Of a stretch of DNA of 64,000 bases, positions 1-64,000 are shown in pieces. The notes under the pieces were generated by a model that made no database searches, was not told the origin of the DNA, and worked only from the letters and a program-made list of their open reading frames with translations. Both the position numbers and the translations under genes were made by a program. The DNA comes from Paraphysomonas bandaiensis (taxonomy: Eukaryota > Protista > Chrysophyceae): the NCBI GenBank assembly GCA_965644295.1, contig CBFFRP010000210.1, forward strand, positions 62,001-126,000, read 5' to 3'. Position 1 is the stretch's first letter. Each line of letters opens with the position of its first letter.

Positions 1-985
1 GCAATCGAAGTACTCTCGGACGCTTCCATGGCTGACTACGTTTCGGGTGTGTTCGCGGAAGTAACCGAGGCGGTCTTTTGTGCTGCGTGATATAACGGCG
101 GCCACGATCTTGTAACATTAGCTTCGCTGCGGCGTAAAGCGGGTGCAGTAAATCTATGACCGCTGTTTCTAGGTTTCGTAGACTGTGTGCCGTCAGGCGG
201 TTGTGTATGTGGTCCCCAAAGACTGTTTCGAGTTGGGCTGTTGTGATAGTTCCTGTCCAGTATCTCTCCACCTGCGGGGTGGATGGATCCCAGGCCCTTT
301 TGGAGAGTCTCTGTAGTGCAGTTGTCATCCAGTTGAGTAGGGTCTGGTCTCTTTGGATTGCATGGAGAGCATTTTTGTGCATTTGAAATGCGGTTTCTCT
401 TAGCTGGGTGATGGTCTCGTGTGTGCAGTCGAGGCACATGTGCTTAAGAGAGTCCAGCCGAAAGCCACAGTCAGAGCATGCAGCTTTGCTCAAGTCAAGG
501 CCTTGTTTGGTTTTGGCCCGGTTACGTCCTATACAAAAGGATTTGTCCCACGTCAGCGCCGTGTTGAGTATTCTTTGTCTTAAGTGCGAGCTGTCTTTAT
601 CTTTGGACGTTCCTCCATCCGCTTGTGCCAGTTTACGTGGGAGGAGCGCTCCACTGGCAGTCCAGAAGCCGGGTGCTCGGTCCTGGTTGTGTCCATAGCA
701 ATGGTCTCTGTTGGCGGTGTAGTTCTAGAGTGTCCGTTGGTTGCAGAGGGCGTGGAAGTCAGTAAGGAGTGGGCTTGTGTGGTGTGGCCTTCGGACTCCG
801 GGCAAGCGCCAGTGCCATAATCCAGCTGTTAGTAAGCGTTCAATGGCTGTGTCTACTGCCATTGTATAGACAGTGTAATTCTGTTTACCAAGTAGGCGGT
901 CAACTTCGTGCCAGTCATCACCTGCAACTGCATCTGCTATGTAGGTGCCCTTGTCCTCGAATGTCCACTCCGATTCTTCCGTGGT
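1..985 (-). mobile_element. Decayed non-LTR retrotransposon (LINE) ORF2 3' remnant: end of RNase H plus CCHC zinc knuckle
   Basis: One minus-strand frame reads ...EWTFEDKGTYIADAVA (RNase H GNxxADxxA-like), then an in-frame TAG at 725-727, then ...WDKSFCIGRNRAK...CSDCGFRLDSLKHMCLDC (CX2CX8HX4C). It runs off the window start, so the ORF track shows only part of it. Confidence 0.7.
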
Positions 986-1004
986 ACGTCTATATATGCC
1001 GTAT

Positions 1005-1202
1005 TTACTTAAATGCATAACATACTTGTTTTCTCCTCTGCATGACCTCGTACTTATCCTCCATGTCGCCCTTGAATCTAAACCTATACTGCCCCACACA
1101 ATACTTTATCCCGCGGCAGCATAGACTTATGTCTCCCTGTTGTATACCGAGAGCAGTGGAGATGGCAATGCCACTGGGGTAGGACTGCAGCACATTTCCC
1201 TC
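1005..1202 (-). pseudogene. Exon fragment encoding a NUMOD1-like helix-turn-helix DNA-binding motif, abutting the LINE remnant
   Basis: VLQSYPSGIAISTALGIQQGDISLCCRGIKYCVGQYRFRF resembles NUMOD1 (xxSxxxAaxxlgixxxxIxxcCxG...gyxfrf). An AG acceptor precedes it near 1203. Confidence 0.5.
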
Positions 1203-1414
1203 TGCTCACATACATATATAAGATTCACACATAACACACATTAGTAACGCAAATGCACATACACACAGCATGAGGCGAGCCCCCTGCCCCATTCTGAGCG
1301 CGTACTTAGGTAGATCCGGGTGGGGTCCGGGTGGGTACCTAACTAATACTTGATTTAAGTCCCATACGTTATTTGCTAGCTACCTACTGAACCCAACTAG
1401 CTACATCATTATCA

Positions 1415-1617
1415 CATGGAGACGTTTTTTGACAAAGTGGACCAGCCCTCCACTTGTCGGCTTGTCGGACTGTATTTGGTCCCACTCGAAATAAAAAAAT
1501 TGTACTCATTTTGACTACAATTTCAAAGCTCTACACCCACATTCCATACGAAAAAACACAATACAAAAAAATAAAGTGGGACCAGACTGGTCCGCTTTGT
1601 CGAAAAAAGTCTCCATG
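1415..1617. mobile_element. MITE family A, copy 1 (about 31-bp TIRs CATGGAGAC...GTCTCCATG)
   Basis: CATGGAGACGTTTTTTGACAAAGTGGACCAG at the left end is the near-perfect reverse complement of CTGGTCCGCTTTGTCGAAAAAAGTCTCCATG at the right end. A second copy lies at 55915-56098. No clear TSD. Confidence 0.85.
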
Positions 1618-1959
1618 GTATTCAGCGCTGAATATGCAGTGAGAACCCCGACCTGAGCCACATGTTCTGATATTCTGCTCCATAGTGGTTTGAGGTTTTT
1701 CAAAAAAATAACCTTTTTGTTCGAAAACTTACTATTTTTATACCTATAAAAGTGGTATTTTTATAAAAACATTCCTTGTTTTCTCGTAATCGTATCATTC
1801 TAAGATAGCATGACGTTCATAGCATACATTAACGAGCTCATCCAGCTTGCTATCGATATCTAACAATAAAAATCCATTAATCACATCAGGATAATAATTC
1901 CAGACTATCATAATCATCATTAATCTATATATAAATACGTTTTATTGGATGTATATGGC

Positions 1960-4900
1960 ATGATGATACTCACACCACTGTACACACCTCTGATCGCACT
2001 ATGCATCACAATAGCAGCCTCAGAAGAGATATATTTGGATTCATTAAATAGTCAAACAGGATTTTCAATGGAAAATTCTATCAAATATCAAAATGAGAAT
2101 ACAGGAGACTCTGTTTCTATGGCTGGTGATGTTAATGGGGATGGATATGATGATGTCTTAGTTGGATCACCGCAATGTTTTACCAGTTCATACTGTTATA
2201 GCTCAGGGAGGGCGTATCTAATTTGGGGCAGTCCTGGTGGATACTCGGATCTGGATTTATCCAATTTACAAAGCAATCAAGGGATAACAATATCGGGTGC
2301 CACTTTTGGGGACTCACTAGGCGATTCTGTTGGTGGTGGTGGGGACATCAACAATGATGGATTTGATGATATTATTGTTGGCACTTCGGTTGGCCTAGTT
2401 TATGTCATATACGGTAATCATAACCTGCAAGATATCGATGTAGGCACTGCATTTGATGGGTTTGTTCTCACTGCTCCATCAAGTACTGTGGCAGTTGCCA
2501 ATGCTGGAGACGTAAATGGAGATGGATTTGATGATGTTTTGGTTGGGGTGCCATACGCGGACGTGTCTGTGAGTAATGCTGGCGCTGCGTATGTTCTGTT
2601 CGGGCGCGCATCCAACAGTGACATGATCTTGGAAAACATGGAGACCGCCGATGGGCTTGCGATATATGGCGCAAGCTCTGGTGACAGCGCCGGATATTCA
2701 GTAAGTGCTGCCGGTGACGTCAACGCAGATGGATACGGTGACATTGTGATTGGCGCTGTCAAAGCAGGTGACTCAATGGACTATGTTGGATACGCCTATG
2801 TCGTGTTCGGCATGCCTCCACAAAACGTGGAGAATGTGTATCTAGCACAGCTTACCATGCCTGTGGGGTACACCATATATGGAGACGAAAGTGAAAGCAA
2901 CTGGTGTGGCTATAACGTCAATTCTGCGGGGGATATAAATGGTGATGGTTTTTCTGACGTGATGGTGAATTGTTGGGGTGGAGCTGAAGTGTTCGTTTTC
3001 TACGGGAAATCGTCCGGCTTTGGAGACGTATATTTAACCAATGTACCAGCTGAAGTTGGGTTCAAAATATACTACGATTACTATGTCGAAACTGTATCCG
3101 GGGGGGGTGCTGACGTTAACAATGACGGGTTCAGTGATATGATTGTCAGTGTTCCTATGGATGATGGAGGCGAAAATAATGCAGGCACCACGTACATTGT
3201 ACATGGCAAATCGTCCACGTTTGCAGATGTAGACCTGCAAACCTTACTACTAGGAGATGGTGTCGAAAGCACTATTATCTATGGAGCGTTCGTGAATGAA
3301 AATACGGGAGAGACGGTGAGCAGTGCGGGGGACTTCAATGGTGACTCCTTGGAAGATATTTTGATTGGCGCACCCCGCGCTGATAACGATGTCCCAGAAA
3401 CTGGGATTGCTTATGTAGTTGTTGTAGGACAAACTATGGCGCCCACATCTACGCCTACACCTCCGCCCACTCCTGCTACTGTGAGTGACAAAATCTATGC
3501 GACATTTGCATTGGAAGTGTACAATAAATCTTCAGATAGTAGCACGCTGTGTCAAGCCAATGGCTACGACAGCTCCCTTTGCGCGGGGAACGGGGCAGAA
3601 AATTACCGCCTACCACCAGAGTGGAAGATACTCGCCAGCTCAGAGGACATGCGTATTGGTGATAATGAGGGGTTTGCGGCGAAGGCATACGCACGTAACG
3701 ATGAAACAGCGTTTGTTTTTGCTTATAGGGGAACGGATGGGTTCTGGGATGATCTTTGGAGAGATGATTGTCAGTTGGCCTTGGGAGAAATTCCTTTGCA
3801 ATACGATTATGCCATTCAATTCACTAACGATGTCATTACCTCAAACAATATTACTGCTTCCATGATTGGTGTTACTGGCCACTCATTGGGGGCATTTCTG
3901 GCGCAATTGGTCACTGCTACCTACGGTTACAAGGGTGTTGTGTTCGAGAGCCCCGGTGCGCAGCGGGTGATCGATGGAAATGATGATAACTATACGTTTC
4001 CTTTATCGGCTGCCGAGGCCGCTTCTATTACAACATGTTACAATGCTGGGCCCAACGTCGTGAATGTGGCATCAGGGCAGCACTTGGAGAATGTAATAAG
4101 GACGTACCCTCCTTATACTTTCGCTGATTCGTATAACCTCCAGCAGCACAGAAGCTTGGGCACAATTCTCCTCCTGTTTAATGACGACGGCACCCAGTTC
4201 TTGAGTGCAGACATGACTGACTACTGGGAGCTAGATGGTAAGGAAATCTTCTTAGTGTAATATATATATAAATGTATGCTTTGTATTGGTTTCTCCAGGT
4301 GACGTGTACAACTGGCCGTTCTTTGAGAACAACGGTATGTCTTGCACCGTAGGATTAGAAAATTCAATTGATTACGTCGACAACGTGTTCTTTGAGAACT
4401 ACAATCAGAATCCTTATTACTGGGAAGCGTACTGGGACACTTACATGAAGCCAACGGAGAGCAGGCTCGATATTATTAACAACGACTATGGTGGCATTGC
4501 AAGTGGGGACGAGATAGCGAAGGCAGGGGTAACTATTTATGGGGATACGCACTCGAACACATTTTTTGGTACAACTAACTATGCGGATGCGCTCTATGGA
4601 GGAGTTGGGGACGATTCATATTTTCCCTTTGGAGGTATGGATGTGATTTACGACAGTGGAGGCAGCAACAAGTACACTTTCTATTCCCATAATATGGCAG
4701 GCACGACGGAAATAAACGATCAGGATTTGACGGGGAGTATATACATAGCCAGCATCTACTGCTACTTGGTGAATACGTATCTGGTCACGGGGTCAGCCTC
4801 GCCAGTGACCTATGCTTTTTTCCCTCAATTTGAGAGCGAATGCTACACTGTCAACGACGTAGACCACCCCCTTGCAGACGAAGCACACAGCAGCGACGTT

Positions 4901-5902
4901 GCTCTCTTGTATGTCCAGGACAATGGCGATTTACTAATTTCTTACAACAACAACGAAATTAACGATATATATCGGGACAAGATTCTTATCAAGTCTTTCC
5001 AGTCGGGCAGCAATAGTCTTGGCATCTATTTTGGTAACAAGGGAAATAATACGTATGTCTCTGTCGGCACAGATGCGGCAGAAACTTTCGAATGTAGTTC
5101 GGAACAAGAATCTATTCTAGCAGGTATGGGTGGAGTGGATAAATATGTATTTGGAGCAGATCGAAAGGATTGTAGTGTCGTCAGCAGCAATGGTGGAACT
5201 GAGTCCAATGTCATAGTTGTTGAGCCAGTGTCTTCTTCGGTCGACACTCTGTCGCCCTTTAGCTCCAGAACCAGCACGACCACCACAGTCACGACTTCTT
5301 TCTATGGACTCACAGATTGTGATGTTCTAGATTTGAGCAAGTACGCAATGTCTTCGTATGAAGACCTTAACTACGTGGCGAGCACAGATGGCGCCGAGAG
5401 CTCGTTACTTCTCCTCCCGGATGGCACAGAACTCACGCTCGTCGCCACACAGGTGTTCGTGGCCACTCTAGACGGATATGCGCTGGCCCTTTACAACACC
5501 ACCGCGCATTGCTATACCACCAACTTGACGGCGGAGGGTATCGATGTCGACGAAATGTATGCTGCAATGGACTATTACCGGGACACGAATGCCCCCACTA
5601 TAACACCCACATCACCGGCACACTCGAAGTCTTCTGGTGGAAAAAGTAGTCCCCCAAAAGCGATATTTGTACCATTGTCTGTCGTCGGTGCACTGGTCTT
5701 TGTGGCAGCTGTGATTGTTCTGGGGTGGTACATCCTTGCACACCAAAAAAATGGTTTTAAAAGCTCTTTCACTTCGTCCAATGAAGTAGTCAAAGGCGCC
5801 ATAGAAGTGAGGGAATCAACTGTTACCAATTCACTGCATCAGCCACCTGATGACGAATCCAAAGAAAATGTCAGCATTGCGTGTCCCGTGAATACTGTTT
5901 AA
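1960..5902 (+). CDS. Type I membrane protein: signal peptide, FG-GAP (integrin-alpha-like) beta-propeller, PT linker, alpha/beta-hydrolase lipase (GHSLG), RTX-like Gly/Asp repeats, TM helix
   Basis: Exons 1960-4237 and 4299-5902 join in frame across a GT..AG intron at 4238-4298. Seven GDxNxDGxxD-type repeats, AYRGT, GHSLG, LYGGVGDD/FGGMD motifs, and the TM segment IFVPLSVVGALVFVAAVIVLGWYIL. Confidence 0.9.
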
Positions 5903-6293
5903 TGACCATGATGCATGATGGTTGGTAGTTAGCCGAAGATCGGATGCGCATGAGGGGTTTGTTGTAGAACGTATATATTTGTAGATCATAAATACTCTTA
6001 GTGATTATTATTATACTCAAGTAAGTAAAATTAACATATATATGGGGCTGATTATTCACACGAACTTCTGGCGGGAATGGGAACTCGTGTGATCTGTGAG
6101 CTGGTGTGGCGTTCCCTTGTCTCTTAGTGACGAGGAACTTCCTTTTGATAAATATCTCTAACAATCCAGTTAGACGGAACTGTTGTTGTTGATAGGTAGG
6201 AATGAAGCACACAAAGTTGTCCTGTCGGGCAGTTGTTTTGAGTGTTGTTGGCGTCAAACAACAAGACTTGAAAGTAGTAATCCCAATCGCTTA

Positions 6294-6428
6294 CATCGGT
6301 GGGCTATATTAGGTACCTATAGGTACTAGACAAGTTCCTAATAGGTACTAGGAGATTTAATTAATAAAGTACCTATAGGTCTCCTATAGGTACCTACCTA
6401 TAGGTACTTTTGCTGAGGTCCACCGATG
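6294..6428. mobile_element. Short MITE with CATCGGTGG TIRs, TA flanks and internal TAGGTACCTA palindromes
   Basis: TA|CATCGGTGG ... CCACCGATG|TA; the interior is built from repeated AGGTACCTATAGG motifs. Confidence 0.65.
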
Positions 6429-6491
6429 TAAGTAAAAATGAATTCTCTCTCTATCGGTGAAGACTGTTACAGTAAGGTGTAAGGTTGACTA

Positions 6492-6697
6492 CCTACTGAA
6501 GTTAAGCATCTGGGCTAGTTCACCTTTAGGACAGAGAGCAAAAGTGGTTGCACCGTGGTGCTTGCGGTGACGCTCAAGCAACTTTCGTAGCGTTAAATAG
6601 TAAGATACCAGAGTTAAACATTATTTAGTTAAATTGTTTTGCTACGTTAGTTCTGACTCTTACACGCCCATTTCTAGTAATTAGACAGCCACTACTA
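6492..6697 (+). mobile_element. SINE-like repeat family B, copy 1 (5S rRNA-like segment plus shared 3' tail ending ACTACTA)
   Basis: Aligns by eye with 39715-39905. Its last 90-100 nt also match 44971-45060 and 17601-17700 (minus). Confidence 0.7.
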
Positions 6698-7034
6698 GGT
6701 TGGCTACAAGACCTTAACCCTTAAACAGGGGATACCAAAATGCCCGAAATGCATGGAGGTCACGATTTAGCGAATCAGGCGCATTAAAGTATGCTAAAGC
6801 TGATGTTCGAGACAACAAAAATATATTAGGGTTCGTTGAATTTTTTGCTAATTCATCTAATTCGTGCTAAATATACGTAGTTCGCAGTAGGTGACAATAT
6901 ATTGGAATATATTGTCAGCATATATATAATTAATAATAATAATATTTTAAAGATAATAATCGAACTTCGCAATTAGAACGATTCATTCAACTGGATATAA
7001 CCAAAGTTCGTAGCAGAGAGAGGTAAATGGAGTT

Positions 7035-10000
7035 TGTTGAGATCTGAAGATTCTATATACTTGCAATTGAGTGCAGTATTATGTGAGATGCAAGGATCGA
7101 AAGATATATATGTAATTAGTACATTATATTGTGTAGTATGAAACTGAAGTAGAAGTGGGTGACTATACAGGATACGATCACTGAGTGTGTGGTTTGTAGA
7201 CTATAGTAGTAAATGAATGGTGTTGAACACATCGAACACAACTTAGGTTCTTTATCATGTAATGTTTATAATTTCATCTTATCAGTTGAGAATAGTAAAC
7301 CTTAGCAAATAATGTCAACTTCTGTTATGGTAGCGGATGGTAGTTGTAGGGATGGGGAAGATGACAAGAAGCTACGGTTTGACAAGAACCAAGCAGACTA
7401 TTCAGCGAGAAAAATCAAGATGCATCTAATGAAGAAAAACCGAAACCATCTTGGCTTGGAGGACCCGCCAGCCGGAGGAAGGAATTTAGAGTCATGGAGA
7501 GAGCGTAATGATACCTGTGTTAGTACTATTTGGGAGGCTTGCGAGCATGACCCTGATGTGTTGGAGGTAGCCAATCAATATTTGGAGGGGAAGGCAATTT
7601 TACCTGCTGATGATCCTGCTAAGGAGGTGTTATCCAGTGAGCTCCTTCAGACACTGGTTGATAGGTTCAGAGGCGAGATTGGGACTGTATTGGAGAAGAC
7701 TACGGCAGAATACCATTCGTTCAAAATAAGGCCGGGGGAAAAGGTGTCTGTTGGGGTAGATCGACTGAACGGTATAATCCAGAAGCTCATAAAATTGGGA
7801 CAACCGCAGACAGAGGCAAGTAAATTAGCAAAGATAAAAGCAGCGCTGCAGATAGAGGAATTACATGATTTATGGATGTCGGTAGCGATGATGCCTAAAG
7901 CAACAACTACATTTGATTCGGTGAAAGAGGCTTGTGAAGAGTATGACGAGGCTATGACGCAGCTGAAGAAACTAAAGGGAGACAAGTCTGAAGAGATCAA
8001 TTTTACAGCGTCGAAGGAGCCAGTGGTTTGTTCATTTTGTCGGAAGAAGGGACATGTAGCAGCGAATTGTTATGCTAAGGAACGACAAAGAAAAATGGAC
8101 AAGTTCAAAAGAAAAGGGAAGACAAAGGAAAAGGCTTCGAAGAGTGTGCAGCAGCCAGGATCAAAGGATTATACTGGTTGTCATATCTGTGGAGATTTTA
8201 GTCACAAAGCCCGACAGTGCAAGTCGAAAAAACGGAAGAACATAAAAAACCCGGATAATGAGAATCCTCGAAAATCGAACAGGAAATTCGAGACAGAATG
8301 GAAGAAATACGTCAACGACGGAGAGTCGTCGGATGATGAAGCGAATATGTTTGGAGAAGAGGTTTTGCTATCGGTGGATACGTCGGAAGAACCTCGTGTA
8401 TATCTGGACAGTTGTGCAAGTAAAAGACTGTTTATAGTAAAGGATAAAATTGCACTGGAGTCATTTACTCCTGAGTTTGGGGCAATCCAACTAACTAGAA
8501 AGGGTTCTCAATTGGAGACACAGGGAACTGGTACATTCGGGGAATGGAGAGACATCAGAGTTAGTGAAGAAGCGGTGAAGAACATTGTGTCAGGAGGAAT
8601 GCTGAGATCAATGGGATACGGATTACAACTGCTCCGAAAGCCTAAAATCGTGGAATTGGACTCTGGAAACGAGGTGTTGACTGGAGAGTACGATGAGCAT
8701 GGAGGAATGCCGTATGTGGACTTGATGGAGGTGTTAAATCTGCCAAATGTGTCTATGTGCAATCAGATGGAGGAGGTAAATTTGTCGGATAATACAGGAC
8801 AAGATGCGTTGGATCGCTTACATGAGCGTACTGGACATGTCTCGAAATCGAAGTTAATAGAAGCTCACCGACACATGTTATTCAGAGGATCAGGACTACA
8901 ACGACATCACCTTTCGAAGGCAAAGGAGAAGAGTTGCAAGAAACCCCTGTGTAAATGGTGTGCCAAGGCGAAGATAACCAGGCATTCGTTCAAATCACGG
9001 GACAACGAAGAGCTAAGCGCAGTCAGGTTTCTGGAAAGAGTGACAGCGGACATCTCAGTCTACCTCAATTGTGAATCCAGACAAGGGTATAAGTACGTGC
9101 TCCTATTTACGGACGTGTGGCAACAAAGATGATATGGGAATATGGTTTGAGGACTCGAAGCGGAGAGGAGGTGTTCAAATGTCTACGACACTTGTGCGAG
9201 GTCCACTTAGTGAAGTACGAGGGGTGGAACCGTATAGTGGAGTATCATGCCGATGGAGGATCCGAACTTATTAGTCAGCAGATAAGAGAGTATCTGTTGC
9301 AGCGATATGGGACTCGGGTGTCACATACAACACGAGACACGCCAGAGCTCAACGCGGTGTCTGAGAGGAAATTCCGAACAATTGGGGAGATGACACTGAC
9401 GATATTGACGGCATCCGGACTTCCAAAGTCGTTCTGGTTTGATGCTTATCAAACTGCATGTTACATTGTGCGACGAATGCCAACTCGGACGTGGCAAGGA
9501 TGGATGTCTCCATATGAGTGTGTCCCAGGGGGGAGCGTTCCCAGCCTATCGTGGCTACGGAAATGGGGGTGCAAAGCATATGTGCTAACACCCAAGGCCG
9601 ACAGGAGGAAGGACTGGGAGGACAAAGCAATGACAGGTTATTTCATAGGGTATCCAGCTGATCGAAAAGGATACAAGGTGCTAGTGGGGGACACCGTAGT
9701 ACACTCTGTACATGTATTATTTGATGAATCGGTACCTGAGAGGTCTCAGGATTATTATAGAGAGCTGGAGGAGGCTCAAGTGGCTATAGATCCCGAGGCT
9801 CGTCAACCGGGTGAGTTTGAGTATCTTATCGGAAAGCACCATGAGGATGGTGGTCTGCTATACAAGACTAACAGAGTGGTGATAAGGAAGGGACTTATTG
9901 TGGGATACCGGTCGTTGGTTACTGGTAACCAAGTTCAAGTGGAGGATAAAACTCCTATTCATATTGCTGACATCAAGAAGATGACAGAGGATCTTGCGCA

Positions 10001-10628
10001 GAGGGTGGTTAGGGCCAGAGTTACTGACAACCGTGACGGCGGTATCAGCGGAGTGGTGCCACAGCAGTCGGAAAGTGGGCAGGTGCAGCCCCAGGCTGAC
10101 TCAGCATTACCTTCGGGGGAAGGGACCCCTGCCGAGAATCATCCGCACGGCAAACGCGCAAGAACTCCAAGGACGGTAACGAATGTGTCGGTGTTAGGAC
10201 AAATCCATCATTTGAGTGATGAGAGTGATGTGAGTGACCTTTTACAGGAGGCAGACTCAGTGTGGATGTCAGCGGAAGAGTCGACAGTGCCTCAGACACA
10301 TCGTGAGTCCTTGGAGAGTGCCGAGCACAGGGAGTGGAGACGAGCTCGCCGTGTAGAGCGAGAGGGTTTGGCGAAGCGAGATACCATGGAGGTGACTCGT
10401 ATACCGGACGGAGTCGTCCCACTGCAAGCTATTAACACACGTATGGCAATATATTCGTGGTTCTATTGACAAAGGGGATCACTGAGTGTGTGGTTTGTAG
10501 ACTATAGTAGTAAATGAATGGTGTTGAACACATCGAACACAACTTAGGTTCTTTATCATGTAATGTTTATAATTTCATCTTATCAGTTGAGAATAGTAAA
10601 CCTTAGCAAATAATGTCAACTTCTGTTA
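7035..10628 (+). mobile_element. Ty1/copia LTR retrotransposon, internally deleted (RT core, RNase H, PPT and 5' half of the 3' LTR missing)
   Basis: TSD GAGTT at 7030-7034 and 10629-10633. The 5' LTR is 7035-7327 and starts TGTTG. 7176-7327 is identical to 10477-10628. PBS-like TGGTAGC at 7328. Domain order is gag-PR-IN-RT. Confidence 0.92.
7312..10476 (+). pseudogene. Copia gag-pol: two CCHC knuckles, aspartic protease (LDSCAS), HHCC and DDE integrase, truncated RT
   Basis: CSFCRKKGHVAANC, CHICGDFSHKARQC, YLDSCAS, HERTGH...CKWC, ADGGSE...NAVSER, WGCKAY. Frameshift near 9120 within integrase. RT breaks after about 40 aa, followed by a connection remnant KLLTHVWQYIRGSIDKG in another frame. 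Confidence 0.88.
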
Positions 10629-11187
10629 GAGTTATCGAATGAAGCACCAATACATTGGATGGAAGCCATCCAAAGGGGGGAAATCTACTATAAAAGACTG
10701 CACAGATTGAAATGCTCTACACATCGTGAATACTACCATTCAATTATTTCAAAAATTCATTAAATCATCTTTCATTAAATCCACTATTTAAAGGCACAGT
10801 CAACTTTTTTGTGTATTGGTGGACAACAAGTACAGTAAATTTCATTTGATCACACAGTGAATACTCAAAAGCTTTCATCTTCTTAAAGTTTGAAAAAATG
10901 AATGAAATCAATACATCTCCATTCCGACAGTGTGGCCATAGTGGAGAAACGCTGGTATATACCATATAAGCAAACTATTTTCAAACTTGGGAAAAAATTT
11001 TTCCCAAATATTTTCATTAATGATTTCTAGTTGACTATACATATTTTAAGATGAAAAAAGGATATACAACAGCTTGGATGTTGATAAAAGTAAGGTAATA
11101 TTATCAAGCTGTTTTTAGGTTCTTAACAAGTTTATTACTTTATTGTTATTGTTGCATGCAAAATACAATAGACAATACTCATTAAAC

Positions 11188-13315
11188 TTATGATTGCAAG
11201 AAACGCAAACGGTTAATTTCTTTTTTCATTTTGCAGTTATCATCAATTACTGAATTTTGTTGAGCAAGCATAACAAGAGTACCTTCATCAACAAATTTCT
11301 TCAATCCCTTCGTTCTCCTCTTTCGTCGTCTTGATTTATTCTTCTTACTTCTGTAGTCCTCCTCGTCGGCTTCGGAAGTTATTGAATCTTCATCATCATG
11401 AACGCTCCTCTTTCGCGAGCAGTTCGGCTTAGAAGTATCGGCAGGGCGAACTCGTTCTTTGGCAATGAGGGCATCAATTTGTTCCTGTTGATGCCTCACC
11501 ATTTCCGTCAACGATAAAATCGTCTTCTCCTGCTGATCCAGTATCTCACTGCGAACATTGCGAACATTCTCCCTTCCCACTTTCCACTCCTCCTCTACTA
11601 CATCGGACACCAAATAATATATATTATACTACCTTATCAAAACCAGTCTCTTTTTCTACCATTACCCAAGCAATTCCTCCATTTTGGGCCATTCCACGAT
11701 GCTTATTTACAGAAGCACTATAAGGATATCACAGTGCTTGCAATCCCATTTTGGAGGCAAATTTTTTTGAACTCGATTGAGGTGTTTCCTTTTTTCTTTT
11801 CTTCTTCCTCTCCTTCGTGGACACAGGAACCACTACGACTACCTCATCATCATTTTTTGATGTCACCAGCTTCTTCTTTTTAGAAGCCTAGATGATTTTA
11901 CACTGGACCCGTGTACGTGGCGTGCTCCTTCAGCTACTCCGTCTAGATTTATAGTTTCTTTTGGAAGGACAGTTCTGTCCCACGCTTTCATAGGATTTTT
12001 GGTATTGATAGAGATACCTCTAGAAGAGTCATACTGCCATCTATTGGCTTTAATATATGTTTCGAACACTCTAATTCATAAAGTTAAAAGAATTTGTTAT
12101 TACAAATAAACAAGTGGACACAAACAAGTGGACACAAAATATTAATAATAAACTTACTGGGTAAAAAATTCCACATCGTATACAGAATTTAAATCGCAAG
12201 ATAGTTGGTATTTAAGCAACCATCACTGTAAATTTTTAATCCGTACGGCATTCCCGTCGTTAGTCAACAGAGTCCCATCAAGACGAGGACGATCACATCT
12301 TGTCTCCCAAATCTCCCAGAGCATCCAGCCATCCCCTTCAACTGCCTGACTACAAGAAATTATTGATTTGAGGCGAGTGTGACATAACCAACCCCGTCCA
12401 GTCTTCAAATCTACGATGCCGTGGTAATGCTTGTATCCGAATAGTAACGGCGTCGGGTTTGGAATAAGTTGAAAAAATTTCTTTGTTTTTCCGGTAACGT
12501 GGTCTTGGTCATTCACGAAAGCTTCAAAAGCGAGGTCGTATCCTGAAACCACGACGTCGTACCGGCTTAGTCCCTGATAATAACACATATTCATGAATAG
12601 ACAACAGCTTACAAACATACATAACATTCATACATGGTGTATATAGATACATACATACAAACACACATACATACATACATACATACATACATACATACAT
12701 CGTACACACATACATACATCGTACACACATACATACATACATACCTACATACATCGTACATACATATATCGCTATACTCTATGTAGTATACACAGCAGTG
12801 TCTCACCTCAGTATGTAGTACATTGCTTAGCACACCACCAATGGATTTGCCGCAATTATTTACCTTGGCAGAATCATCTTCAGATAGATCTGAATCTTCA
12901 TCCTCATAAAGCTTTCGCAACGATTAATCACTCGTTCATCATCACTGGACTTGTCTTCTTCGGGTACCTCATTAACTGGACTGCTTGAAATTTTTAGCTG
13001 AAAACATAATACACAGACATCACTATATTGAATTAACTGTATTTATATATTTTATGATGACTTACCACTCTCTTTGGAATAGCACGCTGCACAGAGCTTT
13101 GCATAAACGCCGTCAGAACCTTTCTCATTCATTGGGAAAGATGCACCACACCCATCCAATCCAGAACACTCAGTCATTTCAGTCTCTGCTTCGATAGGAT
13201 GGGATTCAACCTCTTCAACCTCCTCATCATTGGAATCGTCGCTTTCATTCACTCCAGAGGTACCCTGTACTCCTTCTTGCAGCGCGTCAACATCAACATG
13301 TGGTTCAGGGATCAT
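11188..13315 (-). pseudogene. Fragmented multi-exon hypothetical gene(s) inside the transposon nest
   Basis: Colinear minus-strand ORF pieces at 13052-13315, about 12790-12960, 12223-12575, 11863-12069 and 11188-11613, separated by intron-like AT/TACA-rich gaps. No recognisable domain. Confidence 0.35.
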
Positions 13316-13894
13316 TGTACAGTACTTGTTTATTGATTGACTGTAAATTGTGTAGAGTATGTATGCATGTATATAAATAATAACACTCTACATGCAACTC
13401 AACATGACTGTGAAGATGGTTTGGAGGTGATGAAAAATCAAATTCAAAAGTCGACAGCTACATCCATGCGCAGCATAACATATACAAAAACACGTACAAA
13501 AAAAATTTGAATTTGACCAAAAACACGCCACAGGAGAATCGAACACGCGTCATGAGTGTGTGGTGAGGACGCGGTGTGCATCCCACTACACCGCAACCAC
13601 ACTGCACGAGCAGTGACTACAACACGCACATCTTGACCATAATACATATGCATCATATACATATGCATCATATTAACACACCATAGATAGATATGTCAGT
13701 AAAGCGTGACAATTAGGATAGTGTTGAGTGGTATAGTCGAGTGCTTACTCGGTCACAGGTTGAATTATAGCTGCCATCATAAGCACTTATTCAGGCCCTC
13801 TTCCAATAAATGCCATCAGCTCTTTCGAGATGACGCAATCTCACAGGTATAGTCGGATCCACTGATAGATGTCTGTATTCGTTCCTGTACTATA

Positions 13895-14591
13895 TATGTA
13901 TGTATATATGGATTCATGGTGATTGAGCGCGGAGTTATTTCTCCTCACTTATGTGAGTTTGATGAATTAATGAGGTGAAACTCCTCAGCGTGCTCCCTCC
14001 CAGGGTTAATGGCAGGTAGATGATTGGCAGCGTAGCTTCTGCTTAGATCGTCCCAGTCCCTGGCTTGGTTGAACCTGTGCTCTCATCATTGAAACTGTAT
14101 ATATAATTGTTCTCATACAATTGTTTATTGATGTTGTCTATGTATGTATATATGGATTCATGGTGATTGAGCGCGGAGTTATTTCTCCTCACTTATGTGA
14201 GTTGATGAATTAATGAGGTGAAACTCCTCAGCGTGCTCCCTCCCAGGGTTAATGGCAGGTAGATGATTGGCAGCGTAGCTTCTGCTTAGATCGTCCCGGT
14301 CCCTGGCTTGGTTGAACCTGTGCTCTCATCATTGAAACTGTATATATAATTGTTCTCATACAATTGTTTATTGATGTTGTCTATGTATGTATATATGGAT
14401 TCATGGTGATTGAGCGCGGAGTTATTTCTCCTCACTTATGTGAGTTGATGAATTAATGAGGTGAAACTCCTCAGCGTGCTCCCTCCCAGGGTTAATGGCA
14501 GGTAGATGATTGGCAGCGTAGCTTCTGCTTAGATCGTCCCAGTCCCTGGCTTGGTTGAACCTGTGCTCTCATCATTGAAACTGTATATATA
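13895..14591 (+). repeat. Tandem array of about 2.9 copies of a 243-244 bp unit with extensive predicted RNA structure
   Basis: GATTCATGG recurs at 13911, 14155 and 14398. Copies differ by one T indel and one A/G substitution. Confidence 0.95.
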
Positions 14592-14687
14592 TTGAAGCAT
14601 TTTCCTTATATATTTTGCTTCTACTGTATTTTACAATTTATGACGTCGACGTTATAGCTAATCCTGCTCTCCGTAGATACTGTAGCC

Positions 14688-16285
14688 TTGGAGGGCCACG
14701 CAGATGCAATTACGAGATCAGCATGTTGCCAGAATATGTGTCTACTCCGAACCCTCGGTTATGAACAAGGAAAGATGTTGGTGTTTGAGTCCCTTAAAGG
14801 TCGAGATTCAATGAATCGCGCAGAACGAAGGGATCACATCCGTCAGATACTAGAGACCTGTATAGTGTCTCGACACTCAGATTCCGGTTATTGCAAAATG
14901 GAATGGAAGATTGGAGACAACTTAAGATGAAGACACGGGTATCTGGCGTATGCAAGGATTGTTTTTGTAATGTGTATGGTGTGTCACCATCACATGTTGA
15001 TATGGTTGTTCGTGAACTCAAAACTGGCACGATAAACTCGTCACAAGTATTCTCATACCACAGTACTTCTCCTCTTGCTGTACTTGCCGGATTGAGAAGA
15101 GTTGCGAAGTCTTTTGGTATTCATTTGACCAAGCGGCAAGTGGCTGCTGCGAAACTACCCAACAGCCCCGTGGTGAGTAGATTTTTAAAATTATATTGGA
15201 CGTGTTGTCTGCATTTGTAATTATATTATGTATAATGTAGTTTATGTGACAGTAATAATGTACTACGTTTAGGTTCTATCTGCATACGGATGGATGCTAG
15301 ATCATTTCAAGCTGGTGGGTGATTATCAACCTAACCTAGGAGGAGAAATCCATTTAGAGCCCCGACATATTGTTGAAATTACAGAGAGTACACGCTGGAC
15401 CTGCAGCACGCTGAGATACCTGCAGTTTCTGTTGATCAATTTGCATCGATTTGGACCAACTGCCTGCCATATGTGAAAATCCGAGAGTTCAAAGCAGTTA
15501 CTGGTAAATGTCAATGCTGTGCTGACCTAAGCACACTGCGACGTACTCACAAGTCACAAATGGACAGGGAGTATGTCACCACGATGCATGCACTGCACCG
15601 CAGTGCATACATGGGGGAACGGGCGGCCTATGCGGAGCGTCGGCACAAAGCGATCATGCAAAAGCGAGTTTTATGTCGTGCATATCAGATGGAATGGCCC
15701 AGAATCATTGCATTCTTCCACATTTTGGGAATCAAAACAGTTGGGGGACAGATAGTCTGCCGCAGCATCTTCAAGGAGTACTTAATCACAATCGAGGAAT
15801 TATCATCATCTACCGTACGTTTCATACAGTTAACAACTGTTCAAATGTGGGATGCATTGTTTTCTAGATACTTTACAGAAAACCATCAACGCGGAGGGGA
15901 AATTGCCGGATACTGTTTTCTATCAAATTGATGGAGGTCCAGAAAACCCAGCGTATTGTTGGTTTGCACTCTGTGAGTTGATTGTAGCACGACGTCTGTG
16001 TAAGCGTTTAGTGTTGACTCGACTAATGGTGGGGCATACGCACGAAGATATTGATTCTAAGTATGGTACTTTGTGGAAGAAAATAAGGTACGACGCAATA
16101 TGAACTCTTACTTTACGTTGTCTTTGTGTTAATATGTATGTCCAGATCCAAATACGTGTACACCCCACAACAGTACAAAGATCACATTGAATCTGCACTG
16201 TCGACAAAAAAATCACGCTGCATTGTGGAAGATCTTTTCGCGATTCCAGACTACAAGAAACTATTGGACGCTCACACAGACAGAC
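14688..16285 (+). pseudogene. Decayed DUF7869-type (Sola-like DDD) transposase with introns and frameshifts
   Basis: Pieces in different frames: VCKDCFCNVYGVS, CQCCADL...H...ERAAYAERR, ISDGMAQNHCILPHF, LPDTVFYQIDGGPEN, and LTRLMVGHTHEDIDSKYG (the GHTHEDID signature). Confidence 0.75.
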
Positions 16286-16289
16286 GGTT

Positions 16290-17308
16290 AAACGCCCAAA
16301 TTAAGGGTGAGAAGACAAGCCAAAAAATAGAGGCTGAGTGGAAGAAGGTTCAAAAACAGTGGAAGCGGATTGGTTTGAGACATGAATCGTTTCATTTGCC
16401 AGATTCAGACCTTTTCAGTCAATATCCAACATTAGTAGAGCTGCGACGGCTAACGCTCCTGAGCATATTTCTTTAGTTTGTTACACCTGCACTTGTCACG
16501 ACAATTGCCCGAGATAGAGATCCTGAGCACATCTCTTTTAACAGAGGAAACTCTGTGCTGTTCACTGTGAGTAAGATATAACAAGATGTGTGCTATTTGG
16601 ATTCGTATTTATGGCGAACAATTCGTGCTTACTGGTGTCCAGAAGAAGGTCCGTCCACTGTGTTCAGGACTGGAATAATACCGAAAAGAGTTCAGAATAA
16701 ATTATCCTACGATTTCGTCGTTTGGCATAGTATTTGCCGAAACATTCACTGCCAACTTTACGTTTGACAAGCTCTACTCTGAAGATGTCTCCTTGCAGTT
16801 TAAGAGTATTCGTAGAGGAATTATTAATCCGAAGCAATTCCTGCGTTGTTGACACGATTGGTGCAGCACGGAGTAGATATGTGGGGAAAATGGAATGGGT
16901 ATAGAACAAAAGAAAGAAGCAAATAGTTGTGCACGCTCATAGGAAAGATGGGAAGCAACACACAGTATTAAGTAATGCGTATACGAGGCGGACAACCAAG
17001 GCCTCGACATCATATATGTATTCCTGTGCGTGATGACTATTACAAGCTGTTTTATGCCTATGACAAATACAACAAGCAAATCAAACAGAGGGTATGACCA
17101 CACAGGGATGGTGGCAATGGGCGTTTGGGTGAGGCGGGAGAGCATAATTTATTTGTTTATGTTTGGTTGTATAATAGAAAACACTGTCAACGCATATCGT
17201 CATATAATGAATGTCGATTCCGAAGATTTTGAGTACTTTGGTTATTGTCAAACTCTAGCAAACGATTTGTATGTGTATGCAAGCACACTCTCTGATAGTA
17301 CTATTTAG
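16290..17308 (+). pseudogene. Decayed piggyBac-like (PGBD-type) transposase, copy 1
   Basis: WKRIGLRHESFHLPD, FVTPALVTTIARD, AIWIRIYGEQ, DDYYKLFYAYDKYNKQIK, FGCIIENTVNAY, LANDLY. Clearly homologous to 18330-19300 on the minus strand. Assignment to piggyBac is by loose motif similarity. Confidence 0.55.
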
Positions 17309-17600
17309 TAGAGTAATACAATAAATTTAATTGATTTGGACGTAAATATATTACTTCTTATAAGTGTGGTTACTGACTGTGGTTAATGAGTGTGGTTAAG
17401 ACCAAATGTAAAAAGGTTTCTTGGAATCGTCATCATTATACAACATTAATATTCTTCATTACCTCTGTCTAAATTATATCAACAATAAACATGAGGTTTT
17501 CATGATGAAATTTTAAAAAAGTCCCAAATTTAGAAATTTTTCCCAAGTTTGAAAAAAGTTTGCTTTATATAACACCAATATTTTGCGCTGATTCTACGTG

Positions 17601-17700
17601 TAGTAACAGTAGTAGTGAATGTCTTATCATTAGCAACAGGCGTGTAAGAGTCAGAGCGAATTTATAGCAAAACAATTTAACTAATGAGTGCTTAACTCTG
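17601..17700 (-). mobile_element. Family B 3' tail joined to a different upstream sequence (possible partner LINE end)
   Basis: The reverse complement CAGAGTTAAGCAC..TTAGTTAAATTGTTTTGCTA..CTGACTCTTACACGCCTGTTGCTAATGATAAGACATTCACTACTAC matches 6610-6697. Confidence 0.7.
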
Positions 17701-18222
17701 TCTAGGCCTGAACGGTATTGGCCGAGCCTCTCTATCCCCTAGATGGCGGGGTTTCTCGTAATCATGTATGGAGTATGCAAATATATTGTGTAGATCTCCT
17801 AACTGGAGATTTCTGCTCTGCAGTATGATGCGATACAGATTGTGCAATAATTGAAGTGGTTAATAGTGTGCAATAGGTGAGATAAACTCGTGTAACGGGT
17901 GAATATAGTTACAAATGAAGTAAATTGAGTTACTGATGTGTGATAATGTAAAATATAGGAGTGATTACTGAACATATGACAAACAGATGTTGCTGAAAAC
18001 TGAGAACAGATGTCATGAATATGTTTTGAAGTGTGTAGATAAATATTTAAAAATTTTTACATGTAAGTGCATTGTGTTCAATAAAGCAAGGTTAAAGTTT
18101 ACGTCTATAGCAAGGTTAACTTCAGTGAAATGTCCAATTCTAACAGTCACCACAAAGAATATACAAAAAAATACGCCGGGATCATTTTAATAAAAATATA
18201 TACGCCTCTTAGTTTAATCAAC

Positions 18223-19589
18223 TTAGACTAAACCATAGTCTGTAACCATAGTCTGTAACCAATGATATAAAGTGGAATTATTACAACACTGAGCAAACCA
18301 ATCACGGTACCCCTCTATTCCATAGCTTCCTTAGATAGAGTATCAGCATGTGTGTACAATTCACTAGCTAACGAGTTACAGAACTATAATAATCGATACT
18401 ATTTGTATCTATCGAACAAATACTACAATACGCATGGAATGTATTTTGCGAACCACAGCCGAACGCAAACGAGCTACACTTTCCTCTTTCGCGTAGATGC
18501 CCTCCACTACCATGCCGATGAGGCCATATCCTCTCTTTAATCTGCGAATTGAATACATCACATGCTGCAAACATCTTACCGTAGTCGGAGCACACAGGCA
18601 CAGAATTGGTGGTAGACTTCGTAGGTGATCTATGATAAGCATTGAACAAGGCGGTTTATTTCTTGCCATCCTTGGTATAAGAATGAACTAGGGGTTCTTT
18701 ACGCTGTTGATTCCACACTCCATTCCACTGTCCTCGCTTATTGACACCTTCACGAACTTCACGAGTGAGTGCTTGGAAGCGCTGTGGGTTCTAAGCTCCA
18801 ATATCTTACTTTATTCCTTGCAAGCCCTTCTCTTGCAGCTTCATCAAGATAATACGAATCGACTATCAAATAAAAATTTTGTTGTCGCAATTTCCATGAA
18901 TCGTATGCCAAGAGAATCAATCCTTGGATAGCAATCCCTAAAGTGGTCTCACTACCATATAAGTTGCTCTCGCAAAGGTCGCGAATGACGTATTACACCT
19001 CTTGGGGCATGTTGTTCTCCATAAATTCGAATCCAAATTGCAAGAGGCTTATATATAGAACACAATGAAAGCAAAATTACTGCTCCACAGTCATATCTCA
19101 AGTCGGCAGGGTCAATATCCTGGGCAATTTTCGTCACAAGAGATACTGTAACAAAACGCACGAATATCTTGAGGAAGCTGACAGTGCGCAAATTAAACGT
19201 AGGTTATCGATCTGCATCAACCGTATCAGGCAGATGGTATGACTCATTGGCCAAATGAATTGGTCTCCAGCGCCCAGTGATCTCTATTTCCTGAGCACGC
19301 TCTGAGCTTCATGTCGCGTCATCTTCATCGTTGCAAAGAGAACCTGATTTGCGCTTTCGAAATGCCATGTCAAACTATGAGTGAATGGGGGATATAATGA
19401 ACTTACCAGCACATTAATTTGACCTGCAATTCGCTGACTCAACACTGTGATTGTGAAGTGTGAAGTGTGGTTCACACTGTCTGATTTCGACTGATTTTAT
19501 GACAGTTATTTTATGTATGAAAATCGACGTTATTTTCAGTTTTTTTTCAGTTTTTTTTCAGTATGGTTGCAGACTATGGTTTAATCTAA
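18223..19589 (-). mobile_element. Decayed piggyBac-like transposase copy 2, bracketed by a 28-bp inverted repeat
   Basis: WRPIHLANESYHLPD, FVTVSLVTKIAQD, AIWIRIYGEQ, DYGKMFAACDVFNSQIK, LASELY. The inverted repeat is 18223-18250 / 19562-19589 with 2 mismatches. Confidence 0.6.
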
Positions 19590-19951
19590 CTAACACTTTA
19601 CTTGGGCACCTCACGGAATGGGTCACTAGTATATTGCAATAGTATTGTTGGACCAGATAAAACCAATAGTAATGATTCATACCTCAATACTATTACGATT
19701 TATTGTTTCCAAGCCCCGGCTGTACAACATGTACCATACATAAAACGGTCTTAACAATATATGATTTTGATTATTGTTATTAGAATACTTACACATAAGA
19801 AAAATATATTTGTAAGAAAGATGGACAATACCAACCCATAGTAAACGCACTTCAGATGCACAATCGCTGCTTGTGAAGCAATTGTCAGTAACAAACTAAT
19901 CGTCACTGCACAACATGAAATCGAATTAAAATAACCAAAACAAACATTAAA

Positions 19952-20673
19952 CTACACAAGACATCTTTCCCACGCCTCCTTATCTTCTTCCCATTCGTCT
20001 CTGGAAATTATACTTGGACAATCTCCACGTGGGGGAACAGTAACATCAACTCCAAGAACCCCGTTCAGATGATCTATCTCATGCTCCAGCAATTCCGAAA
20101 CATCAGAGGTGCAGTTATTCCAATGCTGCGTTTCACCAAACTGATCAATAAATGAAACAGATATCGACTTAGGTCTTTTAACTGCTGTAAGCATATTGGG
20201 ATAACTTAAACAGCCACCTGTCCAAACACGTAAATAAATGATGTGATGCTTTAAAATCATTTCCCCGATCACTTACCCCACATCATAAAAGTCTCATCTG
20301 ACTTATGTGTAATTACTGGATTTATCATCGTTACAGGTCCATCAATATTCACGCAGACAATACGTAGATTATAACCAAATTGTGGGGCAGCTATAGCTCT
20401 TCCAAATCCATATTTGGATCTAAAATCAAGTAGTGTGGCGTGTCCTTCAGCTATGGCCATTTTCACCGTTGGATCATATAGGATTTCATCAATGGTGACT
20501 GACCTGGACGGGGTATTTAATATAGGATCCCCTATACGGCGTATATCAACAGGTGATGTGTGATATGATGTCGTGTTATCAGAGGGATCGATATCCATAA
20601 ATACAGAGCCATAGGACACCATAAATGATATGAATATCATTGATAAGACAACACAATGTGATAACATGTTCAT
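19952..20673 (-). CDS. def: Peptide deformylase-family protein with an N-terminal signal peptide
   Basis: Exons 20673-20277 and 20217-19952 (intron 20218-20276). Motifs GDPIL, GRAIAAPQFG, GGCLS and HEIDH. Confidence 0.88.
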
Positions 20674-21337
20674 AGCTTTCAAATTAAGTGAATAATAACA
20701 AATGAATGATGTATGTATCTATCAAATGAGTCAGTTGGTTAATAGTGACACATGCTACTGAACTGACTGCATGTGTGTATGTATGTTCTCGAATAGAAAC
20801 ATCTGGAATTCTGACTTCGTTTCCTTCCTTTACCAATCATAATTAGGATATATAGAGTATTGTATATTGATTGGATATTTGGTTATTGCTGCTGGTGAGG
20901 ATTAAATATTTGGTTTCACATGGTTTGGATGGGACTGACCTCAGAGTGTACAGTAGAATACAGTGTATTCCTGCATATACTGATAAAATTAATACAGAGA
21001 ATATACAGTGTATTCCTGTCCAGTCTATTGTCATAAAAACCTGTAGTTTTATATAAAATATAAAACTTATGAAAACCCATAGTCCACAACAAATTCCATT
21101 GAAATTTGAATTAATATCTCTTATTTTATATAAAAATCCCTATTTAATACCTATTTTTATAAGTACACTGAATCTCAAGTCCATATTTATGCAAGCAATA
21201 ACAGTGGCTGAGAGTCCTCTACATACATACATACATACACACATACATACATACTTTAACCAGATCTCCAAACTATCTCATATATTGCATACTATATAAA
21301 CTTATTCCATTTTATTTATTAATTTTATTATAATAAA

Positions 21338-22016
21338 ATGCGTAGAACTTTTGTGAATTTAAGTCGTGGTGCTAAAGGCAGAGGATGGTATAAGAAATTT
21401 ATGGAAGAAGGACAAGATGGTTTTCAACGTGGTGTACCACCCACACCATTTGATTGGAATGCAGGAAATATATTACGACCTAAAGTATTTTTTGATATGT
21501 CTTTAGAACAAGAAAAAATTGGTCGTATTGTCATTGAACTTGCTGATGATATTGTGCCAAAAACTGCTTCTAATTTTATCTCACTTTGTACTGGAAATGG
21601 AAAGTTTTCTTATAAGGGAACAAAATTGCATGATATTATTAAGGGGAAAACAATTAGGGCTGGAGATGTAGAATCAGAGACCGGGCAATACAGTCATTCT
21701 TCTTTTGAAACTAGGTATTTCAGAGATGAGAATTTTATCATTCCGCACTCAGAAAGAGGTTTGCTGAGCATGGTCTCCAGTGGCATACACACCAATGGAT
21801 CTCAGTTCTATATCACACTGAGTGAAACAAGTTACCTAAATGGAAGAGGGGTTGTATTCGGAAGAGTAGTGGAGGGGGATGACGTCTTACAGGCTATTGA
21901 AAAGGTAGTGATCGAAATATAACACTATCGTTGTAACAAAACTATGTTTGCAGGTGTTCACTTTCAGAGGATCACCAGCCCGTGACATTGTCATATCAGA
22001 TTGTGGAGCCTTATAA
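21338..22016 (+). CDS. Cyclophilin-family protein, probably mitochondrial, with a degenerate active site
   Basis: Intron 21905-21953. VFFDM, VPKTASNF, DENF, TNGSQFYIT, VVFGRVVEG, IVISDCG. Arg/Ser-rich, acid-free N-terminus. Confidence 0.9.
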
Positions 22017-22225
22017 GTGGATTTCATGAGAATAATAGTGTTCATGGCTGCAGATGCAGTTGTACTGAGGGACTCTTACTGTGTGTACATCTGTGAAGCG
22101 AGTCACGACAAGTGAGCAGATTAAAAACTGCTGTCAATATAAGTAATAATACAGGAGTTGTATAAATTTGCTTTGTCGTTGATCGGGTGTCTATAGCACC
22201 GAAATATTACAAATTCCTGATTGCG

Positions 22226-23036
22226 CGCTATTAAGTATCTGCTCTTGTCCGTTCTTAAAGCTGGGGTTGTTGAAAATGCTTGATCCACTATAGCTATGTG
22301 ATATATTTGTCACTGAATAAAGTGATAAAACCATCAAACATCAAACATCTATTCATACCGATTTTTGTGTGCTCGTTACCCCCTTTCAGCATTTTTGACA
22401 AACATCTTATTGTCGCTCTTTACGGTCGTAACCATGAATATTGATTCGCTAGCCTGCTGTTCAGCTTGTACTATAAATACTTAGATTAATAATATAAGAC
22501 ACTGCCGCACGATTCGCACGGTACAAGATATAAAGCGGCTACATACTCTAGGACGCTAGCCGCTTTATATCTTGTACCGTGCGAATCGTGCGGCAGTGTC
22601 TTATATTTTATATAATACAGTAATAGAAGCGTAGCCCATTATCGGCTGCAGGAAATTTTTCAATCTCTCGGTATCAGTTGGTAATACCTTGTACCTTGTA
22701 CTGATGTTGTGCACACTTCATGTTTGCACCACGATACCGGCTTGAGGCTGTTCACCCTCGAAGTGTTTAGTTTCTATCTAAGTATTTATAGTACAAGCTG
22801 AACAGCAGGCTAGCGAATCAATATTAATGGTTACGACCGTAAAGAGCGACAATAAGGTGTTTGTCAAAAATGCTGAAAGGGGGTAACGAGCACACAAAAA
22901 TCGGTATGAATAGATGTTTGATGTTTGATGGTTTTATCACTTTATTCAGTGACAAATATATCACATAGCTATAGTGGACCAAGCACTTTCAACAACCCCA
23001 GCTTTAAGAACGGACAAGAGCAGATACTTAATAGCG
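22226..23036. repeat. Foldback: 261-bp inverted arms around a 289-bp spacer
   Basis: 22226-22486 is the reverse complement of 22776-23036 with about 4 substitutions. Confidence 0.93.
22491..22607. repeat. Perfect palindrome (51-bp arms, 15-nt loop) nested inside the foldback spacer
   Basis: AATATAAGACACTGCCGCACGATTCGCACGGTACAAGATATAAAGCGGCTA at 22491-22541 and its reverse complement at 22557-22607. Confidence 0.93.
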
Positions 23037-23289
23037 AGCGAAATGGTACCGTTTGAATACTTTCTAGATACCGTTGATGGCAGTAATTCAGATGTTGGAT
23101 ATACGATATACTAAAAAATATGTTTCATAAGATAAATATGGTACATGGTATCTACTTACTGGTATGCTTCTGCACTGGGAAATCCAATCGAGGTGGAAGC
23201 GTGTTTAACTCTGCAAAGTGCATAACATCGGACTTTCTCAATCATATTTTTCCAACAATTCTTAACGTAAAGTAAATAGGTTATTGACA

Positions 23290-23450
23290 ATTATTTCGTT
23301 CATGTCAACTGTCAACCACTGCTCAACTTCCGTATCTTGAATCCTCATGATATAATACTTCCGTTTCATAGTTAGAGCTATATAGAATCTTTGACTATTG
23401 ACTACGTCTTACTGTATTTAACGTATTCTACAGTACTATCTTAGAGAACC
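23290..23450 (-). repeat. Dispersed repeat family C, diverged copy (partner at about 61075-61235, plus strand)
   Basis: Shared blocks TGTAGAATACGTTAAATACA, TAGTCAAAGAT.CTATATAGCT and ATACGGAAGT.GAGCAGTGGTTG. Confidence 0.75.
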
Positions 23451-25254
23451 ATACGTATTCCAACATAGGTACCATAGACGTTAAGGATTAGACTCTGAGA
23501 GTGATGACGAGCCTGACAACTGTCAGATTGTGGTGAATTAATACTTATACTAGTATCGATGGCGTTATCTTGGCTGTATCTTGGGGTACTATGATCTTAT
23601 GATTACTATGATGTATTACACATGATAGATCTCACGATCTGTGATGGGTTAATCCCTATTTCATTGCAATGATGAGAAGAAGTATATTGCAATGACATTA
23701 TTGGAGAGAATTCACAAACAGGGAGAGTCAAATGAAGAACTTCAGATTTTTAATTACATCAACTTTACATTGAATATTGCATGCCACTCTGTGCAACGTA
23801 TTAGCCGCCTGATATATATAGTACACCACAACATCGCAAAGCATCAGAGATTAACCGTGGCGCCAAGTAAGAAAAGCCACATTACCAAGAAAAAAGTATG
23901 ATATCCTGCAGATACATGTTACAACCACTTATAATATATTTGCATATCACATACGTTTTCGTTTCATGGGTTACAAATGAACCGAAGGATTTCCCCACAA
24001 TAACATTCCAGGTGCCACTAAATGATACATTAGAAATACATACAATGCAAACTGATGTCAATCATACCCCTTCTGTGTATCAAGCTCTTGTTTGACGATC
24101 TGTGCTATGTTCTTGTGATATCTAGCTTGCTCTCCTTTCTCCTGTACTCTCAATGCATTCGAAGCAACTTCTATCACAAAATTTTGATCATTCTACATTA
24201 AAAAAACATGTATTTTTATCATATAAAGTTATGTATATGGATCTAAACCTCATTCATTTCACTATACACGATCTGTAGTCTTCCAACTGCTGCTGTTTCT
24301 TGTGCCATATCTTAATATATAATGCAATGTATATATACAGAGGAGAGATAGTGAATGGAACTGTTAGTAGAGGTAATTCAATAGAGAATGATAGGCTATA
24401 GTGTTATATGGATATGTATGTATGGATCATACCTCAATGTAAGACTGCTATATATATATATGTATATCTGCCTGTACATACTCATATATATATATAACGA
24501 ACCCCTCACACACCTCTCTGTGCATACATACATCTATGTACATACATACACATCCTGCAGTACGTATTAAACATATGCATATATATACTGGTGATGTACT
24601 TCTATACATGCACATGAGTACATACATACTAACGTACAGCAGTACCTATAGAGAATCCTGTTGTACAAACAAGCACCGTTTCACACCCTCCATATATACA
24701 CATCATCATCAGCAGACTGAAAAAATCATCAGCAGCAGCAGCTATGGACTACTAAGTAGTACCTAAATTATCATACCTAATTACTATCTAGAACAATTAA
24801 CGTGAAGTTGATTACATGAATTATTGATCACTCTTACTGGTTCAAAGCAGATACTGTTTACCTAGGAGTTCTTTATTGAATAGCTAGATATATCACAATT
24901 CATGTTAGCACTACTCAGGAGTTCGTTCTATACAGCAGTATATCTAGAAAATACACAAAATTCAAGAAGAATTCGATACCATATATGGGATTTTTTTGAA
25001 TTGTTCCAGAAAAACTTAGAATCCCCATATGGGGATATTGAGTGGTATGTCCTCTGCGTGTGTGTATGTATGTATATGTATATATGGTGATGTGTAGTGT
25101 ATGTGTGTATGTATGTATGTATGTATATGTGTGTAGGTATGTATGTATGTATAGCCGAGAGGTGTGTGTATGATATGAGTGTGTATGTATATATTCATAG
25201 TGATCATATCGACCTCATATATACCCACCTCCACGACCTCATCATATAAACATC

Positions 25255-26821
25255 ATGGCAAAGAAATCATTCGATTATTCCAAGTGGGATAACATTGAAT
25301 TGAGTGACGATGAAAGTGATCTTCATCCCAATATCGACAAGGTCACTCCTACGTGTATATCCATATATAACAATAACCACAAGATGCTCGTATGCTATAC
25401 AGGAATCATGGTTTCGTATGAAACATAGATCTCGATTAGAAAGAGAAGCACGTGAAGATGAAGAGATTAAAGAGATGAATAAACAGAATGAGCAAGACAA
25501 TGCTCGTATTAAGATTATTAAAGCACGATTGAATGGTTTACAGAGTGGTCAAGCTGATGAAGATGCAGAGTTTGAAGATATGGAAGCATTACAAGGGGAA
25601 CTCAGTGAATTAGAGGCCAGAGTTGCAGAGAAAGAGAAGAGAATTAAGACGATTCATGAGAAGAGGTGTGTCTATTGTATATGTGTTTGTATATGTACAG
25701 TGATGTGGTATATACACGACTGTGGTGATGCATATATGTTTAGAGTGATGTGATATGTATATACAGGGCATGGAACATCGACAATATATGCAAGGTGAAG
25801 GAAGAGAAGTCCATTATTAATGACGCAAAGATGTCCTCTCTCAAAGCAGATGACTTCAAGCCTACCGGTCTGACTGAGTCAGTGTTGCAGAAGAATCAAC
25901 AACAACGCGAAAAGGAGGCTGAACCTGTTGCCCCGACTGCGAGTGATTCCACTCCCGCAGCGCAGACCAGCGCACCCGCTCCAACACCCGCTCCAGTTTC
26001 CAAGCCAGCTTCTACTTCTTCCCCAGCCGCTGTTTCTCCTCCTGCTCCTGGACCCGCACCCGTAAAGGACCCAAAACTTGCAGCAATGTCCTACAATGAT
26101 TACGTTCTTGAACACGAAGCTACGCTCGAGCATTATAGTGAAATTGCTTCTCTGGATGCCACTAAAGAATACCTGTTTAAGCACGGTCACATTCTACTTC
26201 ACGAACATGCTCAGTCATACATGCTGCTTTCATGTCTGGAGGACGAAATGAACGGGAAACATAGACGCATGCGGCAAGTCTGTCGACAGAGTCAGATTCT
26301 CAGTCACATCACAGAACTTGCCACCAGCATGAGGCGTGATCCCCGAGATGTTATTTTGCCCTTTTTCATGCGTCTCCAAGAACCAGAACATCTTAAGGGA
26401 TTCAATGATGCTGTATATGACTTTACTGTGCGTATTCAGAAGCGCGCTGTGGAGAAACGTAAAGAGATGGACGCTGAACGACGCAGGTAAGTCTTTGAAG
26501 GACTGAGCTCGGTGATTTAACTTCGAGCTTAACAGGGAGCAAGGTGATGGAGAGGTGCCCTTAGGACCAGGTGGCCTGAATCCATACGAGGTGTTGGAAC
26601 AACTTCCTGCTATCCTGAGAGAAGCATTTGACAGTCAGGATGTTGAACAGCTGCATAAAGCGGTGGCGCAAATGAGTCCCGCGGAGGCACGCAAATGGAT
26701 GAAAATGTGCGTCGACAGTGGCCTCTGGGTTCCTAACGACGCGAACGAGTTCGATGGACCAATTGATGAAGAGGAAGGTGAAGACGAGCCTATACCTTCT
26801 CCTGCAGAAGATACCTCTTAG
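25255..26821 (+). CDS. CDC37: Hsp90 co-chaperone Cdc37
   Basis: Exons 25255-25341, 25403-25665, 25767-26486 and 26536-26821. The N-terminus FDYSKWDNIELSDDESDLHPNIDK is diagnostic; WNIDNI; C-terminal LGPGGLNPYEV...CVDSGLWVP. Confidence 0.95.
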
Positions 26822-27304
26822 TAGGAGTCAACGTGAAATTTTAGTACATCCTTGATATCATTCATGGTCAACGTAGTAATTTAAATTTTGAAAGAAAAAA
26901 CGTCTGTTGTCTCTTCATACTGGATACATATAACAATACTGTCAATCGTAAATTGACAAACAGATAGTACTCTCTCTAATTCATAATTCAGTTCATGATA
27001 TATTTCATTGAACATTATAGCTCACAGATACTGTCTTGTATTAAGCTAAATCCTAATAATACTGTGATGAGTTTGCTTACTTAACCTGATAATATTGGTT
27101 GGTAGTGCTGGCGATAGATATTTTAAACTAGATACACATTTTTCTTTGTGATATAATATTTATATATATGTACCGCTTCCCTATTTTGAGGTATTGATTA
27201 CTCTACTACTATAACTAACATGAATTTGATATTCCATATGCTTTCAATCAAAAAGATAGCTACCTTGTACGAAGAAAATTATACCCAGCATATATATTTT
27301 ATTG

Positions 27305-29840
27305 CTAGAAGCGATTGTGTCGAGTGACGCCTGCAGCAGATGATAGTGCAGTTTCATCCATAAAGGACCAATCGGGAAGCCGGTTAGGATCGCTTTTATT
27401 GGGGGCAATAATTGAGTCGCGAATGTTCAGTACTTCGCTCTGTTCAGAAGCGGTGTCCACAACTGCAGTAAAGAATATTACACAGGCACAGGAAATATGT
27501 ACCAAAACGAAACGTACATGTTCCTTCTTCAAGAACCCCGGCCATTCGCGTTTCTTGAGCATCTACGGAACGTCTTTTCCCAGCTCTGTCGTCAGGAGGA
27601 GGAACCCATGGACCGTCCCGGACTCTGTTGTATATGTCATCCCAATTCACAGAGTCAAAGAACGAGCACGCCATGATGTCCTTCGGAGATTCACGAGAAG
27701 CTCCAAGTCTCTTGGCAGGGTCCCTCTGAAGCAAACCGAGCAATAGTTCCCGTGCACGGGGAGAAAACTTCTCCTCCGGTTTAAACACGACGTCGGCGTA
27801 GAGTACACGCTGGTAGGTCTGACGAAGGTCAGACCCCCGAAAAGTAGGCATCCCACCAAGCATCTCGTATATCATCACACCCACACTCCACCAGTCAGCA
27901 GCCATTCCATATCTACCAACGCACCGTACAAAATTACTCTCACGTCTACAACTACTCACTCCACTTACCCATATTCACCTTTTTCCTTGCTCGGAACCTT
28001 GGCCTTTTTACCCTTGCGCATACGGTCTTCGTTTTCAATCCTACGTACGTACTAGTTAATACAAGCAACTGAAACCTACAAATACACACCTGAATACTCC
28101 AGTCCGCAGCACTTCTGGAGCAGAGTAATCTGGCGTACCAACGAGACTCATGGCGCCTGTAGGGTTACTTACATCTGTCTTGGAAAGCCCATAGTCTATC
28201 AGTATAATATGGCCACGGGAATCGAGCATAACATTATGAGGCTTAATATCTCTGTACAACACCTGCATCGAATGCAAATGCGATACAGCTAGCACCAGCT
28301 CCGAGGCATATATGCGTACCCATTCTTCGGGAAGGCATTTGAACCGCTGTATGAGTTGCTTGAGGTTTCCTCCGCTCAGATATTCCATTCCGAGGTAGAG
28401 GTTATTCTCACTCTGAAATGCAAACTTCAAACCCGTAGTAAAAGGGTGGGGTGCACTATGCGCCATTGCGTGTAGAATATCGCGCTCAGCCATTGCCTGT
28501 CTCTTATCCGCTTTTCTGTGTATAGAATATATGCATTAGATGCCTTACGTCAAACACTCATATCACCCACCTCATATTTCTCTTGCTGATTATTTTCAGG
28601 GCATACAATCTTCCATCCGTCTTCGATTCAGCAAGTAAAACTCTACCGAATGCACCCTTTCCTAGTTCTCTTCTAAATTTAAAACTGGATAGCTTTGTGA
28701 ATCTCGGTTTGTCGGACGCAACCGGAATGTTCGGTTCATTGTCGCCGAATATCCATTTCATTATTGATTCATACCAAGGAACATCTCCTTCCTTAGTCGG
28801 AGCTGAGTTATTCATACGTTAGAGGTATATGAGAGTGATATACGAGTATATAGGGGAAAGGAGGACTTAGGATAGAGATATATAGCGGTACATAGAGATA
28901 TACACGGGTATGCAAAGAAATAAAGGAGTATATAAAGGGCTATACAGGGATATATATGGGTGTACAGGAAGATATATAGAGGTACATATATATTGGGCAA
29001 TATATATAGGTGTGTAGAGCGAGATATATAGATGCTATACATATATAGAAAGAGGTATATACAGGGCTATAGGGGTATAGAGATATAGATATAGATATAG
29101 AGGGGTAGATACAGGGTTAGATAGAGGTATATACAGAGCTATAGGGGTATAGAGATATAGAGGGGTAGATACAGGGTTAGATAGAGATATATAGAAAGGT
29201 ATATAGGTATATACAGAGCTATAGGGGTATTGAGATATAGATATAGAGGGGTAGATACAGGGTTAGATAGAGATATATAGAGGTACATAGGTATATACAG
29301 GGCTATGGGGGTATAGAGATATGTAGAGAGAGGGGTGTATACAGGGCTATAGGGGTATAAAGATATAGAGGGGTAGATACAGGGTTAGATAGAGATATAT
29401 ACAGAGCTATAGGGGTATAGAGATATATATAGAGAGGGGTGTATACAGGGCTATGGGGGTATAGATAGGGGTAGATACAGGGTTAGATAGAGAGAAAGAG
29501 AGAGAGAGAGATACATAGAGGTATTCACAGGGCAATAGTAGTATATAGATGTATATACAGGGCTATGGGGGCATATATATATCTGTAGGCGTACAGATGG
29601 TACGTAGAGGCACATGAACTCACCTCCTGTATCACCAGTAAGAGCAAACGTATCAAACTCAAAGTCTGGATCGTTCTCTCCAATAATATACTCCTCACCC
29701 GTATCAAGATTACGTATCGTCAACTCCTTAACATTAGATGGTATGATTTGACTTACAGAAGGGACATGAGATGGGACATGAGATGGTTTTATTTCTGTTA
29801 TTTTTGTTTCCTCATTAGGAGTGTTATCGTTATTACTCAT
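27305..29840 (-). CDS. AGC-group Ser/Thr protein kinase (S6K/SGK/AKT-like), multi-exon
   Basis: GKGAFGRV, YALK, YRDIKPHN, DYGLSK, GTPDYSAPE, DWWSVG, hydrophobic-motif-like DWSF. Internal exon boundaries were only partly resolved. Confidence 0.88.
29040..29490 (+). repeat. Degenerate purine-rich intronic minisatellite
   Basis: Recurring blocks AGGGCTATAGGGGTATAGAGATAT and AGAGGGGTAGATACAGGGTTAGATAGAG inside the first intron of the kinase gene. Confidence 0.8.
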
Positions 29841-30066
29841 AGTTAAGATATATGTATGTATATGTATGTATGTATGTATGTATATACAGATACTGCTATT
29901 GATATAATCACATACAATCAATACATACACATCACTTTCACTTACACATAAGAAGAAGTGTGTATAGAATATGAAGAGTGAAGTGAGATGATATCAACCC
30001 GAAGTGAAGTAATCAATACAATACCCCTACTCCTATATGATACCCACATACATACACATGTGCGTG

Positions 30067-30369
30067 CATACATACATACATACATACATACATACATACA
30101 TACATACATACATACATACATACATACATACATACATACATACATACATACATACATACATACATACATACATACATACATACATACATACATACATACA
30201 TACATACATACATACATACATACATACATACATACATACATACATACATACATACATACATACATACATACATACATACATACATACATACATACATACA
30301 TACATACATACATACATACATACATACATACATACATACATACATACATACATACATACATACATACAT
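30067..30369 (+). repeat. (TACA)n microsatellite, about 300 bp
   Basis: Perfect tetranucleotide run between the divergent AGC kinase and the kinase pseudogene. Confidence 0.98.
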
Positions 30370-30466
30370 GCAACAAATCCCGGAGTAGTTTACCTCCACC
30401 GCTTACTACACAAAGTTTTTCGAGGAATGGAAACTTGTTGATCAATCACAACAATGGCCATAGGAA

Positions 30467-31554
30467 ATGGCTGAATTAGACAAACGAATTGCTGACTTGG
30501 AGGCTCGAGTTGCTAAGTTTGAGACTGAGTTGGATGCTGCCACTTCCGCCCAAGAGAATAGCGAGATCCGACAGTTAATCATCACAGGAAGAGAGACTCT
30601 CAACAGACTACTGGATGAGAAGAAGGTTCAGATCTCTGCTATGGATGCTTTGTTCTTGTTTTAAGATCGATACTTCTTCATTTTGTAGTCCCTGTAGGGT
30701 TGTCAACACTGTCAGTGACTGAACTAGTGACTCGGGCTTGTTAATTGAATGTTGCAGAGGTGAATCCTAATGCAGTTTCTGGTATGGTTAGGAAGTTTGG
30801 ATGGAACGTGGACATAGCTATCAGAACTAATGATACAGAACTCCTTGCAGGTGCCTACGAAGACGCTTTGAAGTTGCCTTCTGTTCAAACTACTGTAGAG
30901 CTGGAAAGGAATGGATTTGTTCTTGATGGAGTGATGATCAATGGCAACGATAGTTTGCAGATTTGTTTCAAGCGCTCTGTCCCTTATGCTTTAAAGATAT
31001 GCACACCTCAGGAGTACGAGCGCGCCAAGAACTTTGAGAATGTTTTGAAAGGCCAGCCGCCCTGTCAGTGGATCATCTCGTTTGAGCTTTATGAACGACA
31101 TCTCAAATTCTTCATGTTTATGCCTCTGCATCCTGTCACCCTCGAGCACCTTCCTTCTTTAGATTTGATCACAGCACCCATGTTTTGGACTTGTCTTTCT
31201 GGTGCACTGGACTTCCTGCATCAGAATGGCTATGCTCACAATATCCTCATCAACACATGCGGTGAGTTTATTCTGACGGATTTGGGTAGTTTGGTGCTGT
31301 TCAACTCACGCAGTGCTTCTACTCGGGCCTATATTCCGACGGAGTTGTGGGATCGTCGGAATGACAGAGGTCCTGTTGCATCTATTAATTCAGACTTTTG
31401 GATGCTGGCGATGACCATCTTCGAGAAGGTGTGTGGAGGTAACATCAGTGGAGCTGAATCTCCTAAGCAATCAACAATAATTGGAGCTATAAAGGCCAAT
31501 TCAAAATGTGATGATTTTTTTCACGTGTTGCTTGAACGTCTTGGGATAGTGTAA
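30467..31554 (+). pseudogene. Coiled-coil-headed protein kinase-like pseudogene
   Basis: The kinase fold is recognisable (YALK, DLGS, TRAYIP, DFWML), but the catalytic loop reads YAH-NILI with the xDxKxx hexapeptide missing. An in-frame TAA sits at 30742-30744. Confidence 0.7.
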
Positions 31555-31929
31555 GTGTAAATAAGTTATGTTTATGTGCGGTCTTCTTGATTGTGAGTGC
31601 GAAAAATATATAAGGTAATTTGTTATTTAAAGTATAGTATTATTAATATTATAAGTTAAAAACTTAGAGTATTAAGGAAGATTGCCCCATTCTGAGAGCG
31701 TAGCCTAGTGAAGTGCTAGTGTTGACAAAGCTAAGTAACGTATAGATTATAATACAAATCTCAGCGTATTCTTTGTGTGTCGGCACCATGAAAACTCTAG
31801 CTAGATAGGCATGATCTGATACAGTCAATATATTACAGTTTAACTAACAGAGTTTTACTTATTTCATGAATTCATGTAATAATATTTTCAAATACTATAT
31901 ATTTTCAATTACAAATGAGCACAATTGAT

Positions 31930-33591
31930 CTATGAACATGGAGGGTCCTGTGTACGAAGCCACTGCAGTACATCCAACTGACCACCACCTAAAGTAGCAC
32001 TATAAGTCCGTGCATACCAGGGATTCGAAGGGTCCTGTGAACGAAGCCACTGTAGAGCATCCAAGTATCCACCCGCTGCTGCAGTACAACAACTTAATAC
32101 ATTCCAGGGACATGGAGGGTCCTGTGAACGAAGCCATTGCAGTATATACAAGTGTCCACCTCTAGCAGCAGCATTACAAGTTTCTTCATCCCAGGGACAT
32201 GGAGGGTCCTGTGAACGAAGCCATTGCAGAATATGCAAGTGTCCACCTCTAGCAGCAGCAATACAAGTTTCTTCATCCCAGGGACATGGAGGGTCCTGTG
32301 AACGAAGCCATTGCAGTATATACAAGTGTCCACCTCTAGCAGCAGCATTGCAAGTCTCTTCATCCCAGGGACATGGTGGGTCCTGTGAACGAAGCCACTG
32401 CAGAACATTCAAGTGTCCACCCGCTGCTGCAGTACAACAAATTTCTACATTCCAGGTACATGGACATGGAGGGTCCTGTGAACGAAGCCATTGCAGAATA
32501 TGCAAGTGTCCATGTTTAGCAGCACCATTGCAAGTCTCTTCACCCCAGGGACATGGTGGGTCCTGTGAACGAAGCCACTCCAGCACATCCAAGTGTCCAC
32601 GCACTGCAGCAATATTGCAAGTGTCTTCATCCCAGGGACATGGAGGGTCCTCTGAACGAAGCCACTGTAGAATACTCAAGTGTCCACGAGATGCTGCAGA
32701 AAAACAAGTGTCTACATTCCAGGTGCATGGACATGGAGGGTCCTGTGAACGAAGCCACTGTAGAATATTCAAGTTTCCTCTCGTAATAGCAGCTTGACAA
32801 GTCTCTTCATCCCATGGACATGGTGGGTCCTGTAAACGAAGCCACTTCAGAACATCGAAGTATCCATACTCTATAGCAGCATTGCATGTCCGTGCATCCC
32901 ATGGACATGGAGGGTCCTGTGAACGAAGCCACTGTAGAATATTCAAGTATCCACCACTAGCAGCAGCATAACAAGTCAGTCCATCCCAGGGACATGGAGG
33001 GTCCTGTGAACGAAGCCACTGCAGTACATCCAAGTGTCCATTCGCAGCACCCTCAGCGATAGCGGCTTCATCCCAGGGACATGGAGGGTCCTGCGAACGA
33101 AGCCACTGAAGTGCCTCCACGTGTCCACCCCTAGCAGCTTCCATACAAATTTCTTCGTGCCAGGGACATGGAGGGTCCTGTGAACGAAGCCACTGAAGTA
33201 CCTCCACGTGTCCTTCCATAGCAGCACTCTCTATGGGCCAATATATACTTCTGCTACCCCATATGTATGCAGGGTCCCGTGTGTCTGTATGTGCACGTAT
33301 GTATCTCATGATATGCATCATCTGCTGTAGTCTGCCGTGTTTTGCACATCTATACATTAGCAGTGGGTGTGGGCAGCCCATAGCCAGAGCCCATGAGACC
33401 ATTGAGTTGGTCATACAGTAGTGAGATGCATGTGACTGTACTCTCCTCTTGTCAGTGTATACTATATCGTGAAATCTCTTACAAGTCATTATCACTGGAA
33501 GGACAGCCGTGTGTGGGATCATGGAGATGATGATACGAACAACATCATCATTAAGAGCAGATATATGCGACATATATAAACACTGATTCAT
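31930..33591 (-). CDS. F-box-like N-terminus plus 15 ankyrin-like repeats of the WLRSQDPPCPW type
   Basis: LNDDVVRIIISMIP...TCKRFHDIV is F-box-like. Repeats are 27-29 aa: TCxxAAxxGHLxILQWLRSQDPPCPW. Intronless. Confidence 0.85.
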   Translation of the reverse strand: MNQCLYMSHISALNDDVVRIIISMIPHTAVLPVIMTCKRFHDIVYTDKRRVQSHASHYCMTNSMVSWALAMGCPHPLLMYRCAKHGRLQQMMHIMRYIRAHTDTRDPAYIWGSRSIYWPIESAAMEGHVEVLQWLRSQDPPCPWHEEICMEAARGGHVEALQWLRSQDPPCPWDEAAIAEGAANGHLDVLQWLRSQDPPCPWDGLTCYAAASGGYLNILQWLRSQDPPCPWDARTCNAAIEYGYFDVLKWLRLQDPPCPWDEETCQAAITRGNLNILQWLRSQDPPCPCTWNVDTCFSAASRGHLSILQWLRSEDPPCPWDEDTCNIAAVRGHLDVLEWLRSQDPPCPWGEETCNGAAKHGHLHILQWLRSQDPPCPCTWNVEICCTAAAGGHLNVLQWLRSQDPPCPWDEETCNAAARGGHLYILQWLRSQDPPCPWDEETCIAAARGGHLHILQWLRSQDPPCPWDEETCNAAARGGHLYILQWLRSQDPPCPWNVLSCCTAAAGGYLDALQWLRSQDPSNPWYARTYSATLGGGQLDVLQWLRTQDPPCS

Positions 33592-33689
33592 GGTTAATAT
33601 GAGACTGATAGAGTGTTCATACAGCAGATGAGAATGAGATGAGGATTCCTACTCGTAGCTTTGGATGTGCGTGATGAGCAAGACACTGA

Positions 33690-33857
33690 CTGGAGGTGGT
33701 TGTGCATGTCGATTTCGTCGATTTGTTCATCGTTTATTTCATCGAAAAATCATCGTTTTTTCATTTAAAAGTCACTTTTTTTCACTTTTCACTGAAAAAA
33801 CGATGATTTTTCGATGAAATAAACGATGAACAAATCGATATGCACAACCACCCCCTG
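33690..33857. mobile_element. Foldback MITE with long TIRs and a CAGGGGG-type terminus
   Basis: GGTGGTTGTGCAT..TCGATTTGTTCATCGTTTATTTCATCGAAAAATCATCGTTTTTTCA is mirrored by its reverse complement ending ATGCACAACCACCCCCTG. No TSD seen. Confidence 0.8.
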
Positions 33858-34543
33858 ATGTGTGTGTGTTGATTGAAAACAATGCACTCAATTCTACAGT
33901 AGTATACCTATATACAGTACAGTACACTGTGGTATGCTTGTCCTCCAATTCATTCCCCCTATACACACATATGGAGGGAGCTATACTGGTAAAGGATTCA
34001 GCATATCATGCATCTAACAGTAACAACAGGAGTATATATTGATGAGAATAACATACTGTTACGATGTGCGTGTAGAGGAAGTATCTTATGTATGTGGTGC
34101 TGTGCTGGTATATATGAAGGTGGGATGTGCGGAGGTATGTATGGTGGTGGAAACCCCTATGGGGCAATAAAAATTCAAAGTGCTGCCATAATGATGTTGT
34201 ACAACGGTTATCTTTAGTAAAAGGCGAAAGATAAGTGCGCCTAGTATAACATCAGCAGGATACTCTCAATGGGGGTTGTTAGCATTTATATAGTTATTAA
34301 TTTACCCAAAATATAAATTCTATAATTTGGTCATGGTATACGGTGGGGTATACAGAGTATGCCTTTGTACTCGGGTATACCTATGTGGGTATAGCGGTAC
34401 ACGGTGAAGCAGTGTTTCTATAGTAGGTATAGTACCTCTGTACTGCTGCTAATGTACTGCTGTATATCTGCAGGCCATATTAAGAAGCACACATCCATCT
34501 TATAGACTGCATATAGTATAGAACCACACAGAGAAGAAGAATC

Positions 34544-35374
34544 ATGGGTGAATATGAGATCAATATCAATCGCAGTGATCTTAAATTCAGCTGTGCTCAT
34601 TTCATTGCCTTTAAAGGCTTCCGTGAGCGCCTTCATGGACATAACTACACCCTCTCACTGCGCCTAACTGCACAGGTATCACATACATACATATACATAC
34701 ACTCATATACATACTTATGTTGGTAGATACATATATATATATGCAAATATTCATCTGATGTATGGCAGAATACGCTCTCCGATGACGGATATGTTATTGA
34801 CTTCGGTATAGTCAAGAATGTAAGTGAGTGTGAAAGGAGTTCTTTTGATAAAATGCGATCAGATTATGAGGAGGCTGTGCAAGAATCTTCACGAGAAGTT
34901 TATATGTCCTTGTGAGTCTGATGTCCTTCAGATCACAGAGGAAAGTGGCCAAGTCCGAATTGTTTGTGAAGATGGATCTGTATTTAGTTTTCCAAAGGTT
35001 TGCTTAAATATTCAGATATTTCGTTTTGTAACTTTTATCGTAAAGGGAGACTGTGCGATGCTTCCGATTCGTCACTCCTCTGCGGAGGAGTTGGCGCAAT
35101 ATATGTGTTGTGCGATTGTCAGGTTAGCGGATGTTATTGACGGGGTATAAATTTATGCGCTGTATTCAGAGAGCTGACTCTACCGTGTTTGGTGGAAAGA
35201 CATATTCAGCGAATTGACGTTGGAATTGCTGAAGGGGTTGGTCAGGAATCTCGCTTCAAGTGCAATATTCCGTGGTCGCAAGAGGAGTTCGATCATATCT
35301 TTGGTGTGCTTCCTCAGAGTAGTTTTGTTCCCACGAGCTGTACTAAAACTCACAATGATATTGTTGATACTTAA
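34544..35374 (+). CDS. PTPS: 6-pyruvoyltetrahydropterin synthase family protein, PTPS-III type
   Basis: Five exons: FSCAHF, RERLHGHNY, GYVIDFG, HSSAEELAQY, VGIAE. Glu-x-x-His-Gly-His replaces the Cys motif. Confidence 0.88.
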
Positions 35375-36868
35375 CGTGATAACTATAGTGTTTTAAATGC
35401 TAGAAAATAATCAGACTTTACCTTGTTGTAGCGCAGTGTATAGTCTACATTGAGATATGAGATATGCTATATATCAAGTATCGGTGTTAGGAGTGTTGAT
35501 AATAAAGACTTTCACCCCATATTTTATTGAGAGAACCTTATATGAGTTATCTATCTAGAAATAGCTAATACTAAGTACTAAGTTAATGTCGTGTAATGTC
35601 CACTATATTGAAGCCGTTACTCTATTATGAATCCAAGCGGAATGGAAGAAGAAATGATGTACGTCTTTTGTCTTAATTACGGTTTGATGGAGATACTCTA
35701 TATTCTATATTCTACACTCCATACACTATACATTCAATTCAATTCCCAAATTTTATGTAGGCGATATATTTGAGAAGCATCGGATCAAATACATTTGATA
35801 TGGTTGAAAACGTGGTTTCAATAATGATGCCACCTGGGTCAACTCATATTTAGCTGACGAGAATTATCTTGATAGCGAATACCTTCCGGGCATATTCTAA
35901 CTTGGGTATAACATTCCTCTGAATCTCGATATGGAAATAGAGTGACACTCCAGCAGCACTTCTTTCTGATGCAACGCAAACTCCACGATTTAGAGAGGGT
36001 GTTAGAACAAGTCTAAACTTTGGGACTGTGCAAAGCATGCTGTTATAGACGACATATATACTATACACAGTTTATCTTGAGCTTATTGTACGACTTCCAC
36101 CAGAAATTGAATTATATGCAGGTTCTACACAGGAAATATACACCACTTTACTACTCTTGACAGTGACTATCTACGTAATACTACAGCATGCCTAGGATAC
36201 AGTCACCACTCCCCATGCGACTGTCAACTTGTCAGAAACCGCACCATAGAGTCACGATCTCAACTGGTAGTGGATATCATGGGCTTTTGTTGTAATCCTT
36301 TCATAACTTCTAATGATACGCATGTTCTACTTAACAATCCAACCTTTAAGTACTGACCGTTGGATACACACAGTGGTTGCACCTGCTGTATATATATGTG
36401 CAGCAGTATTACTGCGGTATTCCACTGTATGTCCGTCCACAGCAGTGCACTGTGCATCTGTGCGTACGTGCGTACACTACCTGCTGTACTCGTGTACCAC
36501 ACTATACAGCCATACGGTGTACTGCTACACTGTAACATTATACGTCTACCGTCTATACATACTGCTGTACTTACACATCTGCTGTACACTCTGTACACTG
36601 CTGTATATACTGCTCCACTGTATCGTCGTACAACGTTATACGTCTACCCTCTATACATACTGTACTTACACACTCTGCTGTACACTGCTGTCTACGTACT
36701 CTTGTCTACAGTATGACTGTGTACCGTATACACACAGTACAGCAGTGTATATACAGCAGCGGTTGTATCTGCTCTCATATATACATACATGCATACATAC
36801 ATGACCATAACACACTAGAGAAAACACAGTGAGACAAGACTCATACACATCCTCTAGCAACATCATTC

Positions 36869-38045
36869 ATGGAAGAAGAAGACGAACTCATCCCTCAACC
36901 AGATATAAGGGGTCTTCTTGATTTAACTAATCGAGCATGGGTTAATTTAGATCCGGTTATATGGACCATGTTAGTCTATGCTTATATATGGAGATATGCG
37001 TGTATACAGATAGATGTACATACATACACAGATATACATACATATACATACATAAACCTTCCATCTGATAGTGTCTGTTACTGTACAGGGCAAAGAGTAT
37101 TGTAGTTCTCGATCTCTCATACAACAGACTGCATGCCATTCCACCTGAAATCGGAGAACTTCAATTGCTTCGGTAAGATCTCTTATAAGATGACTGTTAT
37201 TAACTGTTAATATCATTATACAGAGAGCTCAGAGCCTCTTTTAATATCATCACACATGTTCCCTCTGAAATTGGAAAACTTAAACGATTACGTAAATTGA
37301 TTCTTAATGGGAATAGAATTGCATCATTGCCACCTGAGGTGGGACGACTTGAGATGTTAGAAGAATTGGTTGTTTCAGAGAATTGTTTAGAAGAAATACC
37401 CCATACGATTGCTACTATGGCTATGCTTCGAGTTTTAAAGGTATTGGACGTGCTATTACATTTAATCACTTGTATTCATACTTTTAAAGCTCCAGAACAA
37501 TCTCCTCAGGCTGATACCTTACGAGCTAGTGGATGTGGTAACATTAGAAGAATTGGACTTCTCCGGGAATGCGAACTTAAAAATGGTTCCTAAGTTGTGG
37601 CAGGGTGACACAGACAGTGTTCTTTTCGTCTGTAAAATTCATCGAGGTGTGTCTTGCTGTTCGGTCTAACATTACCGACGATTGTGACATTTCATACGTG
37701 CTGGACAGACTACCAATGGCAGATGCAGGAAATTTCATCATCGAACAATGATCTAGTCAAACATTCACAGTATTTAGAGCAGGAGCAACTCCTTATGAAG
37801 GTAAAGTTCAATGAGTGCTATATACTTTACAGTTACAATGTTACCCAGGAACAAATCGCAAAGTTGAAAAATGAAATCGAGCTGCTGAGGCGGTCAATGC
37901 CTGCATCTAGTCTTAAGAAATTTGAACAAAATGCGAAGTATATACCAATAATATGTTTGAGTTTTTGTCACTATTTGAATGTAGGATCGCGGCAGAGCTA
38001 GGTGAAGACCATGAAGTAAAGGGCTCGAAATGTACCATTATGTAA
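36869..38045 (+). CDS. Leucine-rich-repeat and coiled-coil protein with a C-terminal CaaX box (CTIM)
   Basis: About seven short exons with LxxLxLxxNxIxxLPxEIG repeats. The last exon reads IAAELGEDHEVKGSKCTIM-stop (TAA 38043-38045). Confidence 0.85.
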
Positions 38046-39660
38046 TTGGTGTGTGCTGCTTTTACTCGAATGTTTATATTCCTCTTTTACTGATCCCGTG
38101 GTGTTGTGTATGTAAGAGATTGATTGATCACTTAGGGTAGTAAAATAATTTCCCTTCCCCTTTATATATGTTAAATTCTCACTCTTGTGATGCCCGTTCA
38201 AACTGCAAAGCACAAATAACTGCACCCACTATGTTTTGGTGCTACTACATACGTAGCAGTAGTCTACGCTAGATATACAGTCCTGTGTTATAGACTTGGA
38301 CATTACACTGAAGTAAACTGTGCTCGACATGCAAGGGATCTATTATTGGACCTAGTTATTGTGATGTAGTTTCCTCGTCACACCAAACATAGTGTAAAAA
38401 TCTAGTCAACGTGTTGAAAGTCTAATCGTTAAATATTTCATATTCTCAATTCACAATGACTCGTAGGTTGTAGGTTGACAAAACGTTCATGGTAATCACC
38501 AACAAACGAATGCAAATATTGAATTCTTTATTTCGTTCAATAGTTTTTTACACCAAGATTAGTGTGACCAGATAATCCAACCAATTTGACTAATTTCATG
38601 AGACGTAAATCTTAAACGTACACAACACACAACGTACTTTCAAGAAGGACTATACTTATTAACCTAAACACTTCACAACGTGTTCGTGTAATATCTGGTG
38701 AACTCTGTTCTTATTAACATGTACATTATAAAATTCACATCTTATCATAAGTTCACCAGTCAATCTTATATCCGTAAATATTATAATATAAACGTTCATC
38801 AATGACTGAATTACTTCCTTTGTGATTATATTCGCCCTTTACAGCTAAGTGTTGGGTTCACCTATTCCACACTATAAACTCACTTTAAATATACAAACAG
38901 TAGTCAACACTCCCACTCAATTGGATGCATTTAATATATCGGATAGGCAACCACCGAATCTTATGGGACACAAGTGGACGTATACCTCCTCCGTTATATC
39001 TAGCTTCTACCACACGCATTCATTCCAAACCCTTGGGCACCTTTGCAATAATCTGCTTTGTAGTTTTCAATTTTGCTTCAGTATTGCTCTCTCTGTTCAA
39101 TAAATAAAGAAATAGAGGACCACCTAAAGCCGTGGTATATCAGTCATCTGATGCCGATTGCTTACATGAATTAACTTCTACGTTCTAACCTCTCTGATAC
39201 TCTCAACAAAGTTGGGCTCGCATGATTTGCTGTGTTCTAGGGAACAAGTACCAGGAAGATTGTTTCTGGGGAACTATCGTTAGCGAATTTGTAAATGCTT
39301 GTGTGGTGCAAAAGAAAAAAATTGTGGATTACTAGGAAATTAAACTATAGCAATACTATATTCAGTGCACAATATTCAATATTTTCTATTAATAACCTGA
39401 CCAAGTAGTATCTTAGCTGACTAATAGTACTCATTTGATTGCAGATAGGACTATTTCAATGCACCCTCAACTTTTAGTCGGACTCGCACCTTTTCGTGGT
39501 GCTCTCTGTGGGGGATAAGAACTGGAGATATTTCTGTGGGAAACTAACGTGAGCTGCATAACTGTCCACAGATATTGTTGTGCTCACTCATAGCCAAAAA
39601 TGCTTGTGTAGTGTGTGGTACAAGGGACACATGTGTCGATGTCATTGGGTCTTAACGACT

Positions 39661-39905
39661 TAACCATATCCGGGAATGGGCCCACCTCAACGGCGTCCGG
39701 GGGGTATTGGGCTGCCTACTGAAGTCAAGCATCCGGACTAGTTCACCTTAAGGACAGAGAGCGAAAGTGGTTGCACCTTGGTGCTTGCGGTGACGCAGAC
39801 GAAGTTTTCGTAGGATATTAGAGTTCAGCACTAGTTTATTGTTTCACTACATTATTTCTGACCCTTACACGCCTATTGCTAATAATCAGGCGTTCACTAC
39901 TACTA
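39661..39905 (+). mobile_element. SINE-like family B, longest copy, with a 5S rRNA-like head
   Basis: CCATATCCGG...GAAGTCAAGC ATCCGGACTAG...AGGACAGAGAGC...CCTTGGTGCTTGCGGT, then the shared tail ending (CTA)n. Confidence 0.65.
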
Positions 39906-40199
39906 ATGCAAATATAATTGACAGTTTACATATGATCAGTACTAGAAAATTGTACCCTTCGTTATTAAACATATTCATCGGTATGTTATCAAATGTCGAC
40001 ACACATATACAAATTTTGAACTCACTTTACATAGCTAACAAATACGAAGATGTCATTTTTCAATTCTCATACTGAGTTCATCAAAACAAGCACTGTGACA
40101 AAATTGCATTATGTACAAAACATACCAAAATATCTGACGATCTAAAGGCATTTCTGTCTCACACAAAACCGAGCTTCCTCGGGCAGCGGCAGTTTATCC

Positions 40200-42545
40200 C
40201 TAGTTCATTCCGTTCAGCGGCTGGTCATTTTCCCATAAACCCTCAAATTCTCTCCCGTCTGCATATTGCATTTTTCCCTCGCCATGCCTGCGATCCTCCC
40301 TCCAGCTACCGACGTAAACTCCACCAGATGAATACTCCATGCGACCTTGACCGTGCATTGCGTTTTTAAACCACTCGCCACTATAGATGCTGCCATTTCC
40401 CAAGGTGAGGATGCCTTGCCCATGTCGTTTGTCATCTATGTACTCGCCATCATAGACATTGCCATTGGGGTATATCATGCGTCCCTTCCCGTGCTTTTTG
40501 TCGTCCAGCCACTCTCCAGTATAAATATTTCCAGTACGGTACGTCATGGTGCCCGTTCCATGCTTACAGCCGTTCAAGAAATCGCCTTCGTAAATGTGAC
40601 GAGATCCTGCGACATCCGTGTCCGCGGAGGAGATGGAAGCCACACTCACAGAAGAGCTATCACTACATTTGTAGGGGTAGGTGGCAACTCCATGGCCAGT
40701 TATGTTTTCTCCAGACCACTCTCCAGAGAACAAAATACCTTCCACTGTTACCCATTTTCCTTTCCCGCACGGCTTACTTTCCACCCACTCACCGTCATAC
40801 GTATCTCCATTACAAAATTTCATGACACCGATGCCGTGCATCTTATCATCTTTCATCTGGCCCTGGTATTTTCCACCATCAGGGAGGTCCACAATACACT
40901 CCTTGTCAGTATAAGTACAGCAGTATGAGGACCCATCCACACAAGTCACTTTTCCTTTTCCCCGTCTCTCCCCCTCAACCCACTGACCAGTGTACACAGT
41001 CCCATCAGCGTGCTTCATATCACCCTCGCCATGCCGCTTGTCTCCTGCCCAGGTTCCAGAGTATACTCCTCCGTCAGCATAAGTCATCACTCCTCGGCCG
41101 TGTCTCTTTCCGCGCTCCCACATGCCACAGTAAACTCCCCCATCAGAATATGTCATTTTCCCGGTCCCACTCCTAATCCCATCGCTGACGTACCCTTCGT
41201 ACACCTCTCCTTGTGGCCCTAACTCGCGCAAATGCTTTGCCACCATAATATCATCCCTCCACAGTGACGCACACTCCTCGCCATCAGGGCCACTTAGGAT
41301 TCCCTCACCAGACCGTTTGCCATCTTCCCACTCGCCGTCGAATACGCTTCCGTCTGCATATCGCATGCAGCCCCTGCCATGTCTTTTACCCTCATGAAAA
41401 GAGCCTACGTACTTGGAACCATCCGAATATGTGAGAATTCCATGACCCTCTCGACGCCCCCCCCGCCATCCACCACTGTATACAGAACCATTAGCACAAT
41501 GCATGGTACCCACCCCACATCGAGAACCTTCCCAGAAGAATCCCTCATAGGATCCACCTTTGCTAAACTTCATGAGGCCTATGCCACACATTTCATCTCG
41601 TACCCACTGTCCCAGGTACATATCCCCATCATCAAACACTGCCTCACCCACGCCACTCTTCATGTTCACTTCAAAGAGTCCTGCGTAATATCCCCCAGAT
41701 GCATACGTCATAACACCTTCCCCATGAAGGTCGTTGTTCATGAAACTTCCCTCATACTGGTTCCCATTGGGGTAAACAAGAACCCCTTGACCATGTCGTC
41801 GTCCCTGGTGATACTCTCCATAATAGGTACTCTTGTCACGATATGTCATCACTCCTTGCCCTTCACGAAGGTTGTCCTTCCATTTTCCAACGTATACCTC
41901 ACCAGTGGATACGTAAGTCATCGTTCCTTGTCCGCAACGCATATCATCACAGAACTCTCCTTCATACGTATTTCCATTTGCACATGAAAACACACCTTTT
42001 CCATTCATTTTATTATGTTCCCATTCCCCCGTATATGAGCTTCCATCTGCATATTTCATCACACCATAACCACTTCTGACATTATTATTAAATGCTCCTA
42101 TAAAACAACTTCCATCTGTATATTTCATCATCCCATTCCCATGTTTCTTATTCTCTATCCAATCCCCTTCATAGATATTCCCATTAGAGTATACCATCTT
42201 ACCAGTTCCACTAGGTGCCCCATTATAGAATGAGCCGCTATATACAGACCCATTCCTGTAGATCATCTGACCCATACCACACATACGATTGTCTTCCCAA
42301 TCACCCTCATAGATATCCCCATTCGGGTATCTTATAGTCCCTTTCCCACACATCTTACTGTGATAGAAGGAGCCTCTATATACAGTCCCATCTGTGTATG
42401 TTAGCGCCCCTGTTCCTGTCATATGAACACCATCCCATTCACCATAATAAACATTCCCATTATCAAAATGAACTTCAGCATATTCGATTGATCTTTGAGT
42501 ATTTGTATGTGGATAAGGGGAGGATGTCATTGAATGCATAGCCAT
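40200..42545 (-). CDS. MORN-repeat protein (roughly 30 repeats)
   Basis: 781-aa intronless ORF of YxGxWxxxxxxGxGxxxYxxG units. Confidence 0.93.
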   Translation of the reverse strand: MAMHSMTSSPYPHTNTQRSIEYAEVHFDNGNVYYGEWDGVHMTGTGALTYTDGTVYRGSFYHSKMCGKGTIRYPNGDIYEGDWEDNRMCGMGQMIYRNGSVYSGSFYNGAPSGTGKMVYSNGNIYEGDWIENKKHGNGMMKYTDGSCFIGAFNNNVRSGYGVMKYADGSSYTGEWEHNKMNGKGVFSCANGNTYEGEFCDDMRCGQGTMTYVSTGEVYVGKWKDNLREGQGVMTYRDKSTYYGEYHQGRRHGQGVLVYPNGNQYEGSFMNNDLHGEGVMTYASGGYYAGLFEVNMKSGVGEAVFDDGDMYLGQWVRDEMCGIGLMKFSKGGSYEGFFWEGSRCGVGTMHCANGSVYSGGWRGGRREGHGILTYSDGSKYVGSFHEGKRHGRGCMRYADGSVFDGEWEDGKRSGEGILSGPDGEECASLWRDDIMVAKHLRELGPQGEVYEGYVSDGIRSGTGKMTYSDGGVYCGMWERGKRHGRGVMTYADGGVYSGTWAGDKRHGEGDMKHADGTVYTGQWVEGERRGKGKVTCVDGSSYCCTYTDKECIVDLPDGGKYQGQMKDDKMHGIGVMKFCNGDTYDGEWVESKPCGKGKWVTVEGILFSGEWSGENITGHGVATYPYKCSDSSSVSVASISSADTDVAGSRHIYEGDFLNGCKHGTGTMTYRTGNIYTGEWLDDKKHGKGRMIYPNGNVYDGEYIDDKRHGQGILTLGNGSIYSGEWFKNAMHGQGRMEYSSGGVYVGSWREDRRHGEGKMQYADGREFEGLWENDQPLNGMN

Positions 42546-43214
42546 GTGTGTGTATGTATGTATATGTATGTGTGTATGAGATGTGTGTGTATATGCGTAT
42601 GTATGTATGTGTATGTGTGTGTGTGTATGTATGTATGAGATGTGTGTGGTTATATATGGTAGTTAGGGGATGTAGTTTACTGTATAGTAGATACTGATAT
42701 GTATGGTATGTAAGGCATATGATGGTGTATGGTATGTACTGATCGACTTGGTTAGATGAGATGTATGTATACACGTGAAGTGATGGATGATTTTAAGAGA
42801 ATGAAGTCGAAGTGCACACTGTGTATGTATGTAGGACTGCTATAGTGACAGATACTCATACAAACATCAAGCAGTGCACGTCTATATATATATACATATG
42901 GCGGTATACTGTATATTACATACTGCTGTACACACAACAGTAACTCTTGAGTATATGGTGTAGCCCATATACCATATACGTATATAGTCTCTATGTACTG
43001 CTGTATGCTGTATGTGTACACCGGTACACAGGAACTCAAATATTTCATACTACACACTGTATTCTCCGTATACTATACTCTCCCAACAGCCTCCCTACGC
43101 ATGTATACAGACTGTATTTCATGTAACTGTAACAGCAACGGTAATAAGTAAGATCGCATCATACATACATAGACACCCCTTTAAAGCCATAAGCTGAATC
43201 TAACTGTACGTACT

Positions 43215-44117
43215 ATGGGTGCTAGTGCTTCTGTAGATGCACCTGAGGCAGTAAGACTAGCTAAGCTAGAGTATTTATCTCAGCGAGGGAAGCCTCACGA
43301 TGCATCAGATATATCTGATCTGACCTCTGCTCAGCTTGAAATATCCAAACTACGGAATCTTTGTCGTTTGTTACAGCCCGATGAGGTGGATAAATTTATG
43401 AATCAAAGAGGAATTAATGGTCCCTCTGATTCCTCTCAAGTCCATTCAGAGAATGCGGATATTACACAGTCAGGAGGTGAACTGTGCAAGGCTCTCAAGG
43501 CAAAGCTGGATGCTCGAGTCACATCATTACAAGAAGCATTTAGTAAAATTGATGTTACGAATAGCGGGTATATAACTAAAGAAGAATTATATAATGTCAG
43601 TTTAGATATTTTCATGGATTCAATTTGAATAATCTATCTACAGGCATGCTGGTACTGGGGAGTACGACTTGAAGACAACGATTTATCTCTTATACAAAGT
43701 TTCACCCATATAAATCCAAATGATCCTGGAAGTAGGGAGAAGAATATTAACCACTCTGAGTTTATTGAATTGATGAGTAAGATATTAGCTCATGACCCCA
43801 ATGAGGCAAATTCCGATATGAATCACATCTACCATACAATTCGCTCCAGAGTAGTGGATGCTGGCTTAACAATGAAACAAGCTTTTCACAAGTTTGATAT
43901 CAATGGATCCGGGTGCATCGAGGCCAATGAGATGCATCAAGTATTACGTTCGTTTAACATATCGTACACAGACGATCAGTTTGAAGAGCTGTACGATCTC
44001 TTTGATCGGAATAAGGATGGAAAGTTTCAGTATCACGAGTTTGTAACTATGATGCAGCAGCCTGATATAGCTGACACGGCTATCACGAAACCACATACAT
44101 CATCGCACGAAGCCTGA
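43215..44117 (+). CDS. N-myristoylated EF-hand calcium-binding protein
   Basis: Starts MGASAS. EF loops DVTNSGYITKEE, DINGSGCIEANE and DRNKDGKFQYHE. Intron at about 43596-43642. Confidence 0.88.
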
Positions 44118-44512
44118 TGCATGTGCGACGTTTCATTTCACGTAATTATATTTCGATTGTGATCAACTTTGAAATATGTACCTTATGTTTGTAGTAAATA
44201 TTTATTCAGTGTATGTGTGTATAAAGTAATTGTGTGTAGTAATTCTTTAAGAACTTATAAAAGAGTGTATGTATCGCGTCATTGCTATATAGAAGGTATA
44301 AACCATTCGTACTAAGTACCACTAAGTATTAGAATACTATTAGTATTATTAGAACGATAAAATAGGCAGCTGTGAAATTCCTATCTATACAGTGTGTGAA
44401 TGATGTAATTACTAAATTCTGTACATGTATTGCTGATATATGCTGATTATATATGCGACTCATATTAATTTCCGGGAGAAATATCCCCGGTACTTATCCT
44501 CGCTATGGAACA

Positions 44513-44559
44513 CAGGGCTGCGTATCAATTAATTGACAATTAATTGATACGCAGCCCTG
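44513..44559. mobile_element. 47-bp palindromic hAT-type mini-element with a perfect 8-bp TSD
   Basis: ATGGAACA|CAGGGCTGCGTATCAATTAATTG-A-CAATTAATTGATACGCAGCCCTG|ATGGAACA. Confidence 0.9.
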
Positions 44560-44970
44560 ATGGAACAGTCTGGTAGCTGGATATATTAAATGAAATGACA
44601 GTTTACACATCTCCAGCGCTGTGAAGCTAAAACGATGTTGTAGTTTATATATTGTTCTTTTCTGCAATATTATTTATTATATGTACAATCGTTTTATAGT
44701 AAACTCATCTTCTTCTTATCGTATTATGTCATAGATATCTTACTACACAGCGACAGTAACCCTTATGTTATCCTGTTTCAAACTTTCAAACACCATACAC
44801 AATTGAGAGATAATAGAGTTATTGTTGCGATGATTTAAGGTGCACTCAAAATTTTTATGCGGTAACTGGTAAACCTACACTATCGAGTATCGAGAATATA
44901 AAACTAATATGTGAAGGACTACATCTGACCTCTGACAACGCTAAATATTAGGATATCAGAGACTCTGATT

Positions 44971-45060
44971 CAGAGTTAAGCAATAGTTAGTTAAATTGTT
45001 TTGCTAAATTAGTTTCGACTCTTACATGCCTATTGCTTATAATCAGACATTCTACTAATA
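44971..45060 (+). mobile_element. Family B 3' tail, 5'-truncated copy
   Basis: CAGAGTTAAGCAATAGTTAGTTAAATTGTTTTGCTAAATTAGTTTCGACTCTTACATGCC... matches 6610-6697. Confidence 0.7.
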
Positions 45061-45303
45061 AGTTCCTTATTAAATTCAATGTTCATGCAACTTCAATCTT
45101 GTCACTGGCTACTGGCTACCTACTACTACATTCACAACTCAAAAGATCCATATGTTCCATTTAGAGAATAAAAGTAATAACATTTTAAATAGGGATGATA
45201 GCAATTTAGCAAACGAATTTAATTATAATATAACATATTCTGGAACAATGGAAGCGGTAAAAATTTCTGGGTGCGATAACTCCCCTTTGAAGGACTTCAT
45301 CCC

Positions 45304-46989
45304 TCACTTCTCCCTCCTCTTAACTCGAACAGGTAGGCCATTCTTCGGCCGAGTTGTAAAATGAGTCTCTATCGCTTTGCTGTCATCCAACATCTCTGGA
45401 TCCGCCAACTCAAATTCAAACCTCGACACCAGCATCACCAATCCGAGTTTAAGCTCCATGAGAGCAAGGTTCATACCAATACAGTTCCTCATACCAAAAG
45501 AAAAGGGTAAAAAAGCGAGTTCATCCGAAGCGTGTCCCATGCCAGCATAAGCTGCCTGGGATGACATCCTATTGATAACACTTGAATCTTTTTTCCCTCC
45601 TTGTGACTGTTCATACGACTCACTGGAATCAAGTGGATCCTGTTCCTTTTCTACGCTGCTCTTGCCAGTCTCATTCGAAGTTTGTGGTAAAAATCGTTCC
45701 GGTTTGAACTCTGTCGCATCTGCACCCCACACAGCGGTGGAGTTATGAATCGCATATATGTTCACCTCCACCCACCACCCGTACGGTAAATGGATATCGT
45801 CAGTCAAATTGTATCCTTCTTTCATATTAACCCGTCGAAAGCTTCCAGAGCTCGCAGTCGGATACCTCCTCATGCTCTCCTTTAGCACCGCTTCCACATA
45901 TGGAGGAATAATCACACCAGACCCACCTCCAGATTCCTCAGATGGGAGTTGATGCATTTTGTCCACAGATTCTTGTGCGCGTTTCTGAACTTCCCTATTC
46001 GCCGCCAACGCATACACAGCGAATGCCAATGTGTGGGCAGTGGTGTCCATACCAGCCAAGAAAAAAACACCAATCTCCCCAAGAACTTCCTTCTCAGTCA
46101 CACCTGGGAGGTCAGAAAACGCAAGTATAGACTCAGCAAGACTATTTCGGGGAAGTGTACCCGCCTCACGCAGTGACCTGCAGAGAGCGTTAAGTATAAT
46201 ACACACACGTATGAACTCCTCTTACCGGATGTGCCTAAGAATCTCGCACTTGAATTCATTGAATACGTCGCCCGCTCTTTTTCGTCGTTGAAAGGGACCA
46301 AAAGGCAAGCGTAAAAGGTACCAGGAGAAGGGAAGAAAGAGAACCCACCTCTCCTCAAATAGTGATTTTAGTGCATCATGAAGATACTCACAACGCTCTT
46401 TTGATAAGTCCATTTCGAATGCCACTTTACATATGATTTCAAGAGTCAATCGTTGAAAGAGAACATCAATTTTAAGCACTTGATTTGATTGACAGTATTT
46501 GTCTATCTCATTACACGCAGAGGCACTGATCGAACTCACGGATGATATATGATTCTTTAAACATAAAGTTGAAAATGCTTTACGAAATGAACTGCGTCGT
46601 TTTTGCCATTCCTGACCAGTTTCAACATTAAATGTATTTGTCTCAATTACACTTGGATTAGGATTATGAAAGATACCTTTACCATGTATATCACGTAATG
46701 CTTTACGGGCAAGATGAGGATCACTGATGAGTATAACACGACGACCATATGATATGAATTGTTGTATAGGTCCCTTATCTTCCATTAGACGATATACAAG
46801 TGACTCATTACCAAACTTAGTAAATCCAAATAAGATACTATTAGATGGAATATGTGGAAGTAGAGGAACCGGAGAGAGGGATGTCTGACGGACATATATA
46901 TATATACATATCGATCCGATCACACAGAACACAGCAACCAATATACTGGTATTAGTAGAAGGGATGTCTTCGAATGTAGTTTGAGTCAT
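45304..46989 (-). CDS. Cytochrome P450
   Basis: Intron 46178-46225. N-terminal TM anchor, WxxxR, AGMDTT, ESMR, PERF and heme motif FSFGMRNCIG. Confidence 0.95.
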
Positions 46990-47064
46990 GTTTATGGGTA
47001 TAAATGAGAGTAAAGAGTGGAGTTATAGTGATATATGCATGTATATATATGATGATATCGTATC

Positions 47065-47065
<1 letters not shown>

Positions 47066-47095
<30 letters not shown>

Positions 47096-47507
47096 CATAC
47101 ATACATACATACATACATACATACATACATACATACATACATACATACATACATACATACATACATACATACATACATACATACATACATACATACATAC
47201 ATACATACATACATACATACATACATACCTACCTACCTACCTACCTACCTACCTACCTACATACATACATACATACATACATACATACATACATACATAC
47301 ATACATACATACATACATACATACATACATACATACATACATACATACATACATACATACATACATACATACATACATACATACATACATACATACATAC
47401 ATACATACATACATACATACATACATACATACATACATACATACATACATACATACATACATACATACATACATACATACATACATACATACATACATAC
47501 ATACATA
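47066..47507 (+). repeat. (TACA)n microsatellite with an internal (CTAC)n block
   Basis: Read directly; lies between the divergent P450 and 47896 genes. Confidence 0.98.
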
Positions 47508-47642
47508 GCTGTATACTGTACTCCAATTATACAGCAATGACTACAAGAGCACTCTGACTGCAGGACATTTCCAGGATGTGTATTCTTATATAGAAATATC
47601 TATTCACTGTCCAATCAAATTATAGGCAGTCAGCATCACTTT

Positions 47643-47768
47643 TTCGGAAATAAAATGAATTTAAAATATTCGATATTACTGCAATATAACTACGTCTGGA
47701 ATACAGATAATTGTTGTCTCAATATATGAGGCATTATTGAACAAAAATATACAATGGATGCCGATACG
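47643..47768 (+). repeat. About 125-bp upstream repeat, also present at 58904-59029
   Basis: Shared CTGGAATACAGATAATTGTTGTCTCAATA...TTGAACAAAAATATACAA.GGATGCC. Confidence 0.85.
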
Positions 47769-47895
47769 AGATATGTTCGATCATATACTCCATATGGTTA
47801 TCTGGCGGTGTTTGGTATGCATATATCTGAACAACCATCACAATTATAGGCATCTATACAACTATACAATACCAACATAATCATATCCATAAGCA

Positions 47896-48660
47896 ATGTC
47901 AGTTTACATCCCACCTCATAAACGACACAATGTTGTTGGAACACTCACTCAGTGTTGGACACGTAAGTCAGGTGAACCGGGTTATCTCGGTCCCATGGTA
48001 TTCCCATCACCTAATGGGAGTGGTCTGGGTATGGTCGGTCGCCCTCATATCAGATTCAACACTCCTAGACAATCAATCACTGGAACATTTTCATTCAATA
48101 GTAATGATGATCAATTGAATATTGCTGTAGGATGTGAATCGGGTTATGATACTGATATATTTGGTGATCCGAGAACAGGTGTACTAATGCATCTCTGGAG
48201 TGGCGGGATATTCGCTGTTAGGATTCGTCCAAGTGCTAATGAGCGTGACGTAAACTTTCGTATGGCTTTACCCGTGAAACCAACTGGTGGTACTCGACTT
48301 CGTTTCGATGTACAGCTGCAGACTGAGTGGGAGAATTGTGTTTCAATTCGTATTGTTGAACTGCTGGAAGGTGATGTGGATGGGTACGATACTGGCCCCA
48401 TTGCTATATTAGTACCTGCATCTACATTTGGTGAAGGAGTCGCTGTTATTTATAATCGTGAGAATGGTAATTATTCAACTCTTGAGTCTTTGGTGGTAGA
48501 TGGATTAGATATGATGCCATCAGTCCTTGAATTACTAACTTCGGGGAATAACTCTCAAAATGGAATTATTACGCAACAGGAAGAAGAAAGGGATGATTCT
48601 GATTTGCGCATAGATATTAATCCTGGATTAAAATGGGCTACTACTACAAAGTGGAACTGA
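47896..48660 (+). CDS. Hypothetical protein (254 aa, beta-rich, N-terminal YIPPHKR)
   Basis: ATG-initiated intronless ORF with protein-like composition; no family recognised. Confidence 0.65.
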   Translation: MSVYIPPHKRHNVVGTLTQCWTRKSGEPGYLGPMVFPSPNGSGLGMVGRPHIRFNTPRQSITGTFSFNSNDDQLNIAVGCESGYDTDIFGDPRTGVLMHLWSGGIFAVRIRPSANERDVNFRMALPVKPTGGTRLRFDVQLQTEWENCVSIRIVELLEGDVDGYDTGPIAILVPASTFGEGVAVIYNRENGNYSTLESLVVDGLDMMPSVLELLTSGNNSQNGIITQQEEERDDSDLRIDINPGLKWATTTKWN

Positions 48661-49587
48661 CGTTTCGAGTTGTAATAATTTGATTTTATTAGGTTATTTA
48701 TATGACCCTTTATATTAAGTAAAGTAACTTATACATTACTTATATGATTTGTTTTCATTCATAATAAATTCACCTAAATTTATTCATATTATATAGCCTT
48801 CCGAATTGAATGGATTCCACCAGCACAAACTGTAGCGTATAGTATTAATGCTATTCTATTTGAATTTAGCTATACTCACTATTAAGATATACATCAGACA
48901 TAAGGGTTAGGGTTATGAGAAATCATAACAAAGGTGGACACGGGTGGGGCGGCAGCAGAATCTGCGCGTGATCTATGCGGTCAGCGCGGTCAGCTACGTT
49001 GGTACACGGGTAGGCGAGTGGTAGAATCGGTGCTATATCTTGGTGGTGTACCAGCCAGCCTACACTATGGCCATGCCCTCGGAATGGGGCAGACATGCTT
49101 TCAGTATTTTAGTGTGTTAAATTCGAATGCAGTGATAAGCCAACTTTTCACTGCATATTCTTACTTCTTACTATAAGTGTGCAGAACTTGCTTACCACCA
49201 CTTGTTAAACTGATATACTGTCGCGACGTAATCCATGATATTTCCATCTAGTATGCAATTAGACTATGTACATTGTTTATTTCCATAAAATGTTGAGTAT
49301 ATTACATATTTTCAGTGCCCTAGATTCTAAACTGGTAATCTTCATCAGTACAGAGAGAGATATGGACCAAGCAGAGACAACATGTATGCATATATTGTAG
49401 GTGTATCATGATCAAAGATTCGATAACGATAACTTTTAAGTTTGACACAGTAATATTAGTGCAATTGAAAATAAATAGGGCGGCAAAAGCACAGTACTAA
49501 GCACTGATCGAAGAATATTAGAAAAACGGAATACAGCGGGTATTCGCGAAGCACACTATTCTTGATTATTACATCATACTATTCCAT

Positions 49588-50663
49588 TTAGTTCGTAGCC
49601 GTTAGAACTCTAGCTCTACCAAGCTTTGAAGTAACCAGTATTTTCTTCGAGCTAATATCAGCGTCTATGCTAGTGATGGCTGAGGGCTCCTGAAGTAGAC
49701 GCTGATTTACCTCTATAACAGCCTTGCCAACGCTATCACGACCTGGTCTACGTCTACCCCTACCCCCACCCAACACATCAAACTCCATACAGGCTACGGT
49801 ACCGTCCGAAGCACCAGAAAGCACTGCACCTTCGATGAAGGGATGCGCACACAGTGCAGTCACTATAAGGCATGAGTATAAATAAAGGACAGAAAAAAGA
49901 AATACAGATGGTAGCACTTACCGGATGAATTCGAGGCGTGGATTTCATGCGATATATAGCCATCCCTGCGAGTATCCCATTGCACAATTCGTCCATCCGA
50001 GGTACCGCACAAAATGTCATAGTCATTGACGTAGCTGGTGAGCACCGAAGTAAGTCGGGCGACAGTATTCTCAGTAGGACGAGTTGAGGAACGAACCATT
50101 GCCGGACTACCAGTGCGTATATCCCACACTTTCAGCTGCGCACTGTTGGAAGGACCCAATGAAAGAATATGACCAGAGTTCGAGTATTTGACGATATCCA
50201 CACCACAGAACTCTGCGTTGAACCTGACCACCTCAGAGGCAGATGTGAGGTCACGCACAATAACATCACCACACTCATTAGACGCAGCCAATTGACTGTA
50301 CTGTCCATAATAAGCGAGGGACGTATACACAGAGTCCTCTTTCTCAGTGATTTGATAGAATCCATCATCAGGAGATATCCACACATCTGTTCCGTCACTC
50401 TGAATCTCAACTACAGACAGAGCGCCTCTTCCCTCTATATTAGTGCCCACTGCAACAAAAGATTTTGAATATCTTGTAACACTTCCGACTTCCATAGCTG
50501 AACATGTCCCTCTAATTTCTATCTTATTACCAGACGAGAACTCCGACTCCACAGACACTAACTCAATAGGAGTTGAACGATTACTGCTACCAGACAAAAC
50601 AACTCGATCACTACCAACAAAACGACCACCAGTCATGGTGTATGATAAAGACAAAGTGGTCAT
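49588..50663 (-). CDS. WD40-repeat protein (possibly Nup43-like)
   Basis: LKVWDIR, GTSDGRIVQWDTR, SGASDG; one intron at about 49861-49920. Confidence 0.75.
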
Positions 50664-50742
50664 ATTAGACAATAAGTAGACAAACTATATATGCACTAGA
50701 ACTCCACTACCAAACTGCTGCATAACATACATGAACATCTAG

Positions 50743-51061
50743 GTATGTATGTATGTATGTATGTATGTATGTATGTATGTATGTATGTATGTATGTATGT
50801 ATGTATGTATGTATGTATGTATGTATGTATGTATGTATGTATGTATGTATGTATGTATGTATGTATGTATGTATGTATGTATGTATGTATGTATGTATGT
50901 ATGTATGTATGTATGTATGTATGTATGTATGTATGTATGTATGTATGTATGTATGTATGTATGTATGTATGTATGTATGTATGTATGTATGTATGTATGT
51001 ATGTATGTATGTATGTATGTATGTATGTATGTATGTATGTATGTATGTATGTATGTATGTG

Positions 51062-51093
<32 letters not shown>

Positions 51094-51343
51094 TGTATGT
51101 ATGTATGTATGTATGTATGTATGTATGTATGTATGTATGTATGTATGTATGTATGTATGTATGTATGTATGTATGTATGTATGTATGTATGTATGTATGT
51201 ATGTATGTATGTATGTATGTATGTATGTATGTATGTATGTATGTATGTATGTATGTATGTATGTATGTATGTATGTATGTATGTATGTATGTATGTATGT
51301 ATGTATGTATGTATGTATGTATGTATGTATGTATGTATGTATG
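50743..51343 (-). repeat. (TACA)n/(GTAT)n microsatellite, about 600 bp
   Basis: Fills most of the space between the divergent WD40 and MFS start codons. Confidence 0.98.
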
Positions 51344-51398
51344 GGTCATGTCAGTGATGTGTATCTGCATCTTCTAGTCGTTCATCTGCATTGTTACT

Positions 51399-53189
51399 AT
51401 GCTTCGTAAATCTTTTAGGGGGTTATTATTATCTCGAGATGTGTCTCATCTCTCTCGTAGTTTATCTCTAGTAGCTGATGACTCTTATAACAGATGGCGA
51501 GTGGTTCCCCCCGCTGTATTGACACACCTCTCTATAGGGAGCGTATACTCATGGAGTCTATTCAATCAACCACTTTCACAGTGTATTGGTGTACTCTCTC
51601 CCTCTAGTGGTGACTGGGATATGTCAAGTGTAGTGCCTATATTCAGTACAGCTATATGTGCTGCTGGGTTAACTGCTGCTCTTGCTGGGCCAGTCACTGA
51701 ACGATATGGTCCCCGTGCATCTGTATTTGCTGCAGGTCTCTGTTGGGGAGGTGGACTTGCTCTTTCTGCTCTGGGAGTTGAGATGCACTCTCTTCCATTG
51801 GTGTACTTGGGATATGGTGTATTGGGGGGTATCGGTGTGGGACTGGCATATGCTCCGCCGGTTGCAACCCTCATGCGCTGGTTTCCAGATAGGAAAGGCT
51901 TAGCATCAGGTATGGCCATCGGTGGATTTGGTGCTGGAGCAATGGTTGCTGCACCGGTAATAAAATACGTCATGGAAATGAACTTCACGGCACCGACGTT
52001 TCTGGGCCCGGAGGCTGAGACAGTATACCGAAATGGGCGATTGGAGGATGTATCTAGTGGACTTGAAGTGGTCATTGCCACATGCAAAGAGATTTCATCG
52101 CTGGGTCTGCCGTTTTCGTTAGAGGAAGGGGCCTATCTGGCTGGAACAGGGAACAATGGGGCAGCTGCTGCAATGCTCTCTCTTGGAGTGGCCTATACAG
52201 GTCTGATGTGTTTAGCATCACTTGGTTATCGAGTTCCGCGAGATGGATGGGTACCGGAGGGGTATACCCCACCAGATAATACTACTTCCTCTTCTGGCAG
52301 TGCTCCTGTCTCATCGAGCTCACTCGTTTTGCCTTCGAACACGTATGTGTCTCTAGAGGCCGCTACCCGCACCCCGCAATTCGCTCAGATCTGGACCGCT
52401 TTGTTTCTCAATACCACAGCCGGTATCGCTGTGCTAGGTGTAGCCAAAACGTTAATGTCTGATGTATTTGGTAGCACTATGCCTACTCTTGTTGATGCCT
52501 CTTTTTGTGGAGCGTATGTGGCTGCCCTCTCTGCGGCCAATGGCCTCGGTCGACTGGGATGGGCCACTATCTCCGATAAAATAGGCAGGAAGAGTACATA
52601 CACACTTTACTTTGCTCTGGGGATTCCTCTTTACTTGTCTGTACCGTACGCAGCGCATATGGCCGGTGTTGGTGCTGGTATGGTTCCTCTGACTCTTTTT
52701 ACCGTGTCAACAGTGACCATCATATCTATGTATGGAGGCGGATTTTCGGTAGCTCCAGCTTATCTGTCCGATCTATTCGGTAGTAAGGAGGTGGGCCCAA
52801 TATATGGGAGACTACTGACGGCATGGAGTGCGGCGGGCCTTGTGGGACCTACTCTTCTCTCACAGTTGAGGAAGATGTCCGAAGAGGATACGATTAAGGT
52901 CCTCGCAAGTAATGTAGACCCAGATGTTTTCCGCAGTAAATTCAGCCTACCTGTTGAGCACCTTCAAGAGCTGATAGATAGTAAAGCGGTCACAATCGCA
53001 AAGCTGTTACCGCTAGCGCCTGAGGGTACCATTGATCCTACACCGTTCTTGTACGATTCTACTATGGCCACTATGAGCGGAATGCTAGCGCTTGGCCTCA
53101 TCAGCAATATGTCGGTCAGGCCAGTAGATCCTAAGCTTCACATTACACTACCCACAAACCCAACAACTCCGCCTGTCATGCGGTCGTAA
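51399..53189 (+). CDS. MFS transporter, OFA (oxalate:formate antiporter / monocarboxylate) family
   Basis: HLSIGSVYSWS, ERYGPR, WFPDRKGLASG, NGLGRLGWATISDKIGRK, YGGGF, LLTAWSAAG; about 12 TM segments; intronless. Confidence 0.9.
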   Translation: MLRKSFRGLLLSRDVSHLSRSLSLVADDSYNRWRVVPPAVLTHLSIGSVYSWSLFNQPLSQCIGVLSPSSGDWDMSSVVPIFSTAICAAGLTAALAGPVTERYGPRASVFAAGLCWGGGLALSALGVEMHSLPLVYLGYGVLGGIGVGLAYAPPVATLMRWFPDRKGLASGMAIGGFGAGAMVAAPVIKYVMEMNFTAPTFLGPEAETVYRNGRLEDVSSGLEVVIATCKEISSLGLPFSLEEGAYLAGTGNNGAAAAMLSLGVAYTGLMCLASLGYRVPRDGWVPEGYTPPDNTTSSSGSAPVSSSSLVLPSNTYVSLEAATRTPQFAQIWTALFLNTTAGIAVLGVAKTLMSDVFGSTMPTLVDASFCGAYVAALSAANGLGRLGWATISDKIGRKSTYTLYFALGIPLYLSVPYAAHMAGVGAGMVPLTLFTVSTVTIISMYGGGFSVAPAYLSDLFGSKEVGPIYGRLLTAWSAAGLVGPTLLSQLRKMSEEDTIKVLASNVDPDVFRSKFSLPVEHLQELIDSKAVTIAKLLPLAPEGTIDPTPFLYDSTMATMSGMLALGLISNMSVRPVDPKLHITLPTNPTTPPVMRS

Positions 53190-54263
53190 ATACAGTGAGG
53201 TGCTTTTGCGTGTGTTGTATATGAAGATTTTTGGAGTTCGTATGTTATGTAGTGAGTCTTTGTGCCATCGTTTCTTGATGAGGTTGTAAAATAACTCATT
53301 TTTGAAATTGGGAATGATTATTTTCTATGCAATTTCTAAATTCTATATTTCTAAATTTTCTGAAATATATACAGATATCTGATTCCCCAACTGGATGAGA
53401 TCTGAGTTTGAGTTGACTGGGTCAGAATGTTGTACACTATGCCGATTCCAATCGTCAATGGGTGCCCAGTTAATGAAAAATGTCCCTGCTATTATAATGG
53501 CCATTTATGGTCCATTAACACCTAACTAGATAATAACGCTATTTATATCAGACTACGAATCGTAACTACGTAGATACACATCATCATTCTTCTCTCCCTC
53601 TACTGGCACAATTGTTGACAAAAGCTCTAAATTATTAGCATTCAGACATCCCTACCTTATTGCAAGCGACAACTAATTGCACAAGACAACTATCTACACA
53701 CCCTGGTTGTGGGCTTGACGAACATCCAAGGTGTCCTGCACCTTGTCCGAAAGCGCCTCAATAAGGATCTTCTTGCAAGGCTGCATATAAGGAGGGTATT
53801 AACATTCCTTAGCTTTTAATTTTCCTCTTAAATGAGCAAAGTTGCGACAAAGGAGTTGTAGTTGCATGAACACGGCTTAGAGTTTCTTTGGAGAATAGAG
53901 GAGGTGCTATATCTTCAAAACACTTAATTTTCTATAGCATATATCAAGTACCAGTAAAAGCCATTAATGGTCCATTAATAGGTGACCAGCAATTATAATG
54001 CCATTAATTAAAAATGTCCCGGCAATTATAATGGCATTACCATTAAGGGCCCATTTATGGTTACCAGTTACCAGGCCCTGATTCCCATATAATGGGGCTT
54101 CACAATAACATTGAGAAATGTAAAATATTGAAAGTCTGAATGTCACAAGACTCGGTAATACTCTAATAAGAAACCATACACTGCTGCTATACTATGCTAA
54201 TTTCTAAGTGAAAAAAAATCACTGCATCGTACGACATCAAAAGACACGTCACATTACACTGCA

Positions 54264-55784
54264 TCACGAGAACTCGAAGCCGCTCTCTTCTAGCAACTTC
54301 CTCTTTTTAGCAGATATTGACATGTTTCCTCCTATTGTATAAGTGGTATAAACAGATAGCATGCGATACCACGAAGCACATAAAATTACCTGATAATACC
54401 CTCTTATCAATAAAAAGTTCACGGCACCTCACATACGGATCGACTCTGATATCATGAACAGTTACAGGATCTGCGGTCTCACTACGGTCATACGAGGGCC
54501 AGTGTTTGGAGATTGTCTGCAGCATTTGTAGCACACGGCTTTGAATTCTATCGACCTTAAGAAGTGATTAGCAATTGAGAGGTCCAAGGCTTAGTTTAAA
54601 TTCTCACCAAAATACTGTCGGTGTATCCGTCTCCGTCAGACCGAGCGATGCAAATCACTTTCGGCCCTGACCCAAAATGTTGCACACATGAATTAATAAA
54701 CTCTGCCAGGGACTTCATCAGTTCCTCTATTTCATCCCAAGGGCTTTCATGGTGCGGCAATGTTGCTATCATGGTGATATCTGTTACTACATGAACCAAC
54801 ACAAGATGAAGAATAGTTGTGGATACCATTCTCCCGGATGGCAGTGCGCATTGGCCCATCCAGACTATCAATCAAAGATATAAATCTCTGTGCCGGACGC
54901 CGACCACTGCATTTTCCCAAGCAAGTCACCTGTTCTCTCTCCGCCGGATCCGACTCACAGGTGCAGTTGAAGAGGCTCAAGAACCTCTCTCGCCTGGATC
55001 TAGCTACTTTGTGGAGTTCACACACATCCACACCTGGTGCGCACCTACAATCACTGCTAGTTTCACTTAATAAATCATCTACAAGATTCCGAAACTCTTT
55101 CTGCTCTTTTCTTCGGGTCGATGATGAATATTTTTCATCATGAGTGACAAGTTTAGAACGAAATCGCACAGAAAGATACATCTCTCTTAATATCTCTACC
55201 GTGTCTTCTGGACAATTGTATGCACTAATATTGCTCTCCAAATCTACTAAGAAAGGATTGGATACAGTGAAGTAGTCCAAACATATATCCAGTATCCAGT
55301 CGTTACTGTTGCAAGAGGATGCATTGAATGAATAGTCACTATCAGTACAGTACACTGAAAGATCCACAGAGCAGGTATGAGTAAGCTCTGATTGGTCATA
55401 GACAAGTCCTTCATCATAGTAATATGGTTCTTGACATGTAACAGCAGCCAAACCATCACTATTATCGCCTATTAAGAACTGATAGTGTCCTGCATTGAAC
55501 TGATCAGACCAATAAGGACATAACCACACGATATGGGACACATGACCGTTAACAATTAAAGGTAATATAAATTCTGATATGGATCCATTTGATTCCATTA
55601 GAGTGTATAGATGAGATGCGTCAGATAGAGATGAGAGTGTGTCTGCAGGGGGCACGAGATCAGGATGGGAGTCGATATGAATGAGTGATACATTGCTAGA
55701 TGGAAGGAGATTAATACGGTAACAGGAATGGAGGAATGGGATTATATCACAGTGATCATCAACAATACAACAGTGGATTGTCAT
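54264..55784 (-). CDS. UPF0489 / C5orf22-like protein
   Basis: IVDDH, HIDSHPDL, ISEFILP, LDICLDYF, LPHH, IARS..DGY. Four exons; the last ends ...AKKRKLLEESGFEFS-stop. Confidence 0.85.
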
Positions 55785-55914
55785 GTTTCTTATGAGGTGA
55801 TCATCTTAAGGCTCATATATATATATATGTATGTATATGTGTGTGTATATGCTGTATGGTGGGTGTATATGTATGTATAGTATGTATTCTATGTACCATG
55901 TATGTCCATTCTCT

Positions 55915-56098
55915 CATAGAGACGTTTTTCGACAAAGCGGACCAGTCTGGTCCCACTTAATTTTTTTGTATTGTGTTTTTCGTATGGAACATGAGTGTAG
56001 AGCTTTGAAATTGTAGTCAAAATGAGTACAATTTTTTTATTTCGAGTGGGACCAAATACAGTCCGACAAGTGGAGGGTGTCAAAAAACGTCTCCTATG
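55915..56098. mobile_element. MITE family A, copy 2 (inverted relative to 1415-1617)
   Basis: High identity to the reverse complement of 1415-1617, with small deletions near one TIR. Confidence 0.85.
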
Positions 56099-56497
56099 CA
56101 GAGTGCCGTATACTGCCGTAGTGCGTGTCTACTGCTGTACATGAAGATGTATGTATATTTACAATAGTATCATCAGTACAGCTTCCTACAGCAGTACAGC
56201 AGTACAATATACAGCAGTACAGCAGTACAGCTTTCTACAGCAGCTGTAGTATACCCATATGTGTATGATCTCTACATATGATCGAGTGTACAGTCCATAC
56301 TATCAACCACACCAACGGCACTGCTTGTCTATGTCAGTGGGTTGGACTGGATACATCAGATCATCTAGTTCGACCAATGTTGACGTCAGCAGAACTCATT
56401 CGAATAATTAAATGTTAATGTGTTGTACTGATATGATAACAATCCCTCGTATATACATAGTTAACCATAGATAGATAGATCACATCATATTATCATC

Positions 56498-57079
56498 ATG
56501 AAGAGGCATATTACCACACATTCCATTCCTGAAAAGAGACCGAAGTTAGAGAAATATATGATCGGTCCTGTACCCCTCTATGAGCCGTCCATTAGACCAT
56601 ATGAATCATCTTATATCAGTGACTGTCACAGCAGTCAAATCAATCACTCGTCCGCCTCTTCCGTTTCTATATCTGATTCTTATGAATTATCGAACTTAAG
56701 TACATATGAGATGTATCTTACAGATGCAGAAGACAATGATGTTTATTCAGATGATGAGCCTTCCGATGACACCACCTCCAGTTCGAACGCCAACCAGATG
56801 AGTCACCGCTCCGTGGATCGAAAAACTATACACAATGTGCAACGTCAATGTGACGTTAAAGACGAACAACCCCCCGATAAATATGATACGAGTCGTAACA
56901 GTGGACAGCAGACGTATACACTGAAAGACCTCATTAAGGCTGACTTCAAGGCACGGCTGAGAAGAAGCGGAATGGAATATACTGATGCGGCATTTGACAC
57001 CTTCATGCATGCTGTGTATAAATGTATTCTTTCGAAACACGAGGAATGTGGAGGAACGGTTAAAACCGAAATGAATTAA
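56498..57079 (+). CDS. Hypothetical protein (193 aa, Ser/Asp-rich)
   Basis: ATG-initiated ORF with an NLS-like KRPK; no family recognised. Confidence 0.5.
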   Translation: MKRHITTHSIPEKRPKLEKYMIGPVPLYEPSIRPYESSYISDCHSSQINHSSASSVSISDSYELSNLSTYEMYLTDAEDNDVYSDDEPSDDTTSSSNANQMSHRSVDRKTIHNVQRQCDVKDEQPPDKYDTSRNSGQQTYTLKDLIKADFKARLRRSGMEYTDAAFDTFMHAVYKCILSKHEECGGTVKTEMN

Positions 57080-58104
57080 TGATGCGGCAGCCAACTTGTT
57101 GACGTTATATCTGGCACTGCCTACTGTAGTATTCTACTTTAGCACATATCATGCATTAGTAAAGCGAAAATATTATGACATATTGCGCGAGAATTTATGA
57201 CTTTGTGTATTTAGTTGATGTGTTTAGTAATAAATTATTCCAGTCGAAGGTTGAAAATGCAATACAGATTAAACTCGTATTCTCCCGTACAAAACCACAA
57301 ATTCTATAATACGTGATATCTCAGTTGTGACAATATCCTCCTCCTTGTGTTCAAGTAGACTTGCAAATATATTATATTATAGTTCTGGAACTTTTAATTT
57401 TGTGAAACAAGAAAGTTATGGTATTAATTTATTGGGTATCAACAGCAACTACATTGTATGACAGATAGTGTCACCAGATGCAGTGACAAAAATTCATGAC
57501 TGGAGCGACTTTTTGTTTGTGTTCTAGATCATGGGATCTATCATTGCACCGACCAAGTCAATTTGGTAGAATAACCTAGTCACATAAAAATTGGTTTATA
57601 AGTCTAGTCATTAAATAACTCATCTTTCCAGTTTACCGAAGACATGTTGACTCGGTGTTTATAGTACTCATTTAGTCTAAAACATGGTAAAATATTCTAC
57701 CAATCATGTAAGGAATACAGACATTGTATACACATAATATATATAATTTTCTCGTGTTTAGAAGGTAGATAATAAATGAGACCCTATTTTAAACAACTCG
57801 ATTATCTGAATTATTTAATAGATAGTTGTTTGATGGTGTATTTTGAATAAAAGATCTTTTGTGGTGGCAAGCCTCATGGCCTTACTTTTCCATATGTAAC
57901 CAAAAAATTGTCAACGACAACTATAATTAGATTCTTTTTCTACGTTACCAATATCGCAGTCATTGATATGGGGTAGTCTGATCCGATTAACTTCTAGTAC
58001 ACCTCTTCGCATGGATAATTCTAGTAGAATCCAAACAGAGCTAACTTTGGAGTCGCTTTCATATAAAGAAAGACGATTGTAGGGCGCAAAGAGCCTAAAG
58101 CACT

Positions 58105-58300
58105 CCTACATCGATACTGACATCCGTTCCAACATCTATACCGACCTCTATGCCATTGTCCGTTCCTACGTCGGCACCGACATCTGTCTCTACCTCAATC
58201 CCTACCTCCATACCATCCTCCACAGCGACATCTGTACCACTTCTATTCCTACATCATTACCAACATCTGTTCCCACTTCTGTTCCTACCTCATTGCCTAG
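58105..58300 (+). repeat. Degenerate 12-bp coding-type repeat (PTSx mucin-like), probable gene relic
   Basis: Translates as PTSIPTSMP..PTSAPTSV..PTSLPTSVPTSVPTSLP with a frameshift and no intact surrounding ORF. Confidence 0.6.
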
Positions 58301-59234
58301 ATGAAGATTGATGTACTTAACATTTGTGTGGTAGCCAAATGAGGTGGAAGGGATTGAACCTGACTGAGAGCGGAAGAATAAACAAATATCATCACACTTG
58401 TCTGTTGCATGATATTTGCTCAAATATGCTACTCATGTTTACTTCATCTCAGTATTAGTGCCCATAACTCAGTGTGAGATATTTGAGTGCATATTCTCCC
58501 GTTACATTGCAGTGTATCATACTACGAGTGCAGTACATCATAATACAGTATAGGATACTAATCAAGGTAAGGAATAAGATACCATCCAATGGCATCGCAG
58601 GTCATTCCCCTGAAACTGGGGACAATCGAGCTAGGATACGAGTGCTATGTGCTAGCTGTCGTACGAATGAGAAGAGCGAGGGCTGCATCTGATATCTTAT
58701 GCATGTACAGTATGTATACATACAGCCACATGATCTAAAACCTAAAAACCCAAGGTTTTCTAGAAAGGTTGGGGTTTCATGCATATATACTGTACATCAA
58801 CACCACTGCCTCCAATATCATACTGGTGTATTCCACGGTATATACAGTATGTATGTTATATACAGATCTTGTACGTACTGCTGATTGTACGTGTATCTTA
58901 TTATTCGGAAATATTATGAAGCAAAACTCTTCTATATTACTGAGCTATAACTACAGCTGGAATACAGATAATTGTTGTCTCAATATTAGAGGCATCTTTG
59001 AACAAAAATATACAAAGGATGCCTATACGTGTATGTATATATATGTATATGTGTATATGTATAAGATGAGGGATGTACTGTACACTGCTGTGTACTGCTG
59101 TATGTCTCAGCTGTGTGTTCCTGTAGCCATCTATACATACATACATATATATATATGGATCTATCGAGCCATACTCATAACTCGAAGTATCACTATCATA
59201 ACTATACATCTCTTATCATTCTAATCACCTCTCT

Positions 59235-60605
59235 ATGACAACAAGAGAGAGAGAAGAGACAGAAGATACAGACAACAAGCGTCCTCGTGTATCTGGAGAT
59301 GACGATGTCGATGAGGATATTTGTATCGTATGTATGCGCAGTAGAGATGAGCTTCTAGCAGCAGATACTCCTATGACTGATCAACACAGTTGTTCTCAAT
59401 GCAATAAATCCTCATGGAGTATTTGTGAGGAGTGTGAAGAGCATCATCTCAGTCGTAAGTGTCCTGTATGTAGAGGACAGTATGCTCCTGTAGTGCTCCA
59501 TGAGTTCCCTGATATTAATCCGGATCTCTGCAGCAGCCAGCTGAATATCGAAGCGAAACTATTCCAGGCTAAGATGGCTCTATTAATTAAGCTATTGTGT
59601 GGCTCCAACACAGCTCTGTATCTACCGGAACAGGACGTACTGCGGTTTTTTCTGCCTCAGGACTTCGATGCCACTGATCAAGAGTCGAAGTTCATTCAGA
59701 TTGACATCACAGGTGCACATGAAAAGATTGTGGATGGAAGATTTGAATTTACAGACAAAATATGGGATGAGTTGGAGGATGCTCAGGGAGTTTTGGATGA
59801 AGGGGCGAACGCGGCTCATCCAGTCGATGAAGCACAAGACGTAGGTGTCCCTCAGACTAACCAAAACAACACCGCGGCAGATGCAACGTTAAATAACACA
59901 GTAGAAAGTGCTCCGGAAGCTACGAGAGATAATTCTTCTCCTACTAACTCGTATACTTACACACCCATTAACCTCGACGATTGCCCCACAGAATATTCCC
60001 GAAGAGTGAACGAGACATTTTTAGATACCGCGGAAGACATACGTTTCAAGGTGATAGCTGTATGCTCATGTTCGGGGAGAACTGAACATTTTTTCAAGTT
60101 CTACAACACTACCAAGTATCCAGATGGGGCTCCTGAAGATCCTGATGAGTGCGAGTACACGCCGTGTAGAGAGATTCTTAGTGCCGATTATGTGGCTTGG
60201 GATGCTGACCATGTTGACTGGGTTCTCTGTGTTGCGTGTTCAAAGTGGCGCCAGCTACCAAAACGAAATTCTCCTTTGTACCCGACATCTTTGCCTGACG
60301 ATTGGCAATGCAATATGAACACCTGGGACGACAAAAATTCCTGTGAAACACCAGAAGACCCCTATGATGACGCTCCTGTAGCGAATACTGCCCCACAAAC
60401 AGATGGTCCACCGAATGATTCAATTGACTCAGAGGGTATGCTGGATTTATGCGAAGTGTGCCGGCGTATTACGAGAGAGTTGAGAAACACCCCTGGGGCC
60501 AAGTATTTCACTCGCTTAGCTCCCGATATAGTGCATGATATCATTCGGGTAGCCATGACGAGGGGACAAGCAGATCAGCAGAGCGAGTGTCGTCTGGTAA
60601 TATGA
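59235..60605 (+). CDS. RING-like zinc finger plus CW-type zinc finger protein
   Basis: CIVC...CSQC...CEEC..H....CPVCR; WVLCVACSKWRQLP...WQCNMNTW...C (zf-CW); N-terminal KRPR NLS. Confidence 0.85.
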   Translation: MTTREREETEDTDNKRPRVSGDDDVDEDICIVCMRSRDELLAADTPMTDQHSCSQCNKSSWSICEECEEHHLSRKCPVCRGQYAPVVLHEFPDINPDLCSSQLNIEAKLFQAKMALLIKLLCGSNTALYLPEQDVLRFFLPQDFDATDQESKFIQIDITGAHEKIVDGRFEFTDKIWDELEDAQGVLDEGANAAHPVDEAQDVGVPQTNQNNTAADATLNNTVESAPEATRDNSSPTNSYTYTPINLDDCPTEYSRRVNETFLDTAEDIRFKVIAVCSCSGRTEHFFKFYNTTKYPDGAPEDPDECEYTPCREILSADYVAWDADHVDWVLCVACSKWRQLPKRNSPLYPTSLPDDWQCNMNTWDDKNSCETPEDPYDDAPVANTAPQTDGPPNDSIDSEGMLDLCEVCRRITRELRNTPGAKYFTRLAPDIVHDIIRVAMTRGQADQQSECRLVI

Positions 60606-62526
60606 TTGCACTGATGCATCGTGACAGTTTCTGTTGGACAGAAAAGGTCCATGTTGGATATTGTAGTTCATTAAGACATATCAAGTATTAATATTCTATA
60701 ATGCATGAAATTTTAGTCGTCTTGTTGTGTTTGTGGAATTCATTCCGCTGGGGAGTAGGGTGCGGGGGAACACGACCTCACTGCTTTCTGTCAGTACTTC
60801 AAGAACAAAATGAATCGAATATAAGAGAATCTGTCAATGACATGTTAATATGCCATGTAAGAAAACAACTGACGTGAGTGTGGAGTGTCTAAACTAAAAC
60901 ATTTAAATTGAAAGAACTTCTCTTGAATAGCCATAGATGTGGTCGTGGTCGTGAAGGTATTCTAAGCATTCGAAAGATATTAGATAGAAAACAACGGGTT
61001 ACTTATGATACTTGAAACAATCCAAAAGTTTATTTTACTTCTCATATTCAGTGGATGCTACTTGTTGGATGTTTCTCGATGATAGTGTTGTAGAATACGT
61101 TAAATACAAAACAGTAATACGTAGTCAAAGATACTATATAGCTATAACAGTGACACTGAAGTATTGTATCATGACGATTCAAAATACGGAAGTAGAGCAG
61201 TGGTTGGTGGTTGACACGAAAGAAATATGTTATCATCTTGTTGAAAAAGAGTCTACCTGGCTTGATTACAATAAACTTCTCTTAACGATCTTAAATGTGT
61301 GAAAATCACCTAGTCAATACACGAGCTTTAGACTTCTGGCTTTGTAACCGTTCCAGGCAATGGTGTCGTGCTCGGCGCCTCATCTTGTACTCTTCTTTTG
61401 GTCACTTTTTCAACCTGTTGCTCCTCTGGAAATAAGGAATTAAATCTGTTCTTCTCTGGTTCGCCTTTGCTCGTAAAAGATCTTTACGAGCCTTTTCCTC
61501 CTCTATATACAGTTTGGCGGTGACTAATAATTTTAGACCAATGACGTACACGGGTAAGATTTTCCCGGTATATCGTAGTGATAGATGGAACTGTTTTTCG
61601 TGATATTTATCACTTTGCAAGCGTTACACACTTGCTGCACCTTATAAATATAGCGTCTGTAAACTATAATAAATAGTCCCTTGCTTGCATACGCTCGCTA
61701 GAAGTTGTTGCTGCGAGATAATTTTGGAGAAATAGTTGAGACATACGAAGGTTTGATTATGTGCAATAAACAAAGAAACAAATTCGAATATCATTGCGGC
61801 ACTCTGCAACGTACATGACAATTGTTCCGTCATGCAGAATACATGTATAACTAACTAAATGAATGGAAAGTATAATATACATCACTACAGTTTTAGTTTA
61901 CATCAAATAGTTCATGCGAATATGGCATACGATGATTTATGTATGTTGTACTATTAACCGAAGTGTAGAATCATTGCGGCGATCTACAACATACACCACA
62001 ATGCCCTTAAATTCTAGTTCGCTGTAAAGTCTTCATGATAAAGCATAATGATATATATACAATGCCATCTATCTTCAGCTCATCTATCTCCCTCCATTGT
62101 TTCATTCTCTTTGGATATCTTTGCAAATGGACTGCTGCAGAAGAGCTTCATGTAAACACTTTTTGTCTTATGCCTCATCCCTTGATTACTCTATCTGAAA
62201 CTCTTTCAAAAGATATCGAATGACGATTCATCCAGGGGACAGTCTTCATCTAGTAGGGGTGTATGATTGTAACGAGCACTTCATGATAATGGGATTGTGT
62301 GGTCCCCACTGTGGTCATTATTTGGGTGAACTTCCTGCATCATTACAGCATAAAATTGATGAAATTAAGTTTCTACAGTGGGCAGAGCAACACAAGAGAA
62401 TGTTCCGAATAGTTTTAATATGAAGATATGCTCATTGGGATGTGGTTATGTAGATATGAAGAGCCCGCCATCCCCATTCGATCATAAGAAGGAGAATATT
62501 CACGTATACATACACAACGAGAACCG

Positions 62527-62600
62527 GGTGCTCCCCTCCGGTGTGGGTGCTGCCCCTCCGGTGTGGGTGCTGCCCCTCCGGTGTGGGTGCTGCCCCTCCG
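62527..62600 (+). repeat. GC-rich 21-bp tandem repeat, about 3.5 copies
   Basis: (GGTGCTGCCCCTCCGGTGTGG)n. Confidence 0.9.
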
Positions 62601-63266
62601 ATGTTGGTATACAGTCAGCTCGCGTTAAGATAGCAGATATATGGTGACGAATCTCGTTTTGATAGCGGAATTTTGCTTGGTACGGGATTTTCTGCAAAAA
62701 AACCTATTTTTTGTAGAAATACCTATTTTTTGTTTAAAACCCTGCTTTTTATGATTTTAATGTGGAAAACCTTATTTTTGGTGATATTTATGATATATCA
62801 TATACGGGATACGTGCAGAGAGTACAATAGACATGAATGCATCATTCATTACATATACTTACATTACTTCATCTGCTGTATGTGGCGATGTCAGAGAAGT
62901 GCAGCATTGGTACCAAGCGCAAGAAATCGTTGAGTTGTAGCATGTAGCATATACGTAGTGTATGTAGGAATACAGCAGCAGACAGTGTATACCATCTACT
63001 GTATACCATCTACTGTATACCATACGTATAAGGACGCATATGACGATCTTATGTTCGTAGATTGAACCCCAGCAGATACACGCCAACATACATACACAGC
63101 AGAGCAGAGCAGCATATACACTCAGATGGTATGTACAAGAGACATTGGAGTAATAGAGGGATAGAAGAGGGTACATCAGTGTATACTTTACGACAAGACA
63201 CTGATAGGAAGGCTTTCATATGGTGTTAGACCGTATCAACATATAGCTGCATATACATAGTGAACT

Positions 63267-63932
63267 ATGAAACAAACTACGCATATTATAGTCCGACAAA
63301 GAGTTGTTAAAGCTGATGAGATCATTCAAGTCAACAATGGTGTTGATCCTGAACTATTATTGAAAACATTGAGAGGTATAGATCACAGATACATTAAAGA
63401 GAAAGGCGATAGTGTACGTGCGATGATAATAAGGAGAATGTTTGAAGAGATATGTTATCCTCCTATAGATTTTGTAGGATTAACTGATTGGTTTGATGAC
63501 ACATTGCACATATCTCTTCCAACAGGTGAGTTGAGAAATCTTCTTAAATATATTGGGTTATACAAACCATTGGAGTATCAGCAACCGAAGGATGCACTTG
63601 CTCATTTTTTAAAGGAGTGTGACCTAACTCCACCGACTCCACTTACACAGGTCGCCTGGTTAGATGAAATAATTTCTCTAGAGAGATACCGCGTTGCATG
63701 CCAAATAAATCCTCATGGAGAGCCACCACCTACAGCTAGTATCAAGGTGAGAACTGAGGAGCCGAAAATGTCTAGAGTGCTTAGCTTCATCGGAAGTATG
63801 TGGATAAAAGGCTCCTCGTCATCACTTGTTCGAAGAACCAATAATTCTAAGAAGTCTACGAGCCTTAAAGCCAAAGTACATGTCACCACTGTCGCTGGGT
63901 CAAGGAGAAGGGGACGAAGAGGCACCGTATAG
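63267..63932 (+). CDS. Hypothetical protein (221 aa, basic C-terminus)
   Basis: ATG-initiated intronless ORF; no family recognised. Confidence 0.6.
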   Translation: MKQTTHIIVRQRVVKADEIIQVNNGVDPELLLKTLRGIDHRYIKEKGDSVRAMIIRRMFEEICYPPIDFVGLTDWFDDTLHISLPTGELRNLLKYIGLYKPLEYQQPKDALAHFLKECDLTPPTPLTQVAWLDEIISLERYRVACQINPHGEPPPTASIKVRTEEPKMSRVLSFIGSMWIKGSSSSLVRRTNNSKKSTSLKAKVHVTTVAGSRRRGRRGTV

Positions 63933-64000
63933 CAATCATACAATCGACTTCTGTGTCAATCACTATGTGATATAACAAAGTTATTGTTGTTCTCTACGTG

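What the first reader, a model, noticed from the sequence alone, without database searches (positions are those of the whole stretch)
13895..14591. Triple tandem 243-bp unit folding into a tRNA-like cloverleaf plus a long hairpin, directly upstream of a transposase
Seen: each unit has a GC-balanced core of about 185 nt separated by an AT-rich spacer. On the + strand GAGCGCG/CGTGCTC closes four arms: GAG-TTATTT-CTC, CTCAC-TTAT-GTGAG, TTGA-TGAA-TTAA and TGAGG-TGAAACT-CCTCA (5-bp stem, 7-nt loop, T-arm-like). A second domain follows (CCAGGG/CCCTGG, GATGAT/ATCGTC, GCAG/CTGC). The core ends also pair (ATGGTGA..GAGCGCGG with CTGTGCTC.TCATCAT), and this competes with the cloverleaf stem, so two alternative folds are possible. 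Several helices use G-U pairs that work only on the + strand, pointing to RNA-level selection. It matches no tRNA, snRNA or ribozyme I can confirm. Inference: a transposon-encoded structured ncRNA array (processing signal, switch, or guide/scaffold RNA). This is the best candidate here for an undescribed system.
Basis: partly seen in the sequence, partly recalled or inferred. Interest (0 to 1): 0.78.

Follow-up and report, generated by a model that had tools for sequence, protein, structure and literature searches.

The report
Tandem promoter-exon repeats inside dead transposon
The three 243-bp repeats are real, but they are best read as a triplicated start region (AT-rich promoter-like spacer, probable first mini-exon, start of the first intron) of the transposase gene of a dead two-gene DNA transposon, which is an ordinary transposon-internal minisatellite and not a new structured RNA.

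Summary
Nothing supports a tRNA-like or other structured RNA:
- There are no Rfam or tRNA hits.
- The cloverleaf fold lies 23 kcal/mol above the unit's MFE.
- Both strands fold equally well against shuffles.
- The unit exists only 7 times, in three 98%-identical paralogous loci. No homologue turned up in the genome or in 100 related loci, so covariation cannot be tested (39 of 40 pairs are invariant).

The array sits in the middle of a 6.6-kb TIR-bounded element (10968-17565, TAT duplication). It lies between a minus-strand helper gene and a frameshifted, truncated DUF7869 transposase gene.

Exon 1 of the transposase has no ATG before its conserved N-terminal motif. Its acceptor (14675-76) matches, in position and phase, that of a 72%-identical metagenome relative. 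The only good ATG + phase-1 GTGAGT donor upstream lies inside each repeat unit.

Relatives carry unrelated tandem arrays at the same place. The scan had already noted central arrays in other DUF7869 elements of this genome.

Verdict: a transposon-internal minisatellite that duplicates the transposase's 5' module. Low interest.

The parts
10968..10999 (+). Left terminal inverted repeat of the host element (starts AAGCAAAC). The TAT target-site duplication lies at 10965-10967.
   Evidence: Inverted repeat I2: 32 nt, 94% complementary to 17534-17565. Flanks were read. The left 648 bp is present in >=10 copies at 97-100% identity in the genome.
11188..13315 (-). Divergently oriented helper gene of unknown function, with several exons. 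The putative first exon has its ATG at 13315.
   Evidence: tblastn: the minus-strand gene upstream of the 72%-identical transposase in L037 matches window 12564-12163 (46% identity, E 1e-38), 12075-11983 and 11719-11633. No Pfam domain was found. The position of the first exon is inferred.
13465..13653 (.). Copy of a dispersed ~189-bp high-copy repeat inside the intergenic region. Its minus strand looks tRNA-derived. It is not part of the array.
   Evidence: >=30 copies at 90-96% identity in the genome, several of them next to other DUF7869 loci and at contig starts. ARAGORN calls no tRNA.
13895..14591 (+). Tandem array of 2.9 units of 243 bp: units 13895-14138, 14139-14381 and 14382-14591.
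   Evidence: TRF, the repeat finder D6/D9, alignment A1. The same unit occurs 1.9x at G000:C104:41561-42019 (-) and 1.9x at C192:28271-28722 (+), and nowhere else.
14341..14349 (+). TATATATAA in the AT-rich spacer, 54-62 nt before the unit's ATG. It is also present at 14098-14106, and a TATATATAT lies at 14584-14592. This is a candidate TATA box.
   Evidence: Read from the sequence. Promoter function is inferred, not tested.
14403..14439 (+). Putative first coding exon of the transposase: ATG + 12 codons + 1 nt, peptide MVIERGVISPHL. It is followed by a GTGAGT donor at 14440. Duplicate copies lie at 13916-13952 and 14160-14196.
   Evidence: It is the top-scoring ATG + phase-1 donor within 1.3 kb upstream of the acceptor. 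Such a combination arises in 2.5% of shuffles. An alternative mini-exon, ATG GCA G|GTAGAT at 14495, also lies inside the unit.
14440..14676 (+). Putative intron 1 (237 nt from the last unit's donor), with a CTAAT branch-like motif at 14658-14662, a pyrimidine tract, and the AG acceptor at 14675-14676.
   Evidence: The acceptor is at the same codon position and phase (1) as the acceptor of L037 at 2890. In both, a split codon plus 7 codons precede the conserved ADA(I/V)TR..CC motif.
14677..16310 (+). DUF7869 transposase gene remnant: exon 1 14677-15172, exon 2 15273-16087, exon 3 from 16146. It is frameshifted several times and cut off at 16310.
   Evidence: Pfam PF25273, E 1e-14 here and 2e-21 in the intact C104 copy. 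Frameshifts were seen by tblastn against the C104 exons. The copy is 97.8-98.1% identical to the C104 and C192 copies.
16314..17405 (.). Unrelated ~1.1-kb dispersed repeat that replaces the 3' part of the transposase gene.
   Evidence: >=25 copies at 82-96% identity in the genome. The C104 copy instead continues with an open exon 3.
17534..17565 (-). Right terminal inverted repeat (ends GTTTGCTT). The TAT duplication lies at 17566-17568.
   Evidence: The right ~160 bp is present in several copies.

Best explanation
The array is the central minisatellite of a dead two-gene DUF7869 cut-and-paste transposon (window 10968-17565).

It lies in the region between a minus-strand helper gene and the plus-strand transposase gene. 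Each 243-bp unit is a duplicate of the transposase gene's 5' module:
- an AT-rich spacer with a TATA-like motif;
- a probable 37-nt first coding exon (ATG + 12 codons);
- a consensus GTGAGT splice donor;
- the first ~145 nt of intron 1.

Splicing from any unit's donor to the single acceptor at 14676 would give the same message.

The duplication most likely arose by unequal exchange or slippage between the TA/TATG-rich stretches that bound the unit. Copy number has since changed among paralogues (3, 2, 2).

What is shown: the array, its place inside the element, the two-gene layout, the need for an upstream ATG exon, and the recurrence of arrays at this place in relatives.

What is inferred: the exact first exon, and that while the element was alive the repeats acted at the DNA level as multiplied promoter and first-exon cassettes (as mouse L1 monomers do), not as a structured RNA.
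For: Place in the element:
- TIRs plus a TAT duplication bound 10968-17565.
- The helper gene is homologous to the gene upstream of the 72%-identical transposase in L037.
- The transposase carries a DUF7869 domain.
- The array is about 2.9 kb from either end.

First exon:
- The exon-1 frame has no ATG before the conserved ADA(I/V)TR..CC motif, either here or in L037.
- The acceptors are at the same codon and in the same phase.
- The best ATG + phase-1 donor is inside each unit, with a chance rate of 2.5%.
- L037 has an unduplicated short exon 0 with a CAG|GTTAGT phase-1 donor.
- In L045 the repeated 332-bp unit also contains the candidate ATG.

Family pattern:
- Tandem-repeat coverage peaks at 12-18% between -1250 and -750 from the exon-2 start. 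It is 0-2% in the gene and 5-7% further upstream.
- 5 of the 7 closest relatives with enough upstream DNA carry an array there.
- Unit sequences are unrelated between lineages, and no k-mer is shared beyond what shuffles give.
- The L039/L042 units carry consensus TATATAAG boxes.
- In L042 and L047 the array lies between divergent ORFs.

Minisatellite behaviour:
- Copy number is 2.9, 1.9 and 1.9 in the three loci.
- Units are 99-100% alike, while the paralogues are 97.8-98.1% alike outside the array.
- No reading frame stays open through the unit.

Analogy: mouse L1 5'UTR monomers are tandem repeats with promoter activity (PMC9022269).
Against: - The first exon, the splice junction and promoter activity are therefore all inferred.
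- The ATG of one C192 unit is GTG.
- The first unit lacks the upstream TATATATAA spacer.
- The window copy is a pseudogene, so no present function is implied.
- L036 and L037, the closest relatives, have no array, so an array is not required.
- The C104 copy could not be followed to its ends: its contig stops 283 nt upstream of the array, and the window's right end is not found in it.
- Enrichment of arrays at this position is only about 2-3-fold over other non-coding flanks.
Confidence: 0.6

Rival explanations
1. A functionless young minisatellite: a neutral tandem duplication in an accessible AT-rich intergenic stretch, with no effect on expression. The ATG/donor coincidence may be real, but duplicating it has no consequence.
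For: The units are 99-100% identical, so the duplication is very recent. The host copies are dead or truncated. The genome is full of TACA/TATG microsatellites that could drive slippage. The closest relatives, L036 and L037, lack an array.
Against: Arrays recur at the same relative place in many lineages with unrelated units. This suggests either a strong local mutational bias or a benefit to the element.
Confidence: 0.22
2. An array of DNA binding sites for the transposase or the helper protein. The repeated CTCCTCA(C/G) / (C/G)TGAGG motifs, in alternating orientation, would be the sites. The array would regulate the two divergent genes or help assemble a transposition complex.
For: CCTCA/TGAGG occurs 3 times per unit against 0.38 expected (a post hoc test). 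Both strands fold equally well, as expected of DNA-level palindromes. The L039/L042 units are also strongly palindromic on both strands.
Against: The array is about 2.9 kb from both termini and is absent from the ends, unlike transposase-binding subterminal repeats. No motif is shared among the arrays of relatives. The helper protein has no recognisable DNA-binding domain in Pfam.
Confidence: 0.1
3. One reading: each unit encodes a structured RNA (cloverleaf plus hairpin, possibly switching folds) that acts as a processing signal, switch or guide for the transposon. A weaker form: the CUCAC-UUAU-GUGAG hairpin sequesters the 5' splice site and so gates transposase splicing.
For: All the stems exist. 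The unit folds somewhat better than shuffles, z about -2.2 to -2.9. The two substitutions that fall in helices keep pairing through G-U. If exon 0 is real, the region is transcribed as pre-mRNA.
Against: There is no Rfam or tRNA match. The minus strand scores as well or better. The cloverleaf is 23 kcal/mol above the MFE. There is zero covariation. Relatives have unrelated arrays with periods from 45 to 460 bp, most of which do not fold better than shuffles.
Confidence: 0.06
4. Assembly artefact: the true locus holds one unit or a different number of units.
For: Metagenome contigs of relatives often start inside their arrays (L040, L048 and L052), which shows that assemblers struggle with these arrays.
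Against: The three window units differ at two positions. Two other loci independently carry two units each, with their own variants.
Confidence: 0.02

Closest known systems
Tandem repeats inside DNA transposons (e.g. the Tetris foldback element of Drosophila virilis, PMC4079207, and the tandem-repeat-containing MITE DTC84 of Donax trunculus, PMC3879986)
   Same: A short array of 100-250-bp units lies inside the boundaries of a TIR element. Copy number varies between copies, and the units are homogenised within a locus.
   Different: Here the array is neither in the TIRs nor in the core of a non-autonomous element. It sits at the 5' end of the transposase gene, between two divergent genes, and the unit seems to include the first coding exon. 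It has not spread as a satellite: there are only 7 units in the genome.
Mouse LINE-1 5'UTR monomers (PMC9022269)
   Same: Tandem ~200-bp units lie directly upstream of the element's own ORF. Number and sequence vary between subfamilies. This is the proposed working analogy: multiplied promoter modules.
   Different: L1 is a retrotransposon with an internal promoter, and its monomers are non-coding with measured promoter activity. Here the host is a cut-and-paste DNA transposon, the unit appears to contain an ATG mini-exon and a splice donor, and no activity has been measured.
Two-gene DUF7869 (Sola1/Zator-like, per earlier scan notes) transposons of this genome with AAG...CTT ends and 3-bp duplications
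   Same: DUF7869 transposase, a divergent helper gene, TIRs starting with AAG, a 3-bp (TAT) duplication, and a tandem array between the two genes.
   Different: This copy is decayed: the transposase has frameshifts, its 3' part is replaced by a 1.1-kb repeat, and a 189-bp repeat lies in the intergenic region. The superfamily assignment (Sola1 or Zator) was not tested here.
tRNA and tRNA-like structures; transposon-encoded guide RNAs (IS110 bridge RNA, IS200/605 omega RNA)
   Same: A stem-rich sequence next to a transposase gene.
   Different: No tRNA or Rfam model matches. The junction has four arms. There is no conservation of sequence or structure among relatives of the transposase. The host is a eukaryotic DDE/DDD-type element, for which no guide RNA is known (from general knowledge).

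Membership tests
tRNA / tRNA-like element | Detected by a tRNA finder or by the Rfam tRNA covariance model | tested here: not met
   ARAGORN finds 0 genes in the window. Rfam cmscan at E<=1 over 10000-20000 gives no tRNA or other family on the array.
tRNA / tRNA-like element | Cloverleaf of an acceptor stem plus three arms as the favoured fold | tested here: not met
   The proposed closing stem encloses four arms. In the full core this fold scores -39.9 against an MFE of -63.0 kcal/mol. Only when the 70-nt piece is excised does a three-hairpin version become the MFE.
Conserved structured ncRNA of the transposon family | Homologues next to related transposases, with covarying base pairs | tested here: not met
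   blastn and nhmmer and covariance model R1 find only the 7 near-identical copies. 39 of 40 pairs are invariant and there are 0 compensatory changes.
Conserved structured ncRNA of the transposon family | Strand-specific excess of folding energy | tested here: not met
   z is -2.2/-1.9 for the core, -2.85/-2.71 for the unit and -3.2/-5.2 for the cloverleaf piece, plus strand first and minus strand second.
Transposon-internal minisatellite | The array lies inside the element's boundaries | tested here: met
   The TIRs are at 10968-10999 and 17534-17565, with a TAT duplication. The array is at 13895-14591.
Transposon-internal minisatellite | Copy number varies among copies of the element, and units are homogenised | tested here: met
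   There are 2.9, 1.9 and 1.9 units in the three loci. Units are 99-100% alike, and the indel variant is locus-specific.
Subterminal transposase-binding repeats (CACTA/En-Spm style) | Repeats within a few hundred bp of the termini, usually at both ends | tested here: not met
   The array is about 2.9 kb from the left end and about 3.0 kb from the right end. No unit lies near either end or in inverted orientation.
Promoter monomer array (mouse L1-like) | Tandem units immediately upstream of the element's ORF | tested here: met
   The array ends 85 nt before the exon-1 acceptor. Relatives' arrays end 140-410 bp before the ORF.
Promoter monomer array (mouse L1-like) | Units have promoter activity | not testable with these tools
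   Only TATA-like motifs were seen.
Two-gene DUF7869 TIR transposon | A DUF7869 transposase, a divergent helper gene, TIRs and a 3-bp duplication | tested here: met
   PF25273 hits; helper homology to L037 at E 1e-38; a 32-nt TIR and a TAT/TAT duplication.

The most novel reading that the evidence does not exclude
The unit is a self-contained promoter + first-exon cassette whose transcript folds so that the 5' splice site (GUGAG) is held in the CUCAC-UUAU-GUGAG hairpin. On this reading, RNA structure in a lineage-specific leader gates splicing, and hence production, of the transposase, and the tandem copies tune this. That would be a private, fast-evolving RNA control element of a protist DNA transposon.
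Probability: 0.06. Interest if true: 0.55.

Novelty: new member of a known kind. Interest (0 to 1): 0.22.

Why it matters
The candidate 'undescribed RNA system' dissolves. What remains is an ordinary feature of mobile DNA: a short tandem array inside a transposon.

Two points have modest value:
- A widespread protist lineage of two-gene DUF7869 transposons, a domain for which no paper was found, repeatedly builds tandem arrays in the region between its two divergent genes.
- In at least this subfamily the repeated unit seems to include the transposase's first exon and splice donor. This parallels the promoter monomers of mouse L1 in a cut-and-paste element.

The result also warns gene annotators that the true start codon of these transposases may sit in a mini-exon inside a repeat.

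Tried and rejected
- Coding repeat: 243 = 81 codons, but every frame has stops, with the longest open stretch 49 codons. Rejected.
- Known RNA family or tRNA: no match.
- Subterminal repeats: this was my first guess. I rejected it once the TIRs at 10968 and 17565 were checked.
- TIRs for the 2.8-kb block shared with C104 and C192: none found. That block is only the part of the element shared by the three loci.
- Divergent unit copies: sought with blastn and nhmmer and with a covariance model. None found.
- A motif shared among the arrays of relatives: none beyond shuffles. My unit-versus-unit Smith-Waterman test was too strict, because it missed the L042-L045 similarity that is visible by eye. 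The number of independent array families is therefore about 11, not 13.
- My first candidate for L037's exon 0 (MSVDLVVSPTAEN, chosen for a V-[IV]-S-P resemblance) has a poor donor. It was replaced by the better candidate at 2468-2498.
- L020, L035, L036 and L038 gave no usable 5' ends.
- PDB sequence search of exon 2: no hit.
- Viral-contig scan: no hit.
- The large protein searches were not used, because the family was already identified.

Full report
OBSERVATION

TRF reports one array at 13895-14591: period 243, 2.9 copies, 99% matches. The three units differ only by a T indel (unit 1) and an A/G (unit 2).

Each unit is a ~188-nt core plus a ~55-nt AT-rich spacer.

The window comes from a 62.5-Mb assembly. 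Earlier scan notes describe it as a marine stramenopile or diatom. The many TACA/TATG microsatellites and spliceosomal-type introns fit a eukaryote.

IS IT A STRUCTURED RNA?

- Known families. ARAGORN finds no tRNA. Rfam at E<=1 finds nothing on the array; the only hit in 10-20 kb is a mir-297 match on a TACA microsatellite.
- Energy.
- Comparison with shuffles. Against dinucleotide shuffles the core gives z -2.2 on the plus strand and -1.9 on the minus strand. The whole unit gives -2.85 and -2.71. The excised 70-nt cloverleaf piece gives -3.2 on the plus strand but -5.2 on the minus strand. There is a mild excess of self-complementarity, but it is symmetric. That is the signature of inverted motifs in DNA (CTCCTCA(C/G) and its complement occur four times), not of selection on one RNA strand.
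- Coding. No frame is open through the unit.
- Copies. The unit occurs only seven times in the genome: three here, two at C104:41561-42019 (-) and two at C192:28271-28722 (+). blastn and nhmmer agree.
- Covariation. Among the seven copies 39 of 40 pairs never vary, one varies G-C to G-U, and none covaries. Covariation is therefore untestable, and the RNA reading has no positive evidence.

WHAT SURROUNDS IT

Downstream lies a DUF7869 (PF25273) transposase-like gene.

The three loci share about 2.7 kb at 97.8-98.1% identity:
- The C104 copy is the least decayed, with exon ORFs of 185, 276 and 433 aa.
- The window copy has several frameshifts.
- The window and C192 copies are cut off at window 16310 by an unrelated ~1.1-kb dispersed repeat (16314-17405), which has at least 25 copies in the genome.

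It is 32 nt long and 94% complementary. It starts AAGCAAAC, ends GTTTGCTT, and is flanked by TAT on both sides. The left 648 bp and the right ~160 bp recur in many copies, including short deletion derivatives in contigs C95, C593 and C589.

The left arm carries minus-strand ORFs. These are homologous to the minus-strand gene that lies upstream of a 72%-identical transposase in metagenome contig L037: 46% identity over 131 aa, E 1e-38.

So the host is a 6.6-kb two-gene TIR element, as other notes of this scan describe for DUF7869 elements of this genome. The array sits in its middle, about 2.9 kb from either end, between the two divergent genes. This rules out subterminal transposase-binding repeats.

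THE UNIT PROBABLY CONTAINS THE FIRST EXON

The exon-1 reading frame opens only 26 codons before its first ATG (14736). Yet the residues before that ATG, ADA(I/V)TR..CC, are conserved in L037, L039, L041 and L042.

In the window the frame is preceded by CTAAT, a pyrimidine tract and AG (14658-14676). L037 has the same arrangement, CTAAT ... ttgttgcag at 2890. In both sequences the acceptor splits a codon in phase 1, exactly seven codons before ADA. An upstream ATG exon is therefore required.

I scanned 1.3 kb upstream for donors with an in-frame phase-1 ATG. The best candidate is ATG (14403) + 12 codons + T | GTGAGT, present in every unit (also at 13916 and 14160). The only other candidate, ATG GCA G|GTAGAT at 14495, is also inside the unit. 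A combination of this quality occurs in 2.5% of shuffles of the same stretch.

L037 has an unduplicated ten-codon exon 0 with a CAG|GTTAGT phase-1 donor, 392 nt before its acceptor.

On this reading:
- the rest of the core is the beginning of intron 1;
- the AT-rich spacer, with TATATATAA 54-62 nt before the ATG, is a candidate core promoter.

All of this is inference from sequence.

THE FAMILY PATTERN

The search for related loci returned 80 metagenome loci that encode relatives of exon 2 at 21-77% identity.

TRF on these loci and on the other DUF7869 loci of the genome shows tandem arrays with periods of 45-460 bp and 2-10 copies at the same relative position:
- Tandem-repeat coverage peaks at 12-18% between -1250 and -750 from the exon-2 start. 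It is 0-2% inside the gene and 5-7% further upstream.
- Five of the seven closest relatives with enough upstream DNA have an array there (L039, L042, L045, L047, L051). These arrays end 140-410 bp before the ORF.
- Three other subfamilies in this genome do too (L022, L026, L027).

Unit sequences are unrelated between lineages, apart from the close sets L039/L042(/L045) and L089/L091. No k-mer is shared beyond chance. Most units do not fold better than shuffles.

The L039/L042 units carry consensus TATATAAG boxes, and the 332-bp unit of L045 contains the candidate start codon. In L042 and L047 the array lies between divergent ORFs.

A feature conserved in place but not in sequence, length or fold fits promoter-region minisatellites. 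It does not fit a conserved RNA.

MECHANISM AND ODDS

- Most likely (0.6): a tandem duplication of the transposase's promoter, first exon and intron start, made by unequal exchange between the TA-rich unit borders and still changing in copy number. While the element was active it acted, if at all, as multiplied promoter cassettes, as mouse L1 monomers do (PMC9022269).

NOVELTY

Tandem repeats inside DNA transposons are well known (PMC4079207, PMC3879986). The scan has already noted central arrays in other DUF7869 elements of this genome. No paper mentions DUF7869, so the family itself is poorly described, but this array is an ordinary member of a known kind.

LIMITS

- Further genome stretches could not be fetched.
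- The ends of the C104 element are unknown.
- The superfamily assignment (Sola1 or Zator) was not tested here.

Noticed in passing
window 13465-13653: A ~189-bp high-copy repeat with >=30 copies at 90-96% identity. Its minus strand looks tRNA-derived (GGTTCGATTC-like T-arm), but ARAGORN does not call it. Copies lie within 1-3.5 kb of at least six other DUF7869 loci (C93, C132, C346, C400 twice, C538), and many sit at contig starts. By a rough count this association is far above chance. It could be a SINE that these transposons target, or one that targets them.
   Followed up: partly
window 16314-17405: A ~1.1-kb dispersed repeat with >=25 copies at 82-96% identity. It replaces the 3' part of the transposase gene here and, for its first 160 bp, in the C192 copy. 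Its nature is unknown.
   Followed up: partly
G000 C95:13755-16135, C593:2564-3653, C589:18546-20186: Short (~2.4 kb) deletion derivatives of the window's element. They join its left ~730 bp to window 16092-17565, so a non-autonomous family descends from this already-broken master copy.
   Followed up: partly
window 11188-13315 (-) and L037:29-1676 (-): A helper gene with no Pfam domain is conserved (46% identity over 131 aa) between this element and a metagenome relative. The upstream ORFs of other subfamilies (L042/L039, L047) show no similarity to it.
   Followed up: partly
window 7176-7327 and 10477-10628: Two identical 152-bp direct repeats 3.3 kb apart bracket ORFs with a retroviral SH3-like integrase domain and a zinc finger. 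This is probably a young, short LTR element that abuts the transposon's left end.
   Followed up: no
window 31936-33213: A large array of 87-bp units (14.6 copies, 78% matches), with a 267-bp higher-order period. Since 87 = 29 codons, it may be a coding repeat.
   Followed up: no
window 47066-47516 and 50743-51343: Two long, nearly perfect (TACA)n / (GTAT)n microsatellites form a 451-nt inverted pair around 3.2 kb.
   Followed up: no
L039:1703-1924, L042:2501-2796, L045:97-977: The arrays of three related metagenome elements are built from a homologous ~45-50-nt sub-repeat. It alternates between a TATATAAG form and a TATGT(A/G)AG form, that is, between a TATA-box-like and a splice-donor-like sequence. 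The L039 unit is strongly palindromic (z -4.0 and -5.3).
   Followed up: partly
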